Shown: positions 1 to 64,000 of the stretch, piece by piece
Numbering within the stretch: the first letter of the stretch is position 1
Layout: each line of letters starts with the position of its first letter
IMG/VR virus record: IMGVR_UViG_3300035212_003113
Coordinates: 186,001 to 250,000 of that record
DNA length: 64,000 bases
Reading direction: 5' to 3' (one strand)
Program-made: the position numbers and the translations under genes
Notes under the pieces: generated by a model
Told to the model about the DNA's origin: nothing
Databases searched by the model: none
The model's input: only the letters and a program-made list of their open reading frames with translations

Positions 1-807
1 CCTGGTCGCAGAAAGATAGATACCGGCGCCAACATGGACGGAGCCCTTTCTGCAATAAGAGAGCTTAATAGAGCACTGATCAGAGGCACTAAGCTAGAGA
101 GAGCACAGCTGGATATGTTCCTTGATAGCATGCATCGCTTTGGCATAAAGACGGACGAGTTTGGCGCCGAGGTTATCGAGGTCACAGAGGATGTCGAGAC
201 CGCGCCGCTAGAGGCCACAGGTCCTACTGCAGAGGTCCAGGTCGAAGCACCGACAGAAGAGGACGTTTTGGAAATTAGTGAGGATGACGTAACTTCCCTA
301 GAGCCCCCCGCCGCAGAGTCAGGAAAAATGGCGCCTGATGAGGAGGAGCCGGTTGAAATCTCACAAGAGGATATTCAGCCGATTGAAGAGCCAGCCGCAG
401 AAGCCCCTCCGGCCCCTGTTGCCCCGGCCTATGACCTGACCGAGGCACATGATGCCTTGCACCAGGTCGCAGAAGGTACTTCGTCTGCTGCCAAGGCCGC
501 CGGCGCAGTTGGCGATACCGCCAACAAGCTCTCGACCCTGGTCAGCCGGCTCAGTGCAATGCTGCCCCCAACTGTGGACGTAGCTGCACTGCCCGCCAAG
601 TTGCATGCTGCAACTGAAACGGCCAAGGCGGTGCAGGCCCTGGTGTCCTCGTCTGTCCGCTCGCCCACATGGACGGCAGGTTCTGAGTTGCCGCACATGC
701 CCGAGTTGGACAAACTGATCTCCGAAGTAGATCAGATTATGTCGCCAACACGGCGGGCATCTAGGTCTCTCCGCTTCGTAAGAACAGGAGACTCCTGGTT
801 GATCTGA
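1..807 (+). CDS. Hypothetical acidic Pro/Ala/Glu-rich protein, probably 5'-truncated by the window edge
   Basis: Frame is open from base 1 through the ATG at 34 to TGA at 805-807; repeated EI(S/T)ED motifs; followed by a terminator. Confidence 0.65.
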   Translation, partial: PGRRKIDTGANMDGALSAIRELNRALIRGTKLERAQLDMFLDSMHRFGIKTDEFGAEVIEVTEDVETAPLEATGPTAEVQVEAPTEEDVLEISEDDVTSLEPPAAESGKMAPDEEEPVEISQEDIQPIEEPAAEAPPAPVAPAYDLTEAHDALHQVAEGTSSAAKAAGAVGDTANKLSTLVSRLSAMLPPTVDVAALPAKLHAATETAKAVQALVSSSVRSPTWTAGSELPHMPELDKLISEVDQIMSPTRRASRSLRFVRTGDSWLI

Positions 808-809
808 AG

Positions 810-838
810 AAAAGCCCGGCCCCAAGCCGGGCTTTTTT
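810..838. terminator. Intrinsic terminator, possibly bidirectional
   Basis: AAAAGCCCGGC-cccaa-GCCGGGCTTTTTT. Confidence 0.85.
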
Positions 839-860
839 GTCTGCTGCTTTTTGTGACAAG

Positions 861-866
861 TGTAAG
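861..866 (+). promoter_or_regulatory. Candidate leaderless-mRNA promoter element TGTAAG, 7 nt before ATG 874
   Basis: Same hexamer and spacing at 8905, 16839(-) and 25165; no SD. Confidence 0.55.
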
Positions 867-873
867 TCTTGGC

Positions 874-2112
874 ATGAACACACCAACCACAAAGCTAGTC
901 GAAAAAGACGGCAACTTTATAGTGTCAATTACTGTTCCAACCCGTGATGTCGAGGACGCACTAAATTCTGCCGCCTCGGCAATCATGCCTTCGGCCGAAG
1001 TGCCCGGGTTCCGCCCAGGGCACACGCCACTGCCAGTAATTCGTCAGCATTACTCTACGCAGCTAAAGACGCAGGTGTCGGCCAAGCTAGTGCAGGAGGC
1101 AACTCGCACTGCTCTAAAGCAGCTAAGCATCTCGGCCGGCGCCCGTCCTACGTTAGATGGCGACTGTCGTCCGCGCGGCATTCGCAAGTGGCTCGGCAAG
1201 TTCGATATCAATGGTTCATTTTCTTTTTCGGTTGTGACTCCGGTCCCACCAAGAGTAGAGGCGGTCTGTGTCGACGGACTCAACATCGACACTAATGCGG
1301 ACGACTCCTCTCGTGCCGTAGACGAGCAGCTGCACCACCTGCGTCATGACTTTGTCATCAAGACAGTTTCAGAACTGCCATCCGCCGACGGTGACGAGGT
1401 CGTTTGCTCGATTACCGCTACAGATAGCAACGGACAGGAGATCCCAGACTTACGCCTGACAAGCTTTCCACTTTCCATGGATTTGCAAGCCAGCAACATG
1501 CTTAGCAAGACAATGGCACAGCACCTTCTTGGCAAGCGCCCCGGAGATATCGCAGAATTCTCCGAAGACGGCACCACGTACCGCATGGCTGTGGAAAGCG
1601 TCAGCAACCAGCAGCTGCCCCCCCTTGATGACGAATTTGCGGTCAAGTGTGGTTTCACGTCGCTTGCAGATCTGCGCCAACAGGTACTTAATGAGTGGTT
1701 TCTGAAAAATGCCGGCAGGGTTCGACGAGCGCTACATCTGCAGGTTCGCGAGCAGCTTGTAAAGAACAATCCTTTTGAAGTTCCCTCGGAGTGGCTCGCA
1801 GATTACGACAACAAAGTCCGCGGTCTTGCTCAAAATGACGAAACACTCCAGGGAGCAGATGCAGCGGAGTTCGCAAGGGTTTACGCAGCATCAGACTACC
1901 TACTAGAGCTTCTAGAGGATCAGTTCCCGGCAGAGACTACAATTTCAGATGTAGATTTGATTCAGTACGCAAAAGAAGAGCTGGCAACTGCTGCCGTCAA
2001 GCCCGAAGACTATATCAAATTCCTAGTAAACAATGGCCAGTATGACTCGTGGGTAATTCAACAGAAAAAGACAAAGACCCTAGACTGGCTAATTTCGCGA
2101 TCAAATCAGTGA
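874..2112 (+). CDS. tig: Trigger factor (ribosome-associated chaperone/PPIase)
   Basis: Ribosome-binding signature VPGFRPGHTP (GFRxGxxP), FKBP-like middle (GDEV..., LLGKRPGD), LPPLDDEFA, C-terminal NPFEVP; ATG 874 preferred. Confidence 0.85.
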   Translation: MNTPTTKLVEKDGNFIVSITVPTRDVEDALNSAASAIMPSAEVPGFRPGHTPLPVIRQHYSTQLKTQVSAKLVQEATRTALKQLSISAGARPTLDGDCRPRGIRKWLGKFDINGSFSFSVVTPVPPRVEAVCVDGLNIDTNADDSSRAVDEQLHHLRHDFVIKTVSELPSADGDEVVCSITATDSNGQEIPDLRLTSFPLSMDLQASNMLSKTMAQHLLGKRPGDIAEFSEDGTTYRMAVESVSNQQLPPLDDEFAVKCGFTSLADLRQQVLNEWFLKNAGRVRRALHLQVREQLVKNNPFEVPSEWLADYDNKVRGLAQNDETLQGADAAEFARVYAASDYLLELLEDQFPAETTISDVDLIQYAKEELATAAVKPEDYIKFLVNNGQYDSWVIQQKKTKTLDWLISRSNQ

Positions 2113-2140
2113 GCCCCCAGTGGCAGAAAGAGAAAGAAAT

Positions 2141-2422
2141 ATGAACAAGAAGACCGTTACGTGCACCGTTAGTGGTTTCGCTGTCCGCAAGTACACGTCA
2201 GCCGAGGGCAAGAAAGAGGAAGATCCCGGCGTCGTATCCCTCGCGCTTATTGGCAACAAGGCCGATATCCGCCCAAATGAGGCCCTGGGTCAGCTGACCG
2301 TTTCGGATGTACTGGCCGCTCTTAACGTGCACCAGGAGTCGCGCGAGCAGGTAGAGATCACTCTGCACTTCTCAGTTCCAGAGGAGCTTGCCAACAAGAT
2401 CGAACAGGCCCGTCGAGGCTGA
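2141..2422 (+). CDS. Hypothetical protein
   Basis: Clean ORF with biased codons, followed by a terminator. Confidence 0.7.
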   Translation: MNKKTVTCTVSGFAVRKYTSAEGKKEEDPGVVSLALIGNKADIRPNEALGQLTVSDVLAALNVHQESREQVEITLHFSVPEELANKIEQARRG

Positions 2423-2429
2423 ACGAAAC

Positions 2430-2452
2430 GGGGCCCGCAAGGGCCCCTTTTT
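2430..2452 (+). terminator. Intrinsic terminator
   Basis: GGGGCCC-gcaa-GGGCCCC-TTTTT. Confidence 0.85.
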
Positions 2453-2458
2453 GCTTTT

Positions 2459-2770
2459 ATGAACAAGATTAAAGTAGCAAAAGCAACAACGTGTCCTAGG
2501 TGTAATTCTTTCATCTATTACCTGCCAACCCCGCTTGACGCCGGGTTAGCACAGCATCTTGCGATATTCGGGGAACCGTTTTATCCCCTTGATCGCTTCA
2601 AGGTGTTTAAAATAGAGACAGAGGGCATCTTAATCGATTCAATGATAGGTCGCGGCGAGATCCGAGTTAAGTTCAAGCAGAACGCGGTATCGATGTCTGC
2701 ACTTTTCCGGACAGCTCTTCTAGAGTGGGTACAAAGCAAAGTCGGAGCCGCCGAGTATATCGGCGCCTAG
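2459..2770 (+). CDS. Hypothetical protein with CxxC
   Basis: CPRC; fills the gap before dnaE. Confidence 0.6.
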   Translation: MNKIKVAKATTCPRCNSFIYYLPTPLDAGLAQHLAIFGEPFYPLDRFKVFKIETEGILIDSMIGRGEIRVKFKQNAVSMSALFRTALLEWVQSKVGAAEYIGA

Positions 2771-2779
2771 GTATTTAAA

Positions 2780-5700
2780 ATGAGCAAATTCGTAAACCTC
2801 CATGGCCACACATACGGTTCAGTTCTGGACGCGATCATTCGCCCTGCAGAGCTATTTAAGCGCGCCAAGGAGCTGGGCCACAAGGCAATTGCCATCACTG
2901 ATCACGGCAATATGTCGCAGATCTATCCCGCTTACAAAGAGTCAAAAAAGACCGGCGTAAAGCTTATTCCTGGCAATGAGGTTTACTTTGTCGAAGACCT
3001 AGATAATCCCAAGTCAAAGCGCCGGCATCTGGTGCTGCTCGCCGCCAACCATGAGGGGTACAAGAACTTGTGCCGCATTACATACGAGGGCTTCCTAAAT
3101 TCAGTTACCGTCATGGGTAAAGAGTTTCCTCGTATTACTGCGGACATACTTCGCAAGTACAACGCAGGTCTCTTTGCCACTTCTGCGTGCGGCGGCAGCA
3201 TCATTGCAGCACATCTGTATGAGGGCGACAACGATGGTGCTGATCGCCATGCAAAGATTTTTGCAGATATTTTCGGCGACCGCTTTTTCATAGAGATTCA
3301 GCCGCATACACTAAAGCGCGGCAATTTTGACCAGGTCCAGCTTAACAATATGCTCAAGGGCGTTGCAGAGCGCCTCGGCATTCGCATGGTTGCTACGTGC
3401 GATTCTCACTATCTAACTCCAGAGGACGAGAAGTTCCACGACATGGTTCTTGCTATCAGTGACAAGAAGTCGCTCTCTGATCTAACGCGTCATCGCTACG
3501 TGAGCAGCATTCCGTGTGGATCGTGCGCTGGCTCAGGCTGCGAGGAGTGCGGCAGCACTGGCATTGGAGAGATCATCCCATGCCCAGAGTTTTACCTGAA
3601 AACCGAAGATGAGGTCCGCGGCTTCTTCTCGAAGCAGTATTCCCCTGAGTTTGCCGAGCAGCTAATCTCGAACACCTCCATGATTGCCGACCAGTGCGAA
3701 GAGCCAAAGTATCTTGAGCCCAGCGGCGAGCGCATCCCGAAATATGATATGCGGATGATCACCTCCTGCAAAGACCACGACGAGTTTGTTGCCTGGCTGG
3801 CAGAGAAGCCTGCGCGACAGTCGATTCCAGTCGACAATGCATACCTGCGCTTTCGCGTGGCAAAGCGTTACCGCGATTACACTAAGGGCTTTGACCGAGT
3901 TAAGCAGAAGCAGTACTGGGAGCGCCTGGAAGCAGAGCTGGAGATTCTTGAGGCTCGAGGTTTTTGCAGCTATATGCTGATCGTAGCAGATGCCATCCAG
4001 TGGGCAGAGTCCGAGGAAATCTGGACAGGTATTGCTCGTGGATCGGCAGGCTCAAGCCTTATCGCATATTTTCTGGGCATTCACAAGCTGGATCCAATTC
4101 CTTATGGCCTGCTGTTCGAGCGCTTTCAGAATAAAGAGCGCGCTCAATGCCCAGATATCGATACCGATATTCTTTCATCTGGCCGTGATCGCCTGATTAA
4201 GTATATTTCTGAACGCTGGGGCCCAGAGTATGTTGCTCAGATCACTAACGTAAACCGCATCACTCCCAAGGTTGCTATCAAGGACATTGCCAAGTCCCTT
4301 GAAGTCGGCGGCACTCGCCAGGAGTCTTTTGCTATCGCTGAGAAGATCACAAAGGAAATCCCGCTCAAGGTTACAAAGCCCGATGGCAAAATTATCGAGA
4401 TTAATACGGTTGCTCTTGCAAAAGAGTACAGCCCAACTCTGGTAGATTTCTTCAAGCGGCACCCAGAGGTCGAGGCCCATGCAGAGAAGGTAGTCGGACT
4501 CCCCCGCAGCTGGGGCGTCCATGCCGGCGGCGTTATCGTCAGCGATGTCCCGCTACCCGAGTTCGTACCACTGCGCCGGGACTCAGATGGCACCGTCAGC
4601 GTGCACTATGACAAATACGTATCAGAGGAAGTCGGCCTAATCAAGATCGACATGCTTGGTCTCGATACCCTAGACGTCCTGCGCGAGGCGCATGCTGCCG
4701 CTCACAAGATGGGCATTGCGCTACCTAAACCTTGGGAAGTCCCAGAGGACGATCAGCGCGTCTACAAGATGATTTCTGATGGCGACGTTCTCGGTCTATT
4801 TCAGCTGGAAGGCGGAACGCTTGCACAGCTGTGCAAACCAATGCAGCCAAAGACTATAGAAGATATTTCTCTCATTAACGCACTCGGTCGACCTGGTGTT
4901 GACAAGGCCAAGCGCAAGCAATTTATTGAGCGCCGGCATGGTCGGCAGGAGGTCGAGTATGCTCACCCCGAGCTCGAGCACATCTCCAAGGCAACCCTTG
5001 GCATCTCTGTCTATGATGAAGATCTTCTAAAGATCGCGAACCACATCGCAGGCTGGAGTCTTTCTGAGGCTGACGGACTGCGCAAGCTAACAAAGCTAAA
5101 GGAAAAGGGCGCGGAGCTTGCGGCCAAGCTGGAGAAGAAGTTTGTGGATGATGCCGAAAAGCTCGGCCGTGTCACTCGTAAAGATGCTCAGTTCATCTGG
5201 GATAACGTTATTGCAGACTATGCAAAATACGGATTCTGCAAAGCACATTCTGTAGCTTATTCGCGAATGGGCTATGCAACTGCTTACTACAAGTATCACG
5301 CACGTGCCGCATTCCTGTGCGCCTACCTTAATCAGGAGATCTCTAAAAAGACGCCTGATACCGCTGCCTACATCGAGCAGATCAAGAAAGAGGTTCTTTC
5401 TAGCGGCATCTCTATCCGTGCCTGCGACATAAATCTGAGTGGAGACCGGTATCGCGCCATCAACAAGAAATCAATCGTTACAGGACTTAACGCCGTCAAC
5501 GGCGTTGGCGACGTAGCAATTGGGCATATCTTTGCCGGCCAGCCATATAACTCGCTTGCTGACTTCGTCTATCGTAGTCCTTCTTCTGTGAACCGCAAGA
5601 CCATTATCTCGCTCGCCAAGGCTGGCGCATTCGACGGCTTTAATATCTCGCGTCGCTGGATCTGCGAGGCTTTCTCTGAGGAGAAGCGCGCCAAGCAGCT

Positions 5701-6229
5701 GCGAACAAAGATCAACGCCCTTGGCGATGCCGCCACCAAAGACGGCAGCGATGCCCGCGATATTGATTGGTCTGGGTTTGACTATCTAGCTGATCAGAAT
5801 GCACTACGTGTAGAGTGGTCCCGCAAAGACATCCTACTCGGAGAAAAAGAAGCTCTTGGTGAATTTATCTCTGGCTCCGCAGAAGAGGTCTTTGGTGGTT
5901 TCTTCAAGAACATTGATAATCCTCTTACCAGGGCGAATATGATGGCTATGCCAAAATTCCATAAGGTAATTCTAGAAGGCATCGTACTTGGCATAGACCA
6001 GCTGCCAGTGCGCACTGGCAAGAATGCTGGTCGGATGCAAGGCAAGTTGCGCATAGAGTCACTTAAAAAAGAGGACTTTGAGGTGTCTATCTGGCCAGAC
6101 GACTGGGAGCTTGTAAAACCTCGCCTTGAGGTAGGACTGCCGGTAATAATGCGCTGTACTGTAAGAGAATGGAATGAATCTAAATCCCTTAACCTAGAAG
6201 ACATTGTCTCAATCTGGAAGGAAAAATGA
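2780..6229 (+). CDS. dnaE: DNA polymerase III alpha subunit (family C)
   Basis: PHP domain (LHGHT, TDHG, GNE, CDSH), RGSAGSSL, PDIDTD, HAGG, KIDMLGL, GFCKAHS, HhH, C-terminal OB fold. Confidence 0.97.
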   Translation: MSKFVNLHGHTYGSVLDAIIRPAELFKRAKELGHKAIAITDHGNMSQIYPAYKESKKTGVKLIPGNEVYFVEDLDNPKSKRRHLVLLAANHEGYKNLCRITYEGFLNSVTVMGKEFPRITADILRKYNAGLFATSACGGSIIAAHLYEGDNDGADRHAKIFADIFGDRFFIEIQPHTLKRGNFDQVQLNNMLKGVAERLGIRMVATCDSHYLTPEDEKFHDMVLAISDKKSLSDLTRHRYVSSIPCGSCAGSGCEECGSTGIGEIIPCPEFYLKTEDEVRGFFSKQYSPEFAEQLISNTSMIADQCEEPKYLEPSGERIPKYDMRMITSCKDHDEFVAWLAEKPARQSIPVDNAYLRFRVAKRYRDYTKGFDRVKQKQYWERLEAELEILEARGFCSYMLIVADAIQWAESEEIWTGIARGSAGSSLIAYFLGIHKLDPIPYGLLFERFQNKERAQCPDIDTDILSSGRDRLIKYISERWGPEYVAQITNVNRITPKVAIKDIAKSLEVGGTRQESFAIAEKITKEIPLKVTKPDGKIIEINTVALAKEYSPTLVDFFKRHPEVEAHAEKVVGLPRSWGVHAGGVIVSDVPLPEFVPLRRDSDGTVSVHYDKYVSEEVGLIKIDMLGLDTLDVLREAHAAAHKMGIALPKPWEVPEDDQRVYKMISDGDVLGLFQLEGGTLAQLCKPMQPKTIEDISLINALGRPGVDKAKRKQFIERRHGRQEVEYAHPELEHISKATLGISVYDEDLLKIANHIAGWSLSEADGLRKLTKLKEKGAELAAKLEKKFVDDAEKLGRVTRKDAQFIWDNVIADYAKYGFCKAHSVAYSRMGYATAYYKYHARAAFLCAYLNQEISKKTPDTAAYIEQIKKEVLSSGISIRACDINLSGDRYRAINKKSIVTGLNAVNGVGDVAIGHIFAGQPYNSLADFVYRSPSSVNRKTIISLAKAGAFDGFNISRRWICEAFSEEKRAKQLRTKINALGDAATKDGSDARDIDWSGFDYLADQNALRVEWSRKDILLGEKEALGEFISGSAEEVFGGFFKNIDNPLTRANMMAMPKFHKVILEGIVLGIDQLPVRTGKNAGRMQGKLRIESLKKEDFEVSIWPDDWELVKPRLEVGLPVIMRCTVREWNESKSLNLEDIVSIWKEK

Positions 6230-6771
6230 ACTGCATTAACTGTAACCTAGAGATTTCTCCAAGCTTCGTCGCATCTATTCGCGACAATAAATGCCCTGCC
6301 TGTGGCAAGTCATGTCTGTCGGAGGCCGACCACGGCGCCATCTTTTCAGTAGTTTCCATCATCACCTCCGCTGTTACCGACCTGTCAGAAGATATGACTG
6401 TTCGTCTCGCAACTGCTCTACACGGCAAATTTGATATCTTTCCGAAAGGCGTTGTTGTCGACGGTCAGGTGACAAAAGAGGTTGTCTACGTAAGCAGCAA
6501 TAGCCCGTCTATGCGCAAGCCTGCTCCACTGCCTGTCCGCAAAGCGCGCTCCGCACCAGAAGCTGAGCTTCCTGGTGAAAAGCTCACGCCGGCCCAGCTA
6601 GCGCGTCTCCGCCAGTTCCAGCAAATACAGGAACAAGAGGCGGGCGATGATGATGAGGCGGTCACCTTTGATGGTCCGGTTGCTGAAGATATTCGCGATG
6701 CCGAGGCGATCCGCCTGGCCAAACAAAAGATTGCAAAGATGCGAGCTGAGCAAGCCGGAATCAAGGGCTGA
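6226..6771 (+). CDS. Hypothetical protein with N-terminal zinc ribbon
   Basis: CINC...CPAC; ATGA overlap with dnaE. Confidence 0.7.
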   Translation: MNCINCNLEISPSFVASIRDNKCPACGKSCLSEADHGAIFSVVSIITSAVTDLSEDMTVRLATALHGKFDIFPKGVVVDGQVTKEVVYVSSNSPSMRKPAPLPVRKARSAPEAELPGEKLTPAQLARLRQFQQIQEQEAGDDDEAVTFDGPVAEDIRDAEAIRLAKQKIAKMRAEQAGIKG

Positions 6772-6774
6772 TAC

Positions 6775-7044
6775 ATGGAATGGAAAAAGCGCAACATAAG
6801 GAACGTGCATGTTTACTGCACAGATCTTGATGAGAAAAACTTAGAAGGCATGTTGGCAGAGTGCAAGATTGCAGATGCCCGCGGAATCATGTCCTGTGAT
6901 TTTGAAGGCAAAGTGATGCGCTTTTCTCCGGCCAAGAGTATGACATGGGGCGTTGTCTGGTATATTCAGAATCTTATGATTATGCAGCGATTGCACCAGG
7001 TTGATTCTGCTATAGAGATGCTTAAGAATCGCGGTGTGATTTGA
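6775..7044 (+). CDS. Hypothetical protein
   Basis: Tightly packed co-oriented ORF. Confidence 0.6.
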   Translation: MEWKKRNIRNVHVYCTDLDEKNLEGMLAECKIADARGIMSCDFEGKVMRFSPAKSMTWGVVWYIQNLMIMQRLHQVDSAIEMLKNRGVI

Positions 7045-7430
7045 AGTTAAAAGAGTACCTGTTGGCTACTAGTGACTTTTCTTCTCTCGGCGACATAGAT
7101 ATCCTGTTCGAAGAAGAACCGTGGGGGCGACCAGGTGCTATCATATGGGCTAGCGCAAGAAATTATTTCGTCCCTCATCGCGAGGACGTCATAGGACTGA
7201 CTATGACAATGGACTCTCATAATAAATTCTGGCGCGCCTATATTACGCAAAATCTGGACAGCTGCATATACGAAGAGCTTTCTTCAATCGGCAGACCAGC
7301 TCTCGGTCTACTGAGTATTCGCGTGCACCTAGAAGAGGAGAGCGACAGCAAGCACCGCGACACCTTGCACAGCATGAACTTTCTTGAAGATGATCACGGC
7401 TACTGGTCACATAATATCTGGAGCGAATAA
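7041..7430 (+). CDS. Hypothetical protein
   Basis: TTGA overlap with the upstream ORF; abuts the next ORF. Confidence 0.55.
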   Translation: MKLKEYLLATSDFSSLGDIDILFEEEPWGRPGAIIWASARNYFVPHREDVIGLTMTMDSHNKFWRAYITQNLDSCIYEELSSIGRPALGLLSIRVHLEEESDSKHRDTLHSMNFLEDDHGYWSHNIWSE

Positions 7431-7982
7431 ATGTCAGAAGAGCAAAAGTCTGAATCGATCATGGCCCAGCTGGAGGAGCAGATTCGTGCTGCTACTGGCT
7501 ATCCGAACATACGTATAATGATGCGTACAATTTCTGAGTACGTTAATCAGATTCCAGATACTGTCTCGACGGTAGATGGGCACACTGCTCGTGAACTAGC
7601 TGCTCGCTTCTTAAAGGGCCAGTCGCTCTGTGCAGACCTTGTTGCAATTGCAGAATTTTATGAGGGCAAGATGGCTCGTAAACAGAAGGCAACCTATTCT
7701 GAAGCGTTTATCGAGGCACACGACAAGTTCAAGACGCAGAAGGAGAAAGAGTCGTACGCAGAAATCTCTGCTACGCACGTCGATGCGGCTGAAGAGCACC
7801 TGCGTGCAAAGATGTTCCGACTTCTTATCGAGAATAAGCGCGAAGACCTAGAGAAAGCGCATTATTTTATGCGTAAGATTGCAGAGGGTGACACTATGGC
7901 TCCGCCAGATCTATCGTCTGTGCAAAATGCTCAAGGTGGTACTATTCAGCGAAGGAACGAGTCTGGTCGCGTGGGCTTCTAG
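7431..7982 (+). CDS. Putative UvsY-like recombination mediator
   Basis: All-helical; KTQKEKESYAE...LIENKREDLEKAH pattern resembles UvsY-type mediators; next to SSB, near recA. Confidence 0.45.
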   Translation: MSEEQKSESIMAQLEEQIRAATGYPNIRIMMRTISEYVNQIPDTVSTVDGHTARELAARFLKGQSLCADLVAIAEFYEGKMARKQKATYSEAFIEAHDKFKTQKEKESYAEISATHVDAAEEHLRAKMFRLLIENKREDLEKAHYFMRKIAEGDTMAPPDLSSVQNAQGGTIQRRNESGRVGF

Positions 7983-7988
7983 ACTACG

Positions 7989-8087
7989 GATAGTTCAGCA
8001 TAGCAACGCCACTATGTGGCAGTCAACTATTAACAACAGTCTGTAGGCGCAAGCCGGGATAAGAGTATCCTCACTATACGTGCAGAC
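7989..8087 (+). promoter_or_regulatory. Structured 5' leader of the SSB gene
   Basis: Stems ATAGTT/AACTAT enclosing GCCAC-tat-GTGGC; GTCTGTA/TGCAGAC enclosing GGC-gcaa-GCC and GGATA-agag-TATCC. Confidence 0.45.
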
Positions 8088-8102
8088 AAAAAGAGGAAAA
8101 AC

Positions 8103-8849
8103 ATGACTACAGTAAATGGACGTATTGCTTGGGGTGAGAAGGCTGGTGGCGGCGGTGCCGGTGCTTCAAAGCTAGATCAGAAGAACGACTTTCTGCGCCT
8201 CAAGGCTGATGGCGACTACATCATTCAGCTGCTCAGCGAAGCGCCAATGGCTTATCACGAGCACTGGAGTAAGACCGCTGATGGCGCAAACCGCAGCGTT
8301 CGATGCTCGCTACGCAATTGCACTCTTTGCAAGGAATACGAGATTGCCAAGAACTCGCCGGATGCAGCGCGACGGGAAGCCTCAAAGCAGATGCGCGCTA
8401 GCCCCAAGTATGCCATCGAGGCTTACTTGCTTGCCCAAGGCAATGAGCGCCTTGGTCAGAGCGTCGGCCGTGCGGTAATCTTTGAGTTTGGCAAGCAGAT
8501 CTATGACCAGATCTCGCAGGTCGCAAAGACTCTTGACAAGATCGGCGGTCAGCTCAACGGCAGCATTCTGCTAGTTAATCGCGAGGCTCGCCGTGGTCCG
8601 TCCGGCATGTACAGCGTCACGCTAGTGCCCACGGGTTACAAGATGAGCCAGCAGCAGCTTGACTCTGTCAAATCCTTCGAGGAGAAGGGCATTGATCTCA
8701 GCAAGCTCTATGCTCCACCAGAGGACGAGGCCAATATGCGCCGTCTTGGTCGTCTAGGCGGCCCAGGCGGAGAGGCACCGACTGCCACTGCTGCGCCATC
8801 TGATGCTGCTCCATCGGCTGGTGGTGCCAAGTGGGACGATAGCTGGTGA
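8103..8849 (+). CDS. Single-stranded DNA-binding protein, T4 gp32-like
   Basis: FLRLK..G, H...C..C-x2-C zinc ligands, IFEFGKQIYDQI, flexible tail ending acidic/aromatic (KWDDSW); SD GAGG. Confidence 0.7.
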   Translation: MTTVNGRIAWGEKAGGGGAGASKLDQKNDFLRLKADGDYIIQLLSEAPMAYHEHWSKTADGANRSVRCSLRNCTLCKEYEIAKNSPDAARREASKQMRASPKYAIEAYLLAQGNERLGQSVGRAVIFEFGKQIYDQISQVAKTLDKIGGQLNGSILLVNREARRGPSGMYSVTLVPTGYKMSQQQLDSVKSFEEKGIDLSKLYAPPEDEANMRRLGRLGGPGGEAPTATAAPSDAAPSAGGAKWDDSW

Positions 8850-8871
8850 TTAAAAATTGAATACAGCACAT

Positions 8872-8893
8872 AGCCGGCGTCAGCCGGCTTTTT
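8872..8893 (+). terminator. Intrinsic terminator
   Basis: AGCCGGC-gtca-GCCGGCT-TTTT. Confidence 0.85.
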
Positions 8894-8904
8894 GCTTTTT
8901 TTGA

Positions 8905-8910
8905 TGTAAT
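8905..8910 (+). promoter_or_regulatory. Candidate leaderless promoter element TGTAAT, 7 nt before ATG 8918
   Basis: Fixed spacing shared with three other genes. Confidence 0.55.
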
Positions 8911-8917
8911 TCTGAAA

Positions 8918-9628
8918 ATGGAACACGTATTAAGAATAGAATCTCTCCTCAGGGCTAGCTCACTCTTTCATACAATGGAAGACGTCTCTACGCAAAACCA
9001 TTTAGTGATCACCTCGCTGTCCGGACATGCAGTCGGACTGTCATATGTAATCATGACAGATGAGATCGTGCTCGACTATGACCTAGTCCTGCAGCCCACT
9101 TATGTAAATCTATATACGCTTGGTAAACTCTGCGACCTTGCCACAAATCTTGGCGTTAGTGTGCAGTCGCCGCGACCAACAGAAATGCGTACTACAAAGG
9201 TTGGCTTACGCCGCCGAGTATCTCCGGTACTTCTGCAAACACTGCAGGATGTCGAGTCAGCGATAAATATATTCTGTTTTGCAGTCGATTCTGCATCTGA
9301 ATATTTTCAGCGCGTTGCTGTATCTCATACTCTTCCGAACGTCGACATCTCTATGTGGGAAGGCGTTGATCTGAATTTCACAAACATCGACAGACTTACC
9401 GAGCGCAAGGCGATAACATATACGGACTGGCGTGCCCTAGCAGAAACAGTTGCAGAGCTAGATATTCCTGATGAGTACATAGAAGGCATGGTGGATATTG
9501 CCAACCGCTGCCAGCTTTTCGAGGAAGCAAATCCGCACCTGCCTATTGCCCAAGTAGTTGATCCGCTGCTTGCACTGCTAGAAGAAATGGATGAGCGTCC
9601 GCCACCAAACAGCTATGATGTGAATTGA
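8918..9628 (+). CDS. Hypothetical protein
   Basis: 236-aa ORF at the head of the ruvC-dnaJ-recA operon. Confidence 0.7.
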   Translation: MEHVLRIESLLRASSLFHTMEDVSTQNHLVITSLSGHAVGLSYVIMTDEIVLDYDLVLQPTYVNLYTLGKLCDLATNLGVSVQSPRPTEMRTTKVGLRRRVSPVLLQTLQDVESAINIFCFAVDSASEYFQRVAVSHTLPNVDISMWEGVDLNFTNIDRLTERKAITYTDWRALAETVAELDIPDEYIEGMVDIANRCQLFEEANPHLPIAQVVDPLLALLEEMDERPPPNSYDVN

Positions 9629-10344
9629 TGCGCCTATTATCCCTTGATATATCAAGCCGAAATACGGGCTGGACTCTGCTTGAGAACGGCGTGCCGCTAT
9701 TGACCGGAGATATAGCTCCTCCGGACACAGGACATCCAGCCAAGCTCCATTTTTTTCGGAGCAAGGTATTTGATCTCTGTAGCGCTCATTCCCCTGAGCA
9801 GTTGTGCATCGAGGATGTTTGGGCTGGTAAAAATAAACTAACGTACAAGATACTTTCCCTGTACCATGGAGTCGTCTATCAGCTATCGGCCGAGTTTGGC
9901 CTGCAGTTGCAAGTAATGACGCCAAGCCGGTTCCGACGACTGGTCGGAGCCGTCCACAAAGTAAAGCTAAACTACGCTGACCGCGAAGATGCAAAGGCAG
10001 CAGTTGGAACGCTTGTCTGCTCGCTTTATCCAGAGCTATCATCGGCTTCGGAAGACGTGCACGATTCTGTTGGAATTGCACTTGCAGCGCACTATTGGCA
10101 TGAGAACTTTTCATCCGCGCTTGAAGCTGCAAAAGCATCCAATCCAAAGATACGATCCGAGTCACGTCTCGCAGACATAGCAGACCGGGCGACCGAAGCC
10201 TACTTTAAAGACTTGGAGAAAGAAAATGCAAAATCCGTGGGAAACGCTGGGGGTGACTCCGGGAACGCCTCCGGAGGAACTAAAAAAGGCCTACAAAAAG
10301 CTGGCCCTGCAGTTCCATCCAGATCGAAATCCCGGCAATCCTGA
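9628..10344 (+). CDS. ruvC: RuvC-like Holliday junction resolvase
   Basis: LSLDISSRNTGW (catalytic Asp), CIED, EDVHDSVGIA. Confidence 0.8.
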   Translation: MRLLSLDISSRNTGWTLLENGVPLLTGDIAPPDTGHPAKLHFFRSKVFDLCSAHSPEQLCIEDVWAGKNKLTYKILSLYHGVVYQLSAEFGLQLQVMTPSRFRRLVGAVHKVKLNYADREDAKAAVGTLVCSLYPELSSASEDVHDSVGIALAAHYWHENFSSALEAAKASNPKIRSESRLADIADRATEAYFKDLEKENAKSVGNAGGDSGNASGGTKKGLQKAGPAVPSRSKSRQS

Positions 10345-11158
10345 GGCCGAAGAGCGGTTCAAGCAAATCACAGCAGCCTACGAAAGCATTACTTCTGGCA
10401 GTGCTGACCCGACGCCCGCAGAGCGCGAATTCACAGAAGATATGCTCAATGACCTTTTTGGGCAGTTCGGCTTTGGCTTTGGAAACCGCAGTCCTCGTAA
10501 TCAGGCATATGCAGAGGTAGAGCCAATCTCTATATCTGTGCGAGAGTACTGCACTGGTTCTAAGAAAAGCACAAAGATTCGTATCGACGGACCTTGTGCA
10601 ACTTGCTCTGGAATTGGCGCCACTCTTGGCAACTACACTCAATGCCAGCCTTGCCGCGGCACTGGCAAGGCTACATACCGACAGGGCTTCGTTACTGTGT
10701 CTATGGGCAACTGCCCTGCGTGCTCTGGGGCCGGTAGATCCATAAAAAAGGCATGCGAAGCCTGTGCGGGCGCTGGTCGGGGAATCCAGGAAAGCTCTAT
10801 TGCTGTCGATCTGCTGCCAGGGATCAGCAATGGTATCATGATTAATTATGGCGGTGCTCGCCTAGGTATTCCTATTGTTGTGCAAGACAGTGGAGATTTA
10901 CTTATCGAGGGCGCAAACATTCGCTCAAAAATCTCTATAAGCCTTGAGCAGGCGCTTTTCGGCTGCAAACTGCAGGTCGAAACTGCCCTTGGCACAAAAA
11001 CAGTTTCTATCGATCCCCTTAAATACGGGTCTGCTGAGCTGCGCCTGCGCGGTCTTGGTGTCCAGGGCACCAGTCCTGGCGACCATATGCTTGATGTAAG
11101 GGTAACGATGCCAGAAGACGATGTCCGAAGAAAGATAAAAGAGGCATTAGATGAGTAA
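10226..11158 (+). CDS. dnaJ: DnaJ/Hsp40 co-chaperone
   Basis: J domain with HPD, four CxxCxGxG repeats, C-terminal ISLEQALFG...LRGLG. Confidence 0.93.
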   Translation: MQNPWETLGVTPGTPPEELKKAYKKLALQFHPDRNPGNPEAEERFKQITAAYESITSGSADPTPAEREFTEDMLNDLFGQFGFGFGNRSPRNQAYAEVEPISISVREYCTGSKKSTKIRIDGPCATCSGIGATLGNYTQCQPCRGTGKATYRQGFVTVSMGNCPACSGAGRSIKKACEACAGAGRGIQESSIAVDLLPGISNGIMINYGGARLGIPIVVQDSGDLLIEGANIRSKISISLEQALFGCKLQVETALGTKTVSIDPLKYGSAELRLRGLGVQGTSPGDHMLDVRVTMPEDDVRRKIKEALDE

Positions 11159-12287
11159 TAATAAAGACTTCCTGAAGGCTTTTAACAAAGCATTCTCTAA
11201 GAATGGAACGGATGCTGCGCGCAAAGCCAGTGATCCGCAAGCGTACAAGGGGGAGGTGATTGAATTTCCGTCCTTGACGCTTGGCGACGCTAGCCACTAC
11301 TGGGGCTTGCCGCTTGGCAAGATCACCCAGTTCCACGGCCCGGAAGGCTGTGGAAAAACTTTTTTTGCCATGCTCATGGTAAAGCAGGCTCAGGACAAGT
11401 ATCCTGGCAGCAGCGTTGTGTGGTTCGATGCCGAGTATAGCTTCAATGAAACCTGGGCAAAGAATCTTGGAATCGATACGGACCGCCTCGTAATCGTGCC
11501 CGAGAATAACGCTGCGGTCATCTTTACGATGATCTGCGGTCGCTCCAATGACCAGGGCAAGAAGATCGATCTTGGTATTCTTGACCACGTTGGCGGGAAA
11601 ACGCTTGACTGCAAGCTGATTGTACTAGATAGCATCGCAAATCTTATCTACCCGATTGAGGAGAATCGCGGCTTCGATGAACAGGAGATGGCCGCTGGTG
11701 CTCGCTTCCTTATGAAGGGCATGAAGCGCACCACTCCAATGCTCGCTGAGACTGGCACGTCCTTTCTGTGTATCAATCAGGCGCGCGAGAAGATTGGCGA
11801 GCGAATCCCAACCCTCACGTATCCTGGTGGTCGTCCGTATCGCCACACTCTGAGTCTTGCTGTTCTCTTCAAAGCCTCTGGCTCAAAAGACGGCCAGATT
11901 CAGAGCGAGAACGAGCGCAAGCAGGGTCACAAGATTCTTGCAACAGTAGAGAAAACGCGCGCTGGTCCGGACAAGTGGAAGAGCGAATTCTGGCTCGATT
12001 TCTCTAAAGGCGTCGTCAATCGCGGTGCCGAAGCCGCAATGCTTGGAGATGCTTATGGCATCATCTCTCGTCCAAATGCTGTCACCTGGATCTATGAAGA
12101 TCTCACGGTAAAGGGCAAGGATGCGTTCGCCGCGGCCCTCGAGGCTCGACCCGATCTAGTAGAAAAACTAATCGCACATATTCAGGAGATTAAGACCAGC
12201 GGCAATGGCCGACCCGCTGTATTGTCAGAAGACGATACTGGTCCGGTTTCTGACTTCGAGGTCGGTGACAGTGGAGAGGTAGCTTGA
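11151..12287 (+). CDS. recA: RecA recombinase
   Basis: GLPLGKITQFHGPEGCGKT, FDAE, IVLDSIA, INQAREKIG, PGG. Confidence 0.95.
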   Translation: MSNNKDFLKAFNKAFSKNGTDAARKASDPQAYKGEVIEFPSLTLGDASHYWGLPLGKITQFHGPEGCGKTFFAMLMVKQAQDKYPGSSVVWFDAEYSFNETWAKNLGIDTDRLVIVPENNAAVIFTMICGRSNDQGKKIDLGILDHVGGKTLDCKLIVLDSIANLIYPIEENRGFDEQEMAAGARFLMKGMKRTTPMLAETGTSFLCINQAREKIGERIPTLTYPGGRPYRHTLSLAVLFKASGSKDGQIQSENERKQGHKILATVEKTRAGPDKWKSEFWLDFSKGVVNRGAEAAMLGDAYGIISRPNAVTWIYEDLTVKGKDAFAAALEARPDLVEKLIAHIQEIKTSGNGRPAVLSEDDTGPVSDFEVGDSGEVA

Positions 12288-12766
12288 AAACTCATTGTCC
12301 AGCCTGTGGCAAGTCGTCACTGAACTTCATACACAAGCAGACCGGACGCCTTTACTGCAGCTCATGCGGGCAGCAGATTGCTGCGTCAGAGACCATATTG
12401 GCGGCCCTTGTCCGTAAGGGCGCCTTTCTCCCTGATGACTTCTTCTCTCGGCCTGAGCCAGAAGTGGTCAAGGAGGTTGTTCCTGAGCCGTACGATGCGC
12501 GAGCAGCCGCCATGCGGCGAATACAGAGCTCTCAGCGTCAGCTTGACAGCGGTCGCGAGTCTGATATGTCCAGGAAAATTAACATTCCTAAGATGAGTCG
12601 CGAAGAGGCAACCGCTCGAAAGCGAGCGATAGTTGCAAGTCTGGCGAATACTGATGAGTTGATCTCTCAGGCAGCTCAACCACCTAGCCCGGATTTGGCC
12701 TCTGACTTTGCAGAGATCGGTCTTGACCTAGGGGAGGTTGATAGCATCCTGAAGAGCGACCAGTGA
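12284..12766 (+). CDS. Hypothetical protein with N-terminal zinc ribbon
   Basis: CPAC...CSSC; SD GGAGAGG; coupled to recA and primase. Confidence 0.7.
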   Translation: MKTHCPACGKSSLNFIHKQTGRLYCSSCGQQIAASETILAALVRKGAFLPDDFFSRPEPEVVKEVVPEPYDARAAAMRRIQSSQRQLDSGRESDMSRKINIPKMSREEATARKRAIVASLANTDELISQAAQPPSPDLASDFAEIGLDLGEVDSILKSDQ

Positions 12767-13497
12767 TCGAAAAAGAAGCATTAGATACGACAGTGCAACT
12801 GTGTGGCCTCGGGATCTGGACTGATCCCGAGGTCCTCTCTTATTGTCGTGAACGCGGCATAGCGGACAGCACTATTCGCGAGTGGGGGCTTGGAGCCTTC
12901 CCGGAAGATCCTAATCAGCTGTTTGCCCTCAGTTCAAAGATCAATACTCCGAAAATGTTCTCTGGCAGCATCCTGCGTCTCATTGATGGTTATTTTGAGT
13001 CTTCGTTTTTAAAGAATCGGCTGATCATACCTGTCAACGACCCATATGGCGTACCAATTGCTATCATGGGGCGCACTACACTGTCTCAAGAAGTTGTCAA
13101 GCAGCACGACTTCCCAAAGTACTACAATACTCACTATAATAAAACTCGCTCACTATTCGGACTTGATCGTGCGATAAGTACCGTTCTGCGTACAGGTGAG
13201 ATCATACTGGTCGAAGGCAACGTAGACGTCATCATGGCGCATCAGCATGGCCTAAAGAATGTTGTTGCCACCAGTTCTTCGAACATAAGCTCGCATCAAA
13301 TTTCGCTGGCTGCAAGATATGCTGAGCGCATCTACTTGGCGCTAGATGGAGACGAAGCTGGCCGAGCCGGAATACAAAGGGCGCTTGAAAAATATGGCGC
13401 GGCGGCCAAGCAGCTGGGAATCACGATAGCTCCCCTTCATATATCTGGAGGGAAGGATTTAGACGAAGCCCTAAGGGCAGGAGGTATAAGATGGTAG
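12763..13497 (+). CDS. dnaG: DnaG-type primase catalytic core (TOPRIM), no zinc-binding domain
   Basis: NRLIIP, GR, PKYYN, VEGNVDVI, LDGDEAG, KDLDE. Confidence 0.85.
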   Translation: MIEKEALDTTVQLCGLGIWTDPEVLSYCRERGIADSTIREWGLGAFPEDPNQLFALSSKINTPKMFSGSILRLIDGYFESSFLKNRLIIPVNDPYGVPIAIMGRTTLSQEVVKQHDFPKYYNTHYNKTRSLFGLDRAISTVLRTGEIILVEGNVDVIMAHQHGLKNVVATSSSNISSHQISLAARYAERIYLALDGDEAGRAGIQRALEKYGAAAKQLGITIAPLHISGGKDLDEALRAGGIRW

Positions 13498-13769
13498 AAG
13501 AGAATTGTCTTGTTAAGTTTTACGCTGATTGGTGCGGTCCCTGTAAGCAGTTTTCGCCCACGATTGACCGAGTTGTTGCCGAAACCGGCGTAAAGCTAGT
13601 CCAAATAAATGTAGATGCTCAGCCGGAGCTCGCCCAGCAATTTGGAGTGCGCAGCATTCCTGCTCTTTTTGCCGTCAAGGGCGGTGTACCGGTCGGCTCA
13701 GTATTTGGTAACAAGCCAGAAGCAGATGTCCGCGAGCTCGTTAGAAAGGTAGTAGGAACACCTGAATGA
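13491..13769 (+). CDS. trxA: Thioredoxin
   Basis: FYADWCGPC, VRSIP. Confidence 0.95.
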   Translation: MVEENCLVKFYADWCGPCKQFSPTIDRVVAETGVKLVQINVDAQPELAQQFGVRSIPALFAVKGGVPVGSVFGNKPEADVRELVRKVVGTPE

Positions 13770-14329
13770 AAGTTGTTATTTATGATGCCAGCTTTAGGGC
13801 CGGATGGGTGGGAAATTCCTGGGTACTGGGCGGACGTCTTTACCGAGCTCTGCGCAAAGTCGATCTTGTTATCCCAGTACTGCTGTGGGAGCAAGTAGCC
13901 TCAGAGCTACAGAAATTGCCTAACTATAGTATAAAAGACTTGCAGGTCTGGAGCCACGGCCATCCCGGCGGAGTGTCAATAAATGGCGAATCCATTAACA
14001 ATCGCAATATCAATCCTGCTTTCTGGGGCAGTATTGCTCGAAAGCTGCGTGGCGACGGACGAGTGTGGTTTCGCACCTGCGCTACGTTTTGTGGTTATGC
14101 CGGACATGAATTTGCAAAAAAGCTCGCCGATACCATGGATCGAACGGTAGTAGGTCATACATATATTATTGGTCCTTTTCAGTCGGGATTGCATGTGCAC
14201 CAACCTGGACGGGAGCCAAACTGGTCGCCTCAGGAAGGTTTGGAGGTTAGGAAAGATGGTAGCACGGGCATTAGAATGTCAGGTCCGCTTCAGCCGAACA
14301 CCGTGACATGCCTACATACTGATTTTTAA
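13766..14329 (+). CDS. DUF4347/caspase-fold-like protein with His-Cys dyad
   Basis: WSHGHPG and WFRTCATF followed by G..FAKKLAD. Confidence 0.5.
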   Translation: MKVVIYDASFRAGWVGNSWVLGGRLYRALRKVDLVIPVLLWEQVASELQKLPNYSIKDLQVWSHGHPGGVSINGESINNRNINPAFWGSIARKLRGDGRVWFRTCATFCGYAGHEFAKKLADTMDRTVVGHTYIIGPFQSGLHVHQPGREPNWSPQEGLEVRKDGSTGIRMSGPLQPNTVTCLHTDF

Positions 14330-14338
14330 CGAGGACAA

Positions 14339-14737
14339 ATGAGCAACCCGAAGCAGCCAAAGAAGATGTCCACAGAAGAGTGGATTCAATTACTTCTTGA
14401 TAACCAAGACGCTTGGAAAGATAGGCTAGCTTACGTAGATGAAGAAGCCCGGCGCATCTTCTTTAGCTCTTCGGGTCCTCCTCTAGACTCCAACCTACAA
14501 TTCGTAAGCGTTTACTTTTACGCTACTTATATGTTTAACTTCATATCTTCTCTCGTGGCAGACCCGGATATTGGAGTTCCAAAAGAAATACTAGAATACC
14601 ATTCTGAGCTAGCTGAAGAGCTGGCTCAAAGCGCTTACAAGGATTCCACTTCGCACCTGAAGCGCAAGCAGAAACTGTTAGATGGAGATGACATAGATCC
14701 AGAACTACTGGTAACAATGAAAAAAGGTGACGCATGA
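14339..14737 (+). CDS. Hypothetical protein
   Basis: SD GAGGA; ATGA overlap with the next gene. Confidence 0.7.
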   Translation: MSNPKQPKKMSTEEWIQLLLDNQDAWKDRLAYVDEEARRIFFSSSGPPLDSNLQFVSVYFYATYMFNFISSLVADPDIGVPKEILEYHSELAEELAQSAYKDSTSHLKRKQKLLDGDDIDPELLVTMKKGDA

Positions 14738-15432
14738 GGATACTGCTGGCTTTTTTACTTTCTTGCTTAATCGCTTGCCAACCAAAAAGCCCGCCGCCTC
14801 CTCTAGAAGTATCTGCTGAGAAAAATATATGGAAAATGCAGACCCTCACTTCACAATGCACTTCCTTCCAGATCGATAAAGAGCTGATTGTCACCGCAGC
14901 CCACTGCGCGCACTCTCAGCTCTTTTTATTTAAAAATGGACCAGATACCCTTGAAGGCAAGCTGGTGGGTCTTTCAGAAGAATCAGACATTGCAGTGTTT
15001 TTTGTTCCAGGCGCTGATCGCCCAGGATTCCCAGTAGGCGAGAATCCGCCGGCTCCAGGCGAAGAGCTGGTGGCAATCGGCTTCCCTGCTCGCGTTACAG
15101 ATAGCTACGTCTTTGTGCCGGTGCGAATTGCAGGACTTGCTCGCTCTCCTGATGGCAGCATATTTGCCCGAACTATGGGTCCGTCTGTGTGGCCAGGCAT
15201 GAGCGGCGGTCCACTGGTCAATTCGCGTGGCGAAGTTGTCGGCGTAGTCTCGAGCACTGGCCAAATATTCTTCGGCCCAGAAAACGATCCAACAAGCCTG
15301 ATGCGCGAAGCTGGTAACTTCTCAGTGGATCTAATGAAAACAATAACTGATATAATTGCTGCTGCGAATCGTCGTGCCTATGAGAACGGTGAATCAGAGG
15401 AAGAGCCAGAAACTTCCGGCACTAGCGAATAA
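14734..15432 (+). CDS. Trypsin-like serine protease with predicted lipoprotein signal
   Basis: TAAHC, SDIA, PGMSGGP triad; hydrophobic N-terminus ending LIAC. Confidence 0.85.
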   Translation: MRILLAFLLSCLIACQPKSPPPPLEVSAEKNIWKMQTLTSQCTSFQIDKELIVTAAHCAHSQLFLFKNGPDTLEGKLVGLSEESDIAVFFVPGADRPGFPVGENPPAPGEELVAIGFPARVTDSYVFVPVRIAGLARSPDGSIFARTMGPSVWPGMSGGPLVNSRGEVVGVVSSTGQIFFGPENDPTSLMREAGNFSVDLMKTITDIIAAANRRAYENGESEEEPETSGTSE

Positions 15433-15434
15433 AG

Positions 15435-15460
15435 AAACGGGGCCGCGAGGCCCCGTTTTT
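15435..15460. terminator. Bidirectional terminator between convergent genes
   Basis: AAACGGGGCC-gcga-GGCCCCGTTTTT. Confidence 0.9.
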
Positions 15461-16826
15461 ATTTAATCACGCCCGCCTTTGCGGCAGCAATCATCTCATG
15501 TCGTCTACCTGGATCTGCCCAGTCTGCTTGTGCAGACGACCCTAGTGATACCAGTGGATCATAGTAGCAAAAAACTTCACCGGGCTTTACGCTGGGCGCC
15601 GCATATACCGAGATGCCGCTGCTCCGGTCGTACGCCTCGAACGAGTGCGCATCGCGCTTGCCGCCCCCTCCAGGAGCGTCTACAACGAACACAGGCGTGT
15701 TGAAGCCGGCAGTACTGCCTCGCACCCCCTTCTCGATCTCAAGGGCCGTAGAAACCGCTGTACGCAAGTCCTCCGTGCCGCGCACCAAGTCGTGCACGTA
15801 TACATAATAAGGATGCACATTAATCCAGCTCAGCCGCTTTACCAGCATCTTCATAGTTTCTATGCTATCGTTCACGCCGCGCTGCAGTACGCTCTGGTTA
15901 CGGACAGTGACTCCGCGCTCCATCAGCAGATTGCACGCCCGTGCACTGATTCCTGTTATTTCCGCAGGATGATTAAAGTGCGTATGAATTACCACTTCCT
16001 TGTGCAGCTGGCGACCGCGAGCCGCAATATCGCAGATCGCATCAGTCCATGCTGTATCGGTCAGCACCTTCATTGGCTGGATTGCAAGCCCTTTTGTAGC
16101 GTAGCGCCACCGCCGTACATGCGGAATGGCCAGTAACCGCTCTCCAATAGCACGCACTTGATCGGCGCGCAGCCGGTAGCTGTCTCCGCCACTCACAACG
16201 ACATCCTCTACCTCGGGCCGCGATTCGATGTACTGGAAGATCCTCGACCAGCGCTCCTCGTCGGCCTTCAGACTGATCTTTTCTACCATATCTGTATCCA
16301 GGCCGACCGCATAACTGCGCGTACAAAAACGGCAATAGACCGGGCATGTATCAAGTGCTAGAAATAGTACTTTATCTGCATAGCGATGCGTCAACCCTGG
16401 CACCGGGCTGTCGTCCTGCTCGTGTAGCGAGTCCAGAGTCAACATGGGATGATCGGGCTCTAATTCACTGCCTACTGGCAGGAATTGCCGGCGAATTGGA
16501 TCAGTATACGGGCTTGACCAGTCGATCAGGCTCATTAGATACGGGCTTATGCGAACGGCCATGGGAGCAGCGGCAAATCCAGCTTGCACATCTGCAATGA
16601 AATCTTCTGACACAAGGTCGCGAACCGCGACTACTAGCCGGTCTGCTGAAGTTATCGCATTTTTTTCCTGCCAGGTGTGGCTTAGGAAAGCCCCCTCGTC
16701 GATCTCGCTCCACGCCGGAATCTTCCTCCAAAACTCGTCCGTGCGCAAGTTGCGGTGATCCAGGGCTGCGGCCGGAGCTGGCGGCTTAAGACTGTTAACG
16801 CTGTCAAGAATTTGTAGTTTGCTCAT
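15459..16826 (-). CDS. kamA: KamA-family radical SAM enzyme (lysine 2,3-aminomutase-like)
   Basis: DPIRRQ, GLTHRY, CPVYCRFCTR, SGGD, HFNHP, NQSVL, PYY, DAPGGGGK (PLP lysine); start moved to ATG 16826. Confidence 0.9.
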   Translation of the reverse strand: MSKLQILDSVNSLKPPAPAAALDHRNLRTDEFWRKIPAWSEIDEGAFLSHTWQEKNAITSADRLVVAVRDLVSEDFIADVQAGFAAAPMAVRISPYLMSLIDWSSPYTDPIRRQFLPVGSELEPDHPMLTLDSLHEQDDSPVPGLTHRYADKVLFLALDTCPVYCRFCTRSYAVGLDTDMVEKISLKADEERWSRIFQYIESRPEVEDVVVSGGDSYRLRADQVRAIGERLLAIPHVRRWRYATKGLAIQPMKVLTDTAWTDAICDIAARGRQLHKEVVIHTHFNHPAEITGISARACNLLMERGVTVRNQSVLQRGVNDSIETMKMLVKRLSWINVHPYYVYVHDLVRGTEDLRTAVSTALEIEKGVRGSTAGFNTPVFVVDAPGGGGKRDAHSFEAYDRSSGISVYAAPSVKPGEVFCYYDPLVSLGSSAQADWADPGRRHEMIAAAKAGVIK

Positions 16827-16833
16827 GGCTACT

Positions 16834-16839
16834 ATTACA
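16834..16839 (-). promoter_or_regulatory. Candidate leaderless promoter element TGTAAT, 7 nt before kamA ATG
   Basis: ATTACA on + strand; no SD. Confidence 0.55.
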
Positions 16840-16884
16840 AGATTGCCCATTCATGCGACCTTGAGGCTGGTAGTAGCGTGCAAC

Positions 16885-16910
16885 AAAAAACCCCGCTTTT
16901 TCAGCGGGGT
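16885..16910 (-). terminator. Intrinsic terminator after the adhesin gene
   Basis: ACCCCGCT/AGCGGGGT stem with T-tract on the minus strand. Confidence 0.8.
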
Positions 16911-16935
16911 CTCTTATTAAGATTACATCACCCTA

Positions 16936-19227
16936 TCAGCTGCCTGAAGTCGGATGCGAACCCGGAAGGCCAAAGTTCGCTGTATAGCGAGCAACGCCTT
17001 TGGTTATGCGGAAATCATCTATATGCCCAAAATAGCCAGAAGTACCTGGATTTGTTGTGGAGACTGAGCCAATTACAAGTGGTTCGCCGTTAGATGGAAT
17101 TGTGCCACTTGCCGTACCAATTGCTGCAGAAGTGCCATTGACGTATAGGGTAAACGTGCCTCCACTCCTAACAAATGCCAGGTGCGTCCAAGTGTTTGCA
17201 GGGATAATATCACCAGTCGCCGCGCTTACGGCCCAACTGGTACCATTAGTTGTGGCATAGTAATACGCACGGTACGCATTAAGTGACGAGTTGAACTGCA
17301 AGAATCCTATAACACCTCCGTAAATACTAAGCGACTGTCTTTTACCAAACAGGTATTTTTGCGTCCCATTTGCAAGGCCGTTAATAGGATTAATCCACAT
17401 TTCAATTGTATAGTTTCCAGATCCAAATTCAAGACTCTGGCTTGAAGGAACAGATAGATAATCTCCAACGCCATCAAAATATAAACTCGAGCCGCCATAT
17501 CTGCTTTGTGCCGTGCTAATAAAGGCATTGCCGACTCGTGATACCGCAAAGGCATTGGCGCTGCTGTCAACAAACGACGTGCTGCCATTTGCCCCATCGG
17601 CCTTCATTAGCAGCGAGACGCTTGAGAAGTACGGGTCCGAGACTGGGTGGGAGCCCGGAGGCGTAAAGTTCGCAGTGTATCGGGCGATACCTTTGGTCAC
17701 ACGCAAGTCGTCTATGTAGCCGTTGAGGTCGTAGGTGTAGCCGGGGACAGATGTTCTGCCGACGAGCTGGGCGTGCGTTGTAGTTACATTCTGACTCGAC
17801 AGTGTTGTCGAGCCTATCAGTGCCCCGTTGAGAAAAAATCGCGTCAGAGTCCCTTGCCGAGATACTGCTGCGTGGTGCCACTGGTTTTGGGCAACCGTGG
17901 CAGGAGCGTTGAGCCCGCCCCCGCTACCGGACTGGTAGTTCTCAAAGCCTAGCCCAGTTCCGGTGGTTGACGAGTCGCCTAGTATGTAAAAGTTGTAGCC
18001 CATGGAGGATCCTGAAGGTGCAAAACATGAAAATATGGTCGCGATTCGCTGGTTGCCCGCACTCAGCGGCGAGTTTCCAGCGATAAAAAACCAGCACTCT
18101 ATGGTGAAGTTGCCAGTCCCGAAGCTGAACAGCGCGGAGTTTGCAATAGATAGGTTGTCCCCGCTGCCATCAAAATATGCACTGGATCCGCCGAACTTAC
18201 TCTGTGCGGTTCTAATCGCAGCATTACCAAGCCTTGAGATGGCAAGATTATTAGCGCTGCTATCGACAAACGACGTGCTGTTATTTGCCCCGTCAGCCTT
18301 AAGTAATAGCGAGACGTTTGCGAAGGATGCGTCCACAGCGTCCGCAACCGTAAGCGTGACCGTAGCTGCAGCAGAATTCGCCGTGCCATCGTTGACCCTG
18401 AAGGTAAAGCTGTCTGAGCCGGAATAGCCGCTATTCGGAGTATACGTCAGGCTTGGAGCCGTACCGGTCAAGGAGCCGTTGGCAGGATTCGTCACAACCG
18501 TGTACGTCAATGCGCTGCCTTCGACATCGCTGCCCGCCAGAGTTATTGCAGTTGCGGTGTCACGGTTCACCGATACGCTCTGGGCAGTAGCCGCAGGCGT
18601 GTCATTGACGGCAGTTACTGTGATGCTAACGGTAGCAGTAGAAGAGTTCACGTACCCGTCGTTAACGCGGAACGTAAAGCTGTCCGAGCCGTTGTAGTTC
18701 GCATTGGGCGTATAGACCAGGTTCGGGGCGTTACCCGTCAGCACGCCATTGCTTGGGCCGGCGACTACTGCGTAGGTCAGCGGATTTCCGTCGATATCAC
18801 TGCCTGTCAGGGTAATAGCAACGTAGCCGTCTTCGAGCACGCTGACGCTCTGGGCAGTAGCCTCAGGCGTGTCATTAACCGCAGTTACTGTTATTGAAAC
18901 AGTAGCCACGGCCGAATCTGCTGTACCATCATTAGCTTTGAACGTAAAGCTGTCCGAGCCGTTGTAGTTTGCGTTAGGCGTATAAGTCAGGCTCGGAGCG
19001 GAGCCACTTAGGACGCCATTAGTCGGGCCGTCAACTACTGTATAGGTCAGTATATCGCCATTTGCATCACTGGCAGTGAGCACGATGTTGGCCGCAGCAT
19101 CCTCAGATGTCGAGATGTTCTGGCCTACAACTACGGGAGCCACAGGGCCGGTACCAGGTAGAACTGTATCCGAAGTCTGAGAGGTCGATAGTATAGCTGG
19201 ACTTAATAAACCAAAATTACTGGGCAT
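16936..19227 (-). CDS. Virion surface/adhesin protein: three Ig-like (Big_9/cadherin-like) repeats plus two LamG/ConA-like domains
   Basis: 3x LTYTPN..Y.GSDSFTF..NDG; 2x VSLL.KADGAN.STSFVDSS...FDG.GD..., DD.R.TKG.ARYTANF; SD GGAG before ATG 19227. Confidence 0.85.
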   Translation of the reverse strand: MPSNFGLLSPAILSTSQTSDTVLPGTGPVAPVVVGQNISTSEDAAANIVLTASDANGDILTYTVVDGPTNGVLSGSAPSLTYTPNANYNGSDSFTFKANDGTADSAVATVSITVTAVNDTPEATAQSVSVLEDGYVAITLTGSDIDGNPLTYAVVAGPSNGVLTGNAPNLVYTPNANYNGSDSFTFRVNDGYVNSSTATVSITVTAVNDTPAATAQSVSVNRDTATAITLAGSDVEGSALTYTVVTNPANGSLTGTAPSLTYTPNSGYSGSDSFTFRVNDGTANSAAATVTLTVADAVDASFANVSLLLKADGANNSTSFVDSSANNLAISRLGNAAIRTAQSKFGGSSAYFDGSGDNLSIANSALFSFGTGNFTIECWFFIAGNSPLSAGNQRIATIFSCFAPSGSSMGYNFYILGDSSTTGTGLGFENYQSGSGGGLNAPATVAQNQWHHAAVSRQGTLTRFFLNGALIGSTTLSSQNVTTTHAQLVGRTSVPGYTYDLNGYIDDLRVTKGIARYTANFTPPGSHPVSDPYFSSVSLLMKADGANGSTSFVDSSANAFAVSRVGNAFISTAQSRYGGSSLYFDGVGDYLSVPSSQSLEFGSGNYTIEMWINPINGLANGTQKYLFGKRQSLSIYGGVIGFLQFNSSLNAYRAYYYATTNGTSWAVSAATGDIIPANTWTHLAFVRSGGTFTLYVNGTSAAIGTASGTIPSNGEPLVIGSVSTTNPGTSGYFGHIDDFRITKGVARYTANFGLPGSHPTSGS

Positions 19228-19305
19228 TAATTCTCCCTGGATCACTGGCCTTGCACGAATTTTGCTTGGCCATACTGCAGTATATTTAGTACCGTCGGCA
19301 GCTCC

Positions 19306-19325
19306 CGGCCGGGGTACCCCGGCCG
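19306..19325. repeat. Perfect 20-bp palindrome between divergent genes
   Basis: CGGCCGGGGTACCCCGGCCG equals its own reverse complement. Confidence 0.9.
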
Positions 19326-19376
19326 CAAAACCTATCATTGCAGGCGCATAGAGGTAATGTCAAAAGCCGGAGCACC

Positions 19377-19793
19377 ATGATTTTTTCGCTTTTCAAACGC
19401 GCCAGCCCAGCGGTAGCAGCCGGAGCAGTCATAATAGCAAACAACACTGGCAGGATACTGCTACAACTACGCGCACCATACCTCAGTGCCGGCGGAAAAT
19501 GGAGCCTGGTTGGCGGCGGAGTCGAGCCCGGAGAATCACCAGAACGCGCCATGTTTCGCGAAATCGCCGAAGAAACAGGCGCCGCATTAGAAGGCAAACC
19601 TCAGTACCTGCACACGTATGAGAAAAAAGACTTCAAATATCACAGCTACCTGCTGCGCATTCCAGAAGAGTTCGAACCAGTAGGCAACCAGGAGTCTGCC
19701 GAGCACCGGTGGGTAGATATTGACGACCTGCCCGAACCGCTTCATCCCGGGATGAAGCCCCTAATACCCATAATCCTTCTCGCAATAAAATAA
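19377..19793 (+). CDS. Nudix hydrolase
   Basis: Nudix box GGVEPGESPERAMFREIAEETG; SD GGAG before ATG 19377. Confidence 0.92.
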   Translation: MIFSLFKRASPAVAAGAVIIANNTGRILLQLRAPYLSAGGKWSLVGGGVEPGESPERAMFREIAEETGAALEGKPQYLHTYEKKDFKYHSYLLRIPEEFEPVGNQESAEHRWVDIDDLPEPLHPGMKPLIPIILLAIK

Positions 19794-19820
19794 AACAGCC
19801 AGAAACCCGTCCGGCTTGCG

Positions 19821-19852
19821 GCCCGCAGATTGTTTGCGGGCTTCTTCTTTTT
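19821..19852 (+). terminator. Probable intrinsic terminator
   Basis: GCCCGCAGA-ttg-TTTGCGGGC-TTCTTCTTTT. Confidence 0.65.
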
Positions 19853-19985
19853 ACCTGCCAGCCAAAATATGCCAGACCGCCGGCTATAAAATGTAATTCA
19901 ATACGAGATAGGTTAAGATTTTTATTAGCAGTCGAGGTGATTTATTTCTAAGTCAAGCAATTCCCAGTATCTTTATCGCGAGGTC

Positions 19986-20378
19986 GTGGTCGACCCTGTT
20001 ATCCTTTCTACCGTTTATCTCAAAAACGCAACGTATAACATCAACGAAGTTGAGCTGATGGAAGAACTCAAAGAACTTCAGGATCGGCTGATTGCCAAGA
20101 TCAAAGAGGTCATTGATACGTGCTTGACCGAGAGGCAGCGCGAGGTGATGATACGGACGTATTTAGAGCAAAGAACGCAGATGGAAGTGGCAGACATGCT
20201 AGGGGTATGTCAGACGACTGTACATAAGATTATCTCTGGCAATATCGACTATTCCAACGGAGGGAGACGTTACGGCGGAGCGCTAAAGAAGATAAAGAAG
20301 ATCTGCGAAACTGATCAAGAAGTGGTGCAGATTCTCTCTCGTCTCGAGGAGATCAAGGGACTTCTGAGCGAAACCTAG
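19986..20378 (+). CDS. Stand-alone sigma70 region-4-like HTH protein
   Basis: LTERQREVM..TYLEQRTQMEVADMLGVCQTTVHK; start uncertain. Confidence 0.7.
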   Translation: MVDPVILSTVYLKNATYNINEVELMEELKELQDRLIAKIKEVIDTCLTERQREVMIRTYLEQRTQMEVADMLGVCQTTVHKIISGNIDYSNGGRRYGGALKKIKKICETDQEVVQILSRLEEIKGLLSET

Positions 20379-20470
20379 CGCTTTCAGGTCTTCGTCTGGC
20401 CATTATTTCCTATTAAACATGAAACCACAGAGCCCGTGATCCGGTGAACGGTTGTTTGCAGACACCAACA

Positions 20471-20493
20471 AAAAGCCCGCTTTGCGGCGGGCC
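20471..20493 (-). terminator. Intrinsic terminator (paralog of 21302-21326)
   Basis: GCCCGC-cgcaaa-GCGGGC-TTTTT on the minus strand. Confidence 0.75.
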
Positions 20494-20497
20494 ATTT

Positions 20498-20623
20498 TCA
20501 TTCTTCTTCTACAGCAAGTCCTAGCAGTACGCCGTCAACCGCGTCTCCTTCACGCGCCAGTTCAGCTGCATAAAGCTTGTTCACTACCTTTACAGGACTA
20601 GAGAGTAAATCGGCCTTGCGAGC
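20498..20623 (-). pseudogene. Start-less diverged copy of the 3' end of gene 21331-21672
   Basis: ARKADLLSSPVKVVNKLYAAELAREGDAVDGVLLGLAVEEE* vs ARKADLLTSLVKVANELDAAGLANEADAVDSVLRGLAAVEE* (29/41 identical by hand); in-frame TAG at 20642-20644 with no start codon between. Confidence 0.8.
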
Positions 20624-20654
20624 ACTTGGGGTAAAAACAACCTAGCCCGGTTGC

Positions 20655-21218
20655 TTATTTTTTGATCGTACTGAGCTCTGAACCTGCATGCCCTACCTTA
20701 CCAACGTTTATAGAGAACTTGCCCTCGTTGGTTTCAACATCCAGCGTATCACCGCTTTTTGCCCAAATAAGAATTGACTCTCCATGCTTGGTCTGTTCTG
20801 CTCCTTTTGCAGATGTTACAGTTACTTGTCCATCAGCTGAGTTATGTGTTAGAAAGAGTGCCATATAATTTGGAAAATACTCTACAGTTACGCTAGCAGA
20901 TTTGGTGGTTTCATCTTCTATTGGGACTATAGAGACGCCCCAGCCATGAGCATTTAGAAGTTTTAGAAGAGAATCGATTGTCCGTACTCCGTCTAGTGCA
21001 CCTGCGATCTGCATGCCGGGTAAAGAATGTCGGGTTTGTCCTTCTCCACCTTGTAGTGATGCGCCACAATGGGGGCAAACTTTTTCTTTGGCACCTGCAT
21101 CTACTGCAATTTTTTTAAACCGATCTCCGATATCCATGGCTAGGCGAGCATTTCGGGCATCACCCTTCTGTAGGAATTTCTGCGCAAGGTCATACGCAGC
21201 AGCAGTCTTTTTAAGCAT
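20655..21218 (-). CDS. Hypothetical protein (CPHC knuckle), N-terminal LKKTA motif
   Basis: SD GAGG; 187-aa ORF. Confidence 0.7.
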   Translation of the reverse strand: MLKKTAAAYDLAQKFLQKGDARNARLAMDIGDRFKKIAVDAGAKEKVCPHCGASLQGGEGQTRHSLPGMQIAGALDGVRTIDSLLKLLNAHGWGVSIVPIEDETTKSASVTVEYFPNYMALFLTHNSADGQVTVTSAKGAEQTKHGESILIWAKSGDTLDVETNEGKFSINVGKVGHAGSELSTIKK

Positions 21219-21301
21219 AAGGAGCCTCTTTATTTGGGGCCCTTTGCCTGAGCCCGGTCAAACTTTCATATTTCTTATTTTCGGATTCATAGAAGCAACT
21301 G

Positions 21302-21326
21302 AAAAACCCGCTTCGCAGCGGGCTTT
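21302..21326 (-). terminator. Intrinsic terminator
   Basis: GCCCGC-tgcgaa-GCGGGT-TTTT on the minus strand. Confidence 0.75.
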
Positions 21327-21330
21327 CAAT

Positions 21331-21672
21331 TCACTCTTCTACCGCAGCCAGCCCACGCAGTACACTATCAACTGCGTCTGCTTCGTTGGCCAATCCAGCT
21401 GCATCGAGCTCGTTCGCGACCTTTACGAGGCTAGTGAGCAGGTCGGCTTTACGAGCATTTAGGGCAAACTGAATCTGGCCTAATAGTTCTCGCTCGGCCT
21501 TTGTCAACTTCTTGTCGCCCTCTGCGCGCGCCTGGAGCTCCTTCTTTTTCTTTTTTAGAAGTGCGGTTGGGATCTTCTTGTCCGCAGGCACCTTGAGCTT
21601 TTTATGCAGCTCGCCCTTTTCCTCAAGATTAACGGCTCCCTGCATCCACTTGTTTTTTTTCTTAGCAGCCAC
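21331..21672 (-). CDS. Small Lys-rich basic protein with C-terminal shared helical module
   Basis: KWMQGAV...GELHKKLKVPADKKIP; SD GAGGTG; possible DNA-condensing core protein (inference). Confidence 0.75.
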   Translation of the reverse strand: MAAKKKNKWMQGAVNLEEKGELHKKLKVPADKKIPTALLKKKKKELQARAEGDKKLTKAERELLGQIQFALNARKADLLTSLVKVANELDAAGLANEADAVDSVLRGLAAVEE

Positions 21673-21769
21673 TGCGCACCTCTATAAAATGATCTAGCGC
21701 ATTGCTTTGCAATATTTAGTAGAGGGGCTGAACTGGCAGCCCTTGCTATTATTGAAGCAGTAGGAGCCC

Positions 21770-22522
21770 ATGAGCAACAAATTCCCTTTGTTTAAGACTG
21801 CTGGATCGGGGCTAAAGGCTGAGGCTGGCCTATCGGAGATTGCAGACAGCGTACTAGATAAGATAAAAGATCTTAGCGACAGTGATGCAGTCAAGACAAT
21901 AAAACAGTTGCCAAAGGACATCTATAACAAGCTATTTGGCGATGATGCCGACGAGCCTGTCAGTGATGACAAGCAGGCTCCGGCTCCTCCAAAGACAAAA
22001 AAGTATTATCAGCAGGTGCTCTCGGAGAGCGAGAAGAAGACGCCGGGTGGAAAGCCTATAACTGTCACAAAGCTGCAGACCATTCCTGGTCCCCCTGGAT
22101 CAGATGATGCTTTTTATGCACGAGTACTAAGTGGCATCGGCGCTCCTGTAACACCCGAGACAAAAAAATTTCTATATGCATGGAGAAAGGCAGAGGGAGG
22201 GATGGCTGCATTTAATCCATTTAATACCACAAGATCACTATCCGGCGAGACACTGACGAATTATAATAGCCACGGCGTAAAAAACTACCCCAGCGAAGAC
22301 CACGGGGTAGCTGCAACAATTGCCACGCTTCTGGGTGGAAAGTACAGTTCTATAGTGGATGCCCTCAGGGACCAGTCTCCTGGTGCCGCTATGCGTGCGG
22401 CGCAGGCATTGGCAAAGACTCCCTGGGGCACTGGTCGCGGAGTTATAAACGTACTGCGCAGCAAGCAGATCACTCGCATGCCAATTTACTGGCTACCTGA
22501 AGAAGGCAGTGCGCTGACCTAG
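21770..22522 (+). CDS. Putative lysozyme-fold/lytic transglycosylase-like protein
   Basis: AWRKAEGG...FNPFNTT...NSHGVKNYPS...G.AAT..TL..G.Y; SD AGGAG. Confidence 0.55.
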   Translation: MSNKFPLFKTAGSGLKAEAGLSEIADSVLDKIKDLSDSDAVKTIKQLPKDIYNKLFGDDADEPVSDDKQAPAPPKTKKYYQQVLSESEKKTPGGKPITVTKLQTIPGPPGSDDAFYARVLSGIGAPVTPETKKFLYAWRKAEGGMAAFNPFNTTRSLSGETLTNYNSHGVKNYPSEDHGVAATIATLLGGKYSSIVDALRDQSPGAAMRAAQALAKTPWGTGRGVINVLRSKQITRMPIYWLPEEGSALT

Positions 22523-22572
22523 ACAGGCTATTCATATGATCGGTTAATTCCGATCTTTATATGTAAAATTAC

Positions 22573-22583
22573 CTATTAATCCG
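22573..22583 (+). promoter_or_regulatory. Candidate late promoter CTATTAATCCG
   Basis: Identical 11-mer at 49822; CTA(T/A)TAA recurs upstream of structural genes. Confidence 0.5.
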
Positions 22584-22630
22584 GGAGCTCTATTTTGGCC
22601 ATAGGTCTAAATTACCGGTATTGGAGTAAC

Positions 22631-23110
22631 ATGAAGCTGGACATTGATTGGAATTCAATTGAGCAGGCGGTTCGGCCCTCAAAGCCTGCCACGCTGGACT
22701 TCTCAGCTGTTGGCAGCCAGTTTACAAAGGTAGCGTTTGACGTGTACAAGCGCACTGGCGAGGATTCGCTGTGGGAGCTTCGCGAGGCCGAGGACGGCCG
22801 CAAGATCCTGGTCGCTCTATATGAGGAATCAGAGGGCGAGACCGTTAAGACCGCATCTGCCTCTGAGTGGTCGGCACATGCCGACGCGTCGCGTCAATTT
22901 GTTACGCTAGCTTTCCAGGGCACTCCGGTCTACAAGTTCTCGTCCAAGGAGCACGGCTTTGATGAGGGCAGCGCAGCGCAGTTTGCTAACTACGTAGTTG
23001 CGCAGGCAAAGCAGCCCGACTTTATCGCAAAGATGGCATTCAGCCTTACCCCGGCTCGCCGGGCACACCTGCTAGGCATCGTCCGCAATCAGGGGAAAAC
23101 AAATGAGTGA
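22631..23110 (+). CDS. Hypothetical head-cluster protein
   Basis: SD GGAG before ATG 22631; TKVA, VKTA motifs. Confidence 0.75.
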   Translation: MKLDIDWNSIEQAVRPSKPATLDFSAVGSQFTKVAFDVYKRTGEDSLWELREAEDGRKILVALYEESEGETVKTASASEWSAHADASRQFVTLAFQGTPVYKFSSKEHGFDEGSAAQFANYVVAQAKQPDFIAKMAFSLTPARRAHLLGIVRNQGKTNE

Positions 23111-24602
23111 TATTAAGCACCAGCTTGATGCTTTTATTAAGGCTGCCTCTGCAGCGATTGTCGAAGACTCCAAAGATTATTTTATATCGGATGTACTCGG
23201 CCGCATTGAGACTGCCTATGGTCGTACAAAAGATGCCAGCCTGCATGCGCTTCACAACATCGTGAAGTCGCACAAGGACAGCGTAATCATCAGCCGCGCC
23301 GAACTGCGCAGCGGTTGGGAGCGCGTTGCTAGCCTTGGGCGTGCAGATGTGGTTCGCGACGAGATCGGCGACCTCCTGGGTGCCGCTGCTCCGGACACTG
23401 GTGTTGTGCGCAGCTCGGAAAAGACCGCAATGAATGCAGGTGGCGCTGCCATTGATATCTCGGTTGACGAGTCTGCCAAGTACGCAGCGCTATTTGGTGA
23501 GCACGTCGCCACCCGCTCTATCCGCAGTGGTGCCGATGCAGTGTCTGCCGAAATTCGCGACTATGGTCTTGACGCCAAGCTTACGCTGGCTGCCCAGGAT
23601 TCGCGCTTTGCTGTATTCGCAGCAGAGCTAAGCGATGGCAAGCGCACCGCCAGTGCACTGATTCCTGTTGAAGTAAAAAACGGCAACGTCCTGCTCCCGT
23701 CGGTATTCTTCGGCTCCACCTTTTCTGAATTTAATGCAGACAATCTCAACAAGTGGGCATCCGCTGGTGGTGCCGCATCGGTATCTGCCGTAGGCCTTCT
23801 GGATCATTTGAATAATCTTGCTGGTCCAGCGCTGGTCGAGGCCGGCAAGGCAGAGTGGGACGCCGGGATTGGCATTGCTGGCGGTACAGGCGTTGACCTT
23901 GGCCAGGCCGCTTCGCCTGTCCTAGCTAACGCAGAAGTTCCGGCCGAGCTCACTGCGGCTGCCCGTGATCTGGGTGGCACTGATTTCGAGCAGATCTTTA
24001 AAGAGGCTACTGTCAAGTGCGGCCAGGAGAAGCTTGCATCTGCTCGCCAGATGCTCGCCAATGAGCTGCGCTTTGCAAACGTTCGCCATGATAAGATTGT
24101 AGTCGACAGCGAGCTGGAGAACGGCATTCGCCTTGGCACGCATGTCCGCACGGCTGCTGGCAAACAGTACATAACCGTCCCAGTAGAATTTGATGGCAAG
24201 AGCGTACTGCTCCCCGGCTTCTTCCAGGCCGGCAACCGCGTACTTGAATTCTCGGATCACGCTCTGCACTCTGTTGCAGCAGATGGCGAGACGTCATTCC
24301 GGTCAATTGCAAGCAGCATGCGCACTGCTTCATTCTCTGACCTCTACAAAGTAGTCATCAAGAATGCTCAGTTTGGCAACCTAGCTGGTGCCGAAGAGGC
24401 GATGGCAGTTATCCTAGAAGAACATGGTGAAGAGCTCCATCGTCAGGCATTCCAGGATATGATCTCTGTCATTCAGAAGAGCGCCACCATGGAGCGTAAC
24501 GATTTCGACAAGTACGCAGCAGACCTGGCCGACGGCGGCAGCGAGACGGCTAATTATGTCTCTAACAAGGTAAACCTGGCCATGTTTGGCCTTCTGGATT
24601 GA
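23103..24602 (+). CDS. Hypothetical head-cluster protein with internal duplication
   Basis: IPVEVKNGNVLLPSVF vs VPVEFDGKSVLLPGFF. Confidence 0.8.
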   Translation: MSDIKHQLDAFIKAASAAIVEDSKDYFISDVLGRIETAYGRTKDASLHALHNIVKSHKDSVIISRAELRSGWERVASLGRADVVRDEIGDLLGAAAPDTGVVRSSEKTAMNAGGAAIDISVDESAKYAALFGEHVATRSIRSGADAVSAEIRDYGLDAKLTLAAQDSRFAVFAAELSDGKRTASALIPVEVKNGNVLLPSVFFGSTFSEFNADNLNKWASAGGAASVSAVGLLDHLNNLAGPALVEAGKAEWDAGIGIAGGTGVDLGQAASPVLANAEVPAELTAAARDLGGTDFEQIFKEATVKCGQEKLASARQMLANELRFANVRHDKIVVDSELENGIRLGTHVRTAAGKQYITVPVEFDGKSVLLPGFFQAGNRVLEFSDHALHSVAADGETSFRSIASSMRTASFSDLYKVVIKNAQFGNLAGAEEAMAVILEEHGEELHRQAFQDMISVIQKSATMERNDFDKYAADLADGGSETANYVSNKVNLAMFGLLD

Positions 24603-24604
24603 TT

Positions 24605-25129
24605 ATGCTTAAAATCGCAAGTATAGAAAAAGAAATCACAGAACTAGATGGTGCTGGTAGCGACGAGAAAACTCGTGCTGCCGCAGCTCTTGATTTTGCA
24701 GCATACGATACGGATGATCTGCGTCGCGTAGCTGCACTTGTAGTGGGCTTTGCCGATGCATTTGACGCAGACGGCCACAAGACTGCTGCAGATGCACTTG
24801 ATCGCGTTCTGAATAAGTTCGCTGCCTCGCCAGAAGCATTCTGGGATCCGCCAAAGCGCCGTCCTATGGACCTGGTGCCGCCAGTACGCTCTTCCCTGGG
24901 GGACATTGGACACAGTCTCAGTACGAGACACTCGCCCGATCTTCCTGGTGTCCAGCTCGTACGCGTTTCAGATGGCGTATACCGCGATCCAGTAACCAAC
25001 AAGACATATGACTTTCATCGTGGCTTTGTGCTGGATGACGGCACAAAATACGTCGGAGGCTCTGTATCGGCCCAGACGCCGGCCGGAAACGAGAAGTTTA
25101 GGCCACTGAAGCAGCAAATAGACTACTGA
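24605..25129 (+). CDS. Hypothetical head-cluster protein carrying the shared helical module
   Basis: MLKIAS N-terminus; FADAFDADGHKTAADALDRVL. Confidence 0.75.
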   Translation: MLKIASIEKEITELDGAGSDEKTRAAAALDFAAYDTDDLRRVAALVVGFADAFDADGHKTAADALDRVLNKFAASPEAFWDPPKRRPMDLVPPVRSSLGDIGHSLSTRHSPDLPGVQLVRVSDGVYRDPVTNKTYDFHRGFVLDDGTKYVGGSVSAQTPAGNEKFRPLKQQIDY

Positions 25130-25164
25130 CTTCAGAGGGGCTCTTAAACGGGCCCCTAATTATT

Positions 25165-25170
25165 TGTAAT
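25165..25170 (+). promoter_or_regulatory. Candidate leaderless promoter element TGTAAT, 7 nt before ATG 25178
   Basis: Fixed spacing; no SD. Confidence 0.55.
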
Positions 25171-25177
25171 TAGCTTT

Positions 25178-25882
25178 ATGGCAACAAAAAACAAAGTACT
25201 GTCTCATATCGACCGAGATATAATTATCAAGATGCTTTCTGATGGCGAAAGTCCACAGAAAGTTGCCGAGTTTCTACAGACAAAGTATCCTGGGAAACAC
25301 AATGCACATCTAAATATTCATTGGCGAACAATCCACGACTTCCGTGATCGCTTCATGCCTTCTGGCAAACTAAGCAAAATTGCTATACAGGAGTCAGAGG
25401 TTCCGCGCTGGGCAAAAGAGAACGCGGATATAAAAGCCGAGCTAATGAAGAGCTCTGCGTACCAGAATGCAATAGCGAAGCTGGCCGAGGAAGAGATTAG
25501 CGTAAAAAAAGAATTGGTTCAGTTGCTTACTCTTGTCAAAGGCCGTATGGAGTTCTACTACAACGAGCTGGCAGTGAATAATAAGATGGATGAGCGCAAT
25601 GAGAAAGTGCTGCTAGAGCAGATGAAACTGCTGCTGTCCATACTCAGTCAACATGATAAAGCAGAGACGACGGCTGCTGCGGCTGCAACAGAAGTCAACG
25701 TTAGCATTAATATCGTAAAAGATCATGCACTTATAATAAGAGAAGCAGTGCGCGATACGCTAGACAGCGTAGACCCAAACCTCGCGATAGAGTTTATGGA
25801 GCGCCTTAATCTTAAAATGAAGGAGCTTGAGTATACGGAAACTACAGGTATTATTCCTATAGGCGGGAGAATAAATGTTTGA
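25178..25882 (+). CDS. Hypothetical protein, possible terminase small subunit
   Basis: N-terminal HTH-like segment, helical middle, VNVSINI strand; function is inference only. Confidence 0.4.
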   Translation: MATKNKVLSHIDRDIIIKMLSDGESPQKVAEFLQTKYPGKHNAHLNIHWRTIHDFRDRFMPSGKLSKIAIQESEVPRWAKENADIKAELMKSSAYQNAIAKLAEEEISVKKELVQLLTLVKGRMEFYYNELAVNNKMDERNEKVLLEQMKLLLSILSQHDKAETTAAAAATEVNVSINIVKDHALIIREAVRDTLDSVDPNLAIEFMERLNLKMKELEYTETTGIIPIGGRINV

Positions 25883-27233
25883 CTATTCCGATCCAAAGCT
25901 AGATGGCGAGATGCTCCAGATCCTGGAGCGTATAGCTGCGCGTGCAGCTGGCAGTGGCGTAAATCCAAATGACCTAGTAAAGTATCTTTTCTTAGAGAGG
26001 ATTGTACACGATGGACTGCGGCACATTGGACTGCATTTCTCCGATGCAGAACGAAGACCTCTGATTATGCACCTAATGCGGTGCGACGTGGATGATCTAA
26101 AAGGTATAGCAGATGAGATGGTCTCTGTGCTCAAGGGCATGAGTGATAAGAATATCACTTACAGCTTTAAGTTAGGAGACAGGATCAAGAAGGCTTATCC
26201 AGTACGGGTAGATACAGCTGTATATACGGGTATAAATAAAGATTTCCCGGGTCTGGCGTCGCGGGCCGCAAACTTAATATCTTCGGGCCTATTAGAACCA
26301 GACGCAATTCGTAGAACAATCTCTCACCTCCCAGTGAGCGACCGACTTGACTTCTTGACCTGGTATGGATTAAAGTACAAGTCAGGAAAAAATATTTCTT
26401 ACTTGGCTGCCCAGGAGGACGTCTTGATCAAAAAAGTTGCTAATGGGGACGATCAGTTTCCTAGCTATATCTACGAGTTTGAGCGCCGAAACAAGCCTGC
26501 TGCAGAGGTTCCGGTTTCGGTAAGCTTTGCAAAAGATTCTGACGCAGATCCAATGTCTGCCGCTGAGTTTAAAAAGATGCGGGAGAAGATGGTCGGCAGG
26601 ACATTTGCCATTGACAAACTTCTGGAGAAATACCGTCACCTTCTCAAGGAAGAGCAGTTTGATGCGGTAGAAGATAGCCTTAATGCGCTGCGCAAAAACA
26701 TCCGCAGACTAAAGGTTGCTACACTTAGTGACGCAATAGAAAAAACTGCATTCATGGCAGAGCAAAACGACTGGTTCGAGGGAGCAGATCTTATTCGCCG
26801 CCTGGCAGCTAGTGATGAGCAATTCGTAAAGATTGCAAATCTAATATCACGTCCAGAGGACTTGGGCAAGGTATTGAAGTCTCTTGATGAAATCTCCGGC
26901 TTCCTGCGTCAGCGCGCCATAATAAGAGAGCTGTCGGCGCGTGATATCGATATCTTTAATCTTGGATTTGGCCATATGCCCGAGATTGGCGACGCAGCGG
27001 CAAAGCTAATGGAGGCATTTAATGGCGCTGCAAATAAAATAGACGATCTTGTTAGCAAGCTTCGCGCAGAGCTCCAGCAGCAGACCGCTCCGAAGATGGC
27101 TCCGGAAGTGGTTAAAACGCTCGTCAAGCCCCAGGACCTGCCCCTTGTCAAGGCTCTTGAGCCAGGCGTCGCTCCTGCGCAACCAGAGCCATCTGGCGAA
27201 TTAGCTCCTCTGCCCAAGAAGCCTCTTCTATGA
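25875..27233 (+). CDS. Hypothetical head-cluster protein
   Basis: Several KxA motifs, one helical module, Pro-rich tail. Confidence 0.75.
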   Translation: MFDYSDPKLDGEMLQILERIAARAAGSGVNPNDLVKYLFLERIVHDGLRHIGLHFSDAERRPLIMHLMRCDVDDLKGIADEMVSVLKGMSDKNITYSFKLGDRIKKAYPVRVDTAVYTGINKDFPGLASRAANLISSGLLEPDAIRRTISHLPVSDRLDFLTWYGLKYKSGKNISYLAAQEDVLIKKVANGDDQFPSYIYEFERRNKPAAEVPVSVSFAKDSDADPMSAAEFKKMREKMVGRTFAIDKLLEKYRHLLKEEQFDAVEDSLNALRKNIRRLKVATLSDAIEKTAFMAEQNDWFEGADLIRRLAASDEQFVKIANLISRPEDLGKVLKSLDEISGFLRQRAIIRELSARDIDIFNLGFGHMPEIGDAAAKLMEAFNGAANKIDDLVSKLRAELQQQTAPKMAPEVVKTLVKPQDLPLVKALEPGVAPAQPEPSGELAPLPKKPLL

Positions 27234-27937
27234 AAACCGTAGCGCATCTTATGAAAAAAGTTGCCGATATAGCTCGCATGTGCGGACTACCGCGGCCTTT
27301 TATCGTTGGAGGCGCAGTTCGCAATATGATATCTGGGACGGACCCTGCGGACTATGACATAACTTGTGGCTCTGAGCATAATCTACGCCTTGCAGACGAA
27401 GTCGCCAAACACTTTGGCGTACCGGTTTATGAAACCGGGGTCGGCGCCAAGAAAATGGTTATAGATGGTGTAGAGCTGGACTTCAGTCCTCATGTCATCT
27501 ATCATCACAGCGAGAAAGGTCCTTTTGAATCAGAGACCTATAGCCGCGATTTCACCATAAATACCATGATGGTGGCATGCGACAATGGTGAATTCGTAGA
27601 CCTATGTGGCGGGCTACAGGATCTAGAGAGCAGGATCATAAGATGTCCAGTCAGTCCTCAGGTAACTTTCAAGGACCCGGCCCGACTACTCAGGCTGCTG
27701 CGCCATATCGCAGACGGCCTAAGCCCTGATTCAGAAACAGAGGCGGAAGCATGCGCTCAATTTCACAATGTGGCGAAGCTGCATCACCGGCATGCGGGCA
27801 AGATGATAAATGATGCTATTCGCAAGAATCCGGCCGTGCTAGACTGGCTGCATAGTCGTGGTTTAATTAAGCATGTTCCAATGACAAAACTTATAATAGG
27901 AGAGCTGGCACGCCGTCGGCTACTGCACCATGCATGA
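27230..27937 (+). CDS. CCA-adding enzyme/poly(A) polymerase-family nucleotidyltransferase (short)
   Basis: FIVGGAVRN, DYDI, SRDFTIN, GGLQDL, KDPARLLR. Confidence 0.85.
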   Translation: MKTVAHLMKKVADIARMCGLPRPFIVGGAVRNMISGTDPADYDITCGSEHNLRLADEVAKHFGVPVYETGVGAKKMVIDGVELDFSPHVIYHHSEKGPFESETYSRDFTINTMMVACDNGEFVDLCGGLQDLESRIIRCPVSPQVTFKDPARLLRLLRHIADGLSPDSETEAEACAQFHNVAKLHHRHAGKMINDAIRKNPAVLDWLHSRGLIKHVPMTKLIIGELARRRLLHHA

Positions 27938-28322
27938 CTTAAAGAAGTGGAAACACAAGATAATAAATGAGGCGCTTGCAATTCACAATGAATGTGGACC
28001 AGACTCGTCCCCGCTGATCATGGCGCTTGCTGATTGGTCACGGGATCATCCACTGTGCGGGGACGATGCTCGAGTGCCGCCGTTCTTTAGGAACAATTAC
28101 GATTATGGCTCCGGAGAGGGTTTGACCGGCGCGCTTGAAGAGTACCGGAAGAAGTCTGCGCGATCACTCAAAAAGCGCGTTTACGAAGCGTATGCTACAG
28201 ACTCAGCAATTCCTACAGAGGCTTATTGCGGCAAAGAGCGCAATCGTCGGTACTGGCGATCTGCTGGATCCACAAAAGCAGTAAGAGATTTCTTGAAATA
28301 TATAGACCAGGTGAGCTGTTGA
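27930..28322 (+). CDS. Hypothetical protein
   Basis: Packed co-oriented ORF. Confidence 0.65.
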   Translation: MHDLKKWKHKIINEALAIHNECGPDSSPLIMALADWSRDHPLCGDDARVPPFFRNNYDYGSGEGLTGALEEYRKKSARSLKKRVYEAYATDSAIPTEAYCGKERNRRYWRSAGSTKAVRDFLKYIDQVSC

Positions 28323-28861
28323 AAAAGCTAGCGATTATCCGAACCCAGGACGGCGTGCACCGCTGTCCTTTTGGCCTAAGTATACAGACTGCCTGCAGGA
28401 ATGCGGGTAACTCCGTACTACGCATGGAAGCACTTGATAATGTCGAGGCGGATGATCGCGATCTGCAACTAGAGCACAATGTTGCCGCATATGCTTTGCA
28501 TGGGGCAGGGCGCTGCATATTTGCAGACAAGCTTGCGGAGAATGGCCGCGTAGTTCACTGTGACTATGGCGAGCCTGGCGCAGGCATGAGAGACTCCCCT
28601 ATGGATGCCATACAGGTGTATCCGCGAATGTTCGGCGCTATGGGTATTCACGGTTATTATAGCTATCCGCTGGCTAGCTACTGGGATAATCCTGGCAATG
28701 CCAATTTATTCGACGGCATCTATGGCTATGCATCCCAAGAAGAGCCTGGCCTTATAATTAATGCAGATTCTACGGAAAACACAGAATTAGATAGCGCTGA
28801 TGCGGAGAGGGTTTCTGCAGCGATTTCAGATCTAATTGGACACGGAGATGCAGATGAATGA
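28319..28861 (+). CDS. Hypothetical Cys-containing protein
   Basis: TTG start overlapping the upstream TGA with SD AGGTG gives MKKLAIIR. Confidence 0.7.
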   Translation: MKKLAIIRTQDGVHRCPFGLSIQTACRNAGNSVLRMEALDNVEADDRDLQLEHNVAAYALHGAGRCIFADKLAENGRVVHCDYGEPGAGMRDSPMDAIQVYPRMFGAMGIHGYYSYPLASYWDNPGNANLFDGIYGYASQEEPGLIINADSTENTELDSADAERVSAAISDLIGHGDADE

Positions 28862-29720
28862 CGAACTCCTAAATATAATCGATGACGACCTCATGCTTGA
28901 GGAGGATGGCGACTCTGGTGCAGACATCCATGTGATTCCAGGGTCAGGGCTTTCTGTCGTTGACCTAAAGGAGCCCGAGCGCGAGACCGATTGGGAAACC
29001 GATGGCGATCATGATAAATTTCTAGTCTATCTAGCCGATAAAATGAAGTCAATTCCGCGCCACCGCGGTCATACGACCGTAGGTGTAGAGCGCGCAATAT
29101 CCTATCTCAAGAAGCTTGATGGTGAGATTAGCAAGGCAATCCGCTCGGACGAGAAGAATATTATTGACGAGGAAGAGGCTGAGGGAATCCGTGATCAGAT
29201 TTATGATTATGTTGATCGCCTAGAAGAGGCTCTTCAGAATCTTAGTGACAAGAAGCACCGCCGCCGCAGCTCCAACGTGAAGATTTCTTCCTCGGTCTAC
29301 TCCCGCATCGGGCCAAATGGCGACCCAATGTATTATATTCGTGCAGAGAATGATGGCGAGGAGTCGCTGCTGCAGGTTGCGCTCGAGGAGCCTAGCGACC
29401 TACAGGTACGTGCCTATATTGAGTGGGAGGAGGGCAAGTTTAAGAAAGAGGCCTCCTCTGCTCGCATTGTCCTCATGGCCGATCCGTTTCTCCACGAGGT
29501 AACGAACATCATCATTCGCTCCCACGTAACCTATGGTCGCAACATCGAGTCAGTTTATCGTGATCTGGCTAAGAAGTATACCTTCACAAACCGTGATCAT
29601 CTCGCAGTCCACTCCCTCCTTCGGGAAAAGGGCTTGCTGATAGATCGTGATCTAAGTCGCCTAGGCGAGGAAGTTGAGATTGGCACCCAGAGTGTTGGCG
29701 CCAAATCTTATCCAGCCTGA
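28854..29720 (+). CDS. Hypothetical head-cluster protein
   Basis: SD GGAG; acidic N-terminus; FKKEA motif. Confidence 0.75.
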   Translation: MNDELLNIIDDDLMLEEDGDSGADIHVIPGSGLSVVDLKEPERETDWETDGDHDKFLVYLADKMKSIPRHRGHTTVGVERAISYLKKLDGEISKAIRSDEKNIIDEEEAEGIRDQIYDYVDRLEEALQNLSDKKHRRRSSNVKISSSVYSRIGPNGDPMYYIRAENDGEESLLQVALEEPSDLQVRAYIEWEEGKFKKEASSARIVLMADPFLHEVTNIIIRSHVTYGRNIESVYRDLAKKYTFTNRDHLAVHSLLREKGLLIDRDLSRLGEEVEIGTQSVGAKSYPA

Positions 29721-29728
29721 GGAGAAGC

Positions 29729-30226
29729 ATGACCATTTGGGATGATCTCTATAAAGACCTAGTAAAGAGCGAGCTTCGCCAGGATGGCGTATCGCCGCTA
29801 GATGGCGAGTTCCGTACTGTCGAGGCCAAAGTCGATGAACTGCGCAAGCGAGTAGGTCTAGATGCAGTACAGAGTATGACAAAAGAAGCATCTATGCGCA
29901 AGTCTGCCGCTGATTCTGGCCGAGACAAGCAGATGGAGCAGTGCGCCATTGATGCAAAGTCATATGCCTCTGGTCTCGTTGATCTGCGTCGTGCCGGCAT
30001 AACGCTGCGAGCTGTGATGGATGACCTAAAAAATAAATTCCATGATAAGCTTGAGCTAATTCGAGATATGGAGAATGAACTGGAAGAGTTCGTTCAAAAG
30101 CAGTTAGATAAATACAAAGTTGACTCACCTGCGCCGATACCAGTGCTATATAACAAGCCAGAAGGCGGGCAAAGAGACGAAGACAACAATATATTCGAAA
30201 ATATCTCTGATAAGCTAAAGCACTGA
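29729..30226 (+). CDS. Hypothetical head-cluster protein
   Basis: SD GAGGAG; MTKEASMRKSA. Confidence 0.75.
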   Translation: MTIWDDLYKDLVKSELRQDGVSPLDGEFRTVEAKVDELRKRVGLDAVQSMTKEASMRKSAADSGRDKQMEQCAIDAKSYASGLVDLRRAGITLRAVMDDLKNKFHDKLELIRDMENELEEFVQKQLDKYKVDSPAPIPVLYNKPEGGQRDEDNNIFENISDKLKH

Positions 30227-30246
30227 AAAGCGCCTGTAGTTGCAAT

Positions 30247-30279
30247 AAGTCCGGCTTAAAATGCCGGATTTATGTTTTT
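30247..30279 (+). terminator. Hairpin/possible terminator before terL
   Basis: AAGTCCGGC-ttaaaat-GCCGGATTT followed by a T-rich tract. Confidence 0.5.
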
Positions 30280-30290
30280 GTGGAGCAAGC

Positions 30291-32150
30291 ATGGTAAGCC
30301 CTAAGAAAATAAAAGCTTTAACACCGAAAGACATTTTTGATGAAATCAAGAAAGATATCTCAAAAATAGATCCAGTTAGCTTTGCAGAAAATCATTTGAC
30401 AATAGACGGAAAGCCATTCGACTTATCGGGCTCGGGCTGGAAGTACATGGCGGAAATCTATCGGATGATATCTGCTCAGGTAGAGAATAAAGAGGCGCGC
30501 CCAATTGTTCTACTGAAGGGACGTCAGGTCGGTGCAACCATCATGGCAGGGGTGCTCAGCCTACACATGGGTAGCTCTGGCCTATATGGTATTGAATCCG
30601 GCAAACCCCCGATCCGAGTCATGCATGTTTTTCCTGATCTGAAGCGCTGCGGCGTGTATGCAAAGGATATTCTTGCAAGTCTAATTAGCGGTGCTAAAGA
30701 GAATTATATCTCAAGGCGTGCGCTTAAGGTTGCAAAGGTCGTAGATCTGGAGGACACGCAGACCCAGAAGAATTTTGTCGGCATGAACAAGATTCGTATC
30801 GACTCCATAGGGAAGTCAGGCGACCGTATTCGCGGTAGCACGCAGGATGTTTTGCTTTATGATGAAATCCAAGACATGGGGCGCACTGCCATAGAGAATA
30901 CTCTCAAGGTTCTAACTGCAACCCCATACGGTGCTCCTACTAAGGGGGTACAGGTATTCTTTGGAACGCCTAAGCATGCAGGCTCATACTTCTGGTCTCT
31001 CTGGGAAGACTCTGATCAGCGATTTTATCAACTGCGCTGCAAGCATTGCGACCACCATTTCTTTCTCTATAATCTTGAAAATGATGACTGGAACGAGACT
31101 TGGGTAAAAGAGCAACTAGTAAAGTGTCCTTCCTGCCTAAAGACTCAGGACAAGAGAGAGGCAGTAGACCTGGGAAGGTGGGTCGCAACTAAGCCGTTTA
31201 ATGCAAAGGGCGAGCCGCAGAAATTCGTAGGATATCATTTTAACATGATGCTTAGCCCTCTCTTCACAAAAGAGAATGTGCTTGAGTACTGGCCGCAGCA
31301 TAATAAAAATGCATCCGAGCGGGCATGGAGAAACGAGACCAAGGGGCAATTTTACTCTGCTAGCGAAGTACCGCTTACCTTGGAAGAGGTTTATGCAAAT
31401 GCTCTCGACGAGAGTCGCGGCGTTGCAAAAAGTATATCCTCTCCAGCCGGCAAGAGTTACTTCCTTGGGATGGACTGGGGTGAGAAGGTTGAATCTGATT
31501 CAGACCTAGAGGCGAAACGCGGCAAATCTTTCACCTGTGCTGTCATACTATCAGTGGATCACACAGGCGTTCTCACTATAGAGAATGCGGTTCGCCTAAA
31601 AAAGAATGACCCGGATTACAAGATGAATGTTGTCCGCAAACTAATGTCTGATTTTCACATAGATCAGGCGGCAGCAGACTTTTATTACGGCAACGACTTT
31701 GTTCGACTGGTTCAGCATAACGAGGGCCTAAAGGATAAATTCTTGGGCTGCACAAATCTCAGTAACTCTAAGCGAGCTTTCTCTTATGATGAGAAAGACC
31801 TAATGGTAGGCGTGAACAAGGACCAGGTCCTTGATGAGATATTTGCTCTATTTAAGAGAGGGCGTATAAAAATACCGGCCAAAGGCGACTCACTAGAGCT
31901 ACTGAGTTGGCTAGTTGATCATATTACGTCCATGGAAACACACACCAAGACAAAAGACGGCATTGTGCTAAAAACATATAAAAAGGGCGTAATACAGAAC
32001 GACGGATTAATGGCACTAATGTACGCATATACAGCGTACAAATTCATGGTAACTCGCAAATTCAGCGAATTTGCAGTCGAGGGTGTAAATAAAAAACGCC
32101 AAGAAGAGGTAGTTGTTCCAGTTGTGGGCTACATTCCGCGCATGCACTGA
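30291..32150 (+). CDS. terL: Terminase large subunit (lambda gpA-like)
   Basis: Walker A KGRQVGAT, Walker B LLYDEIQD, motif III FGTP, CxxC...CxxC, nuclease GMDWG and NDGLMA; SD GGAG before ATG 30291. Confidence 0.9.
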   Translation: MVSPKKIKALTPKDIFDEIKKDISKIDPVSFAENHLTIDGKPFDLSGSGWKYMAEIYRMISAQVENKEARPIVLLKGRQVGATIMAGVLSLHMGSSGLYGIESGKPPIRVMHVFPDLKRCGVYAKDILASLISGAKENYISRRALKVAKVVDLEDTQTQKNFVGMNKIRIDSIGKSGDRIRGSTQDVLLYDEIQDMGRTAIENTLKVLTATPYGAPTKGVQVFFGTPKHAGSYFWSLWEDSDQRFYQLRCKHCDHHFFLYNLENDDWNETWVKEQLVKCPSCLKTQDKREAVDLGRWVATKPFNAKGEPQKFVGYHFNMMLSPLFTKENVLEYWPQHNKNASERAWRNETKGQFYSASEVPLTLEEVYANALDESRGVAKSISSPAGKSYFLGMDWGEKVESDSDLEAKRGKSFTCAVILSVDHTGVLTIENAVRLKKNDPDYKMNVVRKLMSDFHIDQAAADFYYGNDFVRLVQHNEGLKDKFLGCTNLSNSKRAFSYDEKDLMVGVNKDQVLDEIFALFKRGRIKIPAKGDSLELLSWLVDHITSMETHTKTKDGIVLKTYKKGVIQNDGLMALMYAYTAYKFMVTRKFSEFAVEGVNKKRQEEVVVPVVGYIPRMH

Positions 32151-32158
32151 GGTAGGAT

Positions 32159-34000
32159 ATGACAGATAATCACAATAAATGGGGCACAGTAGATTGGCAG
32201 ACTCCACCAGAGCCGCTCGCCTTGGCGTCCCGCCCTGATGGCAAGACGCCGTATCGCCCACCTGCGTATTCTAATGTCTCCGTTCCTGAGCGCACGCGGG
32301 ACTTTGCCATTAGCGAGGCATCCCTGCGCTCATTAGGCCCGGAGCGCCGTGCTCAAGTAGAGGATGAGATGCTGCGCAAGACAGCGGTAGCTGGCGATCC
32401 TCGCGTACAGTTAGGCAATGCAGTTGCAGCTGGCAAGCAAAGCCTTATCAAGACTGCTGCTGCTTCAGAACTAGGCGGACAGCTGCATATCGCTGGTCGT
32501 GGCAATACCACGAACATGATGCCTAATCTGTATTCGCCTCTGTTTCTGACTGCCAACCTACAGCTGCCGCGTGATCGCATAACCGCTAATGCGTGGAATC
32601 GCGCATTCTACGAGACAAATCCTCTTGTACGTAATGCAATCAACCTTCATGCTACTTATCCGATTAGCAAGCTAGTTATCAAGTGCAAGGATAAGAAAAT
32701 CGAGCGCAAGTACTTGGACATGGCGAAGCGCGTTGATCTTTTCAACGTAGTTCAGCAGGTAGCCCTCGAGTACTGGATGATTGGCGAAGTATTTCCATAT
32801 GCGGAGTACGACGAAGACCGCAACATGTGGTCGAAGATATACTGCCACAATCCAGACTACGTTGTAGTAAAGCGTACCCCGATTCCAGGTGAATCGATTA
32901 TTGCTCTTAAGCCAGACCCCAAGCTGCTGCAAATAGTTCAGTCAAATGACCCGGTCCATCGCGCGTATCGCGAGAAAATGGATCCGTCGCTGCTAGATGC
33001 AATTGCTCGCAACGAGTACATTCCACTCGATGGCTTTAATATTAGCCACATCAAGAACGAGTCGACAGCATACAATACCCACGGATCCTCTGTTATAGTT
33101 TCTGTCTGGAAAGATCTCGTGCTGTGGGACCTTTTCCGCGAGAATAAGTTTATTCAGGCAGATGCCATGGTAAATCCCATGACACTGGTAAAGGTAGGCG
33201 CCTCGAATGCAGATGGTCACTATCCGCGACAGGAAGAGCTGTCGGCTATGCGTGATGTGTTCGAGCATGCGCAGTACGATAAGGATTTTAAGATATTTAC
33301 GCACCCAGATGTTGCAATAGAGAGAATCGGCTACAACGGCGGTATCCTCGACATATCTGGAGACTTGAATTTTATACTTGATAATATATTCATTGGCCTT
33401 ATGGTCCCGAAGGCAGTGATTACGCAGGAGGGTGCGTCCTACGCCTCGGCGTCAGTCGCTCTCGACGTCATTCGTCAGCGATATAATAACTTCCGCACGA
33501 AGATGACAAACTGGCTTGTGAATAAGATCTTTGCGCCCATGGCAGAGGCCAATGACTTTTATGAGACCATTGATGGCCAGAAGCATCTGGTCCTGCCCGA
33601 GATAGAGTGGAATCAGATGACGCTCTATGACGTCGATACGTACATAGGTCATCTCCTGAATTTGCTTGACAAGACTCCGCCTACTGCGCCGGTAGGCGTA
33701 AGTCGCACAACCGTGTACCGCAGTCTTGGGCTAGATTTCCAGGACGAGCTAGCGAATCAGAGGAAAGAGGCAATTCAGATGGCAATTGTTGCCAAAGAGA
33801 TGGCTGCGATTGCAGGCATGTCCTTGTCCGAGCTCCGTACGCTTGATCCCGATCAGCCGATCATAGAAAAAGAGGATGCGCTGCTGCCCGGAGTTGCTCC
33901 AGAGGGTGCCCCTCCAGGCGGAGACATGGGGATGCCTCCTTCGGGACCTGATGCCGGTCCACCGCCTGGTGGCGCCGAGCTACCTATGCCGCCGATGTGA
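32159..34000 (+). CDS. Portal protein
   Basis: Follows terL; FYETNPLVRNAINLH, EYWMIGEVFPY, NPDYV, helical C-half, Pro/Gly tail. Confidence 0.8.
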   Translation: MTDNHNKWGTVDWQTPPEPLALASRPDGKTPYRPPAYSNVSVPERTRDFAISEASLRSLGPERRAQVEDEMLRKTAVAGDPRVQLGNAVAAGKQSLIKTAAASELGGQLHIAGRGNTTNMMPNLYSPLFLTANLQLPRDRITANAWNRAFYETNPLVRNAINLHATYPISKLVIKCKDKKIERKYLDMAKRVDLFNVVQQVALEYWMIGEVFPYAEYDEDRNMWSKIYCHNPDYVVVKRTPIPGESIIALKPDPKLLQIVQSNDPVHRAYREKMDPSLLDAIARNEYIPLDGFNISHIKNESTAYNTHGSSVIVSVWKDLVLWDLFRENKFIQADAMVNPMTLVKVGASNADGHYPRQEELSAMRDVFEHAQYDKDFKIFTHPDVAIERIGYNGGILDISGDLNFILDNIFIGLMVPKAVITQEGASYASASVALDVIRQRYNNFRTKMTNWLVNKIFAPMAEANDFYETIDGQKHLVLPEIEWNQMTLYDVDTYIGHLLNLLDKTPPTAPVGVSRTTVYRSLGLDFQDELANQRKEAIQMAIVAKEMAAIAGMSLSELRTLDPDQPIIEKEDALLPGVAPEGAPPGGDMGMPPSGPDAGPPPGGAELPMPPM

Positions 34001-34006
34001 TGAGAG

Positions 34007-34423
34007 ATGCTTAAGAATGATATAAAACTGTACAAGGATGGCAATCGAGCCGCAGAGATGCGGCTCATCTCCTTTATTCTTGACTGCGAAAAGCGCTTGG
34101 ATCGCAATGCTGCAGCCGCGCTGGTCAGTGTCGGAGGGAAGGTAGGAACAATAGCGAGACTTGCTACTGAAAAGATTGCGGCTGAGCTACTCAAGAAACA
34201 GGCCCAGGTGCAACTAAAGATCAGGATCCAGAGCTGCCTAAATACTATTGAAAGCTCCGGCTTTTTTCGTGATGCCGGTGCGAGCAAAAGCGTATGGGTG
34301 CCGCTTCTTAAGGAGGCCTCGGCACTGCGCTGGAGATTGAAAACCGACCAGGAAGTATATAATATTGATCTAAGAATAAGAAGAATGATAGATCTTGCGC
34401 GCCAAATCGGGATTAGCATATGA
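34007..34423 (+). CDS. Hypothetical protein
   Basis: Packed ORF with KIA/KQA/KEA motifs. Confidence 0.65.
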   Translation: MLKNDIKLYKDGNRAAEMRLISFILDCEKRLDRNAAAALVSVGGKVGTIARLATEKIAAELLKKQAQVQLKIRIQSCLNTIESSGFFRDAGASKSVWVPLLKEASALRWRLKTDQEVYNIDLRIRRMIDLARQIGISI

Positions 34424-35586
34424 CCAAAAAGATCGAGCCGATACAAAAAAAATCTTGGACACTGAAAAGCATTGAAAAAGATATATTAGGCGCCCTTCCA
34501 GATATAAAAAAGGAGAAGGATCGTCTAGTCAAGATGGTGACAGACAAGTTTTCAGATGAGGGCGACGCTGATGAGACCAAGAGGGAGGATGTTCGGCCAC
34601 AGAGCCAGAAGCGCCCTCCTAAACCCGTAATAGCTCAGCAGGATGCCATACTGGTGCCGCCTGGAACCAGAGTTCATGCAATAAGGGACGGCATTGCTTC
34701 TGTGCACAGAGATACGGTAGAAGGTCATATAGTGACTATAGCAGATCCAGTTTTCTACGGGATTGGTAATTTTCTTGGATTTGGAAAGGACGATGCCTAT
34801 GTTTATTCCGGGTTTGCATCAATACAGGTAAAAGACGGCGACGAGATAAAGAGTGGACAGGTAATAGGTATTGCGCGGCCAATGCCAGGCTCATCAGGCA
34901 AGTCGTATATCAGGATAACAAAAAAAGTGGACGGTTCCCGCTCCACTATGGCCCAATCAGAACTGCACTCTGCAGTCAAGACTTCTGATTTTTCAAAGAT
35001 TCCTCGCGAGGGCATAACGAGCACGAATGCCTCTCGCCCCGTAGATGCTCCGATCAAAGGGTCACCAGGGACTAGAGACACCAACACCTATAACAGCGTT
35101 ATAGATCAATTTCAAGTAGATAAGAATCCAAGATATACCCCTCGCGCGCACAAGCCAGGCGGGAGCCTCCAGACATTTTGCAATATATTTGTCTGGGATG
35201 TGACAGAGGCGATGGGCTCCCCGCTGCCTCACTGGGTCGATGGGAATGGAAATCCTGCTCAGCCTGGCAAGGGAAGTCGCGAACTAAACGGCAATGCTAG
35301 CGTAGACTGGCTGGCCCAGCATGGCTCTAGATTCGGCTGGAAAGAGGTCGATGAGGCAGAGGCGCAGGAGTACGCTAACAAGGGTCATGCCGTCGTTGCA
35401 GGCCAGAAAGAAATCGGCAAATCAAAGATTGGTCACGTTGCAATGGTTAGACCGGGAAAGATAACAAGGCATGGACCGTCTGTAGCAAATGCTGGGGGCA
35501 GGAATATAAACAAGGCTCAGGTGGCACAGGTATTTGGAGCTGGCTACAAGAATGGTCTAATAAGATATTGGGCAAACCTTGCATAA
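34420..35586 (+). CDS. Degenerate M23-like domain fused to a CHAP/NlpC-like Cys-His peptidoglycan hydrolase
   Basis: PGTRVHAIRDG...VKDGDEIKSGQVIG without metal-ligand His; TFCNIFV and GHVAMV. Confidence 0.7.
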   Translation: MTKKIEPIQKKSWTLKSIEKDILGALPDIKKEKDRLVKMVTDKFSDEGDADETKREDVRPQSQKRPPKPVIAQQDAILVPPGTRVHAIRDGIASVHRDTVEGHIVTIADPVFYGIGNFLGFGKDDAYVYSGFASIQVKDGDEIKSGQVIGIARPMPGSSGKSYIRITKKVDGSRSTMAQSELHSAVKTSDFSKIPREGITSTNASRPVDAPIKGSPGTRDTNTYNSVIDQFQVDKNPRYTPRAHKPGGSLQTFCNIFVWDVTEAMGSPLPHWVDGNGNPAQPGKGSRELNGNASVDWLAQHGSRFGWKEVDEAEAQEYANKGHAVVAGQKEIGKSKIGHVAMVRPGKITRHGPSVANAGGRNINKAQVAQVFGAGYKNGLIRYWANLA

Positions 35587-35601
35587 AATCGGAGCAAGAA
35601 T

Positions 35602-36495
35602 ATGCCAAAGTTCCTTTCTAAACGAGAAGAAAAGACCTGGAAAAAGGCCAAGTCTGCTTTTAAGAAGCAGAAGGGCCGAGCTCCGGGAAAAAAAGATTGG
35701 CCGCTAGTGATGCATATTTTCCAGGGCATGGAAAAGCGTGCAGTGAACATAGTTATTAAGCCGTACGAAATTTTTGTAAAAGAAGGCCTCGACCTGGTTG
35801 AACAGGTCTTTGGTGCTGGCTATTTCTCTGGCGTAAGTACCATTGTTGTGCAGCCGCACCAGACGCATCACTATGGAGAAGTCATTTCTGACGATCCAGA
35901 GACAATATACATATCGGCAGACAGGATAGAGCAGGAGTTTGCGCAGCATCCGTTAGAGAGGGCGTTTCAAATGGCCTCTACTCTTGTTCACGAAATGGGA
36001 CACATTAAATCTGGATTCAAGGGCGGAGAGGGCCCGGCCGAGGCCGAGGAGCATCGTTTTGCTCAGGTATTTAAGGAAAAGATTAAGTCAAATCCTGAGG
36101 CATTCAAGAAGTTCGATAAGAAATCCGTACTGCACGCCGACTTGGTTCGCCTCGCCAATGATGCAGATCTAGATGGTCACGTTGCGGCGGCCGACTTCTT
36201 AGATTCTGCTTTGCACAAAAAGGCAGATTCAACTGCAGATGTTGAGCAGATAATCCAAGGGATTATTGCACTTATCCGATACATGGTTAGCCGTGTATCA
36301 GATGAGAACAAGCAGAGCTTCAAAAACAGCCTTTTGCTAAAAATACGTCAGATATCCCCAGAGCTGTCTCAGAAAAGGAAGAACCCTTCTGCTGGCATAG
36401 GTGCCGTTTTTGGTCTTCTGAAGAACTTGATGGCAGGATTAGATCCTGCTCAGATAGGGTATATAGTTGGGCAGATTGCTTCGAGGGCAGCATGA
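35602..36495 (+). CDS. HExxH metallopeptidase-motif protein with shared helical module
   Basis: TLVHEMGH...GE..AE; LVRLANDADLDGHVAAADFLD. Confidence 0.65.
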   Translation: MPKFLSKREEKTWKKAKSAFKKQKGRAPGKKDWPLVMHIFQGMEKRAVNIVIKPYEIFVKEGLDLVEQVFGAGYFSGVSTIVVQPHQTHHYGEVISDDPETIYISADRIEQEFAQHPLERAFQMASTLVHEMGHIKSGFKGGEGPAEAEEHRFAQVFKEKIKSNPEAFKKFDKKSVLHADLVRLANDADLDGHVAAADFLDSALHKKADSTADVEQIIQGIIALIRYMVSRVSDENKQSFKNSLLLKIRQISPELSQKRKNPSAGIGAVFGLLKNLMAGLDPAQIGYIVGQIASRAA

Positions 36496-37184
36496 AGAAG
36501 AATGCAAGCACAGAGATGACCTCTCAGACCGACCCTGTTACCGGCAACAAGATATACGTAACTACCACGGCTCGCCTGCTCTTCAGGAAGATGCATCCTG
36601 AATGGGCAAAGGTAAAAAACGATATATTGAATGAGGCAATAGCAAAGGCATTTGCCTCTGCGAAGGTGATTCAAACCTTTAAATCTAAGAAATGGGAAGA
36701 GGAAGGCGATATCCGTGGCAGCGATTCGAGCAAGTTCATATGCATTCATCGCGGCTCTTTTCTCATAATTATAGCTGCAAAAGGCAGTCACAATCTGCCG
36801 CCTCCGCCAGCCAGATCGTCAAAAGCTAGCGCCCGCGTTGCGCTAGAGAAAAGTGCTGAAGGGCGGGACGATGCTATGCGCGCCCACCGCGGCTGGCTAG
36901 CGGAGCACTATTTTGATTTCTTTGTCGGGCATGCTGCGCTTGATGCCGAGAGTGAGAAGTCTCTTAAGGAGTATATAAAAAACAATGGTGGGCTCAAGAG
37001 TATGAAAGGCGCATCTCCTAAAGAACTCGCGGCCAAGGCTAAGAAAAAGCCGAGTGATGTTGCCAGCCAAATGGCCAGGACCATGCTCAGCGAGGATCAG
37101 CGCGGCCAGCTGACGCGCGAACCAGGTCTTTTGAACGATAGGCCTGGCAATCTTTCTGTTCCGTTTTCATTTCCACTGGAGTGA
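36492..37184 (+). CDS. Hypothetical basic protein
   Basis: ATGA overlap; MKKNA, LEKSA. Confidence 0.7.
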   Translation: MKKNASTEMTSQTDPVTGNKIYVTTTARLLFRKMHPEWAKVKNDILNEAIAKAFASAKVIQTFKSKKWEEEGDIRGSDSSKFICIHRGSFLIIIAAKGSHNLPPPPARSSKASARVALEKSAEGRDDAMRAHRGWLAEHYFDFFVGHAALDAESEKSLKEYIKNNGGLKSMKGASPKELAAKAKKKPSDVASQMARTMLSEDQRGQLTREPGLLNDRPGNLSVPFSFPLE

Positions 37185-37187
37185 GTG

Positions 37188-37748
37188 ATGTCTAGTATTA
37201 CCAAGAAATCTGCAGTGGAGTTTTCCGTTCCAGTCTCAGATGGCGAAAAAGAGCGCGCTGTCGCACTGAAGGATCGCATACATGATTTTTGCGATAGAAT
37301 AAAGAAGTTCAAGGATTTTTTCGATGCCTTTTTTACTTCTCTTGAGCAGATCAGCTCAGGCAAAGACCTAATTCCAATTGGCGCCACACTAAAGCGCTAT
37401 CAGTATAAGCTGCGCTCTCACTTTAATAACTGCGTCAAGACCCTTTCCCTGGTACTGGTTTCATATAGGAGTCTTTATTCTGAGTCACGTACGGATCAGA
37501 TAAGGGACGTAATGATGAATACTTTTTCTGAGGCACGGCTCAAGTTCATAGAGCTGATGAGTCTGATGGATGATTTTGACTCAGATAATTTTATAGCAGG
37601 GGCCAAGGAAAACTATCAACAGATCAATAATTATATGGAAAAGGTATTGGCCAGCTGCCAAGAAGAGTGGATTTCGCATATAGATAAGAATATTCTGGGT
37701 AAATTGAAGCTAGCTTCGAGTTTTTCGCTTGTAAGGACTACCAAATGA
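37188..37748 (+). CDS. Hypothetical helical protein
   Basis: SD GGAG; ITKKSA. Confidence 0.7.
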   Translation: MSSITKKSAVEFSVPVSDGEKERAVALKDRIHDFCDRIKKFKDFFDAFFTSLEQISSGKDLIPIGATLKRYQYKLRSHFNNCVKTLSLVLVSYRSLYSESRTDQIRDVMMNTFSEARLKFIELMSLMDDFDSDNFIAGAKENYQQINNYMEKVLASCQEEWISHIDKNILGKLKLASSFSLVRTTK

Positions 37749-37885
37749 TAATTAAATACGGGACATCCGAGGCCGCCGAAGTAATCGATGCGAAGAATAT
37801 TCCTTCGTGGGTGACTCGCGATCCGCCGAAATCCGAGCAGGATGGCGTGACGGAGTCTGACGATAATACAGAGGAAAAAGAATGA
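37745..37885 (+). CDS. 46-aa micro-protein absent from the ORF track
   Basis: MIIKYGTSEAAEVIDAKNIPSWVTRDPPKSEQDGVTESDDNTEEKE; ATGA overlaps at both ends, SD AAGGA. Confidence 0.65.
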   Translation: MIIKYGTSEAAEVIDAKNIPSWVTRDPPKSEQDGVTESDDNTEEKE

Positions 37886-40800
37886 GTATTGTCAAGCATG
37901 CCTTTATCGATGGCGTTTCTATTGGAATACTAGATAACAACAAACTCAATGATGATCCGGGCGTACAAGCCCGGTTTGCGGCCGTCACGAACAAGCTTCG
38001 TGACGAGCAAAAGAAGCGCGGCAGCAAGGAGCTCTCTCCTTATGTGGATGACTTCCTTTATGCCAGCTGCATTATGATGCATGCTGCAGAGGCAGCACTT
38101 GTCAATCAGGAGACGGGTGAACCGATCAAGACTGCGGCCGGCAAGTCGGCTGCAGGTTGGTTCGAGAAATACGATATCGATGGCGGCAAAGAGACTGCTC
38201 GCTGGGTATCGCCAGATGGCATTCGCCCAGTAAAGAATAACAATGGAGATATCTTCCCAGAATCCGAGCTACTAAAGGCCTATAAGAACTGGGTCGGCAA
38301 GCCGCTCTGCAAAGATCATGTGTCTAGCTCCGTAGACGGCATCCGCGGCGTAATCGTAGATACGTATTATGATCCAAAGTTTAAGCGTGTTCACGCGCTA
38401 TTTGCACTTGATAAGAAGAACTATCCCGATCTCGCCCGCAAGGTAGAGGCCGGCTATGCCACCAATGTCTCTATGGGCACGGCGGTTGGTCGCTCTATCT
38501 GCAGCGAGTGCCAGAACGTTGCAACCGTAGCATCTGAATTCTGCTCGCACGTCAAGTCGCGTACGCATTACGGCGAGATCAACTTTGATCTAAATCCAAT
38601 TGAGCTGAGCATCGTTGTCACCGGTGCAGATCCGCGTGCGAAGATTCGCAAGATTGTTGCAAGCCTAGACGAGTACCGTGCCCAGGCAGAGGAGCTGCGC
38701 AAGGTAAAAGGCGCTCCGCTAGAGGAGCTTGATCAGATTTCTGCAAACATCAAGGCTGCCGCAGCAGTTGCGGAAGAGATCGACGTAAAGCCGGTACTGT
38801 CCGACATAATCAGTATAATGGAGACATCAGAGCCTGGCAGTGGCGCCTTTGGTGATGCAACAGATAAGCTTGTCGCTCTGCTCTCGGAAGAGGGTAATGC
38901 TGAAGCCGTTTACTCTAACATCAAAGATGATCGCCCTCTGGTCGATTCGTTGCTAAATGCTCTACGAAGAGCTAAGGCACAGGATCTGGTGGAAAAGCTG
39001 AATTCTCTAAGGATTCAGAATGTGTCAGTGCCATCGATGCAGTCAACGGATACGACCAAGACGGTTGGCAGTGTAGATGGCGCGCTATCTAATTTGAATA
39101 CTAGCATAAAACCCAGCTCAACGCTGGGAGATATAGAGCTAGAGAACCAGGTAAGTGCGTTTGCTCCAGGTACCCGTGACATGTCCGGTCTGCAGCAATT
39201 TGCAGCATTATATACAGATGGCGTAGCCACAAAAGACGGGCAGCTGCTTGAAAAAGCAGCTAATGATCTGGCAGGCAGAATAACATCTATTAAAAACAGT
39301 TTGGATAGTTTGAAATCGTGTCTCCCGACCCAGAAGGCGGGAGTGGGAACAGGAGATATTATGACGTTTGATGAACTACGGAAGCGTGCTAACCTGCGGA
39401 AGAAGGCTTACATGCAGGGAACTGAGGAACCAAAGTCTTACCCCGCCATGGGAAATCCGGATCTACGTGATGGCGACCATCACCTACACGGTGAAGAGCT
39501 CGACACCTCCGTAGCTAATCCAGACCAGAAGACGAAGGAAATGCTGCTTCGCGCGTCGCTTAACGAGCGCCGTACTGCCCGCGCAGAGAAGCTGAAGGCC
39601 ATTGCTGAAATGGCTGTTGTCGTCAAGGACCAGTCAGGCAATCCAGCCGGCGCAATTGTCAACAAGAAGTTCGTTCCAAAGGCAATGGCTGATGATGGCC
39701 ACGACGCCGATGACGCCGATCACGCTGAAGACGGCGATCACGCCGCTGATGCCGAGCTCAAGAAGGCAGAGGCCGCTCTCGTTCAGCGCCTTGAGATGCT
39801 GAAGGAAGCCGCTAAGAAGAAGGCCAAAAAGCCAGTTAAGGAAGAAGAAGAGGATAAGCCTGCCAAGGGCGGCAAGGATGCCAAGAAGGCTAAGCCAACC
39901 AAGGGCGACGACAAGATGGACAAGATGAAGAAGAAGGCTTATCCACAGGGCACTGCTGAGCCAGAGTCATACAAGCCAATGGGCGATCCAGACCTCCGCG
40001 ACGGCGATCATCACCTGGGTGGCAAGGAGCTCGACACCAAGGCAGGCAATCCTGATCAGAAGGTCAAGGAGCTAATTCAGCGCGCCGGCCTAAAGGCTCG
40101 TCTCACCAAGTCGGCCAACGTTGCAAACTCACGTTGGGCAGTCCTCGCAGGCGACAAGGAAGTGTTCTCGGTCACCGCCGGCGATGCGTACAATGTTCAC
40201 CTTAATAAGCAGAGCGATGTTGCTGGCAAGACCTGGGGCGATCTGTTCGTTTCGCCAGCCTATGGCAAGCAGCTTATGGCGCAGATTCGCGCTGGCAAGA
40301 TTAGCAAGTTGGCAGAAGAGCTTGATGCTGCGAAGCAGTCAGTTGATGCTCCGGCCGCTGATGCAGCTCCAGCCCCCGCCGCTGCACCAGCTCCGGCCCC
40401 AATGGTAGATGTCGTTCCAGAAGCCAAGGGCGATGACGACATGAAGGACAAGCTCATGGCCGCTCTCGAGAAGCTCGAGGAGTGCATGCAGAATCTAAAA
40501 GACATTGTCATGGGCTCCGATAAGGGCGTAGACAACGTTGATGTAGATACCATGGCCGCTACGGCTTCACTCGACCGTGGCATGTTCGAGGCTCACGCAG
40601 AGCTGGCTTCGCTGGCTAGCGAGCTCAGCTTCCTCGCCAAGGAAGCAAATCTGAGCGTTCCGTCGGTACGCCTTGCTGCTCGCGCGGCAATCCGTGACGG
40701 TCACCTCGCTGCAATCGAGGCTAACGAGCGCATCGCTGAGTACGCCGATGCCTGCGACGGCGGCATGTATGTTCTCGATGAGGAGGAGCTAGAAGAGGTC

Positions 40801-41691
40801 GCCGAGGAAGTCGAGGAGGCTATTGAAGAGCACGATGAGGAGGAGCACGGCGATCTAGACAAGGCCCTAGAGGACCTCCGCAAGGAGCTTGCCGAGCTCG
40901 AGGACAAGGTTGATGAGCTCGAGGAAGAGGTCGAGGAAGGCGAAGAGGACGAGGAGAAGGAGTCGGACGCTATGGACGACAAACTCGCCGCCCGCGCCGC
41001 AATGCGCCAGCAGCTCGTTGCTCGCGCCGCGAAGGCTGATATGGTCACCGCAGATCCGATGTTGAATATTCACGGCAAGGGCGAGGGCAAGCTCGACCTC
41101 GGCATGAATATCTCGGATGATGGCGATGTCGTTGAGAGCGTATTCGAGGTACAGCAGAAGGTCATGAATACTCTTGGCGAGAAAGTCAAGAAGGCCGCTG
41201 CCGGTATCGCTGAGGCCGTCCGCAAGGGCGTCCTGAAGGATTCGCAGCTCGATGTACTCGTTGCTACCGCTGCAGTCGATGCAGAGGCCGTTAAGTACTA
41301 CCGCGATTACTTCGCCGGCGCCGATGCCGACTTCGCCAAGGGCCTTGTTGCAGAGTTCAAGAAGTCTGCTTCCGCCACAGAGGACGTTGGCTTCCGTTAC
41401 AAGCGCGCATACGCAGTAGCAATCGATGCACAGGCTCGCAACCTAATTGGCACCGGCCGCGCCGCTCTTGATGAGTGCGCCGACACGCTGGCCAACGGCA
41501 GCGACGCGAACTTCGATAGCTTCAAGCGCATGGTTGGCAGTGTCAAGACCTCTGTCCGTACGGCCGGTGTCGTACCCCAGATGGGCGTCGTTGATGGCGG
41601 CGAAGCCACGAATACGCGCACGGCCTCGGACAATGGTTCCGTTGATGTACGCGATTGGCGCAGCCTAGGCAAAGCGCTGTTCGATATCTGA
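37882..41691 (+). CDS. Prohead maturation protease fused to scaffold/core protein
   Basis: NNNGDIF, GKPLCKDH (His), VSMG (Ser), CxxC...CxH, ELSIV..GAD as in HK97/assemblin-fold proteases; long charged coiled-coil C-terminus. Confidence 0.8.
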   Translation: MSIVKHAFIDGVSIGILDNNKLNDDPGVQARFAAVTNKLRDEQKKRGSKELSPYVDDFLYASCIMMHAAEAALVNQETGEPIKTAAGKSAAGWFEKYDIDGGKETARWVSPDGIRPVKNNNGDIFPESELLKAYKNWVGKPLCKDHVSSSVDGIRGVIVDTYYDPKFKRVHALFALDKKNYPDLARKVEAGYATNVSMGTAVGRSICSECQNVATVASEFCSHVKSRTHYGEINFDLNPIELSIVVTGADPRAKIRKIVASLDEYRAQAEELRKVKGAPLEELDQISANIKAAAAVAEEIDVKPVLSDIISIMETSEPGSGAFGDATDKLVALLSEEGNAEAVYSNIKDDRPLVDSLLNALRRAKAQDLVEKLNSLRIQNVSVPSMQSTDTTKTVGSVDGALSNLNTSIKPSSTLGDIELENQVSAFAPGTRDMSGLQQFAALYTDGVATKDGQLLEKAANDLAGRITSIKNSLDSLKSCLPTQKAGVGTGDIMTFDELRKRANLRKKAYMQGTEEPKSYPAMGNPDLRDGDHHLHGEELDTSVANPDQKTKEMLLRASLNERRTARAEKLKAIAEMAVVVKDQSGNPAGAIVNKKFVPKAMADDGHDADDADHAEDGDHAADAELKKAEAALVQRLEMLKEAAKKKAKKPVKEEEEDKPAKGGKDAKKAKPTKGDDKMDKMKKKAYPQGTAEPESYKPMGDPDLRDGDHHLGGKELDTKAGNPDQKVKELIQRAGLKARLTKSANVANSRWAVLAGDKEVFSVTAGDAYNVHLNKQSDVAGKTWGDLFVSPAYGKQLMAQIRAGKISKLAEELDAAKQSVDAPAADAAPAPAAAPAPAPMVDVVPEAKGDDDMKDKLMAALEKLEECMQNLKDIVMGSDKGVDNVDVDTMAATASLDRGMFEAHAELASLASELSFLAKEANLSVPSVRLAARAAIRDGHLAAIEANERIAEYADACDGGMYVLDEEELEEVAEEVEEAIEEHDEEEHGDLDKALEDLRKELAELEDKVDELEEEVEEGEEDEEKESDAMDDKLAARAAMRQQLVARAAKADMVTADPMLNIHGKGEGKLDLGMNISDDGDVVESVFEVQQKVMNTLGEKVKKAAAGIAEAVRKGVLKDSQLDVLVATAAVDAEAVKYYRDYFAGADADFAKGLVAEFKKSASATEDVGFRYKRAYAVAIDAQARNLIGTGRAALDECADTLANGSDANFDSFKRMVGSVKTSVRTAGVVPQMGVVDGGEATNTRTASDNGSVDVRDWRSLGKALFDI
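39361..41691 (+). CDS. Predicted nested in-frame scaffold protein (776 aa) from internal ATG
   Basis: AGGAG at 39351-39355, CTATTAA at 39287, apparent codon-usage shift downstream. Confidence 0.6.
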   Translation: MTFDELRKRANLRKKAYMQGTEEPKSYPAMGNPDLRDGDHHLHGEELDTSVANPDQKTKEMLLRASLNERRTARAEKLKAIAEMAVVVKDQSGNPAGAIVNKKFVPKAMADDGHDADDADHAEDGDHAADAELKKAEAALVQRLEMLKEAAKKKAKKPVKEEEEDKPAKGGKDAKKAKPTKGDDKMDKMKKKAYPQGTAEPESYKPMGDPDLRDGDHHLGGKELDTKAGNPDQKVKELIQRAGLKARLTKSANVANSRWAVLAGDKEVFSVTAGDAYNVHLNKQSDVAGKTWGDLFVSPAYGKQLMAQIRAGKISKLAEELDAAKQSVDAPAADAAPAPAAAPAPAPMVDVVPEAKGDDDMKDKLMAALEKLEECMQNLKDIVMGSDKGVDNVDVDTMAATASLDRGMFEAHAELASLASELSFLAKEANLSVPSVRLAARAAIRDGHLAAIEANERIAEYADACDGGMYVLDEEELEEVAEEVEEAIEEHDEEEHGDLDKALEDLRKELAELEDKVDELEEEVEEGEEDEEKESDAMDDKLAARAAMRQQLVARAAKADMVTADPMLNIHGKGEGKLDLGMNISDDGDVVESVFEVQQKVMNTLGEKVKKAAAGIAEAVRKGVLKDSQLDVLVATAAVDAEAVKYYRDYFAGADADFAKGLVAEFKKSASATEDVGFRYKRAYAVAIDAQARNLIGTGRAALDECADTLANGSDANFDSFKRMVGSVKTSVRTAGVVPQMGVVDGGEATNTRTASDNGSVDVRDWRSLGKALFDI
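39394..40092 (+). repeat. Two copies of a 56-aa repeat (39394-39561, 39925-40092)
   Basis: KKAY.QGT.EP.SY..MG.PDLRDGDHHL.G.ELDT...NPDQK.KE...RA.L, 38/56 identical by hand. Confidence 0.9.
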
Positions 41692-41714
41692 GTAAAATAG
41701 TACTCAGATAAACG

Positions 41715-41744
41715 AGTCCCCGCTCCGGCGGGGACTTCTTTTTT
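41715..41744 (+). terminator. Intrinsic terminator
   Basis: AGTCCCCGC-tccg-GCGGGGACT-TCTTTTTT. Confidence 0.9.
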
Positions 41745-41841
41745 ATAAATCGCGCCGGCAGATCAATAAATGTAAATATTTTTGTCCGTCTAGCGGACCG
41801 TAATTTATTGAAAAGGAACATATAAGCCAGGTGAGGCATTT

Positions 41842-41985
41842 ATGTTTGACTTAGACCGGCTTGAGATGCAGTCAGAAATGCAAGAGCTGAAAGAGTTGGG
41901 CCTAGATCCGGAGGAAATACGAGGATATATATGTTTTTTCTGGGTAGATTCTGAAGAAAGTGAGGTAGGAAATGTCATCAATTGA
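41842..41985 (+). CDS. 47-aa acidic micro-protein absent from the ORF track
   Basis: MFDLDRLEMQSEMQELKELGLDPEEIRGYICFFWVDSEESEVGNVIN; SD GAGG. Confidence 0.55.
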   Translation: MFDLDRLEMQSEMQELKELGLDPEEIRGYICFFWVDSEESEVGNVIN

Positions 41986-42178
41986 TATCGCAGATGAGAT
42001 CGCAAAGGGAATGCAGGATGCCTTGACAGAGAATGCTCCCAAGATCGAAGGGCACTTTTCAGGCGTTGCTAACCAGCTGGCCAATACTGCCAATGCGTTA
42101 GATGCTGCCGGTAGCCCGTTGGCTGCACGAGTAGACTCGCTGCTTGGTCAGATGGTCAGTGTACTAGGAGAGGACTGA
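41972..42178 (+). CDS. Small protein consisting largely of the shared helical module
   Basis: LANTANALDAAGSPLAARVDSLL; SD GAGG/AGGA. Confidence 0.7.
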   Translation: MSSIDIADEIAKGMQDALTENAPKIEGHFSGVANQLANTANALDAAGSPLAARVDSLLGQMVSVLGED

Positions 42179-42885
42179 TGCTTAGGCCAATTCACGTAGG
42201 TAGAAATTGGCCAACGCAGCGGCCTCTTGATCCTAATGCGACCTTCCTGCCTGGCATGATTGCCCAGCACAAGCTGATCGGCAATGAAATCGTACTGGGC
42301 GTAAGCGACGGTATCGCACCATTTGGCATAATAGAGGACGTGCGCGAGGTAGCTCACGTAAGGCCATCTATTGATGAAATAGTTGTTATAACTCCTGATT
42401 CATCAGAAATAGATGTGTCAACGGGTGTTCCAGCACTTGCAATAAGCAAGGTTGCATTTCTTAAAAACGCCAATGTGCTGCAGCACAGCTTTGCCTCGGA
42501 CATTCCCGGCGTAGAGCTGATTGCAATAAATGGCGCAGTCAATGTCGTCGCAGGCACTGTTCTGAATGCCAAGCTTAGCCCGATATCTACAACTAATGAC
42601 AGCGTAATGATACGTGTTAGATATTCCTATTATGTGCCGAACCGGCCAGGAGACGATACTACGCTAGGCAGCAACAAGGTAACCGTATGGCCAAATCCCA
42701 GTGGCTGCATATTTGCTACTGATCAGTATGAGACAGCAGTGCCATATCCGCTTAATGCAGCGCTCTATGTAAGCTCTGGCGGTCGTCTGACTACCGAGCA
42801 GCTAATGGATGCCCAGCCGGCCGTAGCAATGGTTTGTGTGCCACCCACTAGCGTAAACCCAATGCTAGAGTTTATGTGGCTGTGA
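42178..42885 (+). CDS. Putative capsid decoration-like protein (paralog of 49117)
   Basis: TTLGSNKVTVW...G.LT vs TSTASGKVTLW...GLL. Confidence 0.5.
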   Translation: MLRPIHVGRNWPTQRPLDPNATFLPGMIAQHKLIGNEIVLGVSDGIAPFGIIEDVREVAHVRPSIDEIVVITPDSSEIDVSTGVPALAISKVAFLKNANVLQHSFASDIPGVELIAINGAVNVVAGTVLNAKLSPISTTNDSVMIRVRYSYYVPNRPGDDTTLGSNKVTVWPNPSGCIFATDQYETAVPYPLNAALYVSSGGRLTTEQLMDAQPAVAMVCVPPTSVNPMLEFMWL

Positions 42886-42892
42886 GGAGTTT

Positions 42893-43477
42893 ATGAAAAA
42901 AGATCTTTCATCGTTTGCGCGTATGTTCGAGGCGGATTCCGGCATGGATCGCCGCGACCCATTTGTTTCTGCGTGGTCAGATGCGCTCATGCAGAGCAAT
43001 TCACAGCGCAATCGCAAGTTTATTGCTACTGACGTAGACAACTGGCTGAATACCATGATGAAAGAGGCGGCGGGCGCCGATGACTCTGCCACGGTAGATG
43101 TTTGGCTTGATGGCAGCAATGACCTATTCTGCGTATCGCTAACGGATACGTCAGGCTGCTCAGAGTTCTGTGTAGCTCCGCCACGCAGTCCTAAAACGGA
43201 CAAAGAGCGCCTCATTCTTTCTGTAATCAACGGCGGACAGGATGCTTACGACGCTCTGCGCAAGACCGTTATGAAATTCAAAGCTGGCGATGCGCCAGCA
43301 GTGACTGAGTCGGACAAGCGCGAAGCAGAGATCGTCGAAGAAGAGATGTCCGATGACCAAATAGATGAGATCTCTGGTAAACTAGATAAGGCTGCTTCCC
43401 TAGTTGCTAATAATCAAGCTGCAGCATACATGATCGAATTAGCAGCCTCTCGCATCAGAGAGCTTAAGAACGGGTGA
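42893..43477 (+). CDS. Hypothetical protein
   Basis: SD GAGGAG; MMKEA. Confidence 0.7.
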   Translation: MKKDLSSFARMFEADSGMDRRDPFVSAWSDALMQSNSQRNRKFIATDVDNWLNTMMKEAAGADDSATVDVWLDGSNDLFCVSLTDTSGCSEFCVAPPRSPKTDKERLILSVINGGQDAYDALRKTVMKFKAGDAPAVTESDKREAEIVEEEMSDDQIDEISGKLDKAASLVANNQAAAYMIELAASRIRELKNG

Positions 43478-43482
43478 AAAAT

Positions 43483-43872
43483 ATGTCTAAGTTTGTTGAT
43501 GTAGACGGCATTCTTGCCGAGGTTCAGAAGAAGATGGCCGGCCAGTCGACCATGCCGAAGAGCGTCTTCAAGCAGGACGCCGCTCGTGAAGACGTTGATG
43601 TTCAGAGCGAGCTAAACAAGCGCGCCGAGGCCTACTTCAGTAAGATCCTTGACGAAGCTCACCCGAAGTCAGTAAAGCTCGAGGGCATCGACGCAACGGT
43701 AATGACTCTAGAGGATCGCCATGCTGCGGCCATGGAGACCTTGAGCGACGCAAAGCGCAAGAAGCTTGCGGCCGTTGCTATGCAGCTAGTTCATGTTGCG
43801 AATCAGGCTGAAAAAGATGGCCTAACAAAGCAGGCCGCTGATCTTCGTATTGCTGCTCGCAAGCTAGTTTGA
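43483..43872 (+). CDS. Hypothetical internal protein with AHP motif and helical module
   Basis: ILDEAHPK; LVHVANQAEKDGLTKQAADL. Confidence 0.75.
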   Translation: MSKFVDVDGILAEVQKKMAGQSTMPKSVFKQDAAREDVDVQSELNKRAEAYFSKILDEAHPKSVKLEGIDATVMTLEDRHAAAMETLSDAKRKKLAAVAMQLVHVANQAEKDGLTKQAADLRIAARKLV

Positions 43873-43884
43873 AGTGGTTTTTCA

Positions 43885-44826
43885 ATGAGTACCAAGAAAC
43901 AAAAAATAGGCGAGATATTCGCGTCGCTTCAATCAGACCTCTTGCGGCTCAATGAGGTAGCAGCCTCTCGCTTCGTAAAGCGCGCATGGATGTTCGAAAG
44001 TGCTTATACAAATACTGCGGATGCGCTTAAGAATTTAAAGTCTGCAAAAGAGAGTGCCGAAGAAGCAGTGAAAGGCGTTCCAGTTCTCGCCAGAGAGGGC
44101 AAGATAAAAGATCCTACCGCCGTTTTACGCGACTTTCAGCTATTGAATAAGAGCATCTCTGCTCAGGTGCGTGCTTTTGAGCTCGAGCTGGAAAAGCCAC
44201 TAAGGCAGCTTGATTACTGGGCAAAGACTGGTCCATCGTTCCTGAAGCAAAAGAAGGCAGAGATAGAGAGTATGCTTGATGCTGCTAAAAAAAGTAGCGC
44301 TGCTCCAACATCTCTTGCCATATTTGATACTCCGGCGGAGGATCTCCTTGATCCGATTACAAGGGCCCTCTCGGATGCAGTTGATGAAATAGAGAATGCG
44401 CAGTCGGCCCTTGGTGATTCTGCTGATGCGGCATCTGTACCGGCAGCACAGCCCGATGCAGCAGTTGCTCCATCGCCTGATGGCGCCGCAGCCGGTGACG
44501 AGGCTTCTCAGGCGTACGACACATATATACTTGGCGGAAAGAAGGCTCTGGATGAGTTCTTTGACAAGTATAATGTAGAGCAAGACCCCAAAGATCCAAA
44601 CTTTATCAAAGAGTATTTTGATATAGTCAAGAAACACATAATTGACAGCAAACAAGTGCAGACATTGATGCTGAATGCTGACAAACAGGGCGAGGCGAGA
44701 GAGAAGCTGATTCGCATGCCCAGATTTATCGAGGCAGCCCAGAAGGCGCATAATGCAGTTGTGGATCAAATACAAATCGCCTCGAATCAAATTGATCAGG
44801 CAGACGCAACTCTTCCAGAGAGATAA
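43885..44826 (+). CDS. Hypothetical helical protein
   Basis: FVKRA motif; packed ORF. Confidence 0.7.
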   Translation: MSTKKQKIGEIFASLQSDLLRLNEVAASRFVKRAWMFESAYTNTADALKNLKSAKESAEEAVKGVPVLAREGKIKDPTAVLRDFQLLNKSISAQVRAFELELEKPLRQLDYWAKTGPSFLKQKKAEIESMLDAAKKSSAAPTSLAIFDTPAEDLLDPITRALSDAVDEIENAQSALGDSADAASVPAAQPDAAVAPSPDGAAAGDEASQAYDTYILGGKKALDEFFDKYNVEQDPKDPNFIKEYFDIVKKHIIDSKQVQTLMLNADKQGEAREKLIRMPRFIEAAQKAHNAVVDQIQIASNQIDQADATLPER

Positions 44827-44828
44827 GC

Positions 44829-45995
44829 ATGGCAAAATTCAGCACAAGTAACATTCCTCGTCCTGACGCAGCCAGCGGCACCGGAGGTCGTGCATCTGGC
44901 GGTTCGGGCAAGCCAGCCAAGACGGTTAAGCAGGACTGGGTCACGTCTCTGCAGAATAAGCTAGTGGAGCAATCCAAGAAGCTAAATGCGCCAATTGACC
45001 TTGGTCCTACTGGCGTCGATGGCGTTTATGGCAAAAAGACGCGCGGAGCCGTAGAGGTAGTCGCCAAGGCTCTAAAAATAGAGAATCCTCTTGATGCGAA
45101 TGGCCGTCCGACAAAGGAATTTAATGATAAAGTTGGACTGGGTGACAATGTCGCTGCACCAGGGACTCCTACTGCACCAGGGACTCCTGCTGCACCAGGA
45201 TCACCAGATGCGCCGGAAAAAGAAGGCGAGGCGGTTCAATTTCTCAATGATGTCGATGTAGATGGCAAGAACATAAGCATAGGTGTTCTTGAGGCCGGAC
45301 TTCCGACGACAATGACCAAAACATTAGATGCCGGAGGGCAAGAGCTTCCGCTGTCTCCAGCCGAGGCACTGTCTAGGTTTAAGATGATAAGAGACGCAAT
45401 GCTTGCCGCTGGATTTTCTGTTTCATCCGAAATGCCTAATGTTCGCAGTCTTTCGAGTTCATCAGACTATGCTCGTGCATCGGAACAACTTGAGACCGTC
45501 TGGAAAGAACTGACTTCTCATCTGGAGAGTCTTGAAAAGGCTATAGTTGCAAAAATTACAGAAAAGCGAAAGGCAATGGGTCTGTCTGCCGGCTCTACTC
45601 AGAGAGCATACAAGGCTGAGAGGAGTACGTCTCTTTTTCCGAAAGCAATAAATGCGGGGCTGATTACGGCGTACAAATGGCTAAGCGGATATCTTAAAGA
45701 GATGGAGAAGGGCGACGAGACCAACCCCCGGCCGCTTTTAGAGGTAATGAAGCGGAACACGGGCGTCGCAGTCGACCGAAACTATCCGCATGACATGTGG
45801 AACGACGAACAGGCTCGTAAGGTGGGCCAGATACTGCGATCAGCCGGAGGCTGGCTTGGAGAGAGGATTGTTCCAGCAGACACCTCTCAGTACTACAAAG
45901 GGCCGTATAGAGACGACATTGTAGATAAGGAATGGACGAATGCTTTCAAAGAGAACAGCAATGAAATCTGGAAAATAATTAGAGGCCAGAAATGA
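44829..45995 (+). CDS. Protein with PG_binding_1-like peptidoglycan-binding domain
   Basis: VTSLQNKL...DLGPTGVDGVYGKKTRGAV; APGTP linker repeats. Confidence 0.65.
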   Translation: MAKFSTSNIPRPDAASGTGGRASGGSGKPAKTVKQDWVTSLQNKLVEQSKKLNAPIDLGPTGVDGVYGKKTRGAVEVVAKALKIENPLDANGRPTKEFNDKVGLGDNVAAPGTPTAPGTPAAPGSPDAPEKEGEAVQFLNDVDVDGKNISIGVLEAGLPTTMTKTLDAGGQELPLSPAEALSRFKMIRDAMLAAGFSVSSEMPNVRSLSSSSDYARASEQLETVWKELTSHLESLEKAIVAKITEKRKAMGLSAGSTQRAYKAERSTSLFPKAINAGLITAYKWLSGYLKEMEKGDETNPRPLLEVMKRNTGVAVDRNYPHDMWNDEQARKVGQILRSAGGWLGERIVPADTSQYYKGPYRDDIVDKEWTNAFKENSNEIWKIIRGQK

Positions 45996-47209
45996 GCGTA
46001 GTCAAAGACATCTTCAAGGCATACAAGGCATCCGGCTATCGCGATGTTGAATTTGACAGCATGTTGAGCTCGGCCAAGGGTGCGCTCGGCCTCTCTGAGG
46101 ACGAGGTCATAGGTATGCTTGCCGAGGCGTGGGACAGCGGTGCTCTCAAAAACCTAGAGTCGTATGCTTCGTTCGCTCCGCCGGTTGAGTCAGGCGAGAT
46201 GCTTCTTTTTAAAAAAGCAAATCCTGGGACTCCCGAATTCGACTATGTAGAGGCGCTACTCGACTCTCTTGATAGTGCGGTTGCGGCAAAAAATGCGCAA
46301 GATGTGCAGGATCTGACAAAGAAAATTGATGCAGTCGCGAAATCAAGTAACACTGAATATAAAAAGGCGCTATTTGATATAATAGAGAGCAAGAGATCGC
46401 CAACAGAGACAATTGATGACATGCCCATAATGAGGGGCATAAGTGGCGCTAGCGGGGACACATTTGATTCGATTAAAGCGATTCATGAATACGGCACTAC
46501 GAGAGGCTTTGCCGTGCCAGGCGCTGCATCGGCATATGTTCCGCGCCTAGGTTCTGTTAACGAGGTCGCCGATATAGCGAAAGAATTAAAAAAACCATCG
46601 CCAGATCCGAGGGCAATAGAAAGATTTAAAAACATATCCGAGGCGAAGGTTGGTCTCTGGGGCAAAGATGCCGATGCTGCCAGGCAACTGGCTAGGGACT
46701 TTAATGAAAATGAGATGCGCGGCCTGTTAAGTAAATTGGGACTGCCCCCTGATCAAGAGATGAAGCTCCTCAATAACTTTTTGGAGAATAAGGGCTCAAG
46801 AATGACCAAGCTCTTGGAAAGAGAGAAGGGGGTTCTCGGGGCCCTTACCAAAATATTTTCCAAGAACAAAGGGGTAAGTGCTCTCGAAAAGTTTAAGGCT
46901 GGCGGCACGCTTTTGGGCGCTCCTGCACGAGCATTTTTGTGGATGCCAAAAATGTTATGGAAGCTCAAGGGTTTTCCTGTGTTAGGCCCGATTGCAGGCA
47001 TTTTAGCTGGCCTGGGTCAGACTGCGGCCGCTGGATACATTGGTCTTAAGACATTTTTTGGCGACGATGACAAGCCAGACGTATCTGCGCCTGTTGAAGC
47101 ACCCGCTGGCAATGGCTCTGTACCCGGATCAATCGCAGATCCTGCTCTCGCTGGCAACTTGCATCAAAAGATGCGCACAATTCTAAAAAGGACCTTTGGT
47201 CCCCGCTGA
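45992..47209 (+). CDS. Hypothetical protein with C-terminal hydrophobic Gly-rich segments
   Basis: GFPVLGPIAGILAGLGQTAAAGYIGL; LFKKA. Confidence 0.7.
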   Translation: MSVVKDIFKAYKASGYRDVEFDSMLSSAKGALGLSEDEVIGMLAEAWDSGALKNLESYASFAPPVESGEMLLFKKANPGTPEFDYVEALLDSLDSAVAAKNAQDVQDLTKKIDAVAKSSNTEYKKALFDIIESKRSPTETIDDMPIMRGISGASGDTFDSIKAIHEYGTTRGFAVPGAASAYVPRLGSVNEVADIAKELKKPSPDPRAIERFKNISEAKVGLWGKDADAARQLARDFNENEMRGLLSKLGLPPDQEMKLLNNFLENKGSRMTKLLEREKGVLGALTKIFSKNKGVSALEKFKAGGTLLGAPARAFLWMPKMLWKLKGFPVLGPIAGILAGLGQTAAAGYIGLKTFFGDDDKPDVSAPVEAPAGNGSVPGSIADPALAGNLHQKMRTILKRTFGPR

Positions 47210-47236
47210 ACAGATTCGGTAAAATAGGAGTACGCT

Positions 47237-49045
47237 ATGTCTATCGCTGACAATATAGAAAAAGAATTTGCCAGACTGCTTCGCGAGTCCAGATCTGTTG
47301 CGCGCCATAAGCTAGTTGCCCAGGCCGCCGACAAGGAAGACGCCATAAGAGCCAAGCGCCCTCGCAAAGAGAAGAACAAGAAGAGCGTCATCGAAGAAGC
47401 TCATCCGGGCGAAGTGTTTGTTGCCGAGTCTGACGGGCTTGGTGGCCTAGCCGGAAACCCAGAGCAGGTACAACAGCAGATACTCGACGCACTGAATCGC
47501 CGTCCTTCTGCTTTTCCATATCAGGGCCTTGTGGCAAATGCCATGGCTGACTTTGAGAAGACCGCAGAAGTGCTCGAATCACACAATCTATTTAGCGAGG
47601 CCGCAGCAATCCGCAAGGTTGCCGCGGAGTGGCTATCGGTGTTAGAAAGGCGAGGGGGCTTAAAAAAAAAGGCATCAGATGGGGTTCCGGATCAAGTGAT
47701 CTCTCCTAGCGGAGAGGTGATAGAAGATTTTATCAATGTCCCTAGTGCTCGTCCAAATGCGCCCGGATCGGCAAAGACGCCTCCTTCTGCTTCTCCTCCC
47801 CCATCCGGAGCGTTCATCCCTGATGCAGAAGAGGTCCGCGGCGGTGCGGCAGCAGCTTCAGCCGAAGGGAAGGCGGCTACTCGTGTTGTTGGTCCAGTAC
47901 CAGTAGATCCATCTGCGGCCGTGGCAGATGCAAAAAAAGCTGCAGATGCTACACAGCCTCTTGCCGATGCTGGAAAAGCTGCCGCAAAGGCAAAAGGCTT
48001 CTTCTCAAAGGCACTGAAATATCTTGGCGTGGCTGGCGATGCGGCCATGATCGGCTCGTATGCCCTTGACAAGGATTGGACATCTGTAATAGGTACTGTT
48101 GGCGCGGGCGGTGTGGCCGCAGCTGCTGCCGCATTGAGTGCACCGTTGGCCGCAGCTGCAGGAGGAGTAACAGCAGCAGCAGGAATAGGCATAGGCATAT
48201 ACAGCTTGATCAATGAGACTATTCTCGGAGCTTGGCAAGAGGATCTAGAAACGGACATAAATGATGCCATTGGGGCTGTCCAGTCAGTTCTAGATGATAA
48301 TGACACGGATACTGCCCAGAGGTCTGCAGCCCAGACCATGATGAATGAGCTGCAAGCTATTGTCAAAAATATATCCGTTTTGCGCCAGGAGGCTAAGAAA
48401 GGTGAGCGGGCAAACATGAACGCAGTGGCCCAAGGGATGTCTGATATCGAAGATTCTGTGCGCGCGGCTCGCATAGCGGCAGATGATCTAAAAGGTGCGA
48501 CCGTATTTGATCTTGGGGTGCGAAAAGTCATCGCCACTCTTGATGATATAGAAGAGTCTAATCAGGAGTTCAACGAAGAACTGCAGAGCAAGGTAGATCC
48601 ATCAATGTCCAAACTTACGGATGCCATTAAGCAGATTTCTGCTGCGGCAGCAGCGAGAAAGGGCATAATAGGAGAGCTTAATATAAATGTGGGCGGCTCT
48701 TCGCCAGGCTCCTCATCATCCTCTTCGTCTCAAGGCTCTCCAGCTGTCTCCACGGATGATCCTGCTCATATCAAAGAAGTGCAGGCTGCAATAAACGACC
48801 TGCAGGCCGCAGACGCAGGATTCAGCCCAAGGCTTGCTCTAACTGGAAAGTGGGATCCGCCGACAGAAAAGGCGCTTGAGTCCTACGTTCAGCTTTGGTT
48901 AGAAGTCGACCCAGGTCTTGTCCAGGTTATAAGTGTTGAAAGCCTTAAGGACGCTGAGGGCAGCGTTATACGCGCCATGAATCGCGACTATCGCAATAAA
49001 GAGGAAGTAATCGCCTCTATCATGAGAGCTTCGACTAATAAATAG
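47237..49045 (+). CDS. Putative ejection/internal protein with hydrophobic hairpin and C-terminal PG-binding-like domain
   Basis: AHP motif, helical module, LKKKAS, long Ala/Gly hydrophobic stretch, IKEVQAAIN...LTGKWDPPTEKAL. Confidence 0.6.
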   Translation: MSIADNIEKEFARLLRESRSVARHKLVAQAADKEDAIRAKRPRKEKNKKSVIEEAHPGEVFVAESDGLGGLAGNPEQVQQQILDALNRRPSAFPYQGLVANAMADFEKTAEVLESHNLFSEAAAIRKVAAEWLSVLERRGGLKKKASDGVPDQVISPSGEVIEDFINVPSARPNAPGSAKTPPSASPPPSGAFIPDAEEVRGGAAAASAEGKAATRVVGPVPVDPSAAVADAKKAADATQPLADAGKAAAKAKGFFSKALKYLGVAGDAAMIGSYALDKDWTSVIGTVGAGGVAAAAAALSAPLAAAAGGVTAAAGIGIGIYSLINETILGAWQEDLETDINDAIGAVQSVLDDNDTDTAQRSAAQTMMNELQAIVKNISVLRQEAKKGERANMNAVAQGMSDIEDSVRAARIAADDLKGATVFDLGVRKVIATLDDIEESNQEFNEELQSKVDPSMSKLTDAIKQISAAAAARKGIIGELNINVGGSSPGSSSSSSSQGSPAVSTDDPAHIKEVQAAINDLQAADAGFSPRLALTGKWDPPTEKALESYVQLWLEVDPGLVQVISVESLKDAEGSVIRAMNRDYRNKEEVIASIMRASTNK

Positions 49046-49116
49046 TGTAATAACTGATGTTTTAGAGGTCGAGACGCGGTCTGGCCACTTTAAACGAAAT
49101 AAGTGAGGTAATTAAA

Positions 49117-49767
49117 ATGGCTCTATATCCTGTTCAGCCCGGCATCCAACCACTAGGTCTTTTCGACGTTCTCGACACCGAGCTCGCCACCATCAAGGGC
49201 GGCGAGGTTATGACCCTCGGTTCAGCTGCTACCACCAACTCAGGCACGGAGACCGCTGCTCCCGACGTTCTCGACGGCTACACCTTCGAGGCGACCGCCA
49301 GCCGTCCAGTTGCTCAGAAGGCTTCGCTCGCAGCGAACGCTTTCGTTGCTCTCGCCGATGAGGGCACTGGTCCCGACTACTTCACCATGCTCGGCACGGT
49401 AGTAGGCGGCAAGACCGGTCTCGTTGTCAGCGGCGGCGCCGTCCTCGGCCCACACACCTCGACCGCTTCGGGCAAGGTCACCCTATGGGACAAGCCCGGT
49501 CTCTACGAGGTTACCCTCGATGCAGTAGCTTCGGACTTCGCCAGCACGGCTCTCGTTCCTGGTAAAGTTCTCGGCTTCACCGCCGCGGGCTTGCTGCAGC
49601 GTAACGGCGGCGTCGGCGCTCTCGCCGACAGCGGCTGCGCAGTATTCGTCGAGTTCTCGCAGTCGTCCAGCCTCGTCACCACGCCAGCTCGTCTGGTCGG
49701 CGGTGCGAATGCTCCTGACCGCGTCAAGATCATGTTCCTCGGCGCTGCTGGCAAGGCTCTGACCTGA
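49117..49767 (+). CDS. Abundant capsid decoration/cement-like protein
   Basis: Codon bias similar to the MCP, own promoter motif and terminator, SGKVTLW; position near MCP. Confidence 0.6.
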   Translation: MALYPVQPGIQPLGLFDVLDTELATIKGGEVMTLGSAATTNSGTETAAPDVLDGYTFEATASRPVAQKASLAANAFVALADEGTGPDYFTMLGTVVGGKTGLVVSGGAVLGPHTSTASGKVTLWDKPGLYEVTLDAVASDFASTALVPGKVLGFTAAGLLQRNGGVGALADSGCAVFVEFSQSSSLVTTPARLVGGANAPDRVKIMFLGAAGKALT

Positions 49768-49792
49768 TATATACCTAAAAGGTATGGGATTT

Positions 49793-49820
49793 GGGCCGCT
49801 AAATGCGGCCCTTTTCTTTT
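49793..49820 (+). terminator. Intrinsic terminator
   Basis: GGGCCGC-taaat-GCGGCCC-TTTTCTTTT. Confidence 0.88.
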
Positions 49821-49907
49821 GCTATTAATCCGCCCAGATAGTTGTATCAAGGGTGGCCACCTATTGTAAAATAAAAAGGTTCTGCCATTGGAATTACGGA
49901 GTAAGCG

Positions 49908-51917
49908 ATGCCATATGTTTGTGATGTTCGTAGAGATAACAAGTTAACGGTCATAGAGGTAGATGGGCGTCTGTATATCGAAAGTCAAGAGTACACCCCA
50001 ACAAATCTTGCTCCAATTGCTTTTTCACAGGGCCCTACTACGTGGCCCCCCGCTGCATCGAGTGCCTCTGGTAGATTTCCTGCTCAACAGCTATCCCTTT
50101 CACGAGTATATTCTCGCGGCTACACCGGTCTTTACCCATTTACTGATACAGATGGCGAGGCCTATGACACAACTCGTACGATGTGCGGACTGAGCGTACT
50201 TGGTCCAGTTGTCTATTCTTCGGCTTACGAGAGGTTCTATTGCTGGGGCAATAGCTCGTCTGCAAACAACGCCGTATCGTCATTTGACGATTCATTTAGA
50301 ATGGTTTCTGGTAGCCTTGGGACAATAGGTGGCACTTATTCTGTTTATGGCTTCTTTTTGCCTTCACAGAATAACAGATGGTTTGCCATAGCGCCTCATG
50401 GGCCAGGAATCGGAGCTGATGGAACTAGCGCTCTGACTGCAGCCACGGTAGGGTCTTTGCTGGAAAGCGGCGTAGTGTCTACCAATTCAGCATCGAGCTG
50501 GTGGCATCAGCTACATGTTCCCTACCTCGGTACCGATTGGCTGGTATCAGTTCTATCTCCTTGGCAGAATGGATTTAGTTCCGTGGTAGCATATAACGAC
50601 GTTAGAATTGCTTATTATAATCGCAATACAGGGGCTGGTACTGACCTCGGTATATGGCTGGACGTTGCCACTACGTTTCTGCCGAGTGCCGGGCTGTCCG
50701 CATTCTCAACGCTCGGGTGCTCTCCCAGTAATCACATAAGGACGAGCACTGATGAAGTTTATTTCTATTTCCCTATTCTTAGTAGTACCAATGAGACAAC
50801 AACTGGTCTTCCTGGCTTTAAGGTAGCCATCGGCACGATCAGCGGGTTAAATTCCACCCCTACTCGTACGCCGATCAGTACTGCCTATACAATAAGTGCA
50901 GTCGATACCGTAGCCAATACCATTACGACAAGTGCGGATGCTCCGAACTTTTCAGTTGTGCGCTTTACTGCAACAGGAGTAGGAGCGGCTGTTCCGCCGC
51001 CACTTGAGACTGGGCGCGACTACTGGACGATCAGACAGTCGGCCAATATAAGCAAGATCGCAACGACCTATCAAAATGCGGTCGATGGCTACTCTGTAGA
51101 TCTTACTGGTGCTGGCGCCGGAACTCGCGTGGCCACTGCATTTGAATTCCTGACGCTAGATGTCAATTCGATTTCATCAGGTGGAGCTGCAGTCACAAAC
51201 AGGAACGCAATTCCAGGCACTATTACTCGTATGTGGGTATTCGAGGATGCCGGCATCAAATACCTATGCATGGGCGTCTCTGAAGGCGGCACCCGAGCGA
51301 CGCTTAACTCCAGCGTCATGAATCTTTATTTGTGGCGTCTAGATAGCAAGCGCCAGGCAACATTCCTGCAGAAGGTCACGGCAGGCAGCGCTGGTCGCGT
51401 AAGAAGCTTCTTTACGCTTGATGAGGCGCAGAAGCGGATAGCCATGATTTACGATGATCGCATAATGTTCTACCAGTGGAACCCATCTACAAACTGGACC
51501 TTTCAGTCAACACAGGATGTGCAGGTGCAGGACGTAGGTGTGGATACGCTTGGTCGCACATGGGTAACAAACCGCGGAACATATGCTGGTCCAATGGCAG
51601 GTATTCCGGCTAACCAGCAGCAACTGTATGTGTTTGAGCCATCTGGCGCTGCGGCAAACATAGTGGTTTCATTTGCGCAGAATGCTTATACGTACAGCGG
51701 GACCCCTGTTGCCTCAAATATAATCGTAAATGCCTATGACACAACTGGCGCCCGCGTCGCACTTGGCGTAACGCTTACTCGCGACTCTACGAATTTCTCA
51801 TTTACTGCCGACGCACCGTCAGCATCAGTAGTTACGAGTACTTCGGCCGATACTCTTGTGCCGATCTCTATATTCTCTACCGGATTGCTTTCCGTACTTG
51901 CTGTGCCAGGAACATGA
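49908..51917 (+). CDS. Beta-rich putative virion surface/receptor-binding protein
   Basis: Ser/Thr/aromatic-rich; VRFT...PPPLETGRDYW...KIATT...VDLTGAG module typical of phage fibres. Confidence 0.6.
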   Translation: MPYVCDVRRDNKLTVIEVDGRLYIESQEYTPTNLAPIAFSQGPTTWPPAASSASGRFPAQQLSLSRVYSRGYTGLYPFTDTDGEAYDTTRTMCGLSVLGPVVYSSAYERFYCWGNSSSANNAVSSFDDSFRMVSGSLGTIGGTYSVYGFFLPSQNNRWFAIAPHGPGIGADGTSALTAATVGSLLESGVVSTNSASSWWHQLHVPYLGTDWLVSVLSPWQNGFSSVVAYNDVRIAYYNRNTGAGTDLGIWLDVATTFLPSAGLSAFSTLGCSPSNHIRTSTDEVYFYFPILSSTNETTTGLPGFKVAIGTISGLNSTPTRTPISTAYTISAVDTVANTITTSADAPNFSVVRFTATGVGAAVPPPLETGRDYWTIRQSANISKIATTYQNAVDGYSVDLTGAGAGTRVATAFEFLTLDVNSISSGGAAVTNRNAIPGTITRMWVFEDAGIKYLCMGVSEGGTRATLNSSVMNLYLWRLDSKRQATFLQKVTAGSAGRVRSFFTLDEAQKRIAMIYDDRIMFYQWNPSTNWTFQSTQDVQVQDVGVDTLGRTWVTNRGTYAGPMAGIPANQQQLYVFEPSGAAANIVVSFAQNAYTYSGTPVASNIIVNAYDTTGARVALGVTLTRDSTNFSFTADAPSASVVTSTSADTLVPISIFSTGLLSVLAVPGT

Positions 51918-52264
51918 CGGACTACTATCTTAATACAACGAGCGGTACCGCTACGTCTGCAGTGCGGGCCGCCTCTTATGTCAGGCAAGAGATTCCATTT
52001 GTCCCTCTGCCTGACCAGGTGTCTGCGTCATCGAATGTCTCGTGGGGGTCGGTGGCCGTTGCCATTGCCTTTTCTTTTCAGGCCAGTGACCTACCTCCTG
52101 CAATTTATCCAGAGTCCGCGACAGCGTCTGCCGTATCATCCAGCGGACTGTTTTTTGGAGCGAATCTTGCGCCAGTAGCGGCATCGGCAATTGTATTACA
52201 GACCGACACTCCGGAGCCACCTCCTTCTGGTGGTGGAGCTGGGTTGCGTTTTTATTGGGGTTGA
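51914..52264 (+). CDS. Small Ala/Ser-rich hypothetical protein
   Basis: ATGA overlap; SGGG linker ending in FYWG. Confidence 0.65.
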   Translation: MTDYYLNTTSGTATSAVRAASYVRQEIPFVPLPDQVSASSNVSWGSVAVAIAFSFQASDLPPAIYPESATASAVSSSGLFFGANLAPVAASAIVLQTDTPEPPPSGGGAGLRFYWG

Positions 52265-52266
52265 AT

Positions 52267-52452
52267 GTGAAAAAGATAGATATAAAAATAGAGGAAGAGT
52301 CTCCGCACACGGTCAGTATTTATGTTGACGAGCATCATGTTGCTTGGCAGCCATTTGAACCAGGAAGCTTATTGCCATGGTCATCAAAGGCGGCTGCTCA
52401 GGCATGGGGTGATGAATGGGTACTGAAAAATGTATCACAAGAAAGCGAATAA
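52267..52452 (+). CDS. Small hypothetical protein, possible fibre-assembly chaperone
   Basis: QPFEP...PWSSKAAAQAW; start uncertain. Confidence 0.55.
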   Translation: MKKIDIKIEEESPHTVSIYVDEHHVAWQPFEPGSLLPWSSKAAAQAWGDEWVLKNVSQESE

Positions 52453-52458
52453 TAGAGG

Positions 52459-52484
52459 AAGGGCCGTCGGCCCTTTTTCTTTTT
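52459..52484 (+). terminator. Intrinsic terminator
   Basis: AAGGGCC-gtc-GGCCCTT-TTTCTTTTT. Confidence 0.75.
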
Positions 52485-52614
52485 GGCTATCAATTTGGAT
52501 AGCACTGTTTAAGCATGCCTATTAATTCTGTAGGTAATTTTCGTAATTAATTTTGGTGACTCTTGTCCCCAAAGTGCAAGTAAGAGTAAGTAAAGTTCAC
52601 TTCGGAGAAAAACA

Positions 52615-53619
52615 ATGTCAAATCTTTTTGATAACTCAGGCGAGCTCGGTGGTCTGACCACCCGCGACGCGCTGAAGAGCCTCGTTCGCATTGCCAAGGT
52701 TCTAGAGGAGGGCATGCCCTCGAACGCCGTCGCCGCTGGTCGTCCTTCGACCACCGAGACGCAGCGTGATGAGCTCGTCCGCCAGGCCATCCTCGATCAG
52801 GGCGGCAAGGTCGCTCTCGCCCAGGCCATGGCGCTCCCAATCCGCCGCAACCTTGATTACTCGGGCGTTGCTCGCCGCGGCCTCGTCGTTGACGAGCTCG
52901 CCACCGGCGTTCTCCCGCTTTACGAGCGCGATATCGATGTCGCTGCATTCGTAATCTCGGCCAATGGCGCAGTTCCAGAGAGCCCCGTCCGTGGCGACCG
53001 CGTATTCGTTCCAGAGTTCGACATCGCCTGTCACCCACTCGTTCGTATCCGTGAGGCTCGCCAACGCCGCTTCAACGTCATCGAGCGCACCGTTCAGAAG
53101 GCCAAGCAGGAGATCGCCGCGACCGAGGACGCTAACTTCTTCGCCGCTCTCGACTTCGCTGCTGACGCCGCCCTCGGTGGTGAGAACACCGCCCAGGTTC
53201 TCGGTGCCCGCATCTCGCGCGCCGACATGGTTGAGATCAAGTCAGAGGTCGATCAGTGGGACTTGCTCACCAGCAAGTTCTTCATGAACATCCGCGACTT
53301 CCAGGACCTGCTCCTCTGGACGTCACAGGGTGGTACGTCGGCTGCCGAGGTTGATCCGGTAACGCACCGCGAGATCCTCCAGACCGGTCTCTACGCCAAG
53401 CTGTTCACCGCTGACATCATCGTCAGCAAGCTCGTTCCCTTCGGCAGCGTCTTCGGCTGCGCAGAGCCCGACATGGTCGGCGTAATGCCAATTCGCCAGA
53501 ACGTCGAAGTCGTTCCGAACGACAAGATGGATCGCCTCAGCCTCGGCTGGACGGTATTCGAGACCATCGGCATCGGCGTAGTCAACGCTCGCGGCGTTGC
53601 AGTCGGTCGCAAGGCCTGA
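52615..53619 (+). CDS. Major capsid protein (HK97 fold)
   Basis: LAQAMALPIRRNLDYSG..R..L.VD.L..G..P.Y, VPEFDIA, AKQEIAATEDANF, GWTVFETIGIGVVNARG; strongest codon bias in the window; SD GGAG. Confidence 0.85.
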   Translation: MSNLFDNSGELGGLTTRDALKSLVRIAKVLEEGMPSNAVAAGRPSTTETQRDELVRQAILDQGGKVALAQAMALPIRRNLDYSGVARRGLVVDELATGVLPLYERDIDVAAFVISANGAVPESPVRGDRVFVPEFDIACHPLVRIREARQRRFNVIERTVQKAKQEIAATEDANFFAALDFAADAALGGENTAQVLGARISRADMVEIKSEVDQWDLLTSKFFMNIRDFQDLLLWTSQGGTSAAEVDPVTHREILQTGLYAKLFTADIIVSKLVPFGSVFGCAEPDMVGVMPIRQNVEVVPNDKMDRLSLGWTVFETIGIGVVNARGVAVGRKA

Positions 53620-53643
53620 TAGTAGCTTAAAAAGCTAAAGATT

Positions 53644-53671
53644 GACCGCCGCAAGGCGGTCTTCTTTTTTT
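53644..53671 (+). terminator. Intrinsic terminator
   Basis: GACCGCC-gcaa-GGCGGTC-TTCTTTTTTT. Confidence 0.92.
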
Positions 53672-53736
53672 GCGCCGACTGCTGCATATGGCTCGAGCAG
53701 TATAGAATTCATGTGAGGCATGCTCCAGGAGCGCAC

Positions 53737-54090
53737 GTGAATTTTCTAGATTTTATTTTTCGCAAGTACGAGGAACCGGTTGAGCCAGCCGATGGCTATC
53801 TTACTCACTCACCTGTAACACATTCTATAATGCGTCCAGGCGTCTATGAGTGCTTTGGACGAGAAGTAAAGATCCTTGGATTCGACCAGGCCGGGCAGCT
53901 CTTTGCCACCTTATATATGTGCCACAAGGGTACCGGAGAATGCTCAGAATGGCGTACGCTGGGTTTCCATAGGATGTCCAGCGGAGATGGTGACGAGACG
54001 TGGGACTGTCTGATAGATAAGTGCGCAATCGTCCTTCACGCTGCTGAGCAAGGTGGAAGGCTTAAAGTAAAGATAGAGGTAGATAAATGA
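53737..54090 (+). CDS. Hypothetical protein
   Basis: SD AGGAG before GTG 53737; coupled to thyA. Confidence 0.6.
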   Translation: MNFLDFIFRKYEEPVEPADGYLTHSPVTHSIMRPGVYECFGREVKILGFDQAGQLFATLYMCHKGTGECSEWRTLGFHRMSSGDGDETWDCLIDKCAIVLHAAEQGGRLKVKIEVDK

Positions 54091-54941
54091 CAGAAGCAGC
54101 TTACCTAGATACAATGCGCCAGATAATAGATCATGGCATCGAAATAGGTGATCGCACAGGAGTAGGTACGCGAGCGATATTTGGAGCTCAGCTTAAATTT
54201 GATATGGCTGATGGGTTTCCTCTTTTGACGACACGTCGCATCGCATTCAGGATTGCATTTGAAGAAATGATGTGGTTTCTCAGAGGGCAGACCGATTCAA
54301 AGATCCTTGAGGGCAAAAAGATCAATATATGGAAGGGTAACTCTACCCGGCATTTTCTAGATTCTCGTGGCCTGCATCATCTGAGCGAAGGCGACATAGG
54401 GGCGGGATATGGTCACCAGTTACGAAATTTTAATGGTAGCGCTGCTTCTCCTGGCCATGATCAGCTAGCGGCAATTGTTTCAGAGGTCCAGAGAAATCCT
54501 CATAGCCGCCGCCACTTTGTTAGTTACTGGAATCCTCAGCAGGTTCTAACAGAAGCCGCTTTGCCGCCGTGTCATGTGAGTTGGGCGCTGCAGGTTGCCG
54601 CTGGTCGCCTTAATCTATCTTTTCAGATGAGGTCTAATGACTTTTACCTGGGGAATCCTACGAACATAGCTGGCTACGGTTTTTTGCTGCATGCTCTTTC
54701 AAGGCTATTTTCGCTTGAGCCAGGCTTGCTTGTATTCCAGGGCTCGGATGTGCACCTGTATTCCAACCAGCTAGAAAATGCCAAGATTCAGGTAACAAGG
54801 CAGCCACTGCAGCTTCCGCAGTTGCGGATAATTCCAGATCTGCAGTCACTTGACGACCTGCTGCGCCTAGAATTCTCAGACATAGAGCTGCTCAATTATA
54901 GTCATCATCCAGATCTGCCGAAAGTCGAGATGGCCGTATGA
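54087..54941 (+). CDS. thyA: Thymidylate synthase
   Basis: DRTGVGT, FPLLTT, YGHQLR, SRR, ALPPCH, MRSND..LG.P.N, DVHLY. Confidence 0.97.
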   Translation: MTEAAYLDTMRQIIDHGIEIGDRTGVGTRAIFGAQLKFDMADGFPLLTTRRIAFRIAFEEMMWFLRGQTDSKILEGKKINIWKGNSTRHFLDSRGLHHLSEGDIGAGYGHQLRNFNGSAASPGHDQLAAIVSEVQRNPHSRRHFVSYWNPQQVLTEAALPPCHVSWALQVAAGRLNLSFQMRSNDFYLGNPTNIAGYGFLLHALSRLFSLEPGLLVFQGSDVHLYSNQLENAKIQVTRQPLQLPQLRIIPDLQSLDDLLRLEFSDIELLNYSHHPDLPKVEMAV

Positions 54942-55393
54942 GAGCATTCCGGCTAATAGGCATCGCCGCTGTTTCAGAAAATGGTGTAATCGGAGCTGAC
55001 AACTCTCTGCCATGGAATTTGCCAGAAGACCTGGCTTGGTTCAAGAGCATTACTCTTGGTAGTACTCTTGCAATGGGTCGAGCTACATTTGAATCAATAG
55101 GGCGTCCTCTGCCTGGTCGTACCACGTATATACTTACGCGTAGCCCTCGCACAGAGATGGAGATCTCCTCAATCGACGACATATCCAAGCACACTGGGAG
55201 AGTTTTCCTCTGTGGTGGCTCAGAGATATATGCCAGGTATTTGTTTGAGTGTGACGAGCTGCTAGTTACCCGTGTTTTCGGCGAGTATGCAGGCGACAAA
55301 TATTTTCCTTATTTTGCTCACAAATTTTCGCTTGCAGAGATAATAAAGGAAACGGCTGCATTTCGTATAGAAAGGTATAGCAGAAACAAATGA
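54938..55393 (+). CDS. folA: Dihydrofolate reductase
   Basis: NGVIG..NSLPWNLPEDL, MGRATFESIGRPLPGR, CGG, GDKYFP. Confidence 0.96.
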   Translation: MRAFRLIGIAAVSENGVIGADNSLPWNLPEDLAWFKSITLGSTLAMGRATFESIGRPLPGRTTYILTRSPRTEMEISSIDDISKHTGRVFLCGGSEIYARYLFECDELLVTRVFGEYAGDKYFPYFAHKFSLAEIIKETAAFRIERYSRNK

Positions 55394-55821
55394 AAATATG
55401 CAAGGCAGAAATGAGATGGGGTACCGCAGACATCCGGGCTGCAGCTATAGAGAAGTGTTTTGCTGACTTGCTGTCGGAGTCGTCATACTCTTTTGAGAGT
55501 GGATCTGTTCAAAAAGCTGTCCTAAACAGTGGATGCTTGATTGACTCGGATGGCATAATGCCGATCCTTGTAGGAAGTATAGCAGAATTTATTTCATTCG
55601 AGGTCACGCCAGGAGAGAGCTACACATCAAGCGGGTCTCTGATAGACTATGCTGTGTCACAGTTTTATCAAGGGAGGCGGAGATCATCTGGCTGCTTTAG
55701 CTTGCGACTAAAGCTCGGTGCACAGGAAGTGCCGCTGCTTGCCGGAGGACTTGTGCTGGTGGCAGGCCGGGAGACGCCTAAATCATCAAGCTTTTTTGAG
55801 AGTTATCGCGATTTTGACTAA
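55390..55821 (+). CDS. Hypothetical protein
   Basis: ATGA overlap with folA. Confidence 0.55.
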   Translation: MKICKAEMRWGTADIRAAAIEKCFADLLSESSYSFESGSVQKAVLNSGCLIDSDGIMPILVGSIAEFISFEVTPGESYTSSGSLIDYAVSQFYQGRRRSSGCFSLRLKLGAQEVPLLAGGLVLVAGRETPKSSSFFESYRDFD

Positions 55822-55977
55822 AGAAGCAGACTATTCATATTTTATCTGAGCTGTGTGCTACGATAAATAATGGAAACAGCTCAATTAAAGTAGTAATAGA
55901 TACTATGGTACCATGAAGAAAGGCAGGCGCTGTCCAATCTGCAGGCGCAGGCGACAGAAAGGCCTCGGAGGAAGTTA

Positions 55978-56874
55978 GTGGCAAAGGTAGAGCCAGTTTT
56001 ACCTAAATTCTTGGTAAAGAATATAAGCGGCGGCGACCTGCTTATTCTTAACTCATTTCCTATTCGCCCAGGCCAAACAATCGACGTATACAAGTCTGCA
56101 GAGTACCAGTCTGATCGCGTAGATGTCACTAATATGATCTTGCGCGGCCTGGAGATGCCAGATGGCGACATTTATGTTAAATGGAAGATTAAGCGCAAGA
56201 TAGAGGTTCTTGAATTCCAGAATCCCAATTACCAGGGAAATGGAATTACTGCAAACAAGATACAGACGACGAACGACTACTTTGAGGGTGCTGTTCTATC
56301 TGTCGTCGGCGGCAAGCTCGTGTGGATGGATTCAGCAGCCAGTGCAATGGCTTCTGATTTCTTGCTTCTTGCTCCAGACAGTGGTCTTCCTAATAGCCGT
56401 GTTCTTACTGGAGAAGTTGGCGAAATAGATCTTCAGGATGCTGGGCCGGGCAGCAGCGTCAACATTGCTCTTGCAGATACTGCAGTCTCTCCTGGTAGCT
56501 ATGGCTCTACGCTTCAGATTCCTAACTTCACAGTAGACGGCAAAGGACGCATAACCTTTGCAGCAAATACGCCACTGCCTCCTATTGGCCAGAATATAAA
56601 TGGCATCAGAAGGGTGAGTACCGATGTATCAATCTCTTCCGAGACAGATTTTACGCTTCTTGTTGACGCCAGTGCTGGGCAGGTAGTCATAACATTGCCG
56701 ACACCAACAATCGATGGCATGCTCTTTAACATAAAGAAGGTCGACACTAGCGATAACTTCGTAGTAGTTTCGCCGGAGACAGGGCTGCTCGACGGAGACA
56801 GCACGCAGCTCATCATAGATCCATGGCAAAGCATGTCTGTTCAATCCCTTGATGGCGACTGGTTCATCATATAG
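55978..56874 (+). CDS. Virion fibre/adaptor protein with shared C-terminal beta domain
   Basis: TAVSPGSYG...FTVDGKGRITFA fibre repeat; TLP...IKKVD...DG...DGDWFII; SD GGAGG. Confidence 0.7.
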   Translation: MAKVEPVLPKFLVKNISGGDLLILNSFPIRPGQTIDVYKSAEYQSDRVDVTNMILRGLEMPDGDIYVKWKIKRKIEVLEFQNPNYQGNGITANKIQTTNDYFEGAVLSVVGGKLVWMDSAASAMASDFLLLAPDSGLPNSRVLTGEVGEIDLQDAGPGSSVNIALADTAVSPGSYGSTLQIPNFTVDGKGRITFAANTPLPPIGQNINGIRRVSTDVSISSETDFTLLVDASAGQVVITLPTPTIDGMLFNIKKVDTSDNFVVVSPETGLLDGDSTQLIIDPWQSMSVQSLDGDWFII

Positions 56875-56966
56875 CCGTTTGCGTTATCTTATAATAATTG
56901 TGTATAACGCGAAAGCAAAAGTGTAGCCAAGGAAAGCAGGAAGGTCAGCCAACAAAGGGAGCATAA

Positions 56967-58346
56967 ATGACCTTTAGACCATATACTGGTAAGGTCAGGC
57001 TTGGCGACTCGGATATCTTCCTAGATATTTCCGATTTTTCGCAGCCTGAATATGATGGATATGTACTTTCTCGTAGTGGAGAGACAATTGTCGCCACTCT
57101 TATCGGCCAGAGCAAACTGGCACTGTCAGAGCCTCAGAATCCAAGTGATGCCGCAACGAAGGCATACGTAGATTCAGTTGTCGCCTCGGTTGATCCGGCT
57201 GGCGACGTAGGCCAGATCCAGTTTAACCTGGATAACGACAACATGGGCGCCAGCCCGAATTTTGCATGGAATGACTCTACCAGCACCCTGAGTGTTTCTG
57301 GTAAGGTCTCAGTAAGTGGCGAATTCGTAATTGCCGAGAGCGTAAACCTGCCAGCCGGTCAGTCCGGTGCAGGCAAGCTGGCAGCCAAGGATAACGGAGC
57401 CCTGTACTTCGTTGATTCCGACGGCTACTCGCACTACGTAATGCCCGATGGCCTCGTGACGCTATCTGGTCTTTCGCCTGTTGTTGACTTCTCGCCAGAG
57501 CTGCCCTCATTCAGAACGATCAACCTTTCGGGCACAACTGCTTTCTCCGCTTCCAACTACGGCAGCGGCCGCGCAGTCAGCGTAAGAATGGTTGCTGGCG
57601 CTAGCACAAGAGCAATCAGTTTTCCAAATGGTTGGAAGTGGCTTGGCGGCGGCAGTGGTCCAACCTCTGTCCCAGCAAACAAGGTCGCGATGGTCTCGGT
57701 CGTATCCTATGGATCCGATGAGTCTGATGTAGTTGCCGGTTGGTCGTACACTGACTCTGCGGTTATCACTGGTAACGCCACCACTGGTCAAATAGCATTT
57801 TTCAATGGTGATCGTAATATTTCAGGCGAAACAAACCTGCAGTGGGATGCAGCTAATGATCGCCTGCTTATCGGCAGCGTAGCATCGCCAGCAGCAAGTC
57901 TGCATGTAGCAGGCACAGTTCAGGTCGATGGTACAGCGTCTTTCACTCAGTCGCCTTCTATGGGCGGCAACAGAGTTACGGATGTTGCTTCGCCTTCGGC
58001 AGATACTGATGCTGTTAACAAGAGCTATGTAGAGTCAAGAAGGCTATATAGCATACAGATGGTAACGGCAGACGCGTCTATTGAAGCCGACAAGGATCTT
58101 GTGTTCGTGGGCGGCGCTGGTAGTTCAGTACTTAGACTGCCTCTCGCCACTGTCTCGAATGCAGGCAAGGCCATTACGATCAAGAAGACGAATACAGGAG
58201 AAGCAGATCTCGTAGGCACTCAGATTGGCTCAGGCCAGTCGGTCGACGGGACGCAGGTCGACGGAACCTCCGTCTACTACAACATTTTCCTGCAGAATGA
58301 AACTGTCACGCTTGTTAGCGATGGCAGCAACTGGTTCGTAATCTGA
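56967..58346 (+). CDS. Fibre protein 1 (MTFRPY family)
   Basis: Shared N-terminus, DAATKAYVD/DAVNKSYV neck motifs, shared C-terminal domain ending SDGSNWFVI. Confidence 0.8.
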   Translation: MTFRPYTGKVRLGDSDIFLDISDFSQPEYDGYVLSRSGETIVATLIGQSKLALSEPQNPSDAATKAYVDSVVASVDPAGDVGQIQFNLDNDNMGASPNFAWNDSTSTLSVSGKVSVSGEFVIAESVNLPAGQSGAGKLAAKDNGALYFVDSDGYSHYVMPDGLVTLSGLSPVVDFSPELPSFRTINLSGTTAFSASNYGSGRAVSVRMVAGASTRAISFPNGWKWLGGGSGPTSVPANKVAMVSVVSYGSDESDVVAGWSYTDSAVITGNATTGQIAFFNGDRNISGETNLQWDAANDRLLIGSVASPAASLHVAGTVQVDGTASFTQSPSMGGNRVTDVASPSADTDAVNKSYVESRRLYSIQMVTADASIEADKDLVFVGGAGSSVLRLPLATVSNAGKAITIKKTNTGEADLVGTQIGSGQSVDGTQVDGTSVYYNIFLQNETVTLVSDGSNWFVI

Positions 58347-58394
58347 TAGACTGGGAAGGTCGCCGCCGCGTCGTCATGCGGCCTTTCCCGTCTA
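58347..58394. other. Long intergenic hairpin without T-tract
   Basis: TAGAC..GGGAAGGTCGC / GCGGCCTTTCCC.GTCTA. Confidence 0.55.
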
Positions 58395-58466
58395 ATAATA
58401 ATATAGCATAGTCCGCAAGCGAACATAGTTAGGTAAGCGAGCAAGCCTAAACAAATAGGAGTCCAC

Positions 58467-61229
58467 ATGACTTTTAGACCATATGCCGGAAAAGTCCGTC
58501 TTGGTGATTCGGACGTTTTCCTTGATATCTCAGAGCTGCAGGACGGGTATGTCCTTTCGCGCAGCGGCAGCGAAGTCGTTGCCACCCTAATCGGCCAGGA
58601 CAAGCTGGCCCTCGGCACCCCTTCACGCGGCTCAGATGCTGCGACGAAGGAGTACGTTGACGGCCTGGTTGATTCCGAAGAGGCCCGCGCCATCGCCGCA
58701 GAGTCTGCAATCCAGGCAGAAGTTGACGCAGAGGAAGTTGCCCGCGCAGCTGGTGACACGACTCTCACCACGAACCTCAATGCAGAGATTGCCCGCGCAA
58801 CCTCCGCAGAGGCCGGCCTGCAGAGCCAGATCAGCAGCATCGTCTCAAACGTTGACCCAGCTGCTCTCGACTCACTGACCGAGATCGTTGATGCTTTCCA
58901 GGGTGCCGACGGTTACATCCTCGATTCACTCGCCTCGCTCTCGACCGGTTCAAACTCGGCCCTCCAGGCAGAGATCAACCGTGCTACCGCTGCAGAAGTT
59001 GCCCTCCAGGCAGCTCTTGATGCAGAAGTAGTTGCTCGTGGCGCCGATGTTGATGCAGAAGAGGCTCGTGCAATGGCAGCAGAGGCTGATCTTGCCTCTG
59101 ACCTCTCCGACGAGGAAGCTGCCCGCATTGCAGGCGATGCAGCTCTTTCTGCCAGCCTTGCTGCAGAGGTTGCTCGTGCGACCGCCGCTGAGGGTGTCCT
59201 CACGACCAATCTCAGCAATGAGGTTGCCCGCGCAACCGCCGCTGAGGGCGTTCTGCAGAGCAACATCGATGCAGAAGAGGCCCGTGCTCTCGCCGCAGAG
59301 GCCGGTCTCCAGAGCGACATCGACGCAGAGGAGGCTCGTGCTCTTGCTGCTGAAGGCGCTCTTCAGAGCGAGCTTGATGCAGAAGAGGCCCGTGCTCTCT
59401 CGGCCGAAGGCGTTCTTCAGGACAATATCGATGCAGAGCAATCCGCTCGTGTATCGGCAGACAGCGTAGAGCAGGCTGCTCGTATCGCTGGCGACGCAGC
59501 ACTTCAGGCTGCTATCGATGCAGAGGCCGCTGCCCGCGCCGCTGGCGACCTTTCGCTCCAGGGCGATCTTACCTCCGAGGTAAATCGCGCAACTGCTGCA
59601 GAGGCCGCTCTGCAGGCAGAGATTGACGCAGAGGAAGTCCGCGCCGCTGCCGCAGAGGCAACGCTGACCTCCAACCTTGCAGCAGAGATTGCTCGTGCAA
59701 CGGCCGCAGAGGGCGTTCTTACGACCAACCTCAGCAACGAGGTTTCACGCGCAACTGCCGCCGAGACCGCTCTCCAGGGCGAGATCGACGCAGAAGAGGT
59801 CCGTGCTCTCGCAGCCGAGGCCGCCATTCAGGCAGAAGTCGATGCAGAAGAGGTTCGTGCCCTCGCTGCAGAGGCCGGTCTCCAGGGCGAGATTGACGCA
59901 GAGGAAGTTGCCCGCGCAGCTGGCGACACGACTCTCACCACGAACCTCAATGCAGAGATTGCCCGTGCAACCTCCGCAGAGGCCGGTCTGCAGAGCCAGA
60001 TCAGCAGCATCGTTTCGAACGTTGATCCAGCTGCTCTTGACTCGCTGACCGAGATCGTTGATGCCTTCCAGGGTGCCGACGGCTACATTCTCGACTCACT
60101 CGCCGCACTGTCGTCCGGTTCAAACTCCGCCCTCCAGGCAGAGATCAACCGTGCAACGGCTGCAGAGGTAGCTCTCCAGGCATCAATTGATGCCGAGGTC
60201 TCAGCCCGCACTGCAGACGTCAATGCAGAGGAGAGCCGCGCTCTCGCTGCAGAGGCAACCCTCCAGAGCAACATCGACGCAGAGGCAGTTGCCCGCGCAG
60301 CAGATGTTGATGCAGAAGAGGCTCGTGCACTTGCCGCCGAGGCAGGTCTCCAGAGCGATATCGATGGTGAAGAGGCCCGCGCTCTCGCCGCCGAAGGCGT
60401 GCTCCAGGGCAACATTGATGCAGAAGTTGCTCGCGCAACCGCTGCAGAGGGTGTTCTTACGACCAACCTCTCCAACGAGGTTTCCCGTGCAACGGCCGCT
60501 GAGGGCGTTCTTCAGGGCAACATCGACTCCGAGATTGCTCGCGCTCTTGCCGCAGAGGATGCACTCGATGCAGCCATCACTGCAGAAGAGACCCGCGCAA
60601 TGGCAGCCGAGTCCGCAGAGGCTGCTGCTCGTGCCGCTCAGGACACCGTCCTCGAGGGCATGATCAACACCGAGACCGTGAATCGCCAGGCTGATGTCGA
60701 TGCAGAAGAGGCCCGCGCTCTTGCTGCAGAGGCAGTTGTTCAGGCCGCCGTTGATGCAGAGGTTGCTCGCGCAACCGCCGCAGAAGGCGTCCTCACGACC
60801 AACCTGAGCAACGAGGTTTCCCGTGCAACCGCTGCAGAGACCGCTCTTCAGAGTGAGATTGATGCAGAGGAAGTTGCTCGCGCAGCAGCAGACTCGGCCC
60901 TTGATGGTCGCGTCGGCTCGCTCGAGGCAACCCGCGCTCGCATGTCGGGCGTCCAGAGCGTTTCGGCTGATGCAGGCGTTGCTGGCGACAAGGACATTGT
61001 CCTCGTCACCTGCTCGTCGGTTGACGTTGTTGTCACGCTGCCCGCAGCATCGTCTGCTTCCGGCCGCATGATCTTCATCAAGAAGATCGATGCCACCAGC
61101 CACGATGTCGTTGTCAAGTCGGTCTCCGGCTCCATCGACGGTACGGCTGCCAGCACCGGCAAGCACATCTACCTGCAGTACGAAGCAATGACCGTTGTTT
61201 CGGATGGCTCGAACTGGTACATCGTCTGA
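58467..61229 (+). CDS. Fibre protein 2: long Ala/Glu coiled-coil stalk
   Basis: Shared N-terminus, 18-residue repeats (AEGVLTTNLSNEVARATA), two DPAALDSLTEIVDAF necks, shared C-terminal domain. Confidence 0.85.
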   Translation: MTFRPYAGKVRLGDSDVFLDISELQDGYVLSRSGSEVVATLIGQDKLALGTPSRGSDAATKEYVDGLVDSEEARAIAAESAIQAEVDAEEVARAAGDTTLTTNLNAEIARATSAEAGLQSQISSIVSNVDPAALDSLTEIVDAFQGADGYILDSLASLSTGSNSALQAEINRATAAEVALQAALDAEVVARGADVDAEEARAMAAEADLASDLSDEEAARIAGDAALSASLAAEVARATAAEGVLTTNLSNEVARATAAEGVLQSNIDAEEARALAAEAGLQSDIDAEEARALAAEGALQSELDAEEARALSAEGVLQDNIDAEQSARVSADSVEQAARIAGDAALQAAIDAEAAARAAGDLSLQGDLTSEVNRATAAEAALQAEIDAEEVRAAAAEATLTSNLAAEIARATAAEGVLTTNLSNEVSRATAAETALQGEIDAEEVRALAAEAAIQAEVDAEEVRALAAEAGLQGEIDAEEVARAAGDTTLTTNLNAEIARATSAEAGLQSQISSIVSNVDPAALDSLTEIVDAFQGADGYILDSLAALSSGSNSALQAEINRATAAEVALQASIDAEVSARTADVNAEESRALAAEATLQSNIDAEAVARAADVDAEEARALAAEAGLQSDIDGEEARALAAEGVLQGNIDAEVARATAAEGVLTTNLSNEVSRATAAEGVLQGNIDSEIARALAAEDALDAAITAEETRAMAAESAEAAARAAQDTVLEGMINTETVNRQADVDAEEARALAAEAVVQAAVDAEVARATAAEGVLTTNLSNEVSRATAAETALQSEIDAEEVARAAADSALDGRVGSLEATRARMSGVQSVSADAGVAGDKDIVLVTCSSVDVVVTLPAASSASGRMIFIKKIDATSHDVVVKSVSGSIDGTAASTGKHIYLQYEAMTVVSDGSNWYIV
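58723..60182 (+). repeat. Near-identical ~290-bp direct repeat (58723-59012 and 59893-60182)
   Basis: Colinear at offset 1170 with mostly synonymous differences; related third copy near 62640-62870. Confidence 0.9.
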
Positions 61230-61256
61230 TAATTAGCTATTAAAGCTAATTAAGGC

Positions 61257-61286
61257 CCGGCCCCAGAGATGGGGCCGGTTCTTTTT
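61257..61286 (+). terminator. Intrinsic terminator
   Basis: CCGGCCCCA-gaga-TGGGGCCGG-TTCTTTTT. Confidence 0.9.
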
Positions 61287-61427
61287 CTATTAAAAAACTG
61301 GCGTTCTTGCGCGCTAGGATAGCATTTGGCGTTTCAGCGAGCTCGATGCTAGGGTACACTCTCTTGGTATGCAGAAGTCCCATGGCAAGAGTAAGTGAAA
61401 TCATAAAGGTAAAGCAGGAGTAAAAAG

Positions 61428-64000
61428 ATGACTTTTAGACCGTATGCTGGCAAGGTACGCCTTGGCAACACAGATGTGTTTCTTGATATCTCAGAGCTGC
61501 AGGATGGCTATGTGCTATCGCGCGAAGGCTCAGAAATCGTCGCAACTCTTATCGGGCAGGATAAGCTTAGCCTAAGTGCTCCGCTTAATGATTCCGATGC
61601 AGCGACCAAAGCCTATGTTGACGCGGCCCTTTCTGGCGCTGTTTCAGATGGATATGTCGATCTTGAGGCTGAGCGCATTGCCCGCATTGCTGCGGACAGC
61701 TCGCTACAGGGCCAGATTGACAACATTGTATCAAATCTCGACCCGGCTGCGCTGGACTCGCTAACTGAAATCGTTGCAGCTTTCCAGGGAGCCGACGGCG
61801 ACCTGAGCACGTCCATCAGCTCGCTTGCAGCATCTGCGAGCTCTGCTCTGGCTGCAGAGACTGCAGAGCGCATTGCTCAAGACGGTTATATTTCTGCAGA
61901 TTTGGATGCAGAGATTGCCCGCGCCACGGCAGCCGAGGCCGCACTGGAAGCAGAATTGGCCACAGAAGAGGCTCGTGCTATTGCTGCTGAGGCACTGCTC
62001 CAGGCCGCGGTTGACGCAGAGGCTGCTCGTGCAGCTGCCGCAGAGGCAGCTCTGGCTGACGATATTGCCGCAGAACAGGCTGCTCGTATTGCTGGTGATG
62101 CAGCACTCGCCGCAGATCTTGATACTGAAGAGGCTCGCGCCCTCGCCGCAGAGGCAGATCTTGCTGCAGATATTACTGCAGAAGAGAACGCTCGCCAGGC
62201 CGCAGATCTTGCTGAAACCGCTGCCCGTATTGCTGGTGACGAGAGCCTTCAGGCGGCTCTGACGAGTGAGATAAATGATCGCCTTGCCGCAGACCTTGCT
62301 GTTCAGGCCGACCTGACCTCCGAGGTTAGCCGTGCTCTTGCTGCAGAAGCCGCAATTCAGGCAGAAGTTGATGCAGAAGAGGTAGCCCGTGCTGCCGGTG
62401 ACGCACAGCTGACGTCTGATCTCGCTGACGAGGTTTCCCGTGCAACCGCTGCAGAGACCGCTCTCCAGGGCGAGATCGACGCAGAGGAGCTTGCTCGCGC
62501 TGCTGCTGATACCGCTCTTGAGGCAGATATCGCAGCAGAAGAGGTACGCGCTCTGGCTGCGGAGGCAGCTCTACAGAGCGACCTCTCGGACGAGACCGCT
62601 GCCCGCATTGCTGGTGACGCAACACTGACTGCAGACCTGTCTGCAGAAGTCGTTCGTGCAACGGCTGCAGAGGCCGGCCTACAGAGCCAGATCAGCAGCA
62701 TTATCTCGAACGTGGATCCTGCGGCACTCGACTCCCTTACGGAGATCGTTGACGCATTCCAGGGTGCAGATGGTTATATTCTAGATTCGCTCGCTGCGCT
62801 TTCAAGCGGCACGAACTCTGCTCTCCAGGCAGAGATTGTTCGCGCAACTGCGGCAGAAGTTGCCCTGCAGGCAGCTATCGATGCAGAGGCTGCAGCTCGC
62901 GCAGCAGATGTTGACGCAGAAGAGGCCCGTGCTCTTGCGGCAGAAGTTGCCCTCCAGGCAGCCATTGATGCCGAGGCAGTAGCCCGCGCCGCTGACGTTG
63001 ATGCAGAGGAAGTTCGTGCCCTTGCTGCAGAGGCAGCACTGGCAGCCGATATTGCCACGGAAACTGCTCGTGCCACAGCGGCCGAGGCGGTTCTGACGGC
63101 AGATCTCGCTACAGAGGTTGCTCGCGCCACGGCAGCCGAAGGCGTTCTGACGTCAAATCTTAACTCCGAGATTGCTCGCGCTCTTGCTGCAGAGGATGCA
63201 CTCGACGCGGCAATCGCTGCCGAGACTGCTCGTGCAACGGCAGCAGAAGGCACGCTGACCGCCAATCTAAATAGCGAAATTATACGCGCCACGGCCGCCG
63301 AGCTGGCTCTTGATAATGCAATAGATGCAGAGGCAGCCGAGCGCGCAGCGCAGGACGGTTATCTTGCTGCAGATATTGCCGCAGAGGAGGCTCGTGCTCT
63401 GGCTGCTGAGGCCGCAGAGGCAGCTGCCCGCGCCGCCGCTGACGACGCGCTCGATGCTCGCCTTGACGGCATGGAGTCTGAGCGTAGCCAGATGGTACTG
63501 TTTGAGACGGCACCACAGGTTTATGCAGACGGTTCGCCTGGCTCGATTGATCCGATTGATGTCTCGCGTCTTCTGTTGTCGCCACCGCAGTCGCCTGTTC
63601 GCAATGGCTGGTATTTCCGCAACGCGGTAGCTAGCTCGAAGATCAACTGGTACCTGTTCGACGGTCTTGCGAATCCGGTAAAGGTCGGCAGCACGGCTGC
63701 GCCTGACCTTAATGGCTATATGGTCGTCACTGTTGACGGCAATGGTCTTTCGACCGGTCAAAACGTTCCAGTCTCTGGCCGTCCTTGGTTCTCGATGTAC
63801 GCAGGCACAAATATTGCTGCATTCCTGAATCGCGTAACCTTCCAGGTTCCATCGACAACCTCTCTCCCGGCCAAGACAAAGGTGATTCTTTACTTTGGTC
63901 AGGATCCGGGTGCCACGGTATATCCCGCCGATCAGACTCTGCAGCGCATTGCAATGACCTCTGTTTCTACCTCGGGTTCGCCTACGGCCGGAACGCAGGT
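61428..64000 (+). CDS. Fibre protein 3 (3'-truncated; absent from the ORF track)
   Basis: SD AGGAG, MTFRPYAGKVRLGNTDVFLDISELQDGY, coiled-coil stalk, then a different beta domain (GWYFRN...KINWYLFDG); open to the window edge. Confidence 0.9.
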   Translation, partial: MTFRPYAGKVRLGNTDVFLDISELQDGYVLSREGSEIVATLIGQDKLSLSAPLNDSDAATKAYVDAALSGAVSDGYVDLEAERIARIAADSSLQGQIDNIVSNLDPAALDSLTEIVAAFQGADGDLSTSISSLAASASSALAAETAERIAQDGYISADLDAEIARATAAEAALEAELATEEARAIAAEALLQAAVDAEAARAAAAEAALADDIAAEQAARIAGDAALAADLDTEEARALAAEADLAADITAEENARQAADLAETAARIAGDESLQAALTSEINDRLAADLAVQADLTSEVSRALAAEAAIQAEVDAEEVARAAGDAQLTSDLADEVSRATAAETALQGEIDAEELARAAADTALEADIAAEEVRALAAEAALQSDLSDETAARIAGDATLTADLSAEVVRATAAEAGLQSQISSIISNVDPAALDSLTEIVDAFQGADGYILDSLAALSSGTNSALQAEIVRATAAEVALQAAIDAEAAARAADVDAEEARALAAEVALQAAIDAEAVARAADVDAEEVRALAAEAALAADIATETARATAAEAVLTADLATEVARATAAEGVLTSNLNSEIARALAAEDALDAAIAAETARATAAEGTLTANLNSEIIRATAAELALDNAIDAEAAERAAQDGYLAADIAAEEARALAAEAAEAAARAAADDALDARLDGMESERSQMVLFETAPQVYADGSPGSIDPIDVSRLLLSPPQSPVRNGWYFRNAVASSKINWYLFDGLANPVKVGSTAAPDLNGYMVVTVDGNGLSTGQNVPVSGRPWFSMYAGTNIAAFLNRVTFQVPSTTSLPAKTKVILYFGQDPGATVYPADQTLQRIAMTSVSTSGSPTAGTQ

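What the first reader, a model, noticed from the sequence alone, without database searches (positions are those of the whole stretch)
55978..64000. Fibre genes with interlocking shared ends: possible daisy-chain or branched fibre
Seen: N-module (MTFRPY.GKVRLG..D.FLDIS...DGYVLSR.G...VATLIGQ.KL) in 56967, 58467 and 61428; C-module (TLP...IKK.....V....DG.......S.DG.W.I) in 55978, 56967 and 58467. The series is X-C, N-C, N-stalk-C, N-stalk-Y. Inference: either three alternative fibres compete for one socket, or N docks on C so that an anchor, extenders and a tip assemble into a very long appendage, for example for catching motile or EPS-coated hosts.
Basis: partly seen in the sequence, partly recalled or inferred. 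Interest (0 to 1): 0.65.

Follow-up and report, generated by a model that had tools for sequence, protein, structure and literature searches.

The report
Paralogous phage fibres sharing plug and knob
A freshwater jumbo phage carries a row of five related fibre genes that reuse a lineage-specific N-terminal attachment piece and a very common C-terminal knob domain; this looks like ordinary modular fibre evolution, and nothing found here supports fibres plugging into each other end to end.

Summary
The fourth gene is cut by the window edge. Read in full (1003 aa), it also ends in the C-module. A fifth gene (428 aa) follows with a divergent N-module and a C-module, and a sixth C-module lies about 90 kb away. 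So there is no N-stalk-Y tip.

The window is part of a 371,675-bp virus record whose capsid protein is closest to that of Bacillus phage G. Identical sequence turns up in lake and river metagenomes.

The C-module folds with high confidence (pLDDT 96) as a T4 gp9/gp10 'XD1'-type beta-sandwich. It best matches the C-terminal domains of a solved tailspike depolymerase and of the Pa223 capsid spike. Its profile hits about 51,000 cluster representatives, and the named look-alikes are mostly phage proteins.

The N-module is rare: only six other proteins carry it, and all six also end in the C-module. It is far better conserved than the C-module and is under strong purifying selection.

Best reading: these are paralogous trimeric fibres with one N-terminal virion plug, variable shafts and a distal knob. 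N-on-C docking has no support, but it is not excluded. Whether the fibres sit on the capsid or the tail is unresolved.

The parts
55978..56874 (+). Fibre gene 1 (P0001, 298 aa): a unique ~100-aa N-terminal part, one fibre repeat unit shared with the 1444-aa downstream protein, then the C-module (residues ~206-298, nt 56593-56871). It has no N-module.
56967..58346 (+). Fibre gene 2 (P0002, 459 aa): N-module (nt 56967-57182), a beta-rich body conserved in relatives, then the C-module (residues 361-459, nt 58047-58343).
58467..61229 (+). Fibre gene 3 (P0003, 920 aa): N-module (nt 58467-58670), a ~750-aa alanine-rich stalk built on a 54-nt (18-aa) repeat with two 'NVDPAALDSLTEIV' interruptions, then the C-module (residues 826-920, nt 60942-61226).
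61428..64000 (+). Fibre gene 4, cut by the window end. The full protein P0005 is 1003 aa (genome 247428-250440): N-module (nt 61428-61631), a ~640-aa stalk, an unclassified ~190-aa domain 'Y' (from nt ~63561), then a C-module that lies outside the window.
52615..53619 (+). Context: the major capsid protein gene, 2.3 kb upstream of the fibre row (phrog_2522; 44.8% identical to the Bacillus phage G major head protein).

Best explanation
The region is a row of paralogous trimeric fibre genes in a phage-G-like freshwater jumbo phage. The genes arose by duplication and by exchange of their central parts.

N-module (about 70 residues). It has a conserved leader of about 12 residues (MTFRPYxGKVRL), a segment resembling a triple-beta-helix fibre, and a 'DAATKxYVD' motif. 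I infer that it is the proximal plug that fixes each fibre to one kind of socket on the virion.

Central part. This sets reach and probably specificity. It is absent or short in some genes, a beta-rich body in gene 2, and a repeat stalk of about 640-750 aa in genes 3 and 4. That stalk would be about 100 nm long if it is an alpha-helical coiled coil.

C-module. This is a distal, trimer-forming XD1-type beta-sandwich knob. It is a very common phage fibre and tailspike end domain that probably caps or nucleates the trimer and may bind glycans.

Shown: the homology, the copy numbers, the C-module fold, the rarity of the N-module and the selection acting on it. Inferred: trimer state, polarity (N proximal, C distal), the socket, and any glycan binding.
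For: Gene set and module positions:
- Six C-modules, all at the extreme C-terminus, and four N-modules, all at the extreme N-terminus.

C-module fold:
- AF2 on a 70-sequence alignment gives pLDDT 96.
- A profile search of PDB sequences gives 24qj at E 4e-4 and T4 gp10 at E 4e-3.

Solved precedent for the whole layout:
- Pa223 gp52 is a homotrimer with a 40-residue N-terminal attachment domain, a triple beta-helix and a C-terminal knob.

C-module abundance:
- 51,247 cluster representatives at E<=1e-3, many with tandem copies.
- Atlas and BFVD look-alikes are almost all Uroviricota. They include pectate-lyase tailspikes, collagen-repeat fibres and Peptidase_S74 fibres.

N-module rarity and constraint:
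- Only six other proteins carry it, and all six also end in a C-module.
- One relative has a short (443 aa) and a long (768 aa, with stalk) version of the same body.
- Among the members other than P0006, N identities are 67-88% against 31-83% for the C-modules. Among genes 2-4 of this phage the figures are 74-79% against 41-53%.
- For the gene 3/gene 4 pair the N-module has dN/dS 0.05; synonymous sites are saturated in all three pairs, so these are old duplicates held by selection, not recent gene conversion.
- N-module residues 13-70 resemble a fibre segment of phage hyaluronidase HylP (E 2e-3).

Other:
- Weak PHROG matches of genes 2 and 5 are to tail-fibre and head-decoration families.
Against: - No partner for the N-module was identified.
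- The trimer state and polarity are by analogy only.
- The full-length model of gene 2 was unusable (pLDDT 41), so the N-module fold is not known.
- The window's own C-modules do not reach any Pfam model, including PF25692 Phage_depo_C.
- The hydropathy of the stalk peaks at a period of 4.5 and 2.25 residues, not the 3.5-3.6 expected for a coiled coil. Its helical nature rests on composition, on YadA_stalk hits in relatives and on a marginal sigma-1 match (E 0.08).
- Three fibres with nearly the same plug imply either competition for one socket or many equivalent sockets. Neither is shown.
Confidence: 0.62

Rival explanations
1. Daisy-chain or branched fibre. The N-module of one protein docks on the free distal face of the C-terminal knob trimer of another, so that gene 1 (X-C) or the distant 1122-aa protein acts as the anchor and the N...C proteins act as extenders or branches.
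For: The C-module belongs to the gp9/gp10/TSP4 domain family found in proteins that organise branched receptor-binding complexes. Because it is C-terminal, its distal face has no downstream linker, which removes the objection raised for XD1 in TSP4. Every N-bearing protein found also carries a C-module.
Against: - The supposed tip does not exist. Genes 4 and 5 also end in C, so nothing would terminate a chain.
- The fold is XD1, reported as a non-docking spacer, not XD2/XD3.
- The C-module occurs in about 51,000 cluster representatives, whereas the N-module was found in only six other proteins.
- The N-modules are nearly constant while the C-modules are 31-56% identical. That is the opposite of what specific pairwise joints would produce.
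- A simpler account, common descent of an N...C ancestor, explains the co-occurrence.
Confidence: 0.07
2. The same fibre family, but mounted on the capsid or neck as head fibres or whiskers rather than on the baseplate. A giant capsid offers many equivalent sockets, so several fibre types with one plug need not compete. This is a sub-variant of the best explanation, concerning location only.
For: The row starts 2.3 kb after the capsid gene and follows terminase, portal and a protease-domain gene. The tail sheath and Baseplate_J genes lie 25-45 kb further on. Pa223 capsid spike gp52 has the same layout and a matching C-terminal knob. Weak PHROG matches of genes 2 and 5 include 'head decoration' families.
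Against: Gene position is weak evidence in a jumbo phage. The same PHROG scans also give tail-fibre families. The best structural match is a tailspike C-terminal domain. More fibre-like genes lie between this row and the sheath gene.
Confidence: 0.3
3. The C-module is an intramolecular chaperone that is cut off after trimer assembly, as in endosialidase-type fibres, so it is shared only because it is a folding aid.
For: It is always at the extreme C-terminus. It follows collagen-like or coiled fibres in other viruses, where C-terminal domains often nucleate trimer folding.
Against: There is no match to Peptidase_S74 in these proteins, while a neighbouring-cluster protein does have one. The fold differs from that chaperone and equals knobs that are retained in solved mature proteins. 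Many relatives carry it internally or in tandem.
Confidence: 0.05

Closest known systems
Pseudomonas phage Pa223 capsid spike gp52 (PDB 9ny6)
   Different: There is no detectable sequence similarity (9% identity). It is a single gene and a short spike of about 10 nm. Here there are five or six paralogs, two of them with stalks of about 650-750 aa, and the mounting site is unknown.
C-terminal beta-sandwich of tailspike depolymerases (Acinetobacter phage Solidus gp83, PDB 24qj; Pfam PF25692 Phage_depo_C)
   Different: The window's proteins have no beta-helix enzyme domain and do not reach the Pfam model.
XD1 domain of T4 gp10 / T4 gp9 / CBA120 TSP4 (branched receptor-binding complexes; also RaK2)
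   Different: In those phages XD1 sits near the N-terminus, next to the anchor, and is regarded as a spacer. Docking there uses the XD2/XD3 jelly-rolls, and no such domain was identified here (PF07880 gave no hit; no search aimed specifically at XD2/XD3 was run). Here the domain is the last domain of each fibre.
T4 fibritin, reovirus sigma-1 and trimeric autotransporter stalks
   Same: An N-terminal anchor, a long repetitive stalk and a C-terminal trimer-forming domain. Relatives carry precomputed YadA_stalk hits, and there is a marginal sigma-1 match.
   Different: The helical coiled-coil nature of the stalk is not shown, and the C-terminal domain is not a foldon.

Membership tests
XD1-type beta-sandwich (T4 gp9/gp10 domain 1, CBA120 TSP4 XD1, tailspike C-terminal knob) | A mixed beta-sandwich of about 95 residues that superposes on solved members | tested here: met
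XD1-type beta-sandwich (T4 gp9/gp10 domain 1, CBA120 TSP4 XD1, tailspike C-terminal knob) | Detectable sequence relationship to solved members | tested here: met
   The 70-sequence profile hits 24qj at E 4e-4 and T4 gp10 residues 58-122 at E 4e-3. Significant but weak.
XD1-type beta-sandwich (T4 gp9/gp10 domain 1, CBA120 TSP4 XD1, tailspike C-terminal knob) | Packs as a trimer round the fibre axis | not tested
   Only a monomer model was made.
Pfam PF25692 Phage_depo_C | Score over the curated cut-off of the Pfam model | tested here: not met
   No hit for the window's proteins or their isolated C-modules even at E<=10, and no hit in the genome. Only a distant relative, P0133, matches (31.8 bits).
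Branched receptor-binding complex of the CBA120 / RaK2 / G7C type | A hub protein with XD2/XD3 jelly-roll docking domains | tested here: not met
   The shared C-module aligns with XD1, not with XD2/XD3. PF07880 gives no hit in the genome. Other proteins of the phage were not folded, so a hub elsewhere is not excluded.
Branched receptor-binding complex of the CBA120 / RaK2 / G7C type | Physical binding of one fibre's N-terminal region to another fibre | tested here: inconclusive
   The complex prediction of 3xC plus 3xN gave no verdict. This is not evidence either way.
Trimeric alpha-helical coiled-coil fibres (fibritin, sigma-1, YadA stalk) | Heptad- or hendecad-type hydrophobic periodicity of about 3.5-3.7 | tested here: inconclusive
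   The 18-aa repeat is clear, but the hydropathy power peaks at 4.5 and 2.25. Alanine is 29-33% of the stalk. YadA_stalk hits occur only in relatives, and the sigma-1 match is at E 0.08.
Endosialidase-type intramolecular chaperone (Peptidase_S74) | Match to PF13884 at the C-terminus | tested here: not met
   No hit in the five fibre proteins. The model works in this genome, since a different 1081-aa protein hits it.

The most novel reading that the evidence does not exclude
In this phage lineage the conserved N-terminal plug has been adapted to dock on the free distal face of the C-terminal XD1-type knob of a sister fibre. Short and long paralogs would then assemble into branched or serial appendages, a use of XD1 not described so far.
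Probability: 0.07. Interest if true: 0.75.

Novelty: new member of a known kind. Interest (0 to 1): 0.3.

Why it matters
The practical gain is for annotation. The shared C-terminal end is a very abundant phage fibre and tailspike domain, with about 51,000 cluster representatives. Current Pfam models miss it in these proteins, yet it can now be placed in the XD1/knob fold class.

The rare, strongly conserved N-terminal plug marks a fibre family of phage-G-like freshwater jumbo phages. It gives a handle for finding the fibres' socket on the virion. One plug carried on fibres of about 430 to 1000 aa suggests layered reach in host capture.

None of this overturns current ideas about modular receptor-binding proteins.

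Tried and rejected
- Complex prediction of three C-modules with three N-modules: score 0.11 against a mark of 0.32, so no verdict. I count it neither for nor against binding.
- Full-length AF2 model of gene 2 from a 7-sequence alignment: mean pLDDT 41, unusable. No fold is claimed for the N-module or the body.
- Pfam scans of the whole proteins and of the isolated modules: nothing significant.
- megablast and tblastn against the INPHARED phages with the region and with gene 2: no match.
- The search for related loci with the 6-sequence C alignment failed because no block was conserved enough. With the N alignment it returned only proteins that share the generic 'ATKxYVD' fibre motif at internal positions.
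- Atlas search for domain Y of gene 4: scores below 0.8, so no lead.
- Hydropathy Fourier analysis of the stalk did not give the coiled-coil period.
- Laying contigs of four lake and river runs on the region (5252 letters, under the 6000 limit): pieces identical to the window plus cross-mapping of the stalk repeats.
- Phage G gene order after its capsid gene: no comparable fibre row.
- Intramolecular-chaperone reading of the C-module: rejected, as set out under the rival explanations.
Full report
**What is in the sequence**

Each has a Shine-Dalgarno-like GGAG a few bases before its start.

The first ~70 residues of genes 2, 3 and 4 are 74-79% identical. The last ~95 residues of genes 1, 2 and 3 are homologous, with BLASTP E 2e-12 and 5e-17. 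Both modules are far beyond chance.

**Beyond the window**

The window is bases 186001-250000 of a 371,675-bp virus record with direct terminal repeats.

- Gene 4 runs 440 nt past the window. The whole protein is 1003 aa and ends in a C-module 53-54% identical to that of gene 3.
- A fifth gene follows 82 nt later. It is 428 aa, with a divergent N-module (40-44% identity), several generic 'P...DAxxKxYVD' fibre units, and a C-module.
- Next come a 1444-aa repeat-rich fibre-like protein without either module and a patatin-like phospholipase.
- A sixth C-module ends a 1122-aa ORF about 90 kb upstream on the other strand, inside a second group of proteins of about 1100 aa.
- HMMs made from the copies find exactly six C-modules, each ending at the last residue of its ORF, and exactly four N-modules in the genome.

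The series is X-C, N-C, N-stalk-C, N-stalk-Y-C, N'-shaft-C.

**The phage**

The window holds the following genes:

| Gene | Window start |
|---|---|
| Large terminase | 30249 |
| Portal | 32156 |
| 1274-aa protein with a head-protease domain | 37867 |
| Major capsid protein | 52615 |

The capsid protein is 44.8% identical to that of Bacillus phage G. A weak tail-sheath match lies at genome 280.8 kb and a Baseplate_J match at 299.4 kb. The fibre row thus sits between the head and tail gene blocks.

Public lake-water and river metagenomes from several studies hold the region. Some contig pieces are identical to the window.

**The C-module**

A profile of the six copies hits 51,247 cluster representatives at E<=1e-3 and 16,857 at E<=1e-10. 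Many hits have several tandem copies, up to 24 matched stretches in one protein, placed internally or at the C-terminus. Examples include pectate-lyase-type tailspikes.

|---|---|
| C-terminal domain of Acinetobacter phage Solidus gp83 tailspike depolymerase (rmsd 2.0, 91 residues) | 13.9 |
| CBA120 TSP4 residues 75-175 | 11.3-11.8 |
| gp10 of a T4-like Klebsiella phage | 10.5 |
| T4 gp9 middle domain | 9.7 |
| T4 gp10 residues 30-146 | 9.4 |
| Pa223 capsid-spike C-terminal domain | 9.4 |
| CpaA | 8.5 |
| StcE | 7.4 |

The profile also finds 24qj (E 4e-4) and T4 gp10 (E 4e-3) by sequence alone.

TSP4 residues 80-178 are the XD1 domain. The paper that solved it reports gp9 and gp10 as structural relatives, notes that the glycan-binding modules of CpaA and StcE share the fold, and concludes that XD1 acts as a spacer while XD2 and XD3 carry the partner tailspikes. 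The RaK2 study says the same.

Atlas and BFVD look-alikes are almost all tailed-phage proteins. They are largely unnamed, but some are attached to pectate lyase, collagen repeats, Peptidase_S74 or T4_gp9_10_N.

The window's own copies reach no Pfam model, PF25692 included.

**The N-module**

A word-based search of 5.8 billion proteins, limited to lengths of about 250-800 aa, found six other carriers. One is a 99% identical copy of gene 2 and the other five are 71-85% identical. All six also end in a C-module.

In one related contig, a short form (443 aa: N, body, C) and a long form (768 aa: N, stalk, the same body, C) lie 8 kb apart on opposite strands, among large Laminin_G_3 proteins.

Leaving out the divergent gene 5, N-modules are 67-88% identical to one another. 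Among genes 2-4 of this phage the C-modules are only 41-53% identical, and those of genes 1 and 5 and of the distant protein fall to 26-39%.

Between the paralogs the N-module DNA is only 63-70% identical, with saturated synonymous sites. dN/dS is 0.05 for the one pair in which it could be computed, gene 3 against gene 4. These are old duplicates kept by selection, not products of recent gene conversion.

Residues 13-70 resemble a fibre segment near the C-terminus of streptococcal phage hyaluronidase (E 2e-3). Residues 18-68 resemble internal units of unrelated fibre proteins. The truly private part is therefore the leader of about 12-17 residues.

**The stalks**

Genes 3 and 4 carry about 750 and 640 residues respectively that are 29-33% alanine. 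The stalks are built on a 54-nt (18-aa) unit, and each has two copies of a 'NVDPAALDSLTEIV...' interruption. PHROG 13589 covers them.

Precomputed YadA_stalk hits in relatives and a marginal sigma-1 match point to a trimeric helical stalk. If so, it would be about 95-110 nm long at 0.15 nm per residue, which is an inference. The hydropathy spectrum peaks at 4.5 and 2.25 residues rather than 3.5-3.6, so I leave this open.

**How it most likely works**

By analogy with solved trimeric fibres, each protein is probably a homotrimer. The closest case is Pa223 gp52, with an N-terminal attachment of 40 residues, a triple beta-helix and a C-terminal knob of the same fold.

- The N-module fixes the fibre to the virion.
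- The middle part sets its length and probably its target.
- The C-module forms the distal knob.

Three nearly identical plugs, plus one divergent plug, imply one class of socket. These could be many equivalent sites (for instance on a very large capsid) or a shared baseplate site. The gene position next to the capsid gene and the Pa223 precedent make a capsid or neck mounting a serious possibility, at about 0.3. The tail-fibre PHROG matches and the tailspike match keep the tail in play.

**The chain idea**

The asymmetry that motivated the chain idea is gone. The fold is the non-docking member of the gp10-like set. The C-module is far more widespread than the N-module. The N-modules are constant while the C-modules diverge. 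Common descent from an N...C ancestor, with exchange of the middle part, explains why the two ends travel together.

Because the knob is C-terminal, its outer face is free, so a lineage-specific docking cannot be ruled out. I give it about 0.07. The one complex prediction allowed gave no verdict and is not used as evidence.

**Verdict**

The daisy-chain reading is unsupported, and the 'shared socket' reading is plausible.

This is a new member of a known kind: modular paralogous phage fibres. It has two points of modest interest, a hugely abundant but poorly annotated knob domain, and a lineage-specific plug shared by fibres of very different length.

Noticed in passing
window 54087-55393: Two overlapping ORFs (284 aa and 151 aa) between the capsid gene and the fibre row look by eye like thymidylate synthase (it contains the 'LPPCH' motif) and dihydrofolate reductase. 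These are nucleotide-metabolism genes wedged inside the structural block. No family scan was run on them.
   Followed up: no
L011:15216-16016 (genome 256216-257016): A patatin-like phospholipase (PF01734, E 5e-25) lies directly after the 1444-aa fibre-like protein that ends the row. It could be a virion-associated lipase or a host-takeover enzyme.
   Followed up: no
L012:400-10298, minus strand (genome 146.4-156.3 kb; a fourth ORF at 142.6-146.1 kb): A second group of ORFs of about 1100 aa. One has a tailspike PHROG and a Peptidase_S74 chaperone, one has head-decoration and virion-protein PHROGs, and one (P0008) ends in the sixth C-module. The fourth ORF (1181 aa) was not scanned.
   Followed up: partly
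L012:11489-13390 (genome 157.5-159.4 kb): A 633-aa protein with an Exostosin GT47 glycosyltransferase domain (E 1e-21), next to the second fibre group. This family is unusual in a phage.
   Followed up: no
window 56887-56898 and 58391-58402: The 12-mer TCTWATAATAAT occurs only twice in the 64-kb window, each time 65-80 nt upstream of the start of fibre genes 2 and 3. The chance expectation is 0.46, and 6 of 100 shuffles reach 2 matches. It may be a late-promoter element, or simply part of the duplicated unit.
   Followed up: partly
window 58671-60940 and 61632-63560: The stalks are built on a 54-nt / 18-residue unit, but hydropathy power peaks at 4.5 and 2.25 residues, not at the 3.5-3.6 of classical coiled coils. 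This is unexplained.
   Followed up: partly
window 37867-41688: A 1274-aa ORF in which only residues ~120-235 match a head maturation protease. The remaining ~1000 residues are unassigned.
   Followed up: no
L022 / L025 (relative contig, JGI 3300043504): In a related phage the two N...C fibre genes flank proteins of 1703 aa and 1108 aa with Laminin_G_3 lectin-like domains and a small sigma-70 region-4 protein.
   Followed up: no
window 55978-61229: Contig pieces identical to the window occur in lake-water and river metagenomes from several independent studies and years, 2020-2025. The phage is widespread in fresh water. Its host is unknown.
   Followed up: partly
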